A DNA stretch of 62,232 bases, the filler included, from Basidiobolus ranarum (lineage: Eukaryota), in NCBI GenBank assembly GCA_040143965.1. It is 24 parts of 24 records of this genome, joined end to end, with 100 filler letters (N's around TTAATTAATTAA, not from the genome) between each part and the next. Parts side by side here need not be neighbours in the genome. Positions count along the whole stretch, not along the records: positions 49,392 to 51,881 come from JASJQH010003278.1; 23 more parts are not named here. One strand, written 5' to 3'. Numbering within the stretch: position 1 is the stretch's first letter; every line of letters begins with the position of its first letter. A program made the position numbers and the translations under genes. Below the pieces are notes generated by a model. That model was not told the origin of the DNA, made no database searches, and was given only the letters and a program-made list of their open reading frames with translations. Shown in pieces: positions 1 to 62,232 of this stretch.

Positions 1-1
1 T

Positions 2-439
2 GGAGAGTACAATGAGTGCGATGATATTGTCGCTCGTCTTCGTTTGTTGGGCTTGAAGGTGGATGCAAATGTATGCCTTGGTATCAGAGGGAGCAAGGGA
101 TGGTCAAAAGACCGTGTTGACAGGTCGAATTGTGATGATATTGTTGCCCATGCTAAGGTCCTAGGCATTCTCAAGGCTGATGTGAATGTGTGTCTTGGCA
201 ATATCCTGAACCTCGGTCACTCTCGAGGCTCCAATAGTGATGAATATAACGAATGCCCAGATATTGCTGCTCGCCTTCGCATATTAGGTCTCAAGTTGGA
301 TGTTGATGTTTGTGTTGGCGTCAAAAGTGCCGGTGGATGGACCAAAGATGATGTACGCCATAAAAGTTGCGAAGACATCCAAGTTCATGCTAAAGTACTC
401 AATATCATCAAAGCTGATGTGAATGTTTGCTTAATTTGA
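2..439 (+). CDS. 5'-partial cysteine-bracketed tandem-repeat protein (4 visible units, alternating A/B), unknown function
   Basis: Frame open from base 2: GEYNECDDIVARLRLLGLKVDANVCLG...CDDIVAHAKVLGILKADVNVCLG...EYNECPDIAARLRILGLKLDVDVCVG...CEDIQVHAKVLNIIKADVNVCLI*. Repeat units are conserved at protein level and diverge at silent sites. Confidence 0.8.
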   Translation, partial: GEYNECDDIVARLRLLGLKVDANVCLGIRGSKGWSKDRVDRSNCDDIVAHAKVLGILKADVNVCLGNILNLGHSRGSNSDEYNECPDIAARLRILGLKLDVDVCVGVKSAGGWTKDDVRHKSCEDIQVHAKVLNIIKADVNVCLI

Positions 440-947
440 TTTTAGTGGTCAACTAATTCTGTTTAGATTTACTCAATAAAGTTGAACACATTTAACGTAA
501 CTAACCATTACTCTCATTACTTGTAATACATAATGTTGTTTATATTCATATACCGTACAACTCGTGTATCACTCAAACTCTTGGTGCAATGTTGTCTTAT
601 TGCACATATAAATTTGTATCAAAGTGGAACAGCATTCCGCAATGCAACTTCGTCATAATTACGAGAGGCTTTGATTTTGCAGGGTCAACATTTGATGTGA
701 AAAAATGAGAACATCTAGTTTTAATCTGATCTGTAAAAATCAGGTCACTCTTTAGAAGAGGTTTATTTGTTGAAATTGGAAAATCTAACCGCTAACAGTA
801 AATAAACATATTTCGAGTGAAAGTATGCATGATGTGTATGATGTAACTTAATGAAGTGGAATGGAGTACGTGTTTGAAGCTAAATTTACAGTGGATATAT
901 CTCATTAAGGGTAACGAAACTAGAACCATTATCCTTCGGTTTTACGT

Positions 948-2508
948 TTAGTTGTTAGCTTCAGCCATCTTGTTTAAAGCAGATCCTGCCTTGAACCATT
1001 CAATTTGGTTCTCGTTGAAAGTGTGGTTAACTGGGATTTCAATCTTCTCGCCATTATCACGGGAGATACGAAGGGTCAAAGGCTTACCAGGGGTGAAGGT
1101 GGTAAGACCAACGATGGAAACCTTGTCAGAAGGTTGAATCTTCTCGTAATCCTGAGGATTAGCGAAAGTCAAAGGAAGAACACCTTGCTTCTTCAAGTTA
1201 GTCTCGTGAATACGAGCGAAGGACTTGACAACAACGGCAATACCACCCAAATGACGAACTTCAAGAGCGGCGTGTTCGCGGGAAGAACCTTCACCGTAAT
1301 TCTCGTCACCAACAACGACCCAGTTGATACCCTTGGCCTTGTAGTCTCTGGCAACAGCTGGAACAGCTCCGAATTCACCGGTCAACTTGTTCTTGATTTT
1401 GTTGGCTTCACCATTTTCGGAGTTAATAGCACCAATCAACATGTTGTTGGAGATGTTGTCCAAATGGCCACGGTACTTGAGCCAGGGACCAGCCATTGAA
1501 ATGTGATCAGTGGTGCACTTACCCTTGACCTTGATCAAAACTGGAAGATCTTCAGCATCCTTACCATTCCATTTGGTGAATGGCTCGAGAAGTTGTAATC
1601 TGTCACTTTCGGGAGAAACAACGACTTGTACGGATGAACGATCCTCAGGAGGAGCTTGGTAAGTGTTCTCTCCAGCATCATAACCACGAGGAGGAAGTTC
1701 GGCACCATTGGGAGGAGTGAACTTGAACTTCTTGCCATCAGCACCAGTGAGTTCATCAGTCATAGGGTTGAAACGAAGGTCACCGGCGAAAGTCATGGCG
1801 GTAACGAGTTCTGGAGAGGCTACGAAAGCATGAGTGGCAGGGTTACCATCGTTACGTCCAGTGAAGTTTCTGTTGTAAGAAGTGATAATAGAGTTCTTAT
1901 CTCCCTTCTTGATATCTTGGCGATCCCATTGTCCAATGCATGGACCACAGGCGTTGGCAAGGACTACACCACCAGCTTTATCGAATACTTCGATTTGTCC
2001 GTCACGGGCAATGGTAGCACGAATTTGCTCAGATCCTGGGGTAATAGTGAATTGAGACTTGACCTTAAGACCGTGATCGAGAGCTTCTTGAGCAAGAGAA
2101 GCAGAGCGAGACATATCTTCATAGGAAGAGTTGGTGCAGGAACCGATAAGTCCTACCTTCAATTCACTAGGCCAGTTGTTCTTCTCAACAGTCTCCTTGA
2201 ATTTGCTCAAAGGAGTGCAGAGATCAGGAGTGAAAGGACCGTTAATGTGAGGTTCTAATTCATCCAAGTTGATCTCAATGACTTCATCGTACTTGGCACC
2301 TTCGTCAGCGCGAAGATTGTGAGCGAACTCTTCGGATGACTTAGCGATATGAGGACGGCTAGTAGCACGAAGGTAATCACCCATACGCTTGTTATAGGGG
2401 AACACAGAGGTGGTAGCACCAATTTCGGCACCCATCTTACAAATGGTAGCCATACCAGTGCAAGATAAGCTTTCAACACCAGATCCGAATTATTCGACAA
2501 TAGCACCA
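948..2508 (-). CDS. ACO1: Mitochondrial aconitate hydratase, 5'-partial (C-terminal two-thirds)
   Basis: Motifs [22 protein letters not shown] (4Fe-4S Cys), [36 protein letters not shown]; no introns in this part. An in-frame TAA at 2490-2492 near the contig edge is probably a sequence error. Confidence 0.97.
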
Positions 2509-2608
2509 NNNNNNNNNNNNNNNNNNNNNNNNNNNNNNNNNNNNNNNNNNNNTTAATTAATTAANNNNNNNNNNNNNNNNNNNNNNNNNNNNNNNNNNNN
2601 NNNNNNNN
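2509..2608. other. Artificial contig-joining spacer N44-TTAATTAATTAA-N44 (first of 23; the others start at 5116, 7723, 10329, 12933, 15537, 18140, 20742, 23343, 25943, 28543, 31140, 33736, 36332, 38927, 41520, 44111, 46702, 49292, 51882, 54472, 57060, 59647)
   Basis: Identical 100-bp blocks carrying a six-frame stop linker; the intervening pieces decrease steadily in length from 2508 to 2486 bp. Confidence 0.99.
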
Positions 2609-2769
2609 CACTAGACCTTGTGATAAACTTGATCATAAAAGACTAGGGCCTTTTAAGATTATTTAGCAAATCAATTCAGTAGCCTTCCACCTTGAACTTT
2701 TAGCCCATTTCAAAGTCCACAATGTATTCCATGTCTCTCTCTTAGAGCCACATGCAAGAAACACCCTAC

Positions 2770-3330
2770 TTTTATCGGTTTGGGCAATGAAAGAGTTATA
2801 AATGGCCGAGTAGATCTTGTCAGCATGTTCTTGAAAAAATACAGCCTGATCTAAATCATCGGCAAGGTCTAAAAAATGTGTAAATAACGCAAATGTTGCA
2901 GAAAAATAAGAGCAAAAGGATCTTCAATTCTAATGCATAGCTAGTTCAAGAGAAACGTACCAAGAAGATTCCATAGAGCTAATAGACGAAGCCTAGGCTT
3001 GCTGCGCTCGTCAAAGAATGGTTTGGCCTTCTTTAATAATTTCTCTAAACGGCTTTCTGGAGTGGAGGGAAGAGTTTCTTTCTCTCGGCCAGAAAGCATT
3101 CGAGAGAAATTGAATCGATTAGGCGAATTAGGCGAAACTTCTGGCACCACGGGCACAGGTAGCTCGCCATTTATTTGTTCAGGCTCAAGAGTAAAATGAT
3201 TGGTAGGCGTAGAAGGCTCAGGTCTGTTGCTATTATTTGTAGAATTAAGTTGACGAGGAGTTTTTCTACCAAAAGGCCTACGAATGGATAGGCGAGAGGA
3301 GAGCGGATTTAAAGATAAAAGGGAATTCAT
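2770..3330 (-). CDS. First two exons (3330-2961 and 2868-2770) of a gene resembling the N-terminus of Ral GTPase-activating protein alpha subunit; 3'-partial
   Basis: GTACGT donor at 2960 and TAG acceptor at 2869 splice in frame to give EKLLKKAKPFFDERSKPRLRLLALWNLL-DLADDLDQAVFFQEHADKIYSAIYNSF; next GT donor at 2769. The similarity to RALGAPA N-termini is from memory only. Confidence 0.5.
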
Positions 3331-5215
3331 AGAAAAGTGAGATCACCCAAACAGGTTGGGCCGAAAAAATGAAGATTTTAGCAATAAGTTATCTTAAAAG
3401 CAGTGATACGGAGAAGAAGAAAGGTAAGTATAGAAAGAGTTCCCAAGAATGTGATCAAGATTTTGAAATTTGTAAAGTGAAAGCGACTATCTATTCCAAC
3501 TTTGACACGCTCCAAATATTTACAACGCAAGTATACTAACAAATTGAATGAATAGAAATCAAGTAGTCAGTCACACTTGTGTAGTTGGCGATGTCAGATC
3601 CAAGAGCCAAATGCGATGATAATTTCCCCGAACACACCAAAACATAACGATCTTTATTGGCCTATCATATCCGACCAACTGCTAACATACTAGACAGTTG
3701 CTACGTATTTTCCTTTATCCTGTATAATTCTGTTTTATTGAGATAGTCTTGGCTAGTAGTCTCACCAAGTGTAGCCGTTTGTTCTTGTGTATCACGCACA
3801 CTATTACTGGTTAGTTCTTGGGACATGGAGGTACTATTGTCTGGATTGTTGCACCAGAATAGTGGAGTTTTTGGGAGTTATCAATGCGTTCCAAATGAGA
3901 TGGTGGACAAGAAATAATCCTACTTTTTAGTAGTGTAAGAGCTGGTTGGCTGGCTATTGCCGGAAAGTGCCAGAATCATGATTCAGTATTCATGAGAATA
4001 CATTTTAAGGAAATACTATTGATTGATTTCCTAGCCATATATGTAATGGCTGTTCCTGCCCTCAACTCCATACAGAGCTGCGTTTCAAAAAGTCGGTTTC
4101 TACTTGTTTAAGGGTTCTTTGAGTCATAATAATGTGAATATACAAGTACCCCAACGATACGCAGCTGATTGCCAACACAGATGAGTCAGCTCTATCCTAT
4201 TTGATGGCGAATCGGGACACCATCTAAAGGTTCTCATTTCCAACAAAATCTCACTCCAAAGAAAAGCTTCATATCGGTGAAGCACATTAACTATTAGAAT
4301 ATAGCGACTTCATGTAGACACTGCAGCTGATCACAGTTCATTACTCAGATGAAAACCGGTTGTGGCGCTTTGAATGCGGCGATCACTAAGTCGGGGCTAT
4401 TTATAGACGCACTTGAAGACTCTAGCGGTTCTTGGTTCAGCTTCGGGATATGAGAGTAAGAGGAGCATCTCTCAACAAGCTTAGGTCGAATGTATGCTTG
4501 GAATGGAATCAACCACTGAGAGTATGAATGTACCGTATTGAGAAGTCAGTATCAGTTTCTATCACTGAATGAACGTTGCAGGTGTGTTGAAATCTAGAGA
4601 TTATGGGCGCAAGGAAAATACTTTTATCCCCAGTATACCTCCCGATACGCCACACAATACGGGAAGTGGCATTCATATACCCACCACTGTGATGCCTCTG
4701 TTACACAGAAGCGCCAATGGTTCCGTAGGTAAGCACACCAATGGGATTATACCCCAGTATATGATGTTTTATTGGTAATTGCTTTTGGCCATATATACTA
4801 GCATTAAATAGACAAATGACTCTTCTGATCATGTTGATGATGTGTATTCACATATTATTGAATACTCCCAGAATTGATGATGAATTTAATTCAGTTAATA
4901 TCCTGATGGCCATATTTCAATTCCTGACCATTATACTTGTTAGTTACAGTTGCACTGTAGAGTGTACCAAGAGTCTTATATTCTCAGTGGAGTGAAATCA
5001 GAAAATGTTGGAGGATCTTGACATAATGGGGATAGACTTTGAGTATTAGAAGCAACTTATGATAGTGTGTTTTAGTTACTTTATTCTTAAGAGTATATGG
5101 TGACTTATATAGTAGNNNNNNNNNNNNNNNNNNNNNNNNNNNNNNNNNNNNNNNNNNNNTTAATTAATTAANNNNNNNNNNNNNNNNNNNNNNNNNNNNN
5201 NNNNNNNNNNNNNNN

Positions 5216-7170
5216 AGACCTGGTACAAGTTGAAAACACTTGTCAACTCCATGACTTATAATTCTTCAGTAATTAAACTAAATTCATGTCAAAATGGTTG
5301 TTTGGCTTTTACTGGTGATCTGAAAAACCTGAAATTATGTACAGTTTGCATACAATGCCAATCAGTAAATCAGGCAAGTATTGTTCATATTTGGCTTAGA
5401 TTGCATTGATTCTCCATCTTAAGGTTTGATGCAATCATCTAAATATAGATCATTGATCCAACAACAAAGTACTCACCATAAAGTGGATGCTACTTCCAAT
5501 ATACTTGATATCACTACCAGAATCTGAAAAGTCAAGTTTCTTTGAGAACATCTTTGATCATGCATTTGCATTGGCTCTGGATGATTTCTCACTAAACAAC
5601 TGTACTGTTGGTAAGGCTTGCTGGCCAATATATTTAATTAACTAAATCTTACTCCTTCTGAACAGTATATTAGTCATCATATTTTGATACTATCCATCAT
5701 ATCTGGACCTAAATCACCATTGCTTATAGATAGCTTCTTGGAGCCTTTGATTGCAGCATTTGAATGATTATCTAATGGGATTCTGATAGGTGAATAGTTT
5801 ATTAAAGCTGATATCATTGTGTGTATTGGTGAAGCTCCTGCCATCAGTAAACCTGGAGGTTTTTGTGGTCACAATGCAATATCTTGCTGTAGATTTTGTC
5901 AAATAAACAAAGTTTACTCTATCAGGTGTACACATTACTACTATCAAAGTATAACACTAAACTTCATGATTTTACCATCATGAACCTGTTAAGATTTCAA
6001 CACGCTCACTGATTTCAATTCACCAAGTAGCCACTCTAACATCAAATTTGTTATCAGCCATAAGCCTAAGAATATATTGCTAAAAGGGATTAGCTGGAGC
6101 CAGAGCTTCCCATTAGGCACTACATATGTACTATTCAACAACATTCAAATAACACTTACTCAGCTTTATAGTAGAAAATGCAATATGAATGAATAAGTCA
6201 AGATAGGATTAAAGTTAGAAACAATTGGGAAAATGCTTGTAACCATCAAGATAACATCATATTTTATCAGGACTCCAACAACTTCCACTCATCTAGGCAT
6301 TTATCCAAATGCAAAGACTAGAAGTATTGAATTTGTATGTATTCAAGAGAAATCATGAATATATTTCTGCCTGATAAGTATTGGCAATGTGGGAGTTGAT
6401 TGTGGATATTGTTAATATACCCTTATGGTATCAACTCACATTGGCATATATTGTATAAATAGAGCAACTCTGCAAAGATATTGTGATTTGATATGAAAAA
6501 CTTTATTACAGGTTTGAAGAAAAAAGATCAAATCTATACCTGTATTCAATACATTCTCTGCTTCATCTTTCACAATGCTTAGAGATTATAGGCTACTGTG
6601 CAAAGATTTTGTAATTGGATGTGAAAAATTTTATTACAGATTTAAAGAAGATAGACAGCATATATTCTGGTATTCAATACATACCCTGCTGCATCTTTCA
6701 CAATGCTTAGAGATTATAGGCCCTTGCTATACATCCTGGGAGTTACCAATGGAGCACACCAGTGGTGAAATGATGCTCCAAGTGACATTGTCAATATGAC
6801 CATCTGCTAATCTGCTCAACAATGTATCAGCACAATCAGTAATGGATGTAATGTGATGGGTTATGAAGACTCCAGAGTATATTAACCTTCCAACAAAGGG
6901 CTCTTCTCAATGTGCCCATGGGTTATTGCATTGTTTGAGCACAATAACAGCAACAAAGCCCAATCAGTGGACACAAAGTAAGTACCTCTATATTTGGTCT
7001 AGTATGTTAGGGTGCTAATCTGTTGGTATTTCTAGGAAAGCTGCATGGCAGACTTCTTGGTACAATAGATCAAGATATGCAATATTATCGATTTAGCCAT
7101 GGGGTAATCTATTCAAATATTGACATATCTACTTGTGGCAGGACATTTGTTAACTGCAAGTTGGGGATAT
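5216..7170 (+). mobile_element. Degenerate CACTA/EnSpm-like (Transposase_21-type) DNA transposase
   Basis: Remnants of CxNGCLAF, ALALD, CWP, ISGPKSP..DSFLEPL, GHNA..CRFC, FPLGT.H, LLHLSQCLEIIGPC.T.WE.PME; many stops and frameshifts; matches other copies in the window. Confidence 0.85.
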
Positions 7171-7722
7171 CATTTCACCACAGGTTTGCTCCATTGGGTA
7201 CTTGCAGGATGTGTAGCAAGGGCTTATAATCTCTGAGCATTATCAAAGATGCAGCAGGGAATGTATTGAGTACCAGCATATATGCAGTCTATCTTCTTTA
7301 AACCTGTAATAAAGTTTTTCACATCCAATTACAAAATCTTTGCACAGTAGCTGTATCTGCCTGAGATCTGCCAATGTGAGTTGATGCCATAAGAAAGTAA
7401 TAACATTAATCACAAACAACTCCCAATGTTGCCAATACTTATGAGGCAGAATTCTTTTCAGGATTCCACTTGAACATATACAAATCCAATACTTCCAGTC
7501 TTTGCATTTTAATAAATGCCTAGATGAGTTGATATTCATGGGAGTCCTGGTAAAATATGATGGTATCTTGATGTTTTCAAGCATTTTCTCAATTGATTCA
7601 AACTTTGATCCTATCTCAAATGGCTCATTCATATTGAATTTTCCACTATATAGCTGAATAAGTAGTATTGGAATGTTGTTGAATAGTAAGTGCATAGTGC
7701 CTAATGGGAAGCTCTGGCTCCA
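7171..7722 (-). mobile_element. Inverted fragment of the same transposase, directly abutting the previous copy
   Basis: ORF 7243-7695 (MHLLFNNIP...KCKDWKYW...HSLLHL) is homologous to 6120-6770. Confidence 0.85.
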
Positions 7723-7822
7723 NNNNNNNNNNNNNNNNNNNNNNNNNNNNNNNNNNNNNNNNNNNNTTAATTAATTAANNNNNNNNNNNNNNNNNNNNNN
7801 NNNNNNNNNNNNNNNNNNNNNN

Positions 7823-8826
7823 CACTATCTGCTTACCATCTATGCCCTTTAACACAATATTTACACCCTCTGATATTGATTACATTGGTCATCAGGTTAA
7901 GTATGGATATGATCCAGTATTGTCACAATATCTTAAAAGATTTATGTCTTGAATGTCACTTTATTTAGATTAGTATTTAAGCTAAATAAAGTCCACACCA
8001 TATGGTGCTTTTCATCCCCTCTAAAAAACTCTTCCTCTCTTCAAGTCACCAATTTCTTAAAAAATTACTACAGTGAACAAGCAGCTCCACTTCATTCTCC
8101 ACTGGACTTTGACATTCAACATTTATGGGAAATAGCACTCTCTAAGGCTTTCAACTAACCTCAGTATTTCCATACTTCAATATTTTCTCTATATTTTGAC
8201 TTCAACTTTTATTGTCAGCATATTATGCTACATTAGCTTATTTGTTTAATAGTTGTTTATCTATTAATTAAGTAAATATTACACCTTGTGGTATTTATCA
8301 TCCCCCCTAACCCTAAATTAGAAGATTGAGGTCATGATTCTCACTTTGTTGAGATTAATACATAAGCTAAATAAAGTCCGAACCACCTGGTGCTTTTCAT
8401 CCCCCCCCCAACCTTTTCCTAACCCCTACCCTTACCAGAACCTCTATATCCTCTTGTTTCTGAATTAGCTTCACAATTGCACAAAACAAAACAGCCCAAA
8501 ATTGTTGCATTAGACTTCCAGCTATACCTTTGGAAGCAATACCTTGCCTCTAAGACACCTTGTCTGATCCCCATTATTCCAGGTTTTTGTCCTATTATCC
8601 ATTTGGTTTGTACTGAGTACCTTCCTTAATGCATACCATTGTTGCCCCTTAACACTATATTTTTCTTCCTCAGAAGTTGATTACATTGGTCATCAAGTTA
8701 AGTATGGATACAATCCAGTATTTTCACTATATCTTAAAACATTGATGTCTTGATTGCCACTTTGCTTGGATTGGTATATAAGCCAAGCAAAGTCCACATC
8801 ACCTGGTACTTTTCATCCCCCTAACA
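7823..8826. repeat. Cluster of LTR-like segments (family D, ending ...CTTTTCATCCCCCTAACA): two long copies and one partial
   Basis: 7850-8025, 8330-8408 and 8650-8826 are mutually similar; a reverse-complement copy lies at 43935-44110; the third copy ends in AACA next to a copia gag remnant. Confidence 0.65.
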
Positions 8827-8894
8827 TGTTTAGTAGGTGTCTTCCAGGGCTTTCCATACCTTCTTGGCAGTTTTAGCCCTTAAATATTAAGTTA

Positions 8895-9126
8895 TCAATT
8901 TGTGTTTAACATTAAGACAAATTGTGTTAAATTCATTTTGTTCTTTTTAACCTGGAGTAAAACTTTGGTTTTGGATAATTTTGGATTGATTTCTTCTCCT
9001 ACAACAGTGTCCCAAAGTTCTTTTTCTTGCAGCAGCATTTTCATTTTAATTTTCCAAACTTCATAATTGGTTACATCCAATTTTTCAGAAGAGGGAAAAG
9101 TTTCAGAAATTTAAGAAGTAGACATT
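8895..9126 (-). mobile_element. Ty1/copia gag N-terminal remnant
   Basis: EKLDVTNYEVWKIKMKMLLQEKELWDTVVGEE, homologous to the gag starts at 16921 and 35876. Confidence 0.8.
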
Positions 9127-9476
9127 AAAGGGAGTATTTTTTTTAATCTTCATTCACCCTATGTTTTTGTTTAACAGAAAAAATCTTACTGTTGGCCATA
9201 TTTCATATTTGTGTTAGTAGAAAGAATCAAGTAACCAGAATCTTTTCATAATCACAGACAAGCCAAAAATTCAGGCAACATATAGTGGATACTTGATTGG
9301 CAGATCCTCCTTCTTGATTTATCTATGCACATTGCATTGCGGCTGTAACCCCATGTCCACAATGCAAGTGGTAGGAGTCATATTGATTGAGCATTTATAT
9401 ATTTTGAGTCGCCACATGAAACCTCAAGTCCATCACTTTTACATCACCTAAAGACTCGAAAACCCAAGATAGCCTA

Positions 9477-10328
9477 ATGTCAACGACAAAATGTACGCAA
9501 CTGCAGGATTTTTCCAACGAGATTTTGTTCTTAATAGCCTCTAATCTTGAAGAAGAAGACGAGCTAAGTTTCTGCGTAGCTTGTCCCTTTGCTGGTCGGC
9601 TGCTTTCAGAGAAATTTACCGAAATAACATTTTGTGGTTACAACGACGATGTTGGTGAGTATGATTACGGGTATTTCAGAATATATGGCTAAAGTGTTGA
9701 ACATTACCATCTAGATTTGGCTAGTTTTACTCAGGCTCTCTTGATTGAGCCAGGGTTGTTTCCGAACGTAAAGGCTATAAATATATCTATAGCTGCGAAT
9801 GAAGAGGAGGACCAAAAGCCTCCTGGTCGACCCTATCGGCCTTGGATATACGGCGACCCACCAAAAAAGGAGAACAAGCCGTGGAATACGACGATATTAT
9901 CGAAGCTCTTAAACACTGCGGGATATCGAAATTTGAGTCAAGACAAAAATCTCATAAAATGTATTGCTCGTGGTCGAGACGAAGATATTTTCCCCATTTT
10001 GTTCCTCCTCCGTGGGATTGAAAGACTAGAAATAAGCCTTTGTGATGGTGGAGCCGATTCCTTCCTTAGTATGGCAAAATTTCTACGATTGGCGCAAAGT
10101 ACATCGGAACTCCAGGTACAAAATTTGACCAAAGTCACTTATCGTGGAGAGAAGAATAGCATTCCAGTCGCAATCGGCGAACTATTTGCTCTGCCATCGA
10201 TGCGACAGTTCAAGTTCGTAGATTGCTCAGACGACGGAGAACTCGATGGATGGACTTGCCCAAAGGGGACTTCGCCAATCGTGGACTTGAAGTTCAAGAC
10301 TTGCTCGCTTTCAACCTCAGTAGTAAAA
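9477..10328 (+). CDS. F-box protein with LRR/RNI-like body, 3'-partial; intron 9655-9714
   Basis: F-box-like LQDFSNEILFLIASNLEEEDELSFCVAC. A 60-nt GTGAGT...CTAG intron removes the TAA at 9690 and joins the two same-frame ORFs. Downstream LPSMRQFKF and IVDLKFKTCSL are LRR-like. Confidence 0.7.
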
Positions 10329-12427
10329 NNNNNNNNNNNNNNNNNNNNNNNNNNNNNNNNNNNNNNNNNNNNTTAATTAATTAANNNNNNNNNNNNNNNN
10401 NNNNNNNNNNNNNNNNNNNNNNNNNNNNAGCACAACGCGGTGCTACAATTTATTTTGTCCTAGCTGAATGGGTTCAAAGAGTTTATATGACATAGTGAAT
10501 GAATGTAGATTGCTGTGAAAAGTACTGAGCTTCACTCTATATATATTAGTTGATTATTAACAATCTGGAGAGATTTAAGCCACTGTACTTTTGATTATAA
10601 GTATTTATGCCTTTAAATGTAATATATTTATCGTCAACACATCTTTATGGCGTGACTGTTAGCCTGTGGTTGAAAATATATTAGTAATCAGACTATGTGT
10701 CAAATCAGGCACTGGTTGACATAACTTCATAGGTCCTGATGGAATCTTAATTATGGAATACGCTATCCAATCTAAATAACTCTCTATGATACTATAACTA
10801 CCGATTTTTGCATTATCGCCTCTCAGGAATAGCCCTTGCTAATCTCGTTAGTATCTATCGCGATTTGATGACTTCCCCCTCTGCTTTGTAATAGGGGCAA
10901 TAAGCGATCTTTTGGTTGGTTGAAGATGGCATTTCTTCGGCTAAATACCGAATGGAGTACCTTGTTCGTAGGAATTCTAGCTCTGAGCAATTTCGATGTT
11001 TTTCGTGCCTGAGATATCACCCAAACATCTAAGACTGTCATTTACATCACAAATATTTAGAATGTAAGCAAAGATAAATTGCCAATTTTAAACTACAATC
11101 CAACGTGTGTATTGTAGCAGCTCACAATCTGGAAAGTACATTTATGAAATGGTTTATTTGAAGCAAGAAATTGTCACACATATTACATTATGTATAGAAA
11201 GGATTATCGATTGGAGACATTGTCACCTCTTGTGCATTTTACTTGTTGCTATTATGTTTGATGTTACAAGCATTCTCTGATCCTACTTAGTGCAAGGCAA
11301 AGCATACGTGTACTTCTACATGAATTTCATTTTGCTATTACGAATAACGTGCACACCCGCCTGCTTAGAAGGTATACTTCTAGTGGACGCTACATTCGTG
11401 ATAACAGGTGACAGTTATTGATTATTATTATACTAGAAAACTTACTATTTAAATGTTAGCATGAACATACTAGTTACAATCAGAACTAAGGAAATACTCA
11501 CAAGTATTTTATTTAAGTTTGTTGCACGATTACTATCTGCACCTCTGGTGGCTTTGATAATCAAGATGTGTCTTTAAATGCGGGAGAAAAGTAGGCGCCC
11601 TTATCTCGTTTATGTATATAGATCCAGATAGATATCTTCAAGATACATTCAGGTACAAGGGAGTAGAAGAAACCAAGATTTCGGCACGGATATCAGACAA
11701 GAGGCTAAGGAGTCACATTGGCTTCACATATTTGTAAATTAAATAGACAATTGAATGAATACCCTTGATTTACCATTTATCCAATATAGAACACACAAAC
11801 ACATGCATTTCATTTCAACTTTTACGCTCTTTCCGAATCTGCAACAGCCACAGAGCTGGTATTCACCAATCCATTACAACGGAAGGTCGGATAATGTCTT
11901 CAAAATAATCTATTATAATTTCAACATAGAATAGCAATCTCTAATTCTAGCAAATCCATATGTACATTGTTGTTATCTTTGGCTTTCAATCTCTTACTTC
12001 CGTTAGTATTTGAAAAAGAAAGAAGAGAGAGTTCTAATCCATCAAACAACCTAAATTTGCAACTATGAGACAGTATAAAGACCTGAATAGTGCTCCAAGT
12101 CCATAATATTTCGGAGATGCCTGATTTAGTACAATCATTGCCAAGTTGCCCAAAACAGTTCATAGGATTTCTTAAAGTCTAATTAGTAGCAATCTAGAGA
12201 ATGCGCTTCTGTAGCATAAAATAACAGGGAAGACGAATGCGAGTGTTGTATAGAATAGAAATATTGAGCTGATCGGGTCAAGGGTTCAAGTTGTTTATTG
12301 ACGGACGCGTTACTATCAAGGTGCACGAATAATTTTGAAGATGTGAATGCAAGTATCGTAGAAACTCTATGTATATTAGTACTGTACCAAATGGAATAAT
12401 AAATAAATTAACATGGGTTGACCAGAT

Positions 12428-12932
12428 TCAGGTCAAAGACATCACGGAAAATATATCCACGATATTGGAGGTGCCGATTTGGGTGTAATTCAACTTCCGT
12501 TTAGCTTTCTTGGAGTAGGTTCTCTTGGTTTTGGAGAAGGGTGAACAAGGTGATAATTTTGGTGAAGTATTCAAGAATTCTTTCCAGTAACTTCGGTTGG
12601 AAATAAAATATTCGGGTGAAGTACACGCTCGGCTCTTGTAAGTCAAGTCACTCAGCACCTCTCTATTCCAATAATGGCCCAACAGTTGTAGCCAAAGTAA
12701 GAATTCTTTTTCGGTAACGTGTAATTTGAAGTTGATTCCGTTCAGAAATTCCTTTTCAATACGGTTCAGCTCTTCCAACGGTATTCCACTAACTTCAGTC
12801 CAGCTTCGGTTAGTGAAGGTAGTGTCGTCGAAGGATATGTGGGGCCGAAGTAAAGCAACGGTGGCAAAAAACTATTCAGGACCTGGTGCTCGGCGTACAG
12901 CACAATTTTGGGTTGTTTATAGATGTACGGGA
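12428..12932 (-). CDS. Pho80/Pcl-family cyclin, 5'-partial
   Basis: DDTTFTNRSWTEVSGIPLEELNRIEKEFLNGINFKLHV..EF..W is the typical end of the Pcl/Pho80 cyclin box; the last ~90 bp at the contig edge are corrupted. Confidence 0.85.
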
Positions 12933-13032
12933 NNNNNNNNNNNNNNNNNNNNNNNNNNNNNNNNNNNNNNNNNNNNTTAATTAATTAANNNNNNNNNNNN
13001 NNNNNNNNNNNNNNNNNNNNNNNNNNNNNNNN

Positions 13033-15536
13033 TGTATAGATTCTAGATTCTGGTGAAAGTTATCATATGTGCCACAGTAGAAACATAATGGGTACTATAA
13101 GGAAATAGAACTTCTAGACATCATGGTAGCTGGAAGAAACAAATTGGTTGCATATGGAATTGGAAAGGTCACACCTGACTTACAAATAAGTAAAACAAAA
13201 AGTGTAATGGTAACCTTGGAAGATGTCTTATATATTCCATTATTTACAACAAATCTGTTTTCAATAGGAGGAATTGGAATGAAACATTATGATGTCAAAT
13301 TCAGCCAAGGAAAGGCAATGATTTACCAATCAAAGGACTTAATAGTGGCAACTGGAACAAGAATTGGGAATTGATATCACCTGGATGTTGCACCAATAAC
13401 TGAGACTGTTTCTAGCTTTGCAACAGTTACTTCCAGAAACTTGATGACTTGGCATCAGTGCTTGGGTCATTTAAACTATAATAGTGTGAAATTCTGATAT
13501 ATAAATAGCCTATGTACTGGAATGGATATGAAAGCCCTCAGGTATTATTAAATGTGAAAGCTGTATTCAAGGGAAAATCACCAGAAAACCATTTCCAAAA
13601 GAAGAAACTAGCAAAGCCAAAGATTTATTGGATCATATTCATACAGACTTATATGGCCCAATGCAAACTCTGACACAAAGTAAACCATAATATTTACTCA
13701 TCTTTATTGATGATATAATTGCACTTCACAGTTTCATATCTTCTGTCAAGCAAAGGAGAAGTGTTTCATTATTTCAAGATATATGAAGCAATGGTGATAA
13801 TCATAACAGGAAGAAAGACCAAATACCTATATAGTGATAATGGAACTGAATTTAGCAATGAGCCATACTAGCTTTTGTCAAGAAAAGGGAATTCAGCAGC
13901 AATTTACTATTCAATATAGTGCAGAACAAAATGGAGTTGCAGAAAGGATGAATAGGACTTAGTAGAGAAAGCAAGTACAGTGCTGATTGATTCAGATCTG
14001 CCAAGACCTATTGGGGTGAAGCTATTGTAACAGCTACCTATCTCCAAAATAGAAGTCCCACACATAGTGACCATGACTCTAAAACTCCTATTGAAATTGG
14101 GACTGGAAACAAGCCTAATCTGAATCACCACAGAATTTTTGGATCAATAGTATATACTCATGTTCCTAAACCTCAGCATAGGAAATTCGACAAAAAGGCA
14201 AATAAATGTATCCTATTGAGATATCAGAACAAAGGCTACTGTCTCCTAATTGCTGGCAAAAATGAAATCATCAACTCCAGAGGTACCATATTCTTTGAAG
14301 AAAATCTCAAATCTTCTAATCAAGGGAATTTGATTTTTGCTGAAAATCAATCTCTCAATAACTTAAATTTTTAGTTACCAAGTTCTGAAACCAATCTTGA
14401 GCTAACAAGTACTGAAATCATCTTGGAAAATGATATATTAGATATAGATACTGGAATTAGGCCAAATTTGGAATCTGAAACTATCTATCAACATTATCTA
14501 AATTTAGAAAATATCAGATCTGGGACAAGGTTGAAAACATCAGCCACTAATGAATATATGACAAAGCTCAAATCATTACCAATCCCTGTGGTGAATGTTC
14601 CTAGCAGAAAACCAACAAGCAGTATTCCTGTCTCAAACTTCACTATGAGTACTGAAACCAAGGAGAAGACACTATTATATGATATTTTGAATGAAGCAGC
14701 TATACAAGTAGTGAAACATTAGGCAGCACTGGAAACGCACCAATTTATTCCAGAAAATTTGATAGTTACTCTGAGGATACTGATAATTTGGAATTAGCTT
14801 CTGGATATCAGCATATTGTCTCTGTCAATGAAAAACATGGTAATCAAAAAAAGGATATTTTTCCAGCCAATCAGGAATCATGAAATTGGGCTCAGAAACA
14901 AGGCAATGAATTTCTGGCCAATCACATACCTAAGAAATATCCTACTCTCAACTTGGCTGATATTTGATGCAATCAATTATTGGAAGTATGTAATCAATCA
15001 GACAAGTATTCAATCAATTACAAAATTCAGGCATTCAGGTCTCAGAAATCCTACCAAGTGGAAATCAGAAATATGCTTTAAGTGAAACATCTGACAATTC
15101 TACCAAGGACTTAGAATGTCTCAAATCAGAGCATGTAATCAACAGTTTCAATTCAGAAAAAGGGTGGAATATAACTGCACATATAGCATTTTTTGACCCA
15201 GAAAATTTGACACAAGCTCTGAAATATGATGAAGCAACAGAATGGAGAAAAGCTACTAATGATGAAATTCACTCCCCAATAAACAATTACACATGGATCC
15301 CTGTGGATGTACCTACAAGAAAAAAACTATTGGTTATTGATGGGTGCTGAGAGTGAAACTTAACTCAGATGAATCTATCAACCAGTACAAAGCAAGATTA
15401 GTAGTAAAATGCTATGCTCAGAAAAATGGCATTGACTATGATGAAACATTTTCTCCCATTGCTAAGTTTACCTCAATCAGAGTAATCCTAGCCATTGCTA
15501 CCCACCAAGGAATGCTGATTGAACAAATGGATGTCA
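13033..15536 (+). mobile_element. Degenerate Ty1/copia pol (protease - integrase - RT order)
   Basis: DSGESYHM protease, WHQCLGHLN, IHTDL.GPM, SDNGTEF, EQNGVAERMNRT integrase, then WVLRVK...YKARLVVK.YAQKNGIDYDETFSP...QMDV RT. Confidence 0.95.
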
Positions 15537-15636
15537 NNNNNNNNNNNNNNNNNNNNNNNNNNNNNNNNNNNNNNNNNNNNTTAATTAATTAANNNNNNNN
15601 NNNNNNNNNNNNNNNNNNNNNNNNNNNNNNNNNNNN

Positions 15637-16715
15637 TCAGGCAGATGCAGCTACCATGCTAAGATTTTGTAATCGGATATGGAAACTTTGTTACGGGTTT
15701 AAAGAAGATAGACTGAATCTATGCCGGTATTCAATACATTCCCTGCTGCATCTTTCACAATGCTTAGAGACTATAGGCCCTTGCTATACATTCTGGGAGT
15801 TTCCAAGTGAGCTCACATGTGGTGAAATGATGCTGCCTATGAGATTGTCAATATTACTGTATCCTAATCTGATTAACAATGTATCAGCAAAATCAGTGAT
15901 GGATGTAATGCAATGGGTTAAGGAGACTCCAGAGTACATTAACCTTCCAATAAAGGGCTCCTTCAATGTGCTCATTGATTTTTGCATTGTTTGCGCACAA
16001 TAACAGCAACAAAACCCAATTCATGAACACAGAGTAAGTACCTCCATGATTTGGACTGATTTGGTTGTGTGATAATCTGATAGTATTTCTAGGAAAGCTG
16101 CAAGACAGACTTCTTTGTGAGATAGATCAAGATACACAGTATTATTGTTTGAGCTATAGGGCAATCTATTCAAGCAATGACACATCTACTTGTGGCAGGA
16201 CATTTGTTGAATGCAAGTTGTGGATATTTTGGCTGAATTCTTTTTGGAAATTTGCCAAAATCCAAGAGCTTATTCTCATCATGAATGGTAACAAGAGTCA
16301 GCTATTTGCCAAGTGTTAATGCTATTGAAAATTTCTGATGTTTAGCAATTTTTCCACTGTTAGTTTGATGGTAAAGCATAAGGATGTTATTGAGTTATGT
16401 TGGATCAGACAAGTATATACATATGTAGAGACTAAACACAACAAGATTCTTGTAATTTTTGATTCTCATTATGGCTGTAATACAAAGAATAAAATATCTA
16501 TATAAAGGCATGAATATTAATTCAATTCCTACAGTGGTAAACCCAGTATTTTGCTATTCAAAAACTAGATTTTTGCAAAAATTGCAAGAAATTAAACAAT
16601 GCAAGCCAAATATGAAGATCAACATTTCAACATGTATGAATACCATCAAGATAGCATCAAGAAACCATTGTCACATTGTCAAAATCCCTGACAGAATACA
16701 AGCCACAACAATATA
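15637..16715 (+). mobile_element. CACTA/EnSpm-like transposase, 3' part, degenerate
   Basis: HSLLHLSQCLETIGPCYTFWEFP.E.TCGEM and downstream sequence shared with 25070-25942 and 44211-45320. Confidence 0.85.
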
Positions 16716-18139
16716 GACTTTGCAAACTTGTGCCAGAAGCCTCAAACTTTGAACACATGTTCCTGCAACCTTCCTTAACACATTCTATGCATTAATTTGC
16801 TTACATCTTGACAAAACTGTAAATGTCAACTCTATACTCACTAAGTCAAAAAGTGAACACCACCTATTCCTCTAATTCTCCAAACAACTTCCAACAGGCT
16901 CACAAATACTTTAACAGGTTATGAGCCTTGAGCTTGCACTCTCTGTAATGTCTACTTCTCAAATCTATGGAACTTTTTCCTTTTCTGAAAAATTTGATGG
17001 CACCAATTATCAAGTTTGGAATATTAAAATGAAAGTGATGCTGCAAGAAAAAGGACCTTGGGGTACTGTTGTAGGAGAAGAAAATAATGCAAAGCTTTAC
17101 TCCAGGTTAAAAAAGAACAAAGTGCCTTTAAAAAATTTGTCTTAATATTAAAGACAAATTGCTAACAAAGAGAAACATACTGAATCTGGAAATCTGGTTA
17201 CAATAGAAGATCACTTATTCATATCTGCTTGATCTATGACTAGCAACAAGAATTCTCTCATGTGGTATATTGATTCTGGAGCTTCCCAACATTTCACAAA
17301 TGAAAAACATTGGTTTGTGGATTATAAAGGAATCTTAATTAGAAAGGTTTTCATAGGAGATGACCACGCATTGAATGCTAGCAGAATGGGAACAATTCAA
17401 GTGAATTTAACTGGAGCTCCTGAAGGGAAAGTATATACTTTAAAGGATGTACTACATATTCTAGATATTGCAAGAATTTAATGTCTGTATGCAAGGCCAC
17501 CTCAGAAGGGCTAAAATTTAACTTTGATAAGTCAGGATGCACCATCACTCATCAAAATGGGAATTACTTAGCTTTGGGAGAAAAGATTGTTACTTGCACA
17601 AACTAACATATAATCCAAGAGGTTTATGTGTAAATATAAGTTACCACAATCAAGAAACTATTCCACTATGGCATAAGACATTTGGCCTTACTGGATTTGA
17701 TTATTTGAGTAAAATGATCAAATATTGCCTAATTTCTGGAATTCAAATTAATCCCACAACCAAAATGGATATTAATAAGGGTTGTATATATGGAAAACAA
17801 GCCAGGCAACCATTCAAGAGCTCTGTTTAATCAAAACTGTCAAAAAATTGTGTTTAATTCATTCAGATTTGTGTGGACTTATGTAAAATTTATCTTTAGG
17901 TGGAATAAGTTATTTAATCTCTTTTATTGATGATTATACAAGATACATTTGGGTCTACTCTATGGAAAGAAAAGAAGAAGCTCTCTCTATCTTTAGAGAA
18001 TTTAAAACACTTGTGGAGACTGAAACTGGAACTAAACTCAAGAAAATACGTACTGATGATGGTAGAGAATATATTTCAGCATTATTCAGGCACTTTTTTG
18101 AAGTTCAAGGAATTAAGCAAGAAACTACTGCCCCTATTC
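16716..18139 (+). mobile_element. Ty1/copia 5' end: partial LTR (family B, ends TTAACA at 16916), PBS GGTTATGAGCC at 16917, deleted gag, protease and integrase
   Basis: EKFDGTNYQVW gag, WYIDSGASQHFT protease, IHSDLCG, IRTDDGREY integrase. Confidence 0.92.
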
Positions 18140-18239
18140 NNNNNNNNNNNNNNNNNNNNNNNNNNNNNNNNNNNNNNNNNNNNTTAATTAATTAANNNNN
18201 NNNNNNNNNNNNNNNNNNNNNNNNNNNNNNNNNNNNNNN

Positions 18240-18731
18240 AAGGGTGGAAACGGCAACGGAGATGGTAATAGTGATGCTGGAAACGGTGATGCCAATGGAA
18301 ACGGCAATGACGGTAGTGGAGCTGGTGCTTATGCTACCGGAAAGGGAGGAAATGGCGGTGGTAATGGCGGTACTGGAAACGGTGGTGACAATGGCAATGG
18401 TAACGGCGATAATAGATCTGGTGCCTATGATACCGGAAAGGGAGGAAATGGCGATGGCGGCGCTGGAGACGGTGGTGCCAATGGTAACGGTAACGGTGGT
18501 AATAGAGATGGTGCCTATGATGCTGGAAAAGGTGGAAACAGTAATGGCGGAGCTGGAGACGGTGGTGCCAATGGAAACGGTAATGGAGCTGGTGCTTACG
18601 ATGCTGGAAAAGGTGGAAATGGCAACGGAGATGGAAATGGCGGTGATAACGGTAATGGTGGTAACGGAGCTGGTCCCTATGATGCTGGAAATGGGGGTAA
18701 AAGTAATGGAGATCAGGACTGTGATAAATAG
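18240..18731 (+). CDS. 5'-partial Gly/Asn/Asp-rich repeat protein with periodic GAYD[AT]GKGG motifs, ending DQDCDK*
   Basis: Frame starting at 18240 (aag ggt gga aac ggc...) is open for 163 codons; third positions vary in this frame, so the listed 18244-18795 ORF is an out-of-frame shadow. Confidence 0.85.
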   Translation, partial: KGGNGNGDGNSDAGNGDANGNGNDGSGAGAYATGKGGNGGGNGGTGNGGDNGNGNGDNRSGAYDTGKGGNGDGGAGDGGANGNGNGGNRDGAYDAGKGGNSNGGAGDGGANGNGNGAGAYDAGKGGNGNGDGNGGDNGNGGNGAGPYDAGNGGKSNGDQDCDK

Positions 18732-19452
18732 AAAAATAGTAAATGTTTATAATTATATTTATGGCTCATATATGTATACTGTGAGATTTAGATGAATAAG
18801 TTCAATAAATATACAAACGTGTTTAATGTGTGTTTCTTGAGCTGCTTCGAATTATAATCATACATAAGATATTAGTTTTTGAAGCGGTATGTGTTCATAA
18901 AAGTTACAACAGCGTTTCAAATGTCATGATAGTATAGTGGATTCTCTAATCAACCATTATTAGTACAATAACCCAACCACTTTGTTAATTGGTGACTGCA
19001 CGTATGTTGATTAGGTATCTTGTTATAGATTCTCGGCCAGAATCTTAGAATACTTAGGTATAATGTAATACCCAATTACGGATGTATCTTGAAGGGCAGA
19101 GTCAGTAACAGTCACTATTAATAAAAGAACATATAACTATTTAGGTGGTTAATTGGGATGTTTGTGATTGCAAAGATGGGCCCATCTAATATAGAGATAT
19201 ACATGGTGTAAAGGGCACATCATGATAATGTATAAAAGACGCAATACAACTTGTACAAATCCTCACTTGCAATCATTTTCTTCAAAAGGTCCCCCTTTAT
19301 TGGTGCTACCACACCCTCTCTATTTATGCTTGCCATCGCAGCACCTGATCAATGTAATCAATGCGTGCTCTCTTTAACCACTAGGTCTATCTCCATAGAG
19401 CTTGAGAAATCTCCGCAGAATCTGCCTGATAAATCAATATGTATAAAATTAT

Positions 19453-19524
19453 GGGTTCAACCGGGAATAGAACGCGGGACCTCCACGACCCAAACGAGGA
19501 ATCATACGACTAGACCATTGAGCC
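19453..19524 (-). tRNA. tRNA-Pro(UGG), probably a pseudogene
   Basis: GGCTCAA TG GTCTAGTCGTATGAT T CCTCG TT-TGG-GT CGTGG AGGTC CCGCG TTCTATT CCCGG TTGAACC C; one mismatch each in the acceptor, anticodon and T stems, and D-loop GG changed to CG. Confidence 0.8.
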
Positions 19525-20842
19525 CTGCTTTTTTGAAGTAATTATTGAGGCTGGTTCGTTAGGTGAGTGTAATTTCGGGACTTGATTCACTGATAAATTG
19601 ACTGATTAACTTTATTTCGATTGTGCTATTTTTATAGGGTTGATCAGGGGAAAATCGAGTGGCATTCCTGCCGGATTTGGGAGTGTGCTAATTTCGAAAC
19701 ATGTATATAACACTGACGTCCCGTTTCCAATATCTTATAACTTTTGTCTTCGCTGTTGGTTCGTTTTGAAATTTATATCAAGGTTAGAATAATAGTAGGG
19801 AATTATCTTCCAAAAGTTTAGTAATGATTTGTCCAGTAGATCTAGAGATATATGTATTTCTTTTTTCTGTTTCGGTGATTGCGTGACGTGTGGGAAAGGT
19901 GTGAATACGAAACTTGATTGTGGTTGAGGTTTGCTTATGCACTATATGTGTGCAACATATTGAGTTGATTGAGACATTATGTTGTCTCCGAAATTGCCAT
20001 CGCTTTTTGTCTGGATATGCGACCAAGTGCTGGTCAATCTCATGAATTCACAGTTTGCTCCAATGCTTATGAATATCTTCAACGTAATTTAGTTCTGATG
20101 AGAAATTAGGAACGTATAATCGTTCAAGATTTATACCTAATGAAGAATATGATAACAGTGAATGCATTGATAAATATAAACATAAAATTAATACTTAGTA
20201 AATTTAGTACCGTGAGGGTTACTCTTTTTTGATAGGGATGCTTACATAGACTTTACTAATGGTGAAAGTTGCAAATGCGCCGATAGATTTGTAAATAGCA
20301 ATAAGTCCCAATTAACTTTACTAGCTTATAGATGCCAACCAGGCTCAATAACTAAGTATGGTTCAAGTTATTACCAAACATCAATCAACACTGTTTTGGG
20401 GCTACTTCTTTTGACTACGTAGTTCCTTTAATACTCAACTGCTATTCTTTTAACTATGCAATTCCTTCGATATTCAATGCGTATAATGCTAAATATGGGA
20501 AGAATGTATAAAAATATTGGTTTACCTAGAATTAGAATGACAACTACGAGAGAATTTCATAGCCAACCAATGAGATAAATGTACTGCTTATGGAGAACAG
20601 CACTATGGTAGAGTATCAAGGAGCCCAAACGACAAATGTGACTGTTTCTAACAAGATCCCAAATCTGTCCATACTCCTTGTTTACCAGGAGATTCGTTTT
20701 GTGTCCACCACTTGGCTTGCCAGAGATGTCCATCAAAAACANNNNNNNNNNNNNNNNNNNNNNNNNNNNNNNNNNNNNNNNNNNNTTAATTAATTAANNN
20801 NNNNNNNNNNNNNNNNNNNNNNNNNNNNNNNNNNNNNNNNNA

Positions 20843-21043
20843 GTATCAGTATTTTATGCCATACCTCTAGCTGGAAAGAAGGAAGATTGGTTGAATGGAA
20901 TGCTTAAAGGATGGGATGGGTTCACTCGAAAGGCTAACAATTACATCGATGTCCCTGGTGCCCATTACACACTCATGAACCATCACTACGTTCCTTCGTT
21001 CCAGAAGTACCTCAAAGCAGAGCTAAGCCGATCAGGAATTTGA
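20843..21043 (+). CDS. C-terminal thioesterase end of an A-T-TE NRPS-like enzyme (atromentin/TdiA/RalA-type aryl-pyruvate dimerising synthetase), 5'-partial; absent from the ORF track
   Basis: VSVFYAIPLAGKKEDWLNGMLKGWDGFTRKANNYIDVPGAHYTLMNHHYVPSFQKYLKAELSRSGI*; matches the VFYAIPL..K.DW....L..W..F.R....Y.DVPG.HYTLM...V..FQK signature including the catalytic His. Confidence 0.8.
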   Translation, partial: VSVFYAIPLAGKKEDWLNGMLKGWDGFTRKANNYIDVPGAHYTLMNHHYVPSFQKYLKAELSRSGI

Positions 21044-21951
21044 GTATATTTTCTCTTTATGTATACATTTTATATCGCACAAACTTTAGAATAAATCACA
21101 AACCATCAAACTAAACATATTGAAGAGTGTTCTTCAGGTGAAGGCCACTGCAAAGGCAGATATAATTTTTGTTTAAACTTATCTGCCGAACTGTGAGTCT
21201 CTGAAAATTTGTGAATATCATTAGACTCAGTAGGCTTGCCGGCATCACGAGTCTCTGAAGACCTGTTAATGTTGCAAATACCTGAGGACTTGCTAGGATT
21301 GCGAATTACTGATGACTGAACATTGTGGGCTGTGTTACAGGACAATTGCAGGTTTTCAAGATGCTTTACAGGACCACAACATATTTTCGCACTAGCATTA
21401 TAGGATAGTTGCATGTATTTGGACTAGCGTTACAGGAAAATTACGTGTTTTTGAGCTGCGTTACCGGACATACAATCCAGGACAATTACACGTTATCGAG
21501 CTGCCTTACAGGACAATATCATGATAATCCGGGAATCTGGGAATTCGGGAATGCAATAAATTGTTGTACACTAGACAGAAATCAACAGATACTGATTTGG
21601 TGTGATTCAGTGACGTCGCCACCATCCCCATGAACATCCGATAAACCAAATGTGTGTTTGTAAAGAATTGATCATGAGCTTGTTGACTTATTCCTAATTG
21701 TGCCTGGGCTACAGGGTTACGGAATGACTGAGGAAATGGTTGAGGACACTGGCTGTTGAGAAGTAAGAATATACAAGCATCTGCAATATGATGGCCAATG
21801 GATAATTTTGCTTAGAATATGACTCCCTTTTTTGAAGAAGCAAGTTTTGAAGCAATGTTGAATTGAGTGCCTCCACAGGCAATATCAATGATCTTGGTTT
21901 ACTTAAACTTGGCAAAACATCCCTGTTTTGCAAAAGAGTAGGTGGTAATAT

Positions 21952-22269
21952 TGGTGAAATTAGCATTGCCTGAACACCTATATAGTCATATATAGCCTAG
22001 CATTTAGTTTTCTTATATTCATCTAAGAGATTACCCATTATTCTCAATTGGAATTTACTTAGAGGTTTTCAGATATATAAATTTTTCAGACTTGTGCTAG
22101 AAGCCCCAAGCTTTACAGGGACCTCCCTTAACACATTCTACATGTTGGCTTGTTTACATCTTGACCAAGCTATGAATGTCAACTCCATACTTAATGAATT
22201 AATATTTGAAAACCACCGATTTCTCTGATTCTCCAAACCTCTTACAACAGGCTCCCATATACTTTAACA
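21952..22269 (+). mobile_element. Solo copia LTR, family B, with 5-bp target-site duplication (TSD) AATAT
   Basis: TG...TTAACA ends, AATAT at 21947-21951 and 22270-22274; homologous to the LTR before the PBS at 16917 and to 31940-32287. Confidence 0.85.
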
Positions 22270-22510
22270 AATATTGTATTAGTTAGCTTGGACAATAATA
22301 TAATTTAATTGAAATGAGTTTACTTGCAAGTTTCAATACCCATAGATATGTAAAGAAATTAAGCTAAGTAATTAGTTTTGAAAGTAAAGTATTAATATAT
22401 ATTCTACCATATACATCTTAAAAGTATTGTAAGGCCAACTGAAAGCATGTGGATATTGATTGCCTATATATTTTAAAACTTAATTTTAACTTGGTCAATA
22501 TATATTTACT

Positions 22511-23045
22511 TGTTAGAGTACAACAAATTGAACATATATGAAATGAAAGTAAATAATCAGCAAAGATTTAAAAATTGCAAAAGGTTATAAATTTAATAAA
22601 GGTGATACAAGTAAGAAAGTACATGGTAACAATGTTATAAATGATTTCTCTTTCTTACTTGAGTTAAAGGTCAGAGCTCTATCCTTTGGAAAATTTAGGC
22701 AAGCCCAATTCTTCTTATATACTAGTAAGTTGTATATATAGTGTGAGAAGAGTGTGTATGAGATTGCATACCCCAAACCCCCTATCTTCTTTTTATACTG
22801 GGAGTACTACATTTCCAAGACCCCCTCTTTCCATTCTTACCCTTACCAGAACATCTATACCTGAAGACCCAAACTTTGCATACATGTTCCTGGGACCTTC
22901 CTTAACACATTGTAGATGTCTATTTGTTTACATCTTAACAAAACTATAAATTTTAACTTTCAACCCAATAAATCAATAGGTGAGAAGCACCAATTCTTCT
23001 AGTTCTCCAAACCACTTCCAACAAACTCTCAAAACACTTCATCAG
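22511..23045. repeat. Chimeric LTR remnants (family D-like 5' part joined to family B 3' part)
   Basis: Starts TGTTAG; CCCTTACCAGAA segment shared with 8425-8450; 22862-23045 similar to 22100-22269. Confidence 0.5.
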
Positions 23046-23208
23046 CAAGTTCATCTCCTAGTGAAAGATAGCTTATGATAGAATTTTGAGATAAATGGAC
23101 ATTTAAGAAGGTATCAGATAATGTGGATGTTTACCAATTCATTGAGCGGGTCACATATATATATAACATTAATTATTTTTATTTTTTATACAAATTATAT
23201 ACTACACT

Positions 23209-23342
23209 CTAATAATCAACCAAATATTGGGTGAAATATTGTCCAAGCTTTTGAGTCACTGGGTCAACATACTTGAGGACATCGTAAAGATCGACATGTG
23301 ATGCTCCAGAGACGAGGAAAAGTTCTTTAGGTTCTTTGGCTT
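23209..23342 (-). CDS. C-terminus of a YcjY-like alpha/beta hydrolase, 5'-partial; absent from the ORF track
   Basis: AKEPKELFLVSGASHVDLYDVLKYVDPVTQKLGQYFTQYLVDY*; paralogue of 59748-60062 with an intact H-x-DLYD motif. Confidence 0.8.
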
Positions 23343-23442
23343 NNNNNNNNNNNNNNNNNNNNNNNNNNNNNNNNNNNNNNNNNNNNTTAATTAATTAANN
23401 NNNNNNNNNNNNNNNNNNNNNNNNNNNNNNNNNNNNNNNNNN

Positions 23443-25942
23443 CCTATTGAGTCCACTGACTGTAGTTTGCCTCAAAGTTTTGGTAACACTGCCAAAAGTC
23501 AAGATACCGTGGAGTTACCACAGTTATATGACCAGAATGATGTAGGTCAAAATGCAACTTTGGTCAAACCAGTAAGTCCAGACAACTTTGAGGAATTGCT
23601 GCTAGATGTTGACCTTGGTTATTCCAGTACCAATGGTAGTATATCAGAAGTTGAAGAAGAAGACAACAGTTTTGTTACAGACTCTTTGTTATTGGCAAAT
23701 ATTAGTCCACTCATAACACTTACAGTAAAGGAAGCAGCTTTGATTATTGAGGAGTGGAGAGTTCAATCCAATCTTAGCAACCAGGTGTTTATTGGTTTTC
23801 TTACACTTTTATCACAGTTGATTGCAACTGTTGCTTGTCACAGACCTGGCACAAGTAAAAACACTTGTCAATGGTATGACTTATAATCCATCAGTAATTA
23901 AACTACCTTCATGTCCAAATGGTTGTTTGGCTTTCACCAGTGATCTGAACAACCTGAAGTTACGAACTGTTTGCACACAATTAGCTATCACTAAATCAGG
24001 CAAATATTGTTCATATTTGGCTTATATAACGTTTTTCCCTGTCTTAAAGTTTTGATGAATTTGCCCAAATATAGATCATTGATCCAATACCAAAGTACTC
24101 AGCTTAAAGCTGATGGTATTACCAATATACTTGATGGATATCACTACCAGAATCTGAAAAATCAAGGTTTCTTTGAGAACAAATATGAGAATGCATTTGC
24201 ATTGGCTCTGGATGGTTTCTTGCTAAATAAATATACCATTGGACAGGCTTGCTGGGCAATAATTGTAACCAACTTTAATCTTCCTCCTTCTGAAAGGTAT
24301 AAAAGTCATAGTGTTTGATACTATCCATCATATCTGGACCTAAATCACCAGTGCTTATAGATAGCTTCTTGGAGCCTTTGTTTGAAGAATTTAAATGGTT
24401 ATCTAATGAGGTTCAGATGGGTGAATATTTTATTAAAGCTATTATCATTGTATGTATTGGTGACACTCCTGCCATCAGCAAACTTTGAGGTTTTTGTGGG
24501 CACAATGCACTATCTTGCTGTAGATTTTGTCAAATCAATGGAGCTCACTCTATCCAAATACAACACTAAACTCCATGATTTTACCATCAAGAGCCCAGTC
24601 AGATTTCAACATGATCACCAATATTGATTCACCAAATAGTCAATCTAACATCAAACTTGGTATTTGCCTTAAGCCTAAGAATATGTTGCTAAAGGGATCA
24701 GCTGGAGCCAGAGCATCCCATTAGGCACTATGCACTTACTATTCAATAGCATTCAAATACTAACTATGCAGCTATATAGTGGAAGATTCAATATGAATGA
24801 GCCATTCAAGATAGGATCAAAGTATAAATTGATTGGGAAAATCCTTGAAAACATCAACATACCATCATATTTTACCAGGACTCCCATCAACATCCACTCA
24901 TCTAGGCATTTATTCAAATGCAAAGACTGGAGGCATTGGACTTGTATATATTCAAGTGCAATTTTGAAAAATTTTCTGTCTGATAAGTATTGGCAACATT
25001 GGGAGTTGTTTGTCAATATTGTTAATATATGCTTACAGCATCAACTCAAATTGGCAGATCTCAGGCAGATACAGTGACTGTGTGAAGATTTTGTAATTGG
25101 ATATGAAAAACTTTATTACAGGTTTAAAGATGATAGACTGAATCTATGCTGGTGTTCAATAGATTCCCTGTGGCATCTTTCACAATGCTTAGAGATTATA
25201 GGCCCTTGCTACACATTCTGGGAGTTCCCAATGGAGCACACCTGTGGTGAAATGATGCTCCATGTGAAATTGTCAGTATTACCATAGGCTAATCTGATTA
25301 ACAATGTATCAGCAAAATCAGTGATGCATGTAATACAATGGGTTAAGGAGACTCCAGATTATATTAATCTGCCAACAAAGGGCTCTTTTCAATGTGCTCA
25401 CAGGTTTTCACATTGTTTGAGCACATTAACAGCAACTAGCCCTATCCATGGACACAGAGTAAGTACCTCTACAATTTGACTAATCGGATTGTATAATAAT
25501 CTGAAGGTATTTTTAGGAAAGCTACAAGACATACTTCCTGGTGAGATAGATCAAGATACCTAGTATTATTGTTTTAGCCATGGGTAATCTATTCAAGCAA
25601 TGAAACATCTACTTGTGGCAGGATATTGATTGACTGCAAGTCAGGGATATATTGGCTGAATTCTTTACAGCAATTGCCATAATCCAAGAGCTTATTCTCA
25701 TTGTGAACGGTAACAAGAGTCAGCTATTTGCCAAGTGTCAGTGCTGTTCAAAATTTTAGATGTTCTACTATTTTTACCACCATTAGTTTGCTGCTAAAGC
25801 ATGTTGATGTTTTTGAGTTATGTCTGATTGGTCAAGTATGTGCATATGTAGAGACTAAACACAACAAGATTCTTGTATTTCTTGATTCTCATCATGGCTG
25901 GAATACAAGGCCTGAAATATCTAAATAAAGCCATGCATGTTA
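23443..25942 (+). mobile_element. Longest copy of the degenerate CACTA/EnSpm-like transposase
   Basis: CPNGCLAF, ITNILDGYHYQNLK, ALALDGF, CWAIIVTNFNLPPSERYK, IGDTPA, GHNA..CRFC, LGTMHLLFN, KCKDW, IGPCYTFWEFPME in collinear order across broken frames. Confidence 0.9.
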
Positions 25943-26043
25943 NNNNNNNNNNNNNNNNNNNNNNNNNNNNNNNNNNNNNNNNNNNNTTAATTAATTAANN
26001 NNNNNNNNNNNNNNNNNNNNNNNNNNNNNNNNNNNNNNNNNNC

Positions 26044-26253
26044 GATCCTTCCCACAAGGCTATTCGTCGTGATGCTCGTATCAACTGGATCTGTAACCCT
26101 GTTCACAAGCGTCGTGAAGCTCGTGGTCTTACTGCCATTGGTAAGAAGAACCGTGGTCACGGTAAGGGTCATGCCTTCAACAAGACTATCGGTTCTGGTA
26201 GACGCAATAACTGGATTAAGAGAAACACCTTGTCTCTCAGACGTTACCGTTAA
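26044..26253 (+). CDS. RPL15: 60S ribosomal protein L15 (eL15), C-terminal 69 aa; absent from the ORF track
   Basis: [43 protein letters not shown]...[11 protein letters not shown]. Confidence 0.97.
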
Positions 26254-27600
26254 ACTTAGCCTTCATTTTCTTGCTCTTCCCCATCTCGTGCTTAATAAAC
26301 ACAAGTTTGATAACATAATATTGGAGTTGGATCATTTATAAAATTTATGTTCATGTGGAGTCGAATCATCAATGAGAGGGTGTAAGGCTGAACCGTTATC
26401 GATGTTCTTGGACTGCTAAATATGTTCGTGTCTTCATTTCAGGCTTCGAGACTGCACTCGATTGAGGCTTTCGTAATCATGTTGAATGTCTAGAATCTCA
26501 TCTGACTTTTCAAGTTGTATATATATATACTGAGGTCACAATAGCAGGGAATTGATATTTTGATATATGGCCACAGTCTCACTCCCCCCACTACGTCCAC
26601 GAAGAGTCCCAGGAAATGGCTTCCTTTGGGCGTTCACCGCACTATGTAGCTGTAAGTGATACGATATGTATAACAATTTATTTTCATCTCAACTAATGGA
26701 CTTCTTGAAGTTGGTATGTATGCAGGTGCAAGAAGAATCGTTACTGACGAAAGCCTGAGAAAGTTACCGAACGAGTTGACTACCAAACCCTAAATGATTC
26801 AACAATAAATATCTCATTTGTCTCTGATGAGCCAAGCCATAAATTAGGCTGATATACATTCAAGTGAATGATAATGTGTTGATTAGCTGAGGTGATGAAG
26901 TAAAGATCAATAAGTGCTGTTATAATCGAAGAGTTAATCAGTGAATGATTTAACGAGATCCTTGGCTTAGAGTATACTTGTCCTTTCAACTATTCCGGTG
27001 AAAACCTTTCTTTGTGTATGGTGTACTGTGTGTTCATCTTAGCTCTTCACATGTACTGAATAGGTTACGCTGCTGCTCTTTATTGATAAATATTAGTCAG
27101 AAACTTTACTGGATGTGTTTCATCTTGGAGTATCTATCCTTCAGATAAATCCATTTTCAACCCAAAGGATAAATTGATAACATACCATTTTCTCTTTGAA
27201 AACGTTCAAACCACACTTTCCCGGATCCGAAATATTTGTCTTGCAGTGATAAAAGGCCCAATATCTTGGTGAAATATCTCATAACTACGTTAATATAGGG
27301 GAGTAAAGCCTCTCTATCTTGTCAAGTTTCGAACTCTATATCATACGTTTAGCACTATATATTTTCACTTCGAGAATCCTTTCAATAATCACGGATTTTT
27401 CTCTATCAATGGAAAGTAGAAGTGAGGTAAAGAAGATTTTTGTCATAGAGTTGGATTTCCATATTCGCTGTAACAGTAAATCCAACTAAACATTTTATCT
27501 ATTTGTCATGTCTGATGGTTTATCTAGTTAGAAGAAACAAGTATTACCCTGATTTAAACCTATTACTACAAAGCCAGTTACTAATGGTGTCTTTTTTATA

Positions 27601-28542
27601 GTAAGTGTACGAAGATCTACTCGAACAAGCGCAAAAAATCTTACATATCTAGATCAAGGTACCTCCGGCGACTCTGAAAAAGAGATAGTTAGCCTTCAAT
27701 CCAATAGATTAACTCTCAATAGTCGACATAAGCGAAAGGTACAAAGTTGGTATAATGCTCATCATGGTACATGGAAGTTAACCTGTCAAGCAGAGTAATC
27801 ATCTAAAGGAATCGGGCATTTATCAAATTAGTAGAGGTGCACCTGTAGGTAGCCCAAATACTAGAATATCTTCGAGGTGGTCGCCTAATAGTCGAAGGTA
27901 TTCATCAAGATTGAGAAAGGATTCCAAAGTAAATTACTACGAGCCATCCGATTCTCCTCATAATTCACCAAGTTCAGACGATCATTCAATAAATTCGAAG
28001 GGGTTAACGCAAAGACGTAGGCGTAGATTGTCGAGAGATCATATGCGCCAATCGTCTAATGATGAAAATGGGGATGCCAGTGACGTACGAACAGAAAACA
28101 ATCACAAGAAAGCTGATACCAAGGTGAAGGAGGAGAATGATAAAGTCGGTGTATATACAACAGAGGAGGAGAAGAACTTGTTCAAGTCGAATGGGAGTGG
28201 GAATGAGAGTACAGCTACTGAAATAATAAGTCAAAGTAAGCGCAGGAGGCATTCGTTTCATAGACATACTGCATCCGAAAAAGAAGACGTAAATAATACA
28301 GAATCTAGAGATTGTAGTGTTGAAGTGGACCTAGAGCTAGCATCTGGATCAATTGTTGATGCCGTCGGAAGGAACATGGTCAGAAGAAGCTCTCGCCTGG
28401 TTTCTAAGCAACAAGCATCAACAGTCCCTATGACAATTCTGAACAATTCCACTCGGGATCCAGACGATGGATTGAATATAGATGATACAGATCTTAATTC
28501 TGATTGCCATTCAGTTAGTGAACCCATTGAAGATGGAGGCTT
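27601..28542 (+). CDS. Multi-exon, low-complexity S/R/D/E-rich (probably disordered, nuclear) protein N-terminal region; 3'-partial
   Basis: Exon about 27601-27738 (VRRSTRTSAKNLTY...), GT..CAG intron to 27793, open frame 27794-28542 with RRSSR and KVNYYE motifs and basic clusters; family not identifiable. Confidence 0.6.
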
Positions 28543-28642
28543 NNNNNNNNNNNNNNNNNNNNNNNNNNNNNNNNNNNNNNNNNNNNTTAATTAATTAANN
28601 NNNNNNNNNNNNNNNNNNNNNNNNNNNNNNNNNNNNNNNNNN

Positions 28643-29620
28643 TTTCAAACTTGTTCAAATTGCCCCAAAGATAGCACATTTTACTCCCACAGATGTTCTG
28701 AACACAACCCCAGTTTTAGTTTTCTGTATCTCCACCAAAAAGTATAAATGCTTCATTTCTGGACAATAAACAATTATCTCACAAAGCTATTCACAACTCC
28801 ACTTTTCTAAAGTTCCTCCAAACAGCCCATATTTTCCCAATAAACACCTATATAGTCATGGTCCCAGAAACATGTGTGCAAAGTTTGGGGCTTATAGCAC
28901 AAGTTTGAAAATCCATAAATCTGGGAACTTATAAGTAAATTCCAATTGAGAATAATGGGTAATATCCTAGTGAAATATAAGTTAACTAAGCACTAAGCTA
29001 TATATGACTATATAGGTGTTTAGCCAATGCTAATTTCAATACTCTCCAGAGTATATATGAGCAGGCTGTATTTGCTGAGATATCTTGGAAGTCATTTGAA
29101 GAACTAGAAGAAATGGTGGTTTTCACTTATTAAGTTATTGAGTGGAAATTTTGTTAAGGTATTTTGAAAGCCTGTTGGAATTGGTTTGGAGAAAATAGAG
29201 AAATTGGTGGCTTTCACTTATTGAGTTGACATTTATAGTTTTGTCAAGATGTAAGCAATCTAATGTGTAGAATGTGTTAAGGAAGGTCCCAGGAACATGT
29301 GAGCCAAGTTTGGGGCTTCTTTGAAAAATCTATATATCTGAGAGCTTCTAAACTGGTAAAAATATTCTAAGTAAAATCCAGTTGAGAATAATGAATAATA
29401 TCTTGGTTCAATATAGGATAACTAAATACTAAGCTATACATGACTATATAGGTGTTTAAGCAATGCTAATTTCAACAAGGACAAGTTTGAAAAAGTTATA
29501 TATCTGAGAACTTTCAAGTTAGTAAAACTATTTCATGTCTATTCCAATTGTGAATAGTGAGTGAGGTACTAATCTATAGATGACTCTATAGATATTTAGG
29601 CTATGTTAATTTTATTAAAT
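28643..29620. repeat. Nest of LTR fragments (family A end at 28842, followed by several family B pieces)
   Basis: 28643-28842 matches 37765-37962; repeated CAATGCTAATTTCAA termini near 29040 and 29477 match family B. Confidence 0.8.
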
Positions 29621-31939
29621 AACTTATTGCATATGCACCCTTAGTGTAAAATCCCTTTATATTATGAGAGAGATATCAAAAAATATTGTCACAAAGCTCA
29701 TGTCATGAGATAGAGAGTTCTAGCATTGTGACAAATAAGATTTACCATTATCTAAAAACAAGGTATTCCCAAGTTCCGTACTTTGACTTAGGCTTAGTCA
29801 TGTTTGAATACCATATATGACTACCCGTAATAATGGAGAGAGCCAAAAAAATATTATTGCAAAAAAAAGGATTTCAAGGAACGCTGAATACAAATGTATA
29901 TGCATCGTAAAGAGTGATGTTATTTATCATATAGCCTAATCAGGACTCAAATAATACCAAGTATAATGACCGAGTGACTGCAGAGATATTGTCATTTGAA
30001 AAATGTATGCAAAAAAAGGGCATCAGTTATGAGCGCTAGTGGATATCACCTTGATTCATATATTTAATAGGTAGTGAAGAGGATTTCTTAAATTACACTA
30101 TCAAATCGATGAATTCTTGACAATGTCACTGGAATCCAAAATGGGTTGGAATCAAGTGAAACTATATACAGCGTTTCATTTGGAATCTAATGAACTTTAA
30201 AACCATTAGATTAGAACCATTGATTGGTGATTCAAGTTAGACTCAAGATAAGGGTAAGGGTCAGGGTCAGGGACAATGTCCAATTCAGATTCATGGTTTA
30301 GGATCAAAACGTTCCTAAACCTTCAACTTCATCCAGTTTACCTTGATTGTTTTTCATTCGAATATCATCTGATGATAGGTGAGATCGGGTACATCTCATT
30401 TTAAACCAATTCCAATATTTTATTGGTTTTTGAATGCTCTGCACTAAAATTTTCCACTGTAACAATGTGATGGTTATGGGGGGCGATTGTTCGGGATAAT
30501 ATTTACCCGGGAGTAATGATCAAGTTAATTGGGAAACTGGGGAAGATTGATTAAGGAATCATAATAATCTTTATGAAAGAATCAGGGTTTCTAGTAGACT
30601 TTGAAAAGCAAATTTGCATTCATAATCCGGAGATATTATGCACACCAAAACATACACCTAACCCTTGATTGAACGATGTAAGGATGTGTAAGGATAATTA
30701 GATCTAAATAATATTCGGCAGAACTGGTCGAAATACAGGAAATATTCTATTCAAATACCAGTGGTGTTATCAACACAATAATATCCGAAATAACACCCAA
30801 GTAATTATAATTCATCTGTCCAAAGGTGGTTCCGTTGAAGAACAAGTTAAACAATCTCAGATCTCCATATAAATTTTCAAAATTTCCAAATCCCCCACAA
30901 CGACATATACCATGAAAGATGGGATATTGAAAGTCGGCTAGCAACGTGGGAAGATGTTGATCGTGCCTTTAATTCGTTAACTTAATTATGGATTAAACGA
31001 TCAACCCATTCCATCATTCACTCCTACTCGGAAAGACCAATAGAAAAGGCAAGAATGATCCAACTGGCAAAGATTGTGAAACACTACAATGGGGCGAAAA
31101 GATTGGATTTTGCGGGGATAAAAAGTAGATGAAATGAAANNNNNNNNNNNNNNNNNNNNNNNNNNNNNNNNNNNNNNNNNNNNTTAATTAATTAANNNNN
31201 NNNNNNNNNNNNNNNNNNNNNNNNNNNNNNNNNNNNNNNCAGTCCTTGTATGCTATGCCTATATTGCTAGGGAACCTTAACCTAGTCTGTCAATGTATGG
31301 TACTTTGGCATTTCAGCTGTATAAGCAACTGATTGGCCTTAGACTTTGTGCTCAGATGCAGTCACCATACTCCATATTTTCCTCTTTGGGAATTACTGCT
31401 TGTACCACAAGTCACCAGACTTTCAACACTATTATCTTGGCACTGACTAATTCACTTTGCTATCAAAAAGTATAATTAAAGCTAACTGAACCTTTTGGTT
31501 TAGTGTGTGTCTTAATGATTTCAATATTTTCTTTTCATTTGTATCAAAGCTTAGTATCCACTAGCATCTACAGAACACCAAGCCTAGCTGACTAGCAAAC
31601 CTACTCTCTGCCATAACATAGCTACTCACTGCTATTCCCAAGATATATATTAGTTAGATATGCTCTGCTAATATATCCTGCTTAAAAAGCTCTGAGATTC
31701 TGAAGTTAACTACTTCTTTGGTTCAGTGAAGTTCAAGGCTTTTTATCCACTTTTCTGTTTAACACAACACCTCCAACAACTCCCACAATACTTCCACAGT
31801 CAATTAGTTGATATGGAATTTGATTTATTGATGATTATCCTATCAATATTCCAAATAGTATCTTCAAAATACTAAAAGCTATTGACAGCTGAGACAGTTT
31901 AATGAAGTGATTTTCTTAAAGAGTATTGGAACTGCTTAA

Positions 31940-33735
31940 TGTTAAAGTGTTTGGGAGCATGTTGGAAGTGGTTTGGAGAATTAGAGGAATTGGTGGTTTT
32001 CACTTATTGATTTATTGAGTAGATAGTTGACATTGAGAGTTTTGTCAAAGTGTAAACAAACTGATATGTAGAATGTGTTACAGAAGGTCCCATGAACATA
32101 TGTGCAAAGCTTGGGGCCTCTAGTACAAGTTTGAAAAGTGTTTATATCTGAGAACTTATTAGTTGGTAAAAATATTGACAGTAAATGCCAATTGAGAACA
32201 ATGGATAATATCTTAGTGAAATATAAGATAACTAAATACTAATCTATAAATGACTATTTAGGTGCTTAGGCAATGCTAATTTCAACAGTCCCTCAGCTAA
32301 ATAGTCATATAAACTAATACTAATAAATGTCTAAATTCTCAAATTTTGGTCTAGCTAATGGTTTGGTCAATATATCAGCAATCATGTCTTCTGTAGCACA
32401 ATAAGTTAAGTCAATAAACTTATTCTCCATAGTCACTCTAACAAAGTGATATCTAATATGTATAGGTTTGCTTCTATTATGTATTATATGAAACATGAAA
32501 CACCTTTAGCTTAATATCTTAGTGAATTATAAGATAACTAAGTACTAAGCTATATATGACTTTAAAGTTGTTTGGGCAAAGCTAATTTCAACACTCTCTC
32601 TCTGCTAAATAGCCATATAAACTAATCCTAATAAATGTCTAAATTTCTCAAATTTTGGTCTGGCTAATGGTTTGGTCAGTATATCAGCAATCATGCCTTC
32701 TGTAGAACATTAAGTTAAGTCAATAAACTTGTTCTCTATAGTCAATCTAATGCAGTGATGCTAATATCAACATGTTTGCTTCTGCTATGAAACATGAGAC
32801 TTATAGCTAATTTGATACAACTTTGATTATCTTGAAATGTTGTAGTTGGTGAATTTTGAGAATAACCTAAGTCTGTTAAGAGTTTTCTTAACCATGTTTC
32901 TTCTTTAGTTGCCTCACAGGTGGCCATGTATTTTGTTTCTGTTGTTGAAAGTGCTACAGTAGGTCGTTTCTTTGAATTCCAAGAAATAGGTCGATTACTG
33001 CAAAGAAATAAGCATCCTATTTTAGATCTCCTATCTTCAATATCTCTTCCCCAATTTGCATCTGAATATCCTATTTGATCAAAGTTTGATCCGGATTATG
33101 TATATTTTAAGCACAGATCCAGAGTACCTTTCAAATATCTGAAAATCTGCTTAATTGCTACAATTTGATCAGATCCATAAATTTGCAGATATTGGCACAT
33201 AACTCCCACAGAATATGCAACATCTGGCCATGTTCCAGCCATGATATATATCAAATTATCAAACATAGACTGACATGGAAATATCTGTCTTTCATTTCAA
33301 TCCAAAAACATTTGATTTGAGCCATTTTTAGTCAAGTTAAAATTTGTCTCTGTTGGGATACATACTGTATTACATTCTGCAATTTCATCAGCTAAGTTGG
33401 TTAAAATCTAAGTTTGATTAACAATCAAAGCCTGATACTCATCAGCCATTGCAGATCTCCAAAATTTTGCTTGAGGGCCATTCAGGGCCTCTATTACAGT
33501 CTGGGGCTCACGTATTTGAGCTGTGCAGGCATAGGCCCAATTTTGGGACTCATTGATATAGTGATCAGGGCTATTTCTGATTCAATTTGATCTCCTGGTT
33601 TGGCATAAAGGTGCTACTACTTCTGGCATTGTATTGGGCACTTGAGTAGAAAATTGATTTTCATCATCATCTGAGGCCATTTTAGGTGAAAATGTTTGCT
33701 TTTTTCATCAAACAAAATATCCCAGGACTTGATTA
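31940..33735 (-). mobile_element. Ty1/copia 3' end: RT/RNase H remnant, polypurine tract and 3' LTR (family B, 31940-32287), with the 3' end tandemly duplicated
   Basis: GYSDANWG, SWNSKKRPTVALSTTE, DNQSCI, HSRSKH.DI, ADILTKPL; purine-rich tracts precede TGTTGAAATTAGC at 32287 and 32592. Confidence 0.92.
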
Positions 33736-33835
33736 NNNNNNNNNNNNNNNNNNNNNNNNNNNNNNNNNNNNNNNNNNNNTTAATTAATTAANNNNNNNNN
33801 NNNNNNNNNNNNNNNNNNNNNNNNNNNNNNNNNNN

Positions 33836-34365
33836 AGGTCAGAATGAATCAGGGCAACATTCTGAGTGGATATGATCTCTCCAGAGCTTGAAAATGGCTG
33901 TCTGTGATGTTTTCCATATATGCAACCTTCACACAGATCCAATTTAGTGATATTTCCAATTTCCAAGCCTGAAACAAGCTGATTTCAGATCATTTGGGTC
34001 AGTTTTTGTTCCCCAATATGGCCTAATCTTCTATGCCACGTTTGACAACTTATTTCACCAGTTTTGGCCAAGTTTGCATGCTCAGAATGCAATTTGTTGA
34101 TTTCTAGCTTGTATAAGTTTTGAGTTTTGATCCCAGTAGCTAATTTGGTATTATTCTGATCTGTGATAGTGCATCCAGCCTTACTGAACATGAAATTTAA
34201 TCCTTGAGTTGTTGCTTGGCTTACTGAGAGTAGATTCTTGGCTATATTTGGTACATAGAGTACATCATCTAATTTTGCAGATGGTGCAGCTGAATTTTGG
34301 TCTAAATTGAGTACAACTGTGCCCTTACCAACTGCATCTAGTGATCCCAGTGCTGATGGCAATAT
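33836..34365 (-). mobile_element. Ty1/copia protease/GAG-pre-integrase/integrase fragment
   Basis: DVLYVPNIAKNLLSVSQ, WHRRLGHIG, CEGCIYGKHHRQPF, IHSD. Confidence 0.92.
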
Positions 34366-35519
34366 GTCACAAAAGTTGATTGTTTGTCATGGATTTTTTG
34401 TTATCAGCAAGCTTTAGTTCACTCATAACAATAACAGTCAATGAAGCAGCCTTCAACATTGAGGAGTGGACAGTTTTAATCCAGTCACAGCAACCAGGTA
34501 TTTGCTTACACAAATGTTTAGGAAGCCCTGCAATTATTGTCACAAAGTATTGTGCTATGAAAGTTGGAGGCTTCATAGAAAAAATAATTGCAAGCATGGT
34601 CACCGTACAAAGCCACCAGCTGCACAAAGCCTGGTGTATAACAACAGCAACAAGAGCACTAAATCAAATTTAGTTTTGCCCATTGTGTCACTGACTGTAG
34701 TTTGCCCCAAATTTTGGTAACACTGCCAAGAAACAACATACTGTGGAGTTATCACAGTTATATGCCCAGAATGATGTAGGTCAAAATGCAACTTTGGTCA
34801 AACAAACAAGTCCAGACAACTTTGTGGACTTGCTGCTAGATGTTGACCTTGGTTATTCCAGTAACAAATGATAGTATATCAGAAGTTGAAGAAGAAGACA
34901 ACGGTTTTGTTACAGACTCTTGGTTATTGGAAAACATTAGCCCACTCATGACATTTACTGTAAAGAAAGCAGCTTTGATTATGGAGGGGTGGAGAGTTCA
35001 ATCCAATCTTACCAACCAGGTGTTTATTGGTTTTCTTACACTTTTACCACAGTGATTGGCAACAGTTGCTTGCCACAGACCTGGTAGAGGTGGAAAACAC
35101 CTGTCTAAAATATAACCTATCATCCTTCAGTGATCTAGCTACCTTCATGTCAAAATGTTTTTTAGCTTTCACCAGTACTTGGAGAAACTAGGGGTCATGT
35201 ACTGTTTTGCTCAATTGGCAAACAATGAATCAGGTACATAATGATCATATTTGGCTTATAAACCATGGATTCCTTCTCTAAAGGTATTGATGAAATCACC
35301 CAACTAAAGATTGTATTTCTGGATCCAAAGTACTCTTGGTAGAGCTGCTAGTATCACCCATATACTTGATGGATATCACTACCTGAATCTGAAAAGTCCA
35401 GGCTTCTATGAAAACACATAGAATTGTGCATTTTCACTGGCTCTGGATGGTTTCTGACTAAACAAATATATTGTTGGAAAGGATTACCAGCTAATACTTT
35501 CAATCAACTTAAATCTTCC
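34366..35519 (+). mobile_element. CACTA/EnSpm-like transposase, 5' part, degenerate
   Basis: PCNYCHKVLCYESWRLH Zn-finger-like N-terminus and ISEVEEEDN block shared with 23443, 47809 and 53045; interrupted by an LTR at the NLP codons. Confidence 0.85.
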
Positions 35520-36331
35520 TGTTGAAATAAGGTAAATAGCAACTCAATATTTAGCAGTTAGTTTATTCATATTCTGATTATTTAGTACTCAAATCTGTCA
35601 TTCAAAAACGTGTGTTTATTGCTCTAATTGATAGAAATATCAATTAGATCACTTTTATCAATTTTCACCATTTTCTCAAAACTTCTCCAAATCACCTCTA
35701 AATTTCAGCCATGCTTAACAGGCATGTTTGTTATGATCTAAGCACATCCAATAGTCCTATTTCATAGTAAACTCTAAATAGGACATATTCACTTCAATAA
35801 AACTTAAGTGTCTAATTTGCAAATCCAAATGGTGTCCAAAGAACTTCCAAATCCCCTAAACACTTTTATCAGGTTATGAGCCCCAAGCTAGCTGTTAAAG
35901 GAATGTTTACCAGTACTATTACCAACATTTTTGCATCCACCGAGAAGTTTGATGGTGAAAACTTCAACCATTGGAAGTTCAAGATGCAAATGGTGCTAGA
36001 AGACAAGGACCTATGGGGATTTGTTACAGGAGAAGAAATAGAGCCAAAGCAACCACCAGAAGCTATCCTTGCCTTTCACAGGAAGCAGAGGAAAGCACTC
36101 TCAACACTGTGTCTACATCTCAGAGATTTTCAATTGAGGCACATTTAATCAGCCAAAAATGCCCAAAATGCTTGGGAAACAGTTGAGGGACTATATGAGA
36201 CTAAAAGTCTGGCTGATAGGCTACATCTTAGGTGAAAATTGTTCTTAATTCAGATGAATCCTGATGATTCTATGCTTAATCATATAAATCAGATAAAAAC
36301 TATGGCAGATCAGCACTCATTCATAGTAGCA
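35520..36331 (+). mobile_element. Ty1/copia 5' end inserted in the transposase: full LTR (family C, 35520-35871), PBS GGTTATGAGCCC (35872-35883), gag
   Basis: TGTTG...TATCA LTR, gag EKFDGENFNHWKFKMQMVLEDKDLWGFVTG; another family C LTR piece lies at 57160-57268 (-). Confidence 0.92.
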
Positions 36332-36431
36332 NNNNNNNNNNNNNNNNNNNNNNNNNNNNNNNNNNNNNNNNNNNNTTAATTAATTAANNNNNNNNNNNNN
36401 NNNNNNNNNNNNNNNNNNNNNNNNNNNNNNN

Positions 36432-37300
36432 TTCTAGGTCTTGCAAAATAGTTGCACATGATTAGCTAAAATCTCTGAGAACTATGGATCAACACATGTG
36501 TGAAAAACATAACTCAAATTTTACACATTTACCACTTGAATGCTAATTTGTCACCTTCAAAATCCCTAGTTTCTTTGATATATTCTCCTGAATATTTTTA
36601 TAGAGTTCTTCATACCCAAGGCTTAGCTCATACCCAACATGAGTTTGTATCAATATTTCCATCAAAGCCCACCATTGTATAATTGTTGCAGAATCAACAT
36701 TCTTCCAGCTATCTGGTGGATATCCTGTGATATTGTGCCACTCTGTATTAAGTTCTTCCCAGATATCTGCATAGTCAACACCAGACTGAATGTCAAGTTG
36801 AATATTCTTCTTCTGAAGCCACTTTCTGTATACTTGCACTGTGATTTTCTCTTCATACTTTTGAAAATGTTCCTCAAGCACTGTACCTGGTTCCATGGAA
36901 AATTAAGCTTTTTTACCAGTATATCTGACTCTGGAAATATAGATCTTTATAGTGGTGTGAAGAATTTGGTAAGTGGAACAGTAGAGCCTAAACTCACTGG
37001 CTCCTTTGCTTTACCTCAGGGTTGACTAACTTCCTGCACCTGGAGTATGTTTTTAGCAGCTTTTCCAAGTAGAAAAGTACATACACTTTTGAGATGCTTC
37101 ATGAATAGGCCTATACTGGCCCAATTGCAATTTGCTAGCAAAAACCTAGGATAAGCCACATGAAGGCAATCAAGAACCTTCAGAGTAACCCCTTGTTTTG
37201 GGCTTTACCAAAATCGGCTCATCTCCAGGTGATTTTAGGCAAGATTCCACACAGTTTCCAAAATGTTAACCCACTCATCATCACAGCAAGTTATGGCATC
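36432..37300 (-). mobile_element. Repeated uncharacterised ORF ('ORF2') associated with the CACTA-like transposase; C-terminal part
   Basis: ILETVWNLA...AYP.FL.AN.NWASIGLFMKHLK...MEPGTVLEEHFQKYEEKITVQVYRKWLQKK...KVTN*; six homologous copies in the window. Confidence 0.7.
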
Positions 37301-37586
37301 TCTTATTGAGAAAATATGGGCAGTTTAGAGGAACTTCAGGAAAGTGGAGTGGTGAATGGCTTTGTGAGATAATTGTTTATTGTCCAGAAACAAAGCATTT
37401 ATACATTTTGGTGGAAATACACAAAACTAACACTGGGGTTGTTTTCAGAACATCTGTGGGAGTAAAATGAGCTATCTTTGAGGCAATTTGGACAAGTTTG
37501 AATTTTCCAATATGAAATTGCAAATTCTCACTACATTTTTCACACATAAGTTGATCCAAAGTTCTCTGATATTGAAGCCAATCATT

Positions 37587-37962
37587 TGTTGTAGTTTATT
37601 GTCTTTATCATATTTGTTATCTCTATCTTAATACACCTAACTATTTCATATATTACATATAAGTTAGTTAACATTACTTAGTCAAATATCACTTGACTGA
37701 AAATCAGAACATATATTATATATATGTGAATATTATGAGAATTAGCAATTCTATATTGGAAATTTCAAACTCATCCAAATTGCCCCAAAGATAGCTCATT
37801 TTACTACCACATATGTTCTGAACACAACCCCAGTGTTAGTTTTTGGTATTTCTACCAAAATGTATAAATGCTTTATTTCTGGATGATAAACAATTATCTC
37901 ACAAAGCTATTCACAACTCCACATTTCTAAAGTTCCTCCAAACAGCCCATATTTTCCCAATA
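37587..37962. mobile_element. Solo LTR-like element, family A (376 bp, TGTT...AATA), with perfect 5-bp TSD TCATT
   Basis: TCATT at 37582-37586 and 37963-37967; other copies at 28643-28842, 37304-37530 (inverted), 45500-45750, 45898-46275 (inverted) and 56816-57059. Confidence 0.85.
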
Positions 37963-38139
37963 TCATTTGCAACTGTTTTGCAAGATCTTGAAATTTCACT
38001 CCTGAAACTTAAAAAAATTGATTAATGTCAAATCTAAGTTGACAATTTTATGATGGTAAATAAATGGTCAATCCCAAATGGATTACAGTTGCGATGGTTT
38101 TCCTACAATCACAATCCTCAAATTTCTGTTAGGGATATC

Positions 38140-38835
38140 TATATAAGCCCCATGTATTCCTTGATCAGACCTCAGTCTGATCAATGCTAGTTATCAATAA
38201 AGATTCTTGCCAAAGTATCTTCCCTGTCCAGTCTTGTCATGTCTTGTGGTCTACACCCAAGTACTCTCCTGCCTTGTAGCCTCTTGTCATTGTTTCCAGT
38301 CCTTGCCCAGTTTCTGATTATGATATCAGCAACATGCTGCTCCCTCCATCCATTCTCATATGAGATTTCAATCATTCCCACACCATTCATGTGAATGTCA
38401 CCATTACATTCTAGCATAGCAGAATATGTGTTGGACCATTAAGCTTACACAACAGCCTGATATTGCTTGGGCACATGAAAGTAGAAATATTATAGGAAAG
38501 CCATCAAACTAAAAGACTCTGAATGTCAGAGCTGCTGTCACTTGCTCTTACAATGAGTGGTTTAGCATTTTGGAAACTGTTTGGAATCTTGCCTGAAATC
38601 ACCTTGATTTGAGCCAATTGTGGAAAAACTTAAAACCTGGTATTACTCTGAAGGTTCTTGACTTATTTCATGTGGCTTATCCTGGATTTTGCAAGCAGAT
38701 GGCAATTGGGCAAGTATAGTCCTATTCATGAAACATCTCAAAAATGTATACACTTATCAACATGGAAAAGAATGAAAAGCAGCTTAAGAAGTACTCAATG
38801 GCCAGGAAGTTGGTAAACCAAAGGGAAAAGCAAAG
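38140..38835 (+). mobile_element. ORF2 copy, 5'/central part, degenerate
   Basis: WFSILETVWNLA*NHLDLSQLWKN.KPGITLKVLDLFHVAYPGF; homologous to 47230-47738 and 54572-55080. Confidence 0.7.
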
Positions 38836-39880
38836 CGTGACGCCAAGGGATACGCGACTGATAGCCATTTGAGTTGAGTTTTCCACTCCTTTGTGCCTCA
38901 TAAAACCAGAGGGAGTTGTTTAGGATNNNNNNNNNNNNNNNNNNNNNNNNNNNNNNNNNNNNNNNNNNNNTTAATTAATTAANNNNNNNNNNNNNNNNNN
39001 NNNNNNNNNNNNNNNNNNNNNNNNNNATCATGTCTCTGTCTGATTGGCAATAAATCTACAATGATTCTTACAACACCTATTGATAGAGCAGTTTTCTATG
39101 GCAATTATCAAAACTAAATCAAATATCGAGAATTGGAGCATCATAGGTATTAGCTATGTGGTAATGATGTTTTATTGGAATTGAATGCTGGAGTGGATAG
39201 TGAATGTTCTAGATCGCAAAGATGTCATACAATCGACAATAGAGTGAGACAAATAAATCAGTGCGTATTACAAATAGTAATTCCTGTTGCGTGTAGTATT
39301 TAACTAGTTTCATCATTTAGGGGTTTAAATGTATCATTCATACAAAAAGGCAACTACGATTCTGAGCTAAAAATGACGGAGTACAAGTTGTAAATAACAT
39401 CAGGGTCTCATTTATCAACCCAAATTAGGTCGGTAAATATGAATTTCCATTCCACCGATTTCATATTTTAGTTTTGATCGATGAATATTTGCCGAGCAAA
39501 CTAAAAACATCTACTGGTTGCGTATTACTTACCATATTGGTTACATGCAACTCATGCTTAACCTGATTAGTCACAAACTATGACTAATGGATTCACTCAT
39601 GTATGGACAGATTCGGTATCGCGAAGACATCCGAATCACTGAAATTACTTGCCGTGTGGTTTCTTTGATACTTTTCAATGAGAACATTGGGATACCAACT
39701 AATTAGGCTACGGATATTTCGGATCATACTAATACAGCGAAATATTGCATTTACGTGCAGCATCATCCGGAAATCGTCCACAAAGTAGATATAAAAGACG
39801 GTTCACCGCTCAGAAGAAAGGCATAATCTCTAAGAATTTCAAAATATTGTATACAAGCTTAAACCTACAAACATACTAAT

Positions 39881-40339
39881 ATGGACGCCACTATTCCAAT
39901 GTATGACTCTCTACGCTTTGCCGATAATGTCAATGTCCGTAGATCGTTCATTGCACTCTTCACCTTCTGGATCATCTGGGCTTTACTTCTCCTTGCCGAC
40001 CATGGAATGGGATTCGTAGCACACGACGACGCTCCTGCTACCAATAACACAACTGCAACTACTAAGCGCTACACTGGAACCAGAAGTAACGTCACTCGAG
40101 CTCAAAAGGTTGCACGTAACCTATTCATCACTATGCTCTGGATGTTGACAGCCAGTACTCTTGGCCTTGGACTCACTCGTGGCTCAATGATTCTGACATG
40201 GATTTACTTTGCCATCGGAGTCGTCTGGGTAGTAGTAGACCTTGTGATAGCTAATGGCATTATTGACTCAGTATTTGGACTTGTTGAGTTTGTATTGGCT
40301 TTGGCGGTCATGAGTATTGGATTTAGCAAGGGGTGGTAA
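39881..40339 (+). CDS. Small uncharacterised membrane protein (about 4 TM helices), 152 aa, complete
   Basis: ATG to TAA with no introns, TATAAAA upstream near 39790, four hydrophobic segments, paralogue on the opposite strand. Confidence 0.85.
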   Translation: MDATIPMYDSLRFADNVNVRRSFIALFTFWIIWALLLLADHGMGFVAHDDAPATNNTTATTKRYTGTRSNVTRAQKVARNLFITMLWMLTASTLGLGLTRGSMILTWIYFAIGVVWVVVDLVIANGIIDSVFGLVEFVLALAVMSIGFSKGW

Positions 40340-41060
40340 ATGTCCTCAGAACTCTCACACCAAACACGTACTGTAATAATTTAGCTTTTTTTTTTGTATC
40401 GTTAATATGTAAATTTATCAGTCACCTTTCGATCAAATAAAATTCTTCCAGTCATAAACATTTATACCATGTGGTTGACATCATGCTTAAAATTCGAACC
40501 AATAATGCCACTGTAGGAGTATTGCTCTTTGACAAAGAGAAATACAATAGTTTATGTGAATTAATACTCCAAAACGCTGAATATAACAAAATGGTAACGT
40601 CATTAGAAGCAAATGCTATCAATTAGCATGGAAATCAATACGATGATGTATATGTCAAAGTGATTGTAAAAGTGTTCTCTATTATTCTTTGACGTTAAGG
40701 CAATTTTATTTCACATATATATAGTACTGATAATTAATCCTGGTGTACTTAGGTACAAATGGTTATAAGGGCGAAGAAAAATATAGAGATGACTAACAGC
40801 TTCCAACGCTTCATATATGACAAGATCAATACTGATATATACCATTGATATTTATTTTGGTGCAGAAGACTTACGAAAGACCAGTCGCGTAATAATTTAC
40901 CTGGGTGTGGAATTCGCATCGAAATATTATCATTTGAAGTAGTAACAGAAACGCATTTACTAATGTTATCTGCTTTTATTATGAACATTTACTTGATACA
41001 AATTAGAGATTATACATGATATTACAAGAAAATGAAATATATCAAGGTTTTCCGTATATT

Positions 41061-41519
41061 TTACCATCCAAAATGGAAGGCTATACCCATAATTGCCAAA
41101 GCAAATGCAAACTCAACAACTCCGAAGCCAACTCTGGAAATTGGATGAGATACAATAAACTCAACCCCGATCCATATAAGAGCGAAGGAAAAGTATAGCC
41201 AAGCAACAATCATGGAGCCTCGAGTGATGCCATAACCTAGAGTACTGGCCACCAATACCCACAGGAGAGTAAGGAACAGGTTGCGCGCTAGTGTCTCAGC
41301 TCTTGCTACCTTGGCACCGAAAGTTGACAGAGTAGGAGCAACGGTAGTGGTGGTGGCAGGAATGGCCGTCTGACTTTCCACCGCAGGATGTGCTGACTCA
41401 GTTGAACCCACCCGCTCGCGCATAGCTGGACCTGTAGTGGCAGTAGCAAGGTTGCGGTCGTTCCAAGTGAAGAAGTATTTGGCTAACTGAAGTAGAGCCC
41501 ACACCATCCACAGGGTCCA
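41061..41519 (-). CDS. Paralogue of the 4-TM protein, 5'-partial
   Basis: Shares W..WALL.LA, RA...ARNLF.T.LW.L.ASTLG.G.TRGSMI..W.YF, FG.VEF..ALA.M.I.F..GW*. Confidence 0.85.
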   Translation of the reverse strand, partial: WTLWMVWALLQLAKYFFTWNDRNLATATTGPAMRERVGSTESAHPAVESQTAIPATTTTVAPTLSTFGAKVARAETLARNLFLTLLWVLVASTLGYGITRGSMIVAWLYFSFALIWIGVEFIVSHPISRVGFGVVEFAFALAIMGIAFHFGW

Positions 41520-41619
41520 NNNNNNNNNNNNNNNNNNNNNNNNNNNNNNNNNNNNNNNNNNNNTTAATTAATTAANNNNNNNNNNNNNNNNNNNNNNNNN
41601 NNNNNNNNNNNNNNNNNNN

Positions 41620-42605
41620 TACTGATGCTCTTTTTCATTCCACTCAAGTGTTTCTTGACCCATTTGGGCATAACCACCAAGAATAAGAATATCATCATTT
41701 CTTGGTACGATGAACTCAAATCTTCCTTCCTCGGCCTTCTGTTTCTCTTCGGCAGTGGCATTAGTATCAGCATCCCGTTGAGAGATTGAAATACATCCTT
41801 CAATCTTTTTGAAACTCTTTCCGTCATTCTTTGCGTGAATAAGGATTCCTCAAAGAGGCTTCATCTTCCCATCGCCACATAGCTCTCTGGAGGCCATGTC
41901 AGTGCAGTTGACGATGATATCAGCCTTGAAGCGCTTTAACAGATCAGGTGCTTCTTCATGAAGAGTATCTTCAACTATGCCCTGGAGAAGTGTAACACCT
42001 GCATCTTCAACTAATCTTCTTAACCAATGGAGGTAGTTTCCAGGATCAACCACACATGACAGATGCTCATAACCATCAACAATGTTGTAACCATTTTTCT
42101 CCCGATTAGTATTGATATTGTATCTCTTGATTAAATCTTGGAGGTTGTCATTGAATCCATCACATACAAGTTCAATTTCACTCTTCTTTTTTAGACCCTC
42201 GATGGTAAGTTTGCGATCGAAGAGAAAACATGACATGCGTTTACGAATACCCGTCTTGTTCGCACCAAATTTATCAGCAATATCCTTAAATTGAAGGTAG
42301 GAAATCTGGCACCAATGTTGTGAGTTCTTTGATTGTTCTTCAGTATCCTTACCATGAGAGCCACAAACGGCAGGAGGCCATTCTCATAATGCACCAGCAA
42401 TCTCAGAGACTATCTCATCGCCATGGGCTCCGTGTCGTGCATATTATTTTGCTAGGACAGTAACCTTGCATCCCACATTGCGTAAAGCCCAAGGAGTAGT
42501 AAGACCGGAGACACCACCTCCAATAATGAGGACATACGGTTTGATGCCATCGGTACGAGTGATTTTGACCCTCTTGTAAAGATCTCCAGAGTACATTTTT
42601 TGCAT
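41620..42605 (-). pseudogene. FAD-dependent D-amino-acid oxidase family pseudogene, intronless, 3'-partial
   Basis: VLIIGGGVSGLTT, EIAGAL*EWPPAVCG, ADIIVNCT, PL*G, FIVPRNDDILILGG all in one frame, with three stops (42444-42446, 42384-42386, 41850-41852). Confidence 0.88.
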
Positions 42606-43934
42606 CTTGGGTTATTTCGTTTTGAAATACTTCTCAGGTCTTAATGAATATGGAGTTGGCCAGAAGCCATAAGATATATTGAATAATGGTGAAGCTCGTA
42701 GCTTTTATATCTTCGAAGTGAAAATTCAATTATACCCTTAGACATCTCTTTGTTCTGCGGTGCAACCCATGGTATACCTCATTTCTGGGTCAATGCTTAG
42801 ACCTTTACTTGCTGACAGAAATTCAACATTGGGTTATACTAATAATGCAATTATGATGCTCTGACTGGTAATACGAAGTGTGCGAAAGCGCTGGTTGTAT
42901 TTATTTCCTAAACAAAATGACTGGTACTAGTTGGCGTATGGGGAATAAGATATCTTACAATGTATAAACACATACTGCTTAATAAATATTTTCTATTTAG
43001 CGATGGTACAAAGATAATATATACCACACGTTATTTAAAGCATATCCAAAGACACTATTCCATTTATGAAAAGATGGCCCGTTTTTCATATCAATTCATT
43101 GTGTAATTGGAGTTTTTATATTGTGGTAATGTATGTGCATGACTTATTTAGTCATGGTCTGGGCTTTCGTAAAAGTATTCAGTTGGCGATGTATTTTCTA
43201 GACTCAACAATATGCAAGTACTTATCTGTATTATTACCTATGTTTAATACAATGTTCGAAAGAGTAGCTGCAATACCTACCCGGTATTTATTCTTGATAA
43301 GTACCTAATGCTGAGCAACTGTTCAAGAGGAATACGAATGCACTCATAGTTCAGCCTAAAATATGTAAACTGCACTTCCAATCAGTACAAGAATTCATCC
43401 CATCTACTCCTAACTACTACTACATTGGAGATGAGTCTCGGGTGAAGAGTGAAATGTATCATTATGTATGGGCTGGTGATCAAGTTTTTACAAATACCTA
43501 ATTCTCCATTGTTTACTATACCACTACGATACTATTTAGTAATAATCTGATAGATTGGAGAATAGACTCATTGCTAAAGAAAGCCCTCTAACGTTGTATA
43601 TTTTTGAGATTTGTGGACAATGTTTTAGGATATGTAGTATTTGCGAATGAGAAGGATAGACCGAATACTATTATCAAAGGTTGTCTTAACTGTGAGCTAT
43701 TATCTAATTTGTTTATAATATATTATACCTTTATCTAAACATACTGTGATAGCAAAGTATATTAAATGTTAGATAAAAGGGAGACTAGGTAGAAAGTTGC
43801 ATAATAAACCTTATCAGGTGAGAATTCTATCAACGATCCAAGACCGGAGTGAAAATCTACAATCCTACCACATAATACAACGCAATAAAACGCTGTCAGG
43901 TCATAAAACCTCACTGATGTGATTTAATGGGTAA

Positions 43935-44110
43935 TTTAGGGGGGATGAAAAGCACCATATGGTGTAGACTTTATTTAGCTTAAATACTAATCTAAACAGA
44001 GTGACAATCAAGACATCAATCTTTTAAGATATTGTGACAATACTGGATCATATCCATACTTAACCTGATGACCAATGTAATCAAGCTCAGAGGATGTAAA
44101 TATAGTGTTA
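43935..44110. repeat. LTR family D fragment
   Basis: Reverse complement of 7850-8025. Confidence 0.75.
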
Positions 44111-44210
44111 NNNNNNNNNNNNNNNNNNNNNNNNNNNNNNNNNNNNNNNNNNNNTTAATTAATTAANNNNNNNNNNNNNNNNNNNNNNNNNNNNNNNNNN
44201 NNNNNNNNNN

Positions 44211-46436
44211 CATTCTGGGAGTTCCCAATGGAGTGCACCTGCAGTGAAATGTTGCTCTATGTGAAATTGTCAATATTACCATGTTCTAATCTGATTAATC
44301 AATGTATCAGCAAAATCAGTGATGGATGTAATGCAATGGGTTAAGGAGACTCCACAGTATATTAACCTGCCAACAAAGGGCTCTTTTCAATTTGCTCACA
44401 GGTTTTTGCATTGTTTGAGCACAATAACAGCAACAAAGCTCAATCCATGGACACAGAGTAAGTACCTTTATAATTGAACTAATTTGCTTGTGTGATAATC
44501 TGATGGTATTCTTAGGAAAGCTGCAAGACAGACTTCTTGGTGATATAGATGGAGATATGCAGTATTATTGTTTTAGCCATGGTGTAATCTATTCAAGCAC
44601 TGACACAGCTGCTTGTGGCAGGACATTTGTTGATTGCAAGTTGGGGATATATTTGCTGAATTCTTTACGGAAATTTGCCAAAATCCAAGAGCTTATTCTC
44701 ATTGTAAATGGTAACAAGTGTCAGCTATTTTCCAAGTGTCAGTACTATTCAAAATTTCAGATGTTTAGCAATTTTTCCACCATTAGTTTGCTGGTGAAGC
44801 ATATTGATGTTGTTGAGTTATGGACTTGTTCCATTGTGCCAGGATTTATCAGACCTTGGATCAATATATTAGAGTATATGTGATTGAAATTGATCGTGCC
44901 AGAGGGTGATAGATAGTGCCAAATTGTGCCGCATAAATTTTAGAATACTTTATCCAATATGATATATACAGCACAATTCGGCACTATCACAGAGAACAAG
45001 TCCTATGTCTGATCAGTCAAATATGTGCATATGTAGAGACTAAAAATAACAAGATTCTTGTATTTTTTGATTCTCATTATGGCTGGAATACAAAGCCTAA
45101 AATATCTAAATGAAGGCATGCATATTTATTCAAGTTTGTACAGCAGTAAACCAAGTAATTTGCTATTTGAAATTTATATTTTTGCAAAAATTGCTGGATA
45201 TTGAATAAAGCATGCCAAATTTGAGGATCAATATTTTAACATGTATGAATACCATCAAGATACTGTCAAGAAACCATCATCACACCATCAAAATCCCTGG
45301 CAGAATGCAAGCCAACAATATTGTGACGGTTCTCTGATGGTTTTGCTATTTTGGAGGGTGGATCCAATCCAGATCAAATCAGTTTTATTTTTGTTAGGGC
45401 AAAGTGCACCCACCATAATTTTCTAGGATAATCAATTTGCATTTCTTTGGCTAAAAATCTCAAATTGCACACTAGAAGTAAGCACATTGACATTCAACAT
45501 CACTTTATATATATGTGAATAACGTGAGAATTAGCAATTCCATATTGGAAATTTAAAACTTGTCCAAATTGCCCCAAATTTAGCTCATTTTACTCCCACC
45601 AATGTTCTAAACAGAACCCCAGTGTTAGCTTTCTGTATCTCCACCAAAATGTATAAATACTTAATTTCTGAACAGTAAATAATTATCTCACAAAGCTATT
45701 CACAACTCCACTTCTCTAAAGTTCCTCCAAAAGCTCATATTTTCCCAATAAATTTTATGACTTATAGTCCTTCAGTAATTAAACTACCTTCATATCCAAA
45801 TGGTTGTTTGGCTTTCACTGGTGATCTGAAAAACCTGAAGTCATGTACTGTTTGCAAACAATTGGCAATTACAGAATCAGATAAATATTGTTCATATGAT
45901 TGGGAAAATATGGGCTGTTTGGAGGAACTTTTGAAAAGTGGAGTTGTGAATAGCATTGTGACATAGTTATTTATTGTCCAGAAATTAAGTATTTATTCAT
46001 TTTGGTGGAGATACAGAAAACTAACACTAAGGTTGTGTTCACAACATCTGTGGGAGTAAGATGAGCTTTTTTTGGGGCAATTTGGACAAGTTTGCAATTT
46101 TCAATATGGAATTGGTAATTCTCACATTATTCACATATATATATAATATATGTTCCAATTTGCAGTTAAGTGATATTTGACTAAGTAACCTTAACTAACA
46201 TAAATGTGATATATGAAATAGGTAGGTATATAAAGATAGAGACAACAAATATGATAAAGACAATAAACCTCAACATATATTTGGCTTACATACCCTTGAT
46301 TCCCTCTCTTAAAGATTTGATAAAATCACCCAAATATAGATCATTGATCCACTACCAGAGTACTCACCATAACGTGGATGGTATTACCAATATAGTTGAT
46401 GAATATCACTACCAGAATCTGAAAAGTCAAGGTTTC
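44211..46436 (+). mobile_element. CACTA-like transposase fragments with a nested MITE and two family A LTRs in opposite orientation
   Basis: FWEFPME C-terminal part at 44211-45320; PNGCLAF...YHYQNLKSQGF part at 45756-46436, split by LTR 45898-46275 (TSD CATAT/TATAT). Confidence 0.85.
44822..45003. mobile_element. 182-bp MITE, PIF/Harbinger (Tourist)-like
   Basis: Perfect 10-bp terminal inverted repeat (TIR) GGACTTGTTC...GAACAAGTCC and 3-bp TSD TAT; the empty site GAGTTATGTCTG is seen in the sister copy near 25815. Confidence 0.85.
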
Positions 46437-46701
46437 TGTTGGATAATTAATCTTTATTCAACATCATAGTGAGCTTTAGTTATGATACATATATCAGAAA
46501 CAGAAAGCAACGTATCTATAGCCCCTATATTCTAAATAGGATTATCTCTTTATCTATATAACAAGTATGTCTTATTACCCCCACTTATCAATTATATCTT
46601 ATTACACAAACTCCTGAATATCTCAAACAATTGATTTACTTTTCTACTATATAAGTCACCATATACTCTTAAGAATAAACTAACTAAAACACACTATCAT
46701 A
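46437..46701. repeat. LTR-like insertion starting TGTTGG inside the transposase
   Basis: Abrupt junction after SQGF; its last ~58 bp are nearly the reverse complement of 5058-5115. Confidence 0.55.
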
Positions 46702-46801
46702 NNNNNNNNNNNNNNNNNNNNNNNNNNNNNNNNNNNNNNNNNNNNTTAATTAATTAANNNNNNNNNNNNNNNNNNNNNNNNNNNNNNNNNNNNNNNNNNN
46801 N

Positions 46802-47738
46802 TCTGCATGGTTTACACCAGACTGAATGTCAAGTTGAATGTTCTTCTTCTGAAGCCTCTTTCTTCATATTTGCATTGTATTTTTCCCTACATACTTTCCA
46901 AAATACTCCTCAGCACTTTGACTATTTCTGTACATCCTTGTAGTGTGACACTACTGAGGGTGCTTTGTGGTGTTTGTGTGGCTTTTTGGTTGCCTTTAAC
47001 TTTGGGGCTAATTTCAACACTTTGAAAAGTACCAGTAGAGGTTGGAGAGCCGTGAGTTTTGTTTGCTAGTGTTTTGGCTTGTTGAGAGGTGCCAGGTGTT
47101 GGATAAACTTCCGAATTTAGCACTCTTCTAACTGGTGTACATGGTTCCATGGTGAAATTAAGCTTTTGCCAGTATATCAGACTCTGGAATTGCAGAACTT
47201 TGTAATGGTGTGAAGAATTTGGTAAGTGCAACAGTAGAGCCTAAACTCACTGGCTCCTAAGCTTTCCCCTTACATTTACTCACTTCCTGCTCCTTGAGTA
47301 CTTCTTTAGCTGCTTTTCTTTCTTTTCCAAGTCAATAATTGCACACATTTTTGAGATGTTTCAGGAATAGGCCTATACAAGCCCATTGCCATTTGCTTGC
47401 AAAAACCCAGGATAAGCCATGTCAAATATGTCAAGAACCTTCAGAGTAATGCCTGATTTTTGGTTTTTCCACAATTGGCTCAAATCTAGGTGATTTTGGG
47501 CAAGATTCCACACAGTTTCCAAAATGTTAATCCACTCATAATCAGAGCAAATGATGGCAGCTCTGACACTCAGAGTCTTTTGGTTTGCCAGTTTTCCTAT
47601 GAGATTTCTATTTACCTGTGCCCAAGGAATTTTGGGTTGTTGTGTAGGCTTAATTGTCAGACACATATTCTGGTTTGCTAGATTGTCATGGTGACTTTCA
47701 TGTATATGGTATGGGATTGATTGAAATCCCATATGAGA
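46802..47738 (-). mobile_element. ORF2 copy, central part
   Basis: ORFs 47373-47732 and 46887-47231 are homologous to the other ORF2 copies. Confidence 0.7.
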
Positions 47739-47739
47739 A

Positions 47740-48540
47740 TTGTCTCAGAATCAGCTGATGATGATATTGATGGGCTATACCTAAAAACCACCCTTATGTG
47801 GAAGGTTTTTGTTTTTCTACAATATCCTTCTCATGCTGCAACACAAACATTTAAAGAAGCCCAGCGATCATTGTCACAATTCTTGTGCTATGAAAGCTAG
47901 ATGCTTCACAGAAAAAATAATCACAAGCATGGTCATTGTACAAAGCCACCAGCTGCACAAAGCCTGGTGTATAACAACAGTAATAAGTACACTAAGTTGA
48001 CTCTAGCTTTGCCCATTGAGTCCACTGACTGTAGTTTACCTCAAAGTTTTGGTAACACTGCCAGAAGTCAAGATACTATTGAGTTACCACAGTTGTATGA
48101 CCAAAATGATGTAGGTAGAAATGCAACTTTGGTCAAACCAATAAGTCCTGACAACTTTGAGGACTAACTGCTAGATGTTGATCTTGGTTATCCAGACTGA
48201 TGGTAGTATATCAGAAGTTGAAGAAGAAGAAGACAATGGTTTTATTATGGACTTTTTGTTATTGGTAAACATTAGTCCACTAATAACACTTAGTGTAAAG
48301 GAAGTGCTTTGATTATTGAGGAGTGGAGAGTTCAATCCAATCTTACCAACCAGGTGTTTATGGGTTTTCTTACACCTTTACCACAGTTGATTGGCAAATG
48401 TTGCATGCCACAGACCTGGTACAAGTGGAAAACACTTATGAATTGTATGACTTATAATCCTTCAGTAATTAAACTACCTTCATGTCCAAATGGTTGTTTG
48501 GCTTTCACCGGTAATCTGAAAAACCTAAAGTCATATGCTG
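47740..48540 (+). mobile_element. CACTA-like transposase 5' part, ending just after CPNGCLAF at the junction with the hydrolase-bearing segment
   Basis: Collinear with 52980-53590 and 34500-35200. Confidence 0.85.
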
Positions 48541-48658
48541 CTAAACATCATTCCGCAATGAATCATCACGTGATATGGAATGCTATATAACACAATCAGT
48601 TTGGGGACTCTGGAATCTTACAACAGTACCTTTCCCTAGTCACACAAGCAAGTACATA

Positions 48659-49291
48659 ATGACAAATGTCAAAAAGCAAAATGTGACCTTTGACCACCAA
48701 GGTCTCAAGATTGCTGGTATCTTGAACATTCCACACAATCTAAAAGAAACTGACAAACTTCCTGCAATAGTTTGTGTTCACCCTGGAAGCAGCTGCAAAA
48801 ATCAGACAGCTGGCCTTTATGCTGAAAAACTAGCAGAAGTTGGTTATATCACATTAGCATTTGATGCTTTGTATCAAGGTCAGAGTGAAGGCAATCTCCA
48901 GTATATTGAAGAACCAGCAGCACATGTAGAAGATATCCATTGCACAGTAGATTACCTCACTACACTAACATACATTAATGAAAATTGAATTGGTGTATTG
49001 GGTGTATGTGCTGGCAGAGGTTATGCCATGAAAACTGCTATGACCAAGCATTGTATCAAAGCTGTTGGAACCGTTGTTGGTGCTAACCTTGGGCAGTGCT
49101 ATTGTGACATGAATGGTGACACTGATGGTGTCATCAAAGCATTGGAAGCCATTGGCCAACAGCAAACTGCTGAAGCACGAGGCACTGAGGCATTGATTAC
49201 CAATTGGATCCCAAAAAATCAGGAAGAGAGGGAAAAGGCTGGTATTACCGATATTGACATCAGAGAAGCAGTTGATTACTACACAACCTCG
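48659..49291 (+). pseudogene. Bacterial-type YcjY-like alpha/beta hydrolase pseudogene, intronless, 3'-partial
   Basis: MTNVKKQNVTF...PAIVCVHPGSSCKNQTAGLYAEKLA..GYITLAFDA.YQG.SEG...VEDI...VDYL...EN*IGVLGVCAGRGYA...EAVDYYTT; a single in-frame TGA at 48986-48988. Confidence 0.88.
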
Positions 49292-49391
49292 NNNNNNNNN
49301 NNNNNNNNNNNNNNNNNNNNNNNNNNNNNNNNNNNTTAATTAATTAANNNNNNNNNNNNNNNNNNNNNNNNNNNNNNNNNNNNNNNNNNNN

Positions 49392-49640
49392 TTCAATAGT
49401 ATGCACGTGGTTTGACTTCTTAGCAAGAACATAGATGGTGTTCTTGACAGTGTCGGTTGGGACAATGGAGCTATTGTCAGCTTCAGTGTAGGAAGTCTCA
49501 AACTTGCCATCGAGAAGAACCTGGCAGGTAAGCTCAACTACATCGTGCCAATTCTTGGTGTGACGAATAACCTTAGTGACGCGAACTTTAGTCTTGCCAT
49601 AGGCTTGTTTCTTCAAATAGGCGCTAGCGTTACTGGACAT
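49392..49640 (-). CDS. Uricase (urate oxidase) paralogue A, N-terminal 83 aa, 3'-partial
   Basis: YGKTKVRV, SYTEADNSSIVPTDTVKNTIYVLAK. Confidence 0.95.
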
Positions 49641-50219
49641 TTTCTACCTGGATACTATGATTGTTGTGTACTACTCTTACCCAGACTATGAGGCCATAGC
49701 CCACTTTTAAATACAACTTGATACAAACAAGTGGTTGCACTAGATCCGAAAGATATCACAAGATTAAAGTTGAATCTATATCGCTTGATGTGAGGCGGTC
49801 TCGACCCTGATACATTCATCATGTCACCCGAATAGGAAATGAATTATGGGGAGGACTTTTAATACTTTCACAGCAACGTAAACTTGCCCTCAACTTCGAC
49901 ATTAATTCCAAGCGGCTTGGATGTTCAGCAAATAATTATGGATAAATATTTAATCAACAAAGTGGCTATTTCATTTACATAGCTTCAGTGAAACAGTGAA
50001 AAATTGATACTACCGAGATCTTGATAATCTAATCTCAGTATAAGCCGAAATTTACTGTGCACTCGCCAATTTGAAAGGCTAGAACCCTCCAGCGTTGTCA
50101 CAAACTCCCATGTGAGTAGACTTCTAAATCGCCTCCCCAAGTTCGTAAATATATAAAGCTCCATGAGGCTCAAAAAACCATATCTGAAACTATTATTCCA
50201 AAAGAGTACTTAGCCAACC

Positions 50220-51110
50220 ATGTCTTCATCAGTTGAATTAAAACGCCAGGCTTACGGTAAAGCTAAGGTTAGAGTCACTAAAGCTATCCGCCACACTGCC
50301 CAATGGAACGATATCGTTGAACTTACCTGCCAAGTACTTCTTGAAGGTGATTTTGAGAAGGCCTACACTGAGGCTGACAACAGTATGGTAGTCCCAACTG
50401 ACACAGTTAGAAACACTTGCTATGTCATTGCCAAGAAATCTGACCATGTTCAAACCATTGAACGTTACGGTTACGAACTCGGCAAACACTTTGTTGACAG
50501 ATACCCCCATGTTACTCACGCCAATGTCCACATCGTTCAATCTCGTTGGGCCAGAATCAATATCAATGGTGAACCTCACCCTCACTCTTTCTACCGTGAT
50601 GGAGCTGAGACCAGACAAACCTGGTTGACGGTCACTGCCAACAGTGTCAGCATCAAATCTGGTTTGGAAGGTCTACTGGTGTTGAAGACTACTGGCTCAT
50701 CTTTCACTAATTTCCATCACTGCGAGAACACTACCCTACAAGATGCTGATGACCGTATTTTCTCTACCACAGTCAAAGCCCACTACAACATTGACACTTC
50801 AATTGGTATTGAGAATATTCCATTTGATCGTATTTTTGATGGAGTTCGTAAGACCACCTTGGATGTATTTGCTCATGATGACTCTGCCTCAGTCCAAGCT
50901 ACTATGTACCGCATGGCTGAGTTGATCTTGAAGCGATTCCCTGAAGTCAAGGACGTTCACTATGCCCTACCCAACAGCCATCACTTCACCACTAACCTCG
51001 CACCATTCAAGCTTCCAAACTCTGGTCAAGAAATGACTATCTTCTCACCCGTCACAGATTTCTCTGGATACATTACTGCAACCATCGGTCGTCGTAACAG
51101 TCGCATTTAA
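50220..51110 (+). CDS. Uricase (urate oxidase) paralogue B, complete, 296 aa
   Basis: YGK, ADNS.VVPTDTVRNT, LLVLKTTGSSF, TTL..ADDRIFST, SASVQATMY, LPNSHHF; PTS1-like C-terminal SRI; TATAAA near 50152. Confidence 0.97.
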   Translation: MSSSVELKRQAYGKAKVRVTKAIRHTAQWNDIVELTCQVLLEGDFEKAYTEADNSMVVPTDTVRNTCYVIAKKSDHVQTIERYGYELGKHFVDRYPHVTHANVHIVQSRWARININGEPHPHSFYRDGAETRQTWLTVTANSVSIKSGLEGLLVLKTTGSSFTNFHHCENTTLQDADDRIFSTTVKAHYNIDTSIGIENIPFDRIFDGVRKTTLDVFAHDDSASVQATMYRMAELILKRFPEVKDVHYALPNSHHFTTNLAPFKLPNSGQEMTIFSPVTDFSGYITATIGRRNSRI

Positions 51111-51534
51111 TTATTACGCATACTTAACTGTTCGTAACACTCTTGTCATATACATCCCCGGAAAATACTGAATATTTTTTGAATAAATTATTTTCATTAT
51201 ATATTTAATCAAATACATTCTCCATTCACTAATTTATTGTCATCACTAATGTGAATTTAATTTTTAACTATTACAAAATTCCATGTCAAACGATTAGACG
51301 TATGTCAGATTACTCGAGATTTATCCTATTCAGGAACTCTGTAAATGGATTCGGATTATTGTTACCTACACTTTAAGCCCCTATATAGAATTTTGAAGGC
51401 TAGTATTAAAGAAATTAAATCGCGCACACGAAACTTGAAGCACTATGTATGTATAATTCTCAATTTTATTAATGCAATCATAACCGTATTAAAAAAACTC
51501 AGGTATATGACTAAGGTAGAATGCTAAGCGGGTA

Positions 51535-51881
51535 TTAACGACGAGCGATGGTAGCAGTGATATAGCCTGATGGGTCACTGACAGGTTGGAAGATATTCAT
51601 ATCTTTACCTTCATTGGAGAGGTTAAAGGGTTTGAGGTTAACACTGAAGTAGTGCTTGTTGGGGAGTGCATAGCTGATCTCACTAACATCTACGTGCTGA
51701 GCTAACACACTCTCTCCCATCTTATACATGGTGGCTTGCACTGAGGCTGAATCATCGGTAGCAAAGGTACCGAGGGTGATCTCACGAACACCAGAAGCAA
51801 TCTCATCAAATGGAATAGACTCAATCTTGGATTTGTCTAAGCTGTAGGTCCATTTAGCATCGACACTGGTGGAGAAGATAC
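51535..51881 (-). CDS. Uricase (urate oxidase) paralogue C, C-terminal part, 5'-partial
   Basis: RIFSTSVDAKW...DDSASVQATMYKMG...YALPNKHYF...PVSDPSGYITATIARR*. Confidence 0.95.
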
Positions 51882-52979
51882 NNNNNNNNNNNNNNNNNNN
51901 NNNNNNNNNNNNNNNNNNNNNNNNNTTAATTAATTAANNNNNNNNNNNNNNNNNNNNNNNNNNNNNNNNNNNNNNNNNNNNATCATAGACAGATAATAAA
52001 GATTCCTATAGCAACTCAACTACGCTTGACTATTGAACATTGCAGTACAGATTCTTCCATAATTATCTTAACTTTTACAGCCATGGAATATATCCAACTC
52101 TTAATTAAAGTCTTTGCCAATCTTAAAAAAACTATATCTTTTTCTTCAGACTTCAAGTTATGGAAACCATCAGAGTTTTATCTACCATTGCAGTATTGAG
52201 AATTCTGATTGTTCTATTATCAGAAATAATCTTTTCTTGTAAAAGTCTTCAAGCAACTGACATACTAAAGTGTGTCTTTACCCATTAAAGATAGAGTGGA
52301 GAATATATCTCCTGCTAATATTTTTAAGCTTCTAGTATGAAAAAATTCAGCTTTGCTGGAGATTTGTAGTGGGATTAAGCTTTATTACTGAATATTCAAG
52401 TTAACACCCCTATCCCACACTACAACATTTGATGTTAAATTGACTTTTTGTTGAACTGATATTGGTCAGCTTGATGCAATCTGACCAGGCTCTTGATGGT
52501 AAAATCATAGAGTTTAGTGTCAAATTTGGATAGCAGTAATGTGTATACCTGGTAGAGTGAACTCCATTAATTGGACAAAATGAACAGCAAGATTAAGTCA
52601 TTGCACCTACAACTAATATTTAACTAGGGCTTTACAATCTCTCCACTTGCACTATTGCTGGAACATCTGATGAATTGATTAATGCTTCATCATTACTTGA
52701 GTTAGTTTCTGGCATGTTAATGCCTTTCAAAGTGGCTAGTGGATTGCTAGACTGCTCATCAGTTAAGTCCTCTGTTCTGGCTGGTTTTTTTCCTATTGTG
52801 CCAGCAGGCTTTAGCATCAAAGTCAATTTGATTGGTATTTTGAAAGCTTTTTGAATGGCATTAAAATTTTCATACAGTAAACTTGGTGTGATGAAATTGC
52901 ATAGAAACAGCTTATAATAAACCTAATTGCCATCCATTACTGGAAATTTCTTGTAAATCCCCTTGTGACTTATCTGTGA

Positions 52980-54471
52980 CACTGTCTCAGAATCAGCTTA
53001 TGATATTGATTGGCTATACCTAAAATACCACCCTAACATAGGAGGTGTCTTTTTTCTACAAGATCCTTCTCATGTTGCAACACAAATGTTTAAAGAAGCC
53101 CTGCTACTACTGTCACAAATTCTTATGCTATGAGAGCCAGAGGTGTAATAGAGAAAGTAATCACAAGCATGGTCACTGTACAAAGCCACCAACTGCACAA
53201 GCCTGGTGTATAACAACAGTAATAAGTGAACTAAATCAACATTAGTTTTGCCCATTGAGTCAAATGACTGTACTTTGCCTCAACGTTTTGGTAACACTGC
53301 CAAAAGTCAAGATACTGTGGAGTTACCATGGGTGTATGACTAGGATGAAGTAGGTAGAAATGCAACTTTGGTTGAACCAGTAAATCCAGACAACTGCTAA
53401 GGACATGCTTCTAAATGTTGACCTTGGTTATTCACAGTTGATTGGCAACTATTGCTTCCCACAGACCAGGTACAAGTGGAAAACACTTGTCAATTGTATG
53501 ACTTATAATCCTTGAGTATTGAAACTACCTTCATGTCCAAATGGTTGTTTAGCTTTCACCAGTGATCTGAAATACCTGAAGTCATATACTGTTTGCACTC
53601 AGTTGGCAATTACTCAAACAGGTAAATATCATTTATATTTGGCTGACATACCATTGATTTCCCATCTTAAAGTTTTGATGAAATCACCCAAGTATAGATC
53701 ATTGATCCAATACCAAAGTAGTCACCATAAAGCTGATGTTATTACCAATATACCTGATGGATATCACTACCAGAATCTGAAAAGTCAAGCTTTCTTTGAG
53801 AACAGGTATGATCATCAGTGTGCATTGGCTCTGGATTGTTTTTCAACTAAATAAATATACTGTTGGAAAGAATTGCTGGCCAATAATTTTAATCAACTTA
53901 AATCTTCCTCCTTCTGAATGGTATAAGAGTCATAATATTTTGATACTATCTATCATATCTGAACTTAATCACCAGTGCTTATAGATAGCTTCTTGGAGCC
54001 TTTGATTGCAAAAATTAAACAGTTATCTAATGGGGTTGAGGTTGGTGAATATTTTATTAGAGCTAATATCATTGTCTGCATTTGGTGCCCTACTACCTAC
54101 CAAATTCTTCACACCATTACAAAGATCTGCAATTCCAGAGTCAGATATACTGGCAAAAAAGCTTAATTTCACCATGGAACCAGGTACACCAGTTGGAAGA
54201 GTGCTTAATTTGAAAGTTTAGCCAACAACTGGCACCTCTTAACAAGCCAAAGCACCAGCAAATATAACTCATGCTCTCCAACCTCAACTGGTACTTTTCA
54301 AAGTGTTGAAATTAGTCCCAAAGGTAAAGGCACGCAAAAAGCCGCATAAACACTGCAAAGCACCCTCAGTAGTGTCACACTACAAGGATGTACAAAAATA
54401 GTCAAAGAGCTTGAGGAGTATTTTCAAAAGTATGAAGGGAAAAACACAGTGCAAGTATGCAGAAAGTGGCT
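52980..54471 (+). mobile_element. Internally deleted CACTA-like transposase (52980-54082) fused to an ORF2 fragment (54083-54471); small inverted transposase piece near 52430-52600
   Basis: KPCYYCHKFLCYES, CPNGCLAF, CWPIILINLNLPPSE, DSFLEPL, then a switch to PTKFFTPLQRSAIPESDI. Confidence 0.85.
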
Positions 54472-54571
54472 NNNNNNNNNNNNNNNNNNNNNNNNNNNNN
54501 NNNNNNNNNNNNNNNTTAATTAATTAANNNNNNNNNNNNNNNNNNNNNNNNNNNNNNNNNNNNNNNNNNNN

Positions 54572-56340
54572 CACATGCTGCTCCTTGCTTATATTCTCAT
54601 ATGGGCTTTCAATCAATCCCACACCATACATCGGAGCATCACCATGACAATCTGGTAGAGCAGAATATGTGACAGACTATTCCGCCTATACAATGACCCA
54701 AAATTGGTTAGGCACATGAAAGAGAAATCTCGTTGGAAAACTGGCAAACCAAAAGACTCTGAATGTCAGAGCTGCCATCACTTGCTCTGATGATTAATGG
54801 TTTAGCATTTTGGAAACTGTGTGGAATCTTGCCCTCAATCATCTTGATTCAAGCCAATTGTGGAAAAAGCAATAACCAGGCATTACTCTGAAGGTTTTGA
54901 CTTATTTTATGCAGCTTATCCTGGGTTTTTGTAAGCAAATGGCAATTGTGCTTGTATATGCCTGTTCATGAAACATCTCCAAAAAGTATGCAATAATTGA
55001 ACTGGAAAAGAAAGAAAAACAGCTAAAAAAGTACTCAAGGAACAGAAAGTTAGTAAGCCCAAGGGAAAAGCAAAGGGGTCTGTGGGCTTAGGCTCTACTG
55101 TGCTACTTATCAAATTCTTAAAACCATTACAAAAATTTATATTACCAGAGTCAGACATACCTGCTGATATATTGGCAAAAAGGCTTATTCTTACCATATA
55201 ACTAGGTACACTAGTTGGAAGAGTGCTAAGTTCAGAAGCTTGTCCAACATCTGGCACCTTGCAACCAGCCAAAACACTGTTTAACAGAACTCATGGCTCT
55301 CCAACTTCAGCTGGTGCATTTCAAAGTGTCAGAATTGTGCTTCAGAAGTAGATACTGTCAGATCAATGGAGTTTACTCTACCAGGCATACACATAACTAC
55401 TATCCATATGCAATACTAAACTCCATGATTTTACCATCAAGAGCCAAGTCAAATTTCAACATGTTACAGATATCAATTCACCAAATTATTGGTCTGACAT
55501 CAAATTTGGGATTAGCCATAAGCCTAAAATTATATTGCTAAAGGGGATCAGCTGGAGCCAGAGCTTCACATTAGGCACTATGCACTTACTATTCAACAAT
55601 ATATCAATACTACATACTCAGCTGTACAGTGGAAAATTCAATCTGAATAAACCAATTGAGATAGTATCAAAGTTTGAATCATTGGGAAAATGCTTGACCA
55701 CATCAAGATACCATCATATTTTACCAGAACTCCCATCATTATCCACTCATCTAGGCATTTATACAAATACAAAGACTTGAAGTATTGGACTTGTATATAT
55801 TCAAGTTGAGTCTTGAAAAGATCTCTGCCTGATAAGTATTGGCAAAGTTGTCAGTTGTTTCTGGATATTGTTAATATATTCTTATGGTATCACCTCTCAT
55901 TGGCTGATCTCAGGCAGATACAGCTACTGCACAAAAATTTTGTAATTGGATATAACAAACTTTATTACAGGTTTAAAGAAGATAGACTGAATCTATGCCA
56001 GTATTCTGTACATTCCCTGCTGCATCTTACACAATGCTTAGAGATTATAAGCCCTTCTTATACATTCCAAAGGTGACAAATTGGGGTTTGAGTGGTAAAT
56101 GTGTAAAATTTGTGTTATGTTTCTCACACTTGTGATGTTACATAGTTTTCTGATAATGTACCTATTCATGCTTAGCAATTGTGTGAGATCTTTGTGTTTC
56201 CCTCCTGAAATTGAAAAAATTGGTTAAAATCAAATCTAACCAGATGATTTTATGATTGTAAGTAAATGATCAGCCAAGAATGTATCAAAATTTTGATGGT
56301 TTTGTTATAATAACAATGCCCAAATTTCTGTTAGTGTTTA
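54572..56340 (+). mobile_element. Mosaic of ORF2 (54572-55335), transposase core (55340-56070) and ORF2 3' flank
   Basis: Homology to the other copies; LGTMHLLFNNI, HSLLHLTQCLEII. Confidence 0.8.
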
Positions 56341-57269
56341 CTTAGCCATAAATATCTTGGCAGAAAATGCAAAATTTGTCAAATATATGTGATTTATCTA
56401 TGAATTAGTGATATTTACTGCATACTTCAAACTTGTCTATATTGCCCCAAAAATAGCTTGCTTTCCTTGTATAGTGGTTCTAAACACAACATCACTGTCA
56501 TTTCTATATAATTTGCTGCAATTTAGTAACACATTGTTTCTACTCAATAACTAACTAATCTTGCAGTTAAATTTGAACATCACCTTATAGAGTTTCTCCA
56601 TGTATCCCATGCAATGATGTAGTATTTTTAGATGCTACCTTTATAGTATTAATGCAGATTTGTTGCTCTTTAACTCTAATATATTATTATCCAGGTTCTA
56701 ATCTAAGATCTAATACAAATTCTTACATTCTTCACCAAGGGAATATCAATTTAATCTGCCATTGAGAGAAAATCTTTGCAAAGTATGTGTTGGATGGTCT
56801 TGATAATGTTGCTTTTGTTGAAGTTTATTGTCTTTATCATATGTATTATCTCTATCTTTATACACCTAACTATTTCATATATCACATATAAGTTAGTTAA
56901 CATCACTTAGTCAAATATCACTTAGCTGAAAATTGGAACATATATTATATATATATGTGAATAATGTGAGAATTAGCAATTCCATATTGGAAATTTCAAA
57001 CTCGTCCAAATTGCCCCAAAGATAGCTCATTTTACTCCCACAGATGTTCTGAACACAACNNNNNNNNNNNNNNNNNNNNNNNNNNNNNNNNNNNNNNNNN
57101 NNNTTAATTAATTAANNNNNNNNNNNNNNNNNNNNNNNNNNNNNNNNNNNNNNNNNNNNATTAGGGCAATAAACACACATTTTTGAATGGCAGAACTGAG
57201 TGCTAAATAATCACAATATGAATAAAGTAACTGCTGAATAAAGAGTTGCCATTGACCTAACTTCAACAA

Positions 57270-59646
57270 AACCAAAGACCATGCATTATGCAGAAGGTTC
57301 TTGACTTGTTCAATGTGGAATAATCTGGATTTTTGCAAGCCAAAGGCAATTAGGCTAGTATAGGCATATTCCATTGAATATCAACAAAATGTACATAATT
57401 ATCCACTTGGAGAGGAAAGAAAAACAGCTAAAGCTGTACCAAGAAACAAGAAGTGAATAAACCTAAGGGAAGAGTAAAGGAGCCAGAGGTTGTTGTTTGT
57501 GATGTCCCACCTGCCAATTTTCTCACACCATTTCTGAGACCAGCATTTTTTGAGTCAGACATACCAGCAGATACCATATGAAAAAAGCTTGATCTTACAA
57601 GGTAACCACTAACATCAGTTAATACAGTTCAAAAGAAGGGAGTTTCTCCAATGCCTGGTACTTCTATAATGAAGTTTACTTAGTTTGTTGATAAGTTAGT
57701 TATTGAAGTTAGTATCATTGTTTATCTCAGCTCATACACTTGATCAGCCTATCATTGAGATCTATTTATCTCTAACAAAGTAAAATTGATTTGTTCCAGT
57801 TTGAATCCACCCTTCTGGAGCACAAAACTGTCAGAGAACCATCACAATATGAGTAACTTATATTTTGTCAGATATCTTGACAGCAAGATGGCACCTTCCT
57901 AATGGTATTATAATAGGAATTGTACACGGTGAAATAATCTTCCTCATATTTGGCATATGTTATTTAATATCAAACAATTTTTGGAAAGAACCAATTTTTT
58001 TATGACAAATCACCATATTTACTGCTCTAGGAATTTAAACCAAGATTCATGCCTTTATTTAGAAATTCTGGGCTTTGTTTTCCAGCCATAATGTGAATCA
58101 AAAAATGCAAGAATCTTGTTGTGTTTAATCTCTTCAAATGTCCATACTTGACTGCTCTGGCATAACTCAATAACACAATATGCTTTACCAGCAAACTAAT
58201 GGTGGAGAAATTGCTAAACATCTGAAATTTTGCACAGTATGATGCTTGCCAAATAGCTGACTCTTGTTACCATTGATAATGAGAATCAGCTCTTGGATTT
58301 TGGCAAATTTCCACATTGAATTCAGCTAAAGTTTCATCACTTGCAGTCAACAAATATCCTGCTGTGGGTAGATATGTCATTGCTTGAATAGATTACCCCA
58401 TGGCTAAAGCAATGATAATTTGTAACTTAATCTTTCTCATCAAGAAGCCTGTCTTGCAGCTTTCCTGGAAACACCATCAGATTATCACCCATACAAAATA
58501 GGCTAAATTATGGTGGTACTTACTCTTTGTCCATGAACTGGGTTTGATGCTTTTATTATGCTCAACCAATGTCAAAACCCATGAGCACATTGCAAAAAGC
58601 CTTTTGTTGGAAGGTTAATAGAGTCTGGAGTCTCCTTAACCTACTGCACTACATCCAACACTGACTTCATCCATACATTGTCAATCCAATTAGCATACAG
58701 TCATATTGAAAATTTCACATGGAGCAGCATTTCATTACAGGCATACTCCATTGGGAACTCTCATAATGATTGGCAAGGGCTTGTAATCTCTAAGCATTGA
58801 GAAATATGCAGTAGTAAATGTATTGAAAACAGATAATGATTCAGTGTATCCTCTTGAAATCTATCATAGAGTATCTCATATTCAGTTACAAAATCATTGT
58901 ACTGATGTTGTATTTGCCTGTGATCTGCCAGTGTGAGTTGATGCCATAAGAATATATTAACAATATCCACAAACAAATCCCAATGTTGCAAATATTTATC
59001 AGGCTAAAATCTTTTCAAGATTCCATTTTAATATATGCAAATCCAATACTTTCAGTCTTTGCATTTAAATAAATACCCAAATGAGTGGATATCATTGGGA
59101 GTCCTGGTCAAATATGATGGTATCTTAATGTTTTCATTCATTTTCCCATTTGATTAAACTTTGAATCTATCTTGTATCTCTCACTCAGATTGAATTTTCG
59201 ACTATATAGCTGAGTAAGTAGTCCTTAACAGAAATTTGAGGATTGTTATTGTCAAAAACCTTCACTATTTTAATCCATTTGGGATTGACCATTTACTTAC
59301 CATCATAGAATTGTATTAATATGTGCTTGAATATTAAGAACATAATGCCTAATGGGAAGCTCTGGCTCCAGCTGATTTCCTATAGCAATATGAGCTTGGG
59401 CTTATGGTTAATCCCTAGTTTGATGTTAGACTGACTATTGATGAATTGATATCATTGAGCATATTGAAATCTGACAAAGCTCTTAACGTTAAAGTCATTA
59501 GGCTTAGTGCTGTATTTGGATAGTAGTAATGCATATGTGTGATAGAATAAACTCCATTGATCTGAAAGAATATATAGCAACATAGGGCATTTTGCCCACA
59601 AAAATCTGTATGTTTACTTATGGCAGGAGTGTCACCAATATATGCA
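57270..59646 (-). mobile_element. Older, more diverged CACTA-like transposase (57770-59646, minus) convergent with an ORF2 remnant (57270-57670, plus)
   Basis: Reverse-strand IGDTPA, GQNA, SFPLG, QHWDLFVDIVNIFLWHQLTLAD, EFPME remnants. Confidence 0.8.
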
Positions 59647-59747
59647 NNNNNNNNNNNNNNNNNNNNNNNNNNNNNNNNNNNNNNNNNNNNTTAATTAATT
59701 AANNNNNNNNNNNNNNNNNNNNNNNNNNNNNNNNNNNNNNNNNNNNT

Positions 59748-60062
59748 TACTACCGTACACCTCGTGCTCGGCACCCTCGTAGCACAAACGAATATGTATT
59801 CAGAAACATAGAGAAGATAGTACAATTCTCAGCTGTCAACTTCGTCTATTTGATTGCACTTCATCCGATCTTGTTGATTGCTGAAACGGATGCTGATACC
59901 AAGTACCTGAGTGAGAACGCCATCCAGAAGGCCAAGGAGCCAATGGAGCTGTTCCTTGTTGAAGGAGCATCGCATGTTGTTCTTCACGATATGCTGAAGT
60001 ATGTTAACTCGGTTGCGCAAAGACTTGACCAATACTTTACACAATACCTCGTCAATAATTAG
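59748..60062 (+). CDS. C-terminal part of a YcjY-like alpha/beta hydrolase, 5'-partial, possibly decaying
   Basis: YYRTPRARHPRSTN...HPILLIAETDADTKYLSENAIQKAKEPMELFLVEGASHVVLHD; catalytic His region present but DLYD changed to VLHD. Confidence 0.82.
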   Translation, partial: YYRTPRARHPRSTNEYVFRNIEKIVQFSAVNFVYLIALHPILLIAETDADTKYLSENAIQKAKEPMELFLVEGASHVVLHDMLKYVNSVAQRLDQYFTQYLVNN

Positions 60063-60549
60063 GTAGAATTTCAAGTATTTCTAAACAACTGAATAAACTT
60101 GCATTAATTCCACGAATACTCACCTTCGTGCCATGGAGCAATATTACTTCCACCACAAAGTATGAACAACTGAATTTTGATGATCATTTGGTACGAGCAT
60201 TGATTATCAAGCTCGTAAGATACAGAACTATGGACTATTAGAAAGGAAACAGACACAAACAGAAGCACATATTTACTGAAGGCGATGATACAAACCTAAT
60301 ATGCCAGCAATGAACTTACCCCGCTCTGGACACCTGCTGGTATTGAATGTATCTTACCGATCATCATGGGATCATCACCAGCCGAACTTGAACACTAAGA
60401 AGTGAACCAATCAAGGGAGCCATTTGATATTTTGATTAGGAAAATCATTACCCAAATTATGGGTATTGACTAAAGTGTGATATGCTCAATTCATGATTGG
60501 AGCACTGGTTAGAAAAGTTTACAAATTGCAAATCATGTGTATAAGAATC

Positions 60550-61270
60550 TCCAAGAACACTCTTTGATGTCTGTTATTGATGGAGATAACTACAAAGGAC
60601 TTCGAACCCAGCTCTATTACCCTCAATTCTCCGCACCTGCAAATCAAAATTCCTACATCTCAGCATTTACGTTTGGCGAAGTAATGGAAGCGTAAGGTGT
60701 TAATGAGGAGACAAGATCCAACTATCCTGACTACAAAGAAGGTGAGCGGTTGGTTGGGAGAACTACTCTGTCATTCCTAGAGGAAAAGACCTTCTCAAGA
60801 TTGAAGATACTGGTATACTGTCTTGGTATCTTGGGATTGTTCAAGGTTGGTAAGCCATAGAAAGGCGAGACCATCTTCATTTCTGCGCCATGATGGACAG
60901 ATTGCCAAGGTCAAGGGACTCTGAGTGGTGGATACAGCGGGAGATGACACAAAGGCGGAGTGCTTGCCCAACAAGCTGAAGTTTGATACAGTGCTCAACT
61001 ACAAGAATGGTATTGACGTGTACTTTGAGAATGTGGGTGGGAATATGTTGAATGTGGTGCTCAAGCATTGCAAAGAGCAGGGATCCCTCACCCATCTACA
61101 ATACGTCCATGGTCTTGACTAAGAGAAAGGATTCATTGCAATCGATCTTGCTCCAGAGTTCAAAGTGCAATTCAACAAGGATAAGAGAATCTACAAGGAA
61201 GACTGGAGTCGAGAATGTACCCGAGGCTTTCTTTCATATCTTGGTAAGCAGATTTTGAAACTGGCTGACC
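60550..61270 (+). pseudogene. NADP-dependent alkenal/enone reductase (PTGR1/CurA-like MDR family) pseudogene
   Basis: SYISAFTFGEVME, WENYSV, KP*KGETIFISA, GQIAKVKGL*VV..AG, NYK/NGIDVYFENVGG, GVENVPEAF; stops, frameshifts and deletions. Confidence 0.85.
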
Positions 61271-62062
61271 TTTAGGAGCAGTGTACTACAAAGATGTTGT
61301 TTGGATAGGAAGGCCCAAGGAGCATTACTAAAGTAAGCTTTCCACTTCTCAGGAACTAATGAGGATCAATACTAACCCTATTGTAGGTACAAGCCAATTG
61401 GCTTTAATACAAAGATAAGGAGGGCTACCAATATCCTCTACTAACTTTATCAGTAACACTATTCATGGTAAACAATGGCCAATTGAAGGCAATGATTACC
61501 CGAACCCAAGACTCAAAGTTATCGTCGGAGTATATGAGATATTACAGTAAATTGGTAAACATAGTTACTTGTATGGTCTAGGTAGAAGTGGAGGTACAGT
61601 AGAAGCCGAGGTAGCTGTGAAAATATACTATTGTTACAACCATATTGTTACCCTAATCGTTGCAACACCAAGATGTTTCAACCAATCATATCTGCCAAGA
61701 GTTGTGTTAAGTTCTATTGCTCATGCATAAGTAATTATATATATTCTTATAAAATGATAGTGATTAATTTGCTTTAAAATACTCATGCAAATACCACTAA
61801 CACCGTCAATAACACTGTCCTCACTAATTCAGCGCTTAGGGATCTCGCAGTAAAAAAAAATCCGTACAGTAAATTCCCAGCAAACATATCGTAGCTTCCC
61901 TAATGCGTTGGCTATGAGTGGATCATCAAGCGGTTAACAAATGGATGAATATGAATGGAATGTAGAGTGGATGAATATGAAACTAGTATGCAATGTTTCG
62001 TGGCTATGAGGTTAAAAATCTCAAACGGTTGTGTTCATCATTCATACAAAGCTATACCACAA

Positions 62063-62118
62063 CCAGCCATCTGAACCCAGCCATCTGAACCCAGCCATCT
62101 GAACCCAGCCATCTGAAC
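62063..62118. repeat. Perfect minisatellite (CCAGCCATCTGAAC)x4
   Basis: Four identical 14-bp units read directly from the sequence. Confidence 0.95.
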
Positions 62119-62232
62119 CACTAGAGATCAATACTTCTTAAATAGGTAAGAACCTTACCAACATCACACGCTGATAACGTAGATGCATAACTAACCTTAT
62201 CTTGTAATTAATAGGTTTCTAGCATATTTTAC

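Follow-up and report, generated by a model that had tools for sequence, protein, structure and literature searches.

The genome of Basidiobolus ranarum carries an amplified pair of uricase genes of two diverged classes, termed B and X, which recurs in Basidiobolus meristosporus; that this is a real, selected uricase expansion is close to certain. Uricase is normally a single enzyme. The uricase itself is ordinary, and the novelty lies in the amplified two-class pair. Taken as a whole, the observations are best explained by an amplification that provides dosage for purine waste, with B being peroxisomal and X cytosolic or piggy-backed (probability about 0.55).

Uricase genes in the window

The window, i.e. 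the whole stretch of B. ranarum DNA that was analysed (62,232 bases), consists of 24 contigs of about 2.5 kb each, joined by N spacers. The uricase genes lie on one whole contig, C3278, of 2,490 bases, both ends of which cut a uricase gene; it is a slice of a large array. The following features were assigned (positions in the window):

49392..49640, minus strand: uricase A, 5' part of a class X gene (codons 1-83), truncated by the contig end; K10, T57, D58 and K61 canonical
49641..50219, no strand: head-to-head spacer between A and B, 579 bases; candidate bidirectional promoter
49800..49807, plus strand: short box CTCG[GA]CC[TC], located 140-170 bases ahead of where X starts; putative element
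50220..51110, plus strand: uricase B, class B, intact and intron-free, 296 amino acids; assigned by Pfam Uricase, TIGR03383 and fold
51099..51110, plus strand: PTS1-like C-terminal tripeptide SRI with stop codon; fits the Histoplasma motif [ASPHC][KR][LI]
51111..51534, no strand: tail-to-tail spacer between B and C, 424 bases, AT-rich (GC 0.29)
51535..51879, minus strand: uricase C, 3' part of a class X gene (codons 183-296), truncated by the contig end; ends ARR-stop, without a PTS1

The coordinates, strands and motifs of the three frames A (-), B (+) and C (-) agree with those in a preliminary description of this contig, and all three match Pfam Uricase (window B with 217.9 bits, in two stretches). 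Uricase A is 93% identical to the full-length X protein P0011 and 73% identical to window B; the respective values for uricase C are 97% and 59%. A and C are non-overlapping pieces of class X, and the contig therefore shows two classes, not the three distinct paralogues that had been proposed. The last 92 bases of C3278 equal the start of contig C5142 with one mismatch; a join of these contigs would lengthen the run to X-B-X-B.

A TATA-like box is located ahead of B (50150-50157). Seven head-to-head spacers (531-668 bases) were aligned and found to be mostly diverged; the box CTCG[GA]CC[TC], a post hoc pattern taken from this same alignment, is present in six of the seven, and of its 10 matches in 99,830 bases six fall in those spacers.

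Copy number in Basidiobolus and other fungi

A six-frame search of the B. ranarum genome with window B gave 42 matches on 20 contigs, of which 16 were taken whole and four in part (C6929, C57, C7415 and C1288); the merged hits represent 38 uricase pieces, 20 of class B and 18 of class X. The local expansion that had been noticed is thus larger than guessed, genome-wide and common to two Basidiobolus species, and the suspicion that the array extends beyond the contig proved correct. At any one codon, up to 13 B and 13 X pieces coincide; this figure sets a minimum for the copy number and counts two broken pieces of each class. Complete genes number five in class B and four in class X, and contig ends cut most of the others. 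At least six of the 38 are broken or remnants: the pair on C57, three further B pieces (C5274, C3565 and C7415) and the X piece of C4099. The close adjacencies are B-to-X in 15 of 16 cases (eight head-to-head, four tail-to-tail and three head-to-tail), the other one being B/B (C9417). These pairs are not independent of one another, and a binomial p-value for mixed adjacency was set aside for this reason. No other purine genes were found beside uricase in the four flanks inspected. On contig C7564, frames whose translations resemble exportin-1 and Dre2/anamorsin lie in the 10 kb that separate the 3' end of an X gene from the 5' end of a B gene.

The best homologues carry the labels B. ranarum and B. 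meristosporus. For B. meristosporus CBS 931.73, 35 proteins were collected, and ORX81391 was dropped as a non-uricase located inside a uricase cluster; the remaining 34 uricase-like models comprise 18 B (four of them partial or degenerate), 15 X and one B/X chimera, mostly in alternating X/B order, as inferred from accession numbers rather than DNA. One 204-kb scaffold holds 16 models (ORY04230-34 and 38-48; 35-37 not seen), in which 12 of 13 adjacencies are mixed-class when the chimera is excluded, and on six further scaffolds X and B models follow one another directly. The chimera, ORY04230, is of class B for about 125 residues and of class X from about residue 150, with the switch near the T-fold boundary, and is probably a joined gene model rather than a real chimera. 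The rejected ORX81391 is a protein of 83 amino acids with a hydrophobic N-terminus that adjoins an X uricase on one scaffold; its C-terminal end is also fused to X in model ORX94542.

As a weak copy-number control, a search seeded from Zoopagales listed seven named Zoopagomycota species (Thamnocephalis, Syncephalis, Piptocephalis, three Dimargaris and Tieghemiomyces) with one cluster each among the best 120 of 1,362 matches; no Conidiobolus, Drechslerosporium, Schizangiella or free-living Basidiobolaceae were among these best 120 of 1,362.

Control genes and background duplication

The single- or low-copy controls in the B. ranarum genome comprise TIM (one locus), GTP cyclohydrolase I (two) and XDH (three), and the downstream pathway is represented by HIU hydrolase (two), allantoinase (one over the cut-off) and OHCU decarboxylase (four, one broken); overall, control genes are found at 1-4 loci. 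Uricase exceeds these controls in copy number by a factor of several to more than ten. Allantoicase gave nine domain hits (about four genes) and NAT transporters 11 hits on 10 contigs. Other genes are multi-copy as well, i.e. catalase (33 matches) and guanine deaminase (23 matches). Background duplicates (allantoicase, NAT transporters, OHCU decarboxylase; six pairs) show dS of about 1.3-2.3; Basidiobolus is duplication-prone, and B. ranarum has been proposed to preserve redundant genes (PMC3281927).

A signal-peptide-like hydrophobic leader is present in four of six full guanine deaminase frames (C7019, C3, C1641, C7310, C2092 and C7767); the predicted secretion would fit purine scavenging outside the cell. 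The OHCU decarboxylases (C205, C154, C10386 and C6112) end in SVN, AKL and SKL, and the fourth, which is stop-broken, ends in SKL. Three catalase pieces are located on C8368, and two long open-frame catalase copies whose ends are intact terminate with SKA and NLA, neither being a canonical PTS1.

Divergence, selection and history of the copies

For dN/dS (Nei-Gojobori), 12 B and 12 X open pieces were used; broken and very short pieces were left out and saturated pairs were dropped. The median dN/dS is 0.052 for B (range 0.018-0.124; 54 of 56 pairs) and 0.062 for X (range 0.032-0.124; 52 of 53 pairs), at median dS of 0.63 and 0.81, respectively, and dS ranges from 0.1 to 2.7 across the uricase copies. 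On these values, the copies are old paralogues under strong purifying selection, not alleles. Since the background duplicates have dS of 1.3-2.3, most of the amplification is younger than the background duplication, and it is older than allelic variation.

A quick maximum-likelihood tree of 62 proteins (37 Basidiobolus, 25 outgroup; SH-aLRT support only) recovered Basidiobolus (support 99) and both classes (support 100 for B and 95 for X), on stems of 0.56 and 0.17, respectively. The gene tree and dN/dS proposed in the preliminary description returned two well-supported clades under constraint; the B stem is three times the X stem, and B evolved faster. In each class, one sub-clade unites the two species (in it, the C6929 pair groups with ORY03703/4 and ORX93025-28), and a larger one consists of B. 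meristosporus alone, which indicates that a large share of the amplification took place independently in each species. An ancestral Basidiobolus uricase split into B and X before the two sampled species diverged; thereafter, the B+X pair was duplicated repeatedly as one block, in head-to-head or head-to-tail layout. The distances among paired B genes mirror those among their X partners (Mantel rho 0.94 for 15 pairs, 0 of 5,000 permutations; rho 0.74 within the 10 pairs of the B. meristosporus main group, 0 of 5,000), with pairing being assumed inside the B. meristosporus array; for the nine pairs outside the array, rho is 0.82 (3 of 5,000). The pair is therefore the unit of duplication, which says nothing of physical interaction. 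No high-identity tract of B/X gene conversion was found in three B. ranarum pairs scanned (windows 0.52-0.82); the N at Y167 in four B. meristosporus X proteins could be such a tract.

Residues and fold of the two classes

Classes B and X share about 64% protein identity. Four of four proteins (two B and two X) scored 313-348 bits with TIGR03383, against a cut-off of 168.4. Fold prediction was performed for window B alone: the AlphaFold2 model (pLDDT 92.4) is a tandem T-fold, and its best PDB matches are Aspergillus flavus uricase (TM 0.90-0.93; 1r56, TM-score 0.93, rmsd 1.9 Å).

Residues were compared among 17 B and 16 X full-length Basidiobolus proteins, excluding partial or gapped gene models, and an outgroup of 172 non-Basidiobolus uricase matches (280-335 amino acids, many unnamed). 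The residues K10, T57, D58, F159, L170, R176, S226, V227, Q228, N254, H256 and I288 are invariant in 17/17 B and 16/16 X; they include the catalytic triad K10-T57-H256, the ligand tweezers R176/Q228, the stacking F159 and the oxygen site N254/T57, as described in PMC3900588 and PMC2490695. Both classes thus keep all catalytic residues and, as judged from sequence, intact active sites, in agreement with the earlier observation that B retains the Lys of YGK, the TD pair, the Arg of DRI and the Gln of SVQ. The altered substrate range suggested for B found no positive evidence, as the substrate-binding residues named in those two descriptions are invariant in both classes. In the numbering of window B itself, the catalytic residues are K14, T60, D61, F162, R179, Q226, N252 and H254, and the class changes are N170, S253, H255 and F281.

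At 83 columns that are at least 90% conserved in the outgroup, most B deviate at 10 and most X at two, both of the latter being common to B; B departs at eight otherwise conserved columns where X does not. The strongest B-specific change, which is absent from the preliminary description, is Pro284 to Phe (F in 17/17 B; P in 172/172 outgroup and 16/16 X); B-only changes comprise P284F, K255S/T, Y257H (13/17), V18A, S45A and F79Y, and Y167N occurs in 17/17 B and 4/16 X. Of the motifs that had been put forward as marks of B, TDTVRN and FHHCE were rejected. The R of TDTVRN (K61R) is copy-level variation, with R in 2/17 full-length B and K in 15/17. For FHHCEN, the N that follows FHxCE is indeed unusual (17/17 B, 4/16 X, 0/172 outgroup), whereas FHxCE is common to both classes and to 5/172 outgroup uricases, including three Schizosaccharomyces proteins. 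Mean cysteine counts of 3.2 and 1.6 in the two classes show no enrichment, and neither class begins with a hydrophobic leader (by eye). Counted from the zebrafish description in PMC5138847, F281, H255 and N170 of window B would lie in or beside dimer or tetramer contacts.

C-terminal tails and peroxisomal targeting

In all 17 B proteins a tail of five residues is kept past the last conserved Arg, with I or F as its final residue; the closing tripeptides are NKF (eight, the commonest), SRI (two), NKI (two) and others (one each). In X, one to three residues follow and the B-type tail is lost in 16/16. The motif [ASPHC][KR][LI], which stems from Histoplasma, where SKI is an inefficient PTS1 (PMC13343957), was matched by 3/17 B, 0/16 X and 131/172 outgroup proteins; in the B. 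ranarum genome it is matched by 6 of 12 B ends, including the SRI of the window. A looser PTS1 pattern, written after the tails had been seen, matches 17/17 B and 0/16 X. No PTS1 was found at the C-terminus of the 16 full-length X proteins, and 13 X 3' ends showed no conserved extension past the stop from which a PTS1 could arise by read-through. The observation that B ends in the PTS1-like SRI and C in ARR without a PTS1 holds.

In the same genome, allantoinase ends in ARL and OHCU decarboxylase in AKL, SKL or SVN, so that a split with and without PTS1 recurs among the OHCU decarboxylase paralogues (AKL/SKL vs SVN). As canonical PTS1 are used elsewhere in the genome and the B tails are non-canonical, the B tail is probably a weak, non-canonical PTS1 with a predicted function in import. 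The proposed partitioning between peroxisome and cytosol is plausible by class (tail in 17/17 B, lost in 16/16 X), but only 3/17 B match the tested fungal PTS1.

Proposed explanation and alternatives

The amplification may represent a gene-dosage adaptation for the oxidation of abundant animal purine waste in gut contents and faecal pellets, which we consider reasonably probable. Basidiobolus is a fungus of the herptile gut and of faecal pellets (PMC10964425); the pellets in which it is shed are where it germinates, and its cycle includes insects (PMC10964425, PMC9506373); reptiles excrete nitrogen as urate (PMC10517255). The organism thus fits the reptile or amphibian gut niche in which the preliminary description had placed the host of the cluster; the examined parts of PMC10964425 and PMC9506373 contain no mention of uric acid. 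The purine sources would be urate from uricotelic hosts and insect prey, and guanine via the expanded guanine deaminases, with the extra dosage falling on the oxygen-dependent uricase step. A pure nitrogen-flux model does not predict that the downstream steps are barely expanded (allantoinase one, HIU hydrolase two), and the readiness with which Basidiobolus duplicates genes (PMC3281927; catalase, 33 matches) also counts against this reading.

The two classes may have been kept by working in different places, B entering peroxisomes by its weak PTS1 and X, its tail lost, working in the cytosol or entering the peroxisome only when bound to B. This compartment split is put forward tentatively, at somewhat under even odds; it is favoured over a heteromer or a functionally shifted B as the reason for two classes. 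Against it, the B tails are non-canonical while allantoinase and OHCU decarboxylase use ARL, AKL or SKL.

B and X might alternatively be the subunits of one heteromeric uricase (e.g. B2X2), in which B imports and X piggy-backs; with an active site built from two chains, the pair would have co-evolved and strict 1:1 pairing would be explained. This reading, which we regard as unlikely, is consistent with the mixed-class adjacencies (15/16 in B. ranarum, 12/13 in the array of B. meristosporus), which occur in head-to-head as well as head-to-tail order, with the C57 pair being broken in both genes, with the eight conserved columns at which B deviates and X does not, and with the putative positions of F281, H255 and N170 in or next to subunit contacts (PMC5138847); piggy-back import of hetero-oligomers is known (PMC4680570). 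However, block copying of two genes yields 1:1 pairing without physical contact, a homotetramer is expected of the fully canonical X, urate oxidase is reported to prefer monomeric import (PMC4680570), and a few copies look unpaired (ORX65077; the C9417 B/B junction). The titles and abstract openings of the literature on urate oxidase heterotetramers gave no heteromeric uricase; if true, the B/X heteromer would be the first found in the literature searched. Doubtful, too, is a two-subunit B/X uricase whose paired cassette, more than tenfold amplified, serves a feeding system of secreted guanine deaminase, XDH and massed uricase, by which Basidiobolus would subsist on nitrogen waste from reptiles, amphibians and their arthropod prey.

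Generic redundancy, in which the array would merely result from a genome that duplicates readily and is probably polyploid, with no special link to purine supply, is quite unlikely. Several genes are indeed old duplicates (allantoicase, NAT transporters and OHCU decarboxylase, dS about 1.3-2.3), B. ranarum has been proposed to keep redundant genes (PMC3281927), and at least 6 of the 38 uricase pieces are broken or remnants. Yet uricase outnumbers the controls (1-4 loci) by several times to over tenfold; with median dS of 0.63 (B) and 0.81 (X), most copies postdate the background duplicates and are nonetheless strongly constrained, and the amplification is found in both species, largely in separate sub-clades.

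Bulk uricase could also serve other ends (H2O2 against gut or dung bacteria, O2 use, a crystalline core), or B could have shifted in substrate or kinetics; we consider this very unlikely. The H2O2-producing step alone is strongly amplified, catalase is multi-copy too, and the B stem is long (0.56 vs 0.17 for X). Mammalian peroxisomes contain crystalline uricase cores. Co-option of uricase is known in reptile skin (PMC10517255). On the other hand, neither class has a hydrophobic leader (by eye) or cysteine enrichment, no residue that contacts the substrate varies, and the expansion of guanine deaminase upstream suggests purine uptake.

An artefact, i.e. uncollapsed alleles, misassembly, or A and C as halves of one collapsed repeat, is hardly credible and, for the array as a whole, largely refuted: the assembly is fragmented (13,754 contigs, with breaks inside genes) and a few overlaps are 97-100% identical, but dS between window B and 11 other B pieces is 0.40-1.87, the intergenic spacers are highly diverged, the independent assembly of B. 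meristosporus shows the same alternating array, and A and C are probably different genes since the end of C matches C5142, and dS between A and the 5' part of X on that contig is 0.76.

The life of Basidiobolus in herptile guts and droppings is poorly known, and a selected amplification at genus level provides a testable nutritional hypothesis.

Other features of the window

On a neighbouring, CpG-poor contig, a frame at 48658-49291 (plus strand) with HPGSS and GVCAG motifs and a TGA interruption near 48986 was observed, which we take to be alpha/beta-hydrolase-like. In 12 of the 24 window contigs (e.g. 5216-7722, 44211-46701 and 51982-59646), CpG observed/expected is 0.03-0.12, compared with 0.36-0.82 in the others; the CpG-depleted contigs look like decayed repeats, and the depletion suggests methylation-driven decay.

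Comparison with known uricases

No prior report of the Basidiobolus uricase expansion was found in a search of mostly open main texts. The examined parts of two Basidiobolus genome papers, whose topics are horizontal transfer, secondary metabolism and phylogeny, hold no passage on uric acid or purines, and no fungal uricase expansion was found in the examined parts of a 2026 review of uric acid enzymes (PMC13751858). The largest uricase duplication found in print is a two-copy case in turtles (PMC10517255). B and X represent a natural pair of diverged uricases, one of them substituted at a proline that all 172 outgroup proteins keep, and are useful for studies of how oligomers evolve, of import into peroxisomes and of diversity within a drug-relevant enzyme family.

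The Basidiobolus proteins resemble A. flavus urate oxidase (1r4s, 1r56, 2iba; PF01014, TIGR03383), a homotetramer (PMC3900588), in the tandem T-fold (modelled for window B; TM 0.93 to 1r56) and in K10, T57, D58, F159, R176, Q228, N254 and H256, which are kept in both classes. They differ from the outgroup proteins, most of which end in a canonical PTS1 (131/172), by the tail-less X and by two fixed classes in more than 20 copies, with P284F, K255S/T, Y257H and Y167N in B. The uricases of Schizosaccharomyces share the FHKCE segment and, as in class X, a C-terminus without PTS1 (ARK/ARD); unlike Basidiobolus, they form one cluster per species among the matches listed, have no partner class and are not sister to Basidiobolus in the tree.

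Turtle Uox/Uox2 and reptilian CRUOX (PMC10517255) are likewise lineage-specific uricase duplicates with diverged residues; these are, however, two copies with an active-site change and cysteine enrichment, whereas the Basidiobolus pair keeps invariant active-site residues and has been multiplied more than tenfold. The PTS2-less allantoin synthase of plants (PMC13691922) provides a precedent for a non-peroxisomal pathway isoform, which is described as arising by splicing and not from a paired array. Nephromyces (PMC6320678), a microbe that also lives in a urate-rich animal niche, invests heavily in uricolysis as well, but is described as doing so through expression level rather than through a paired gene array as in Basidiobolus.
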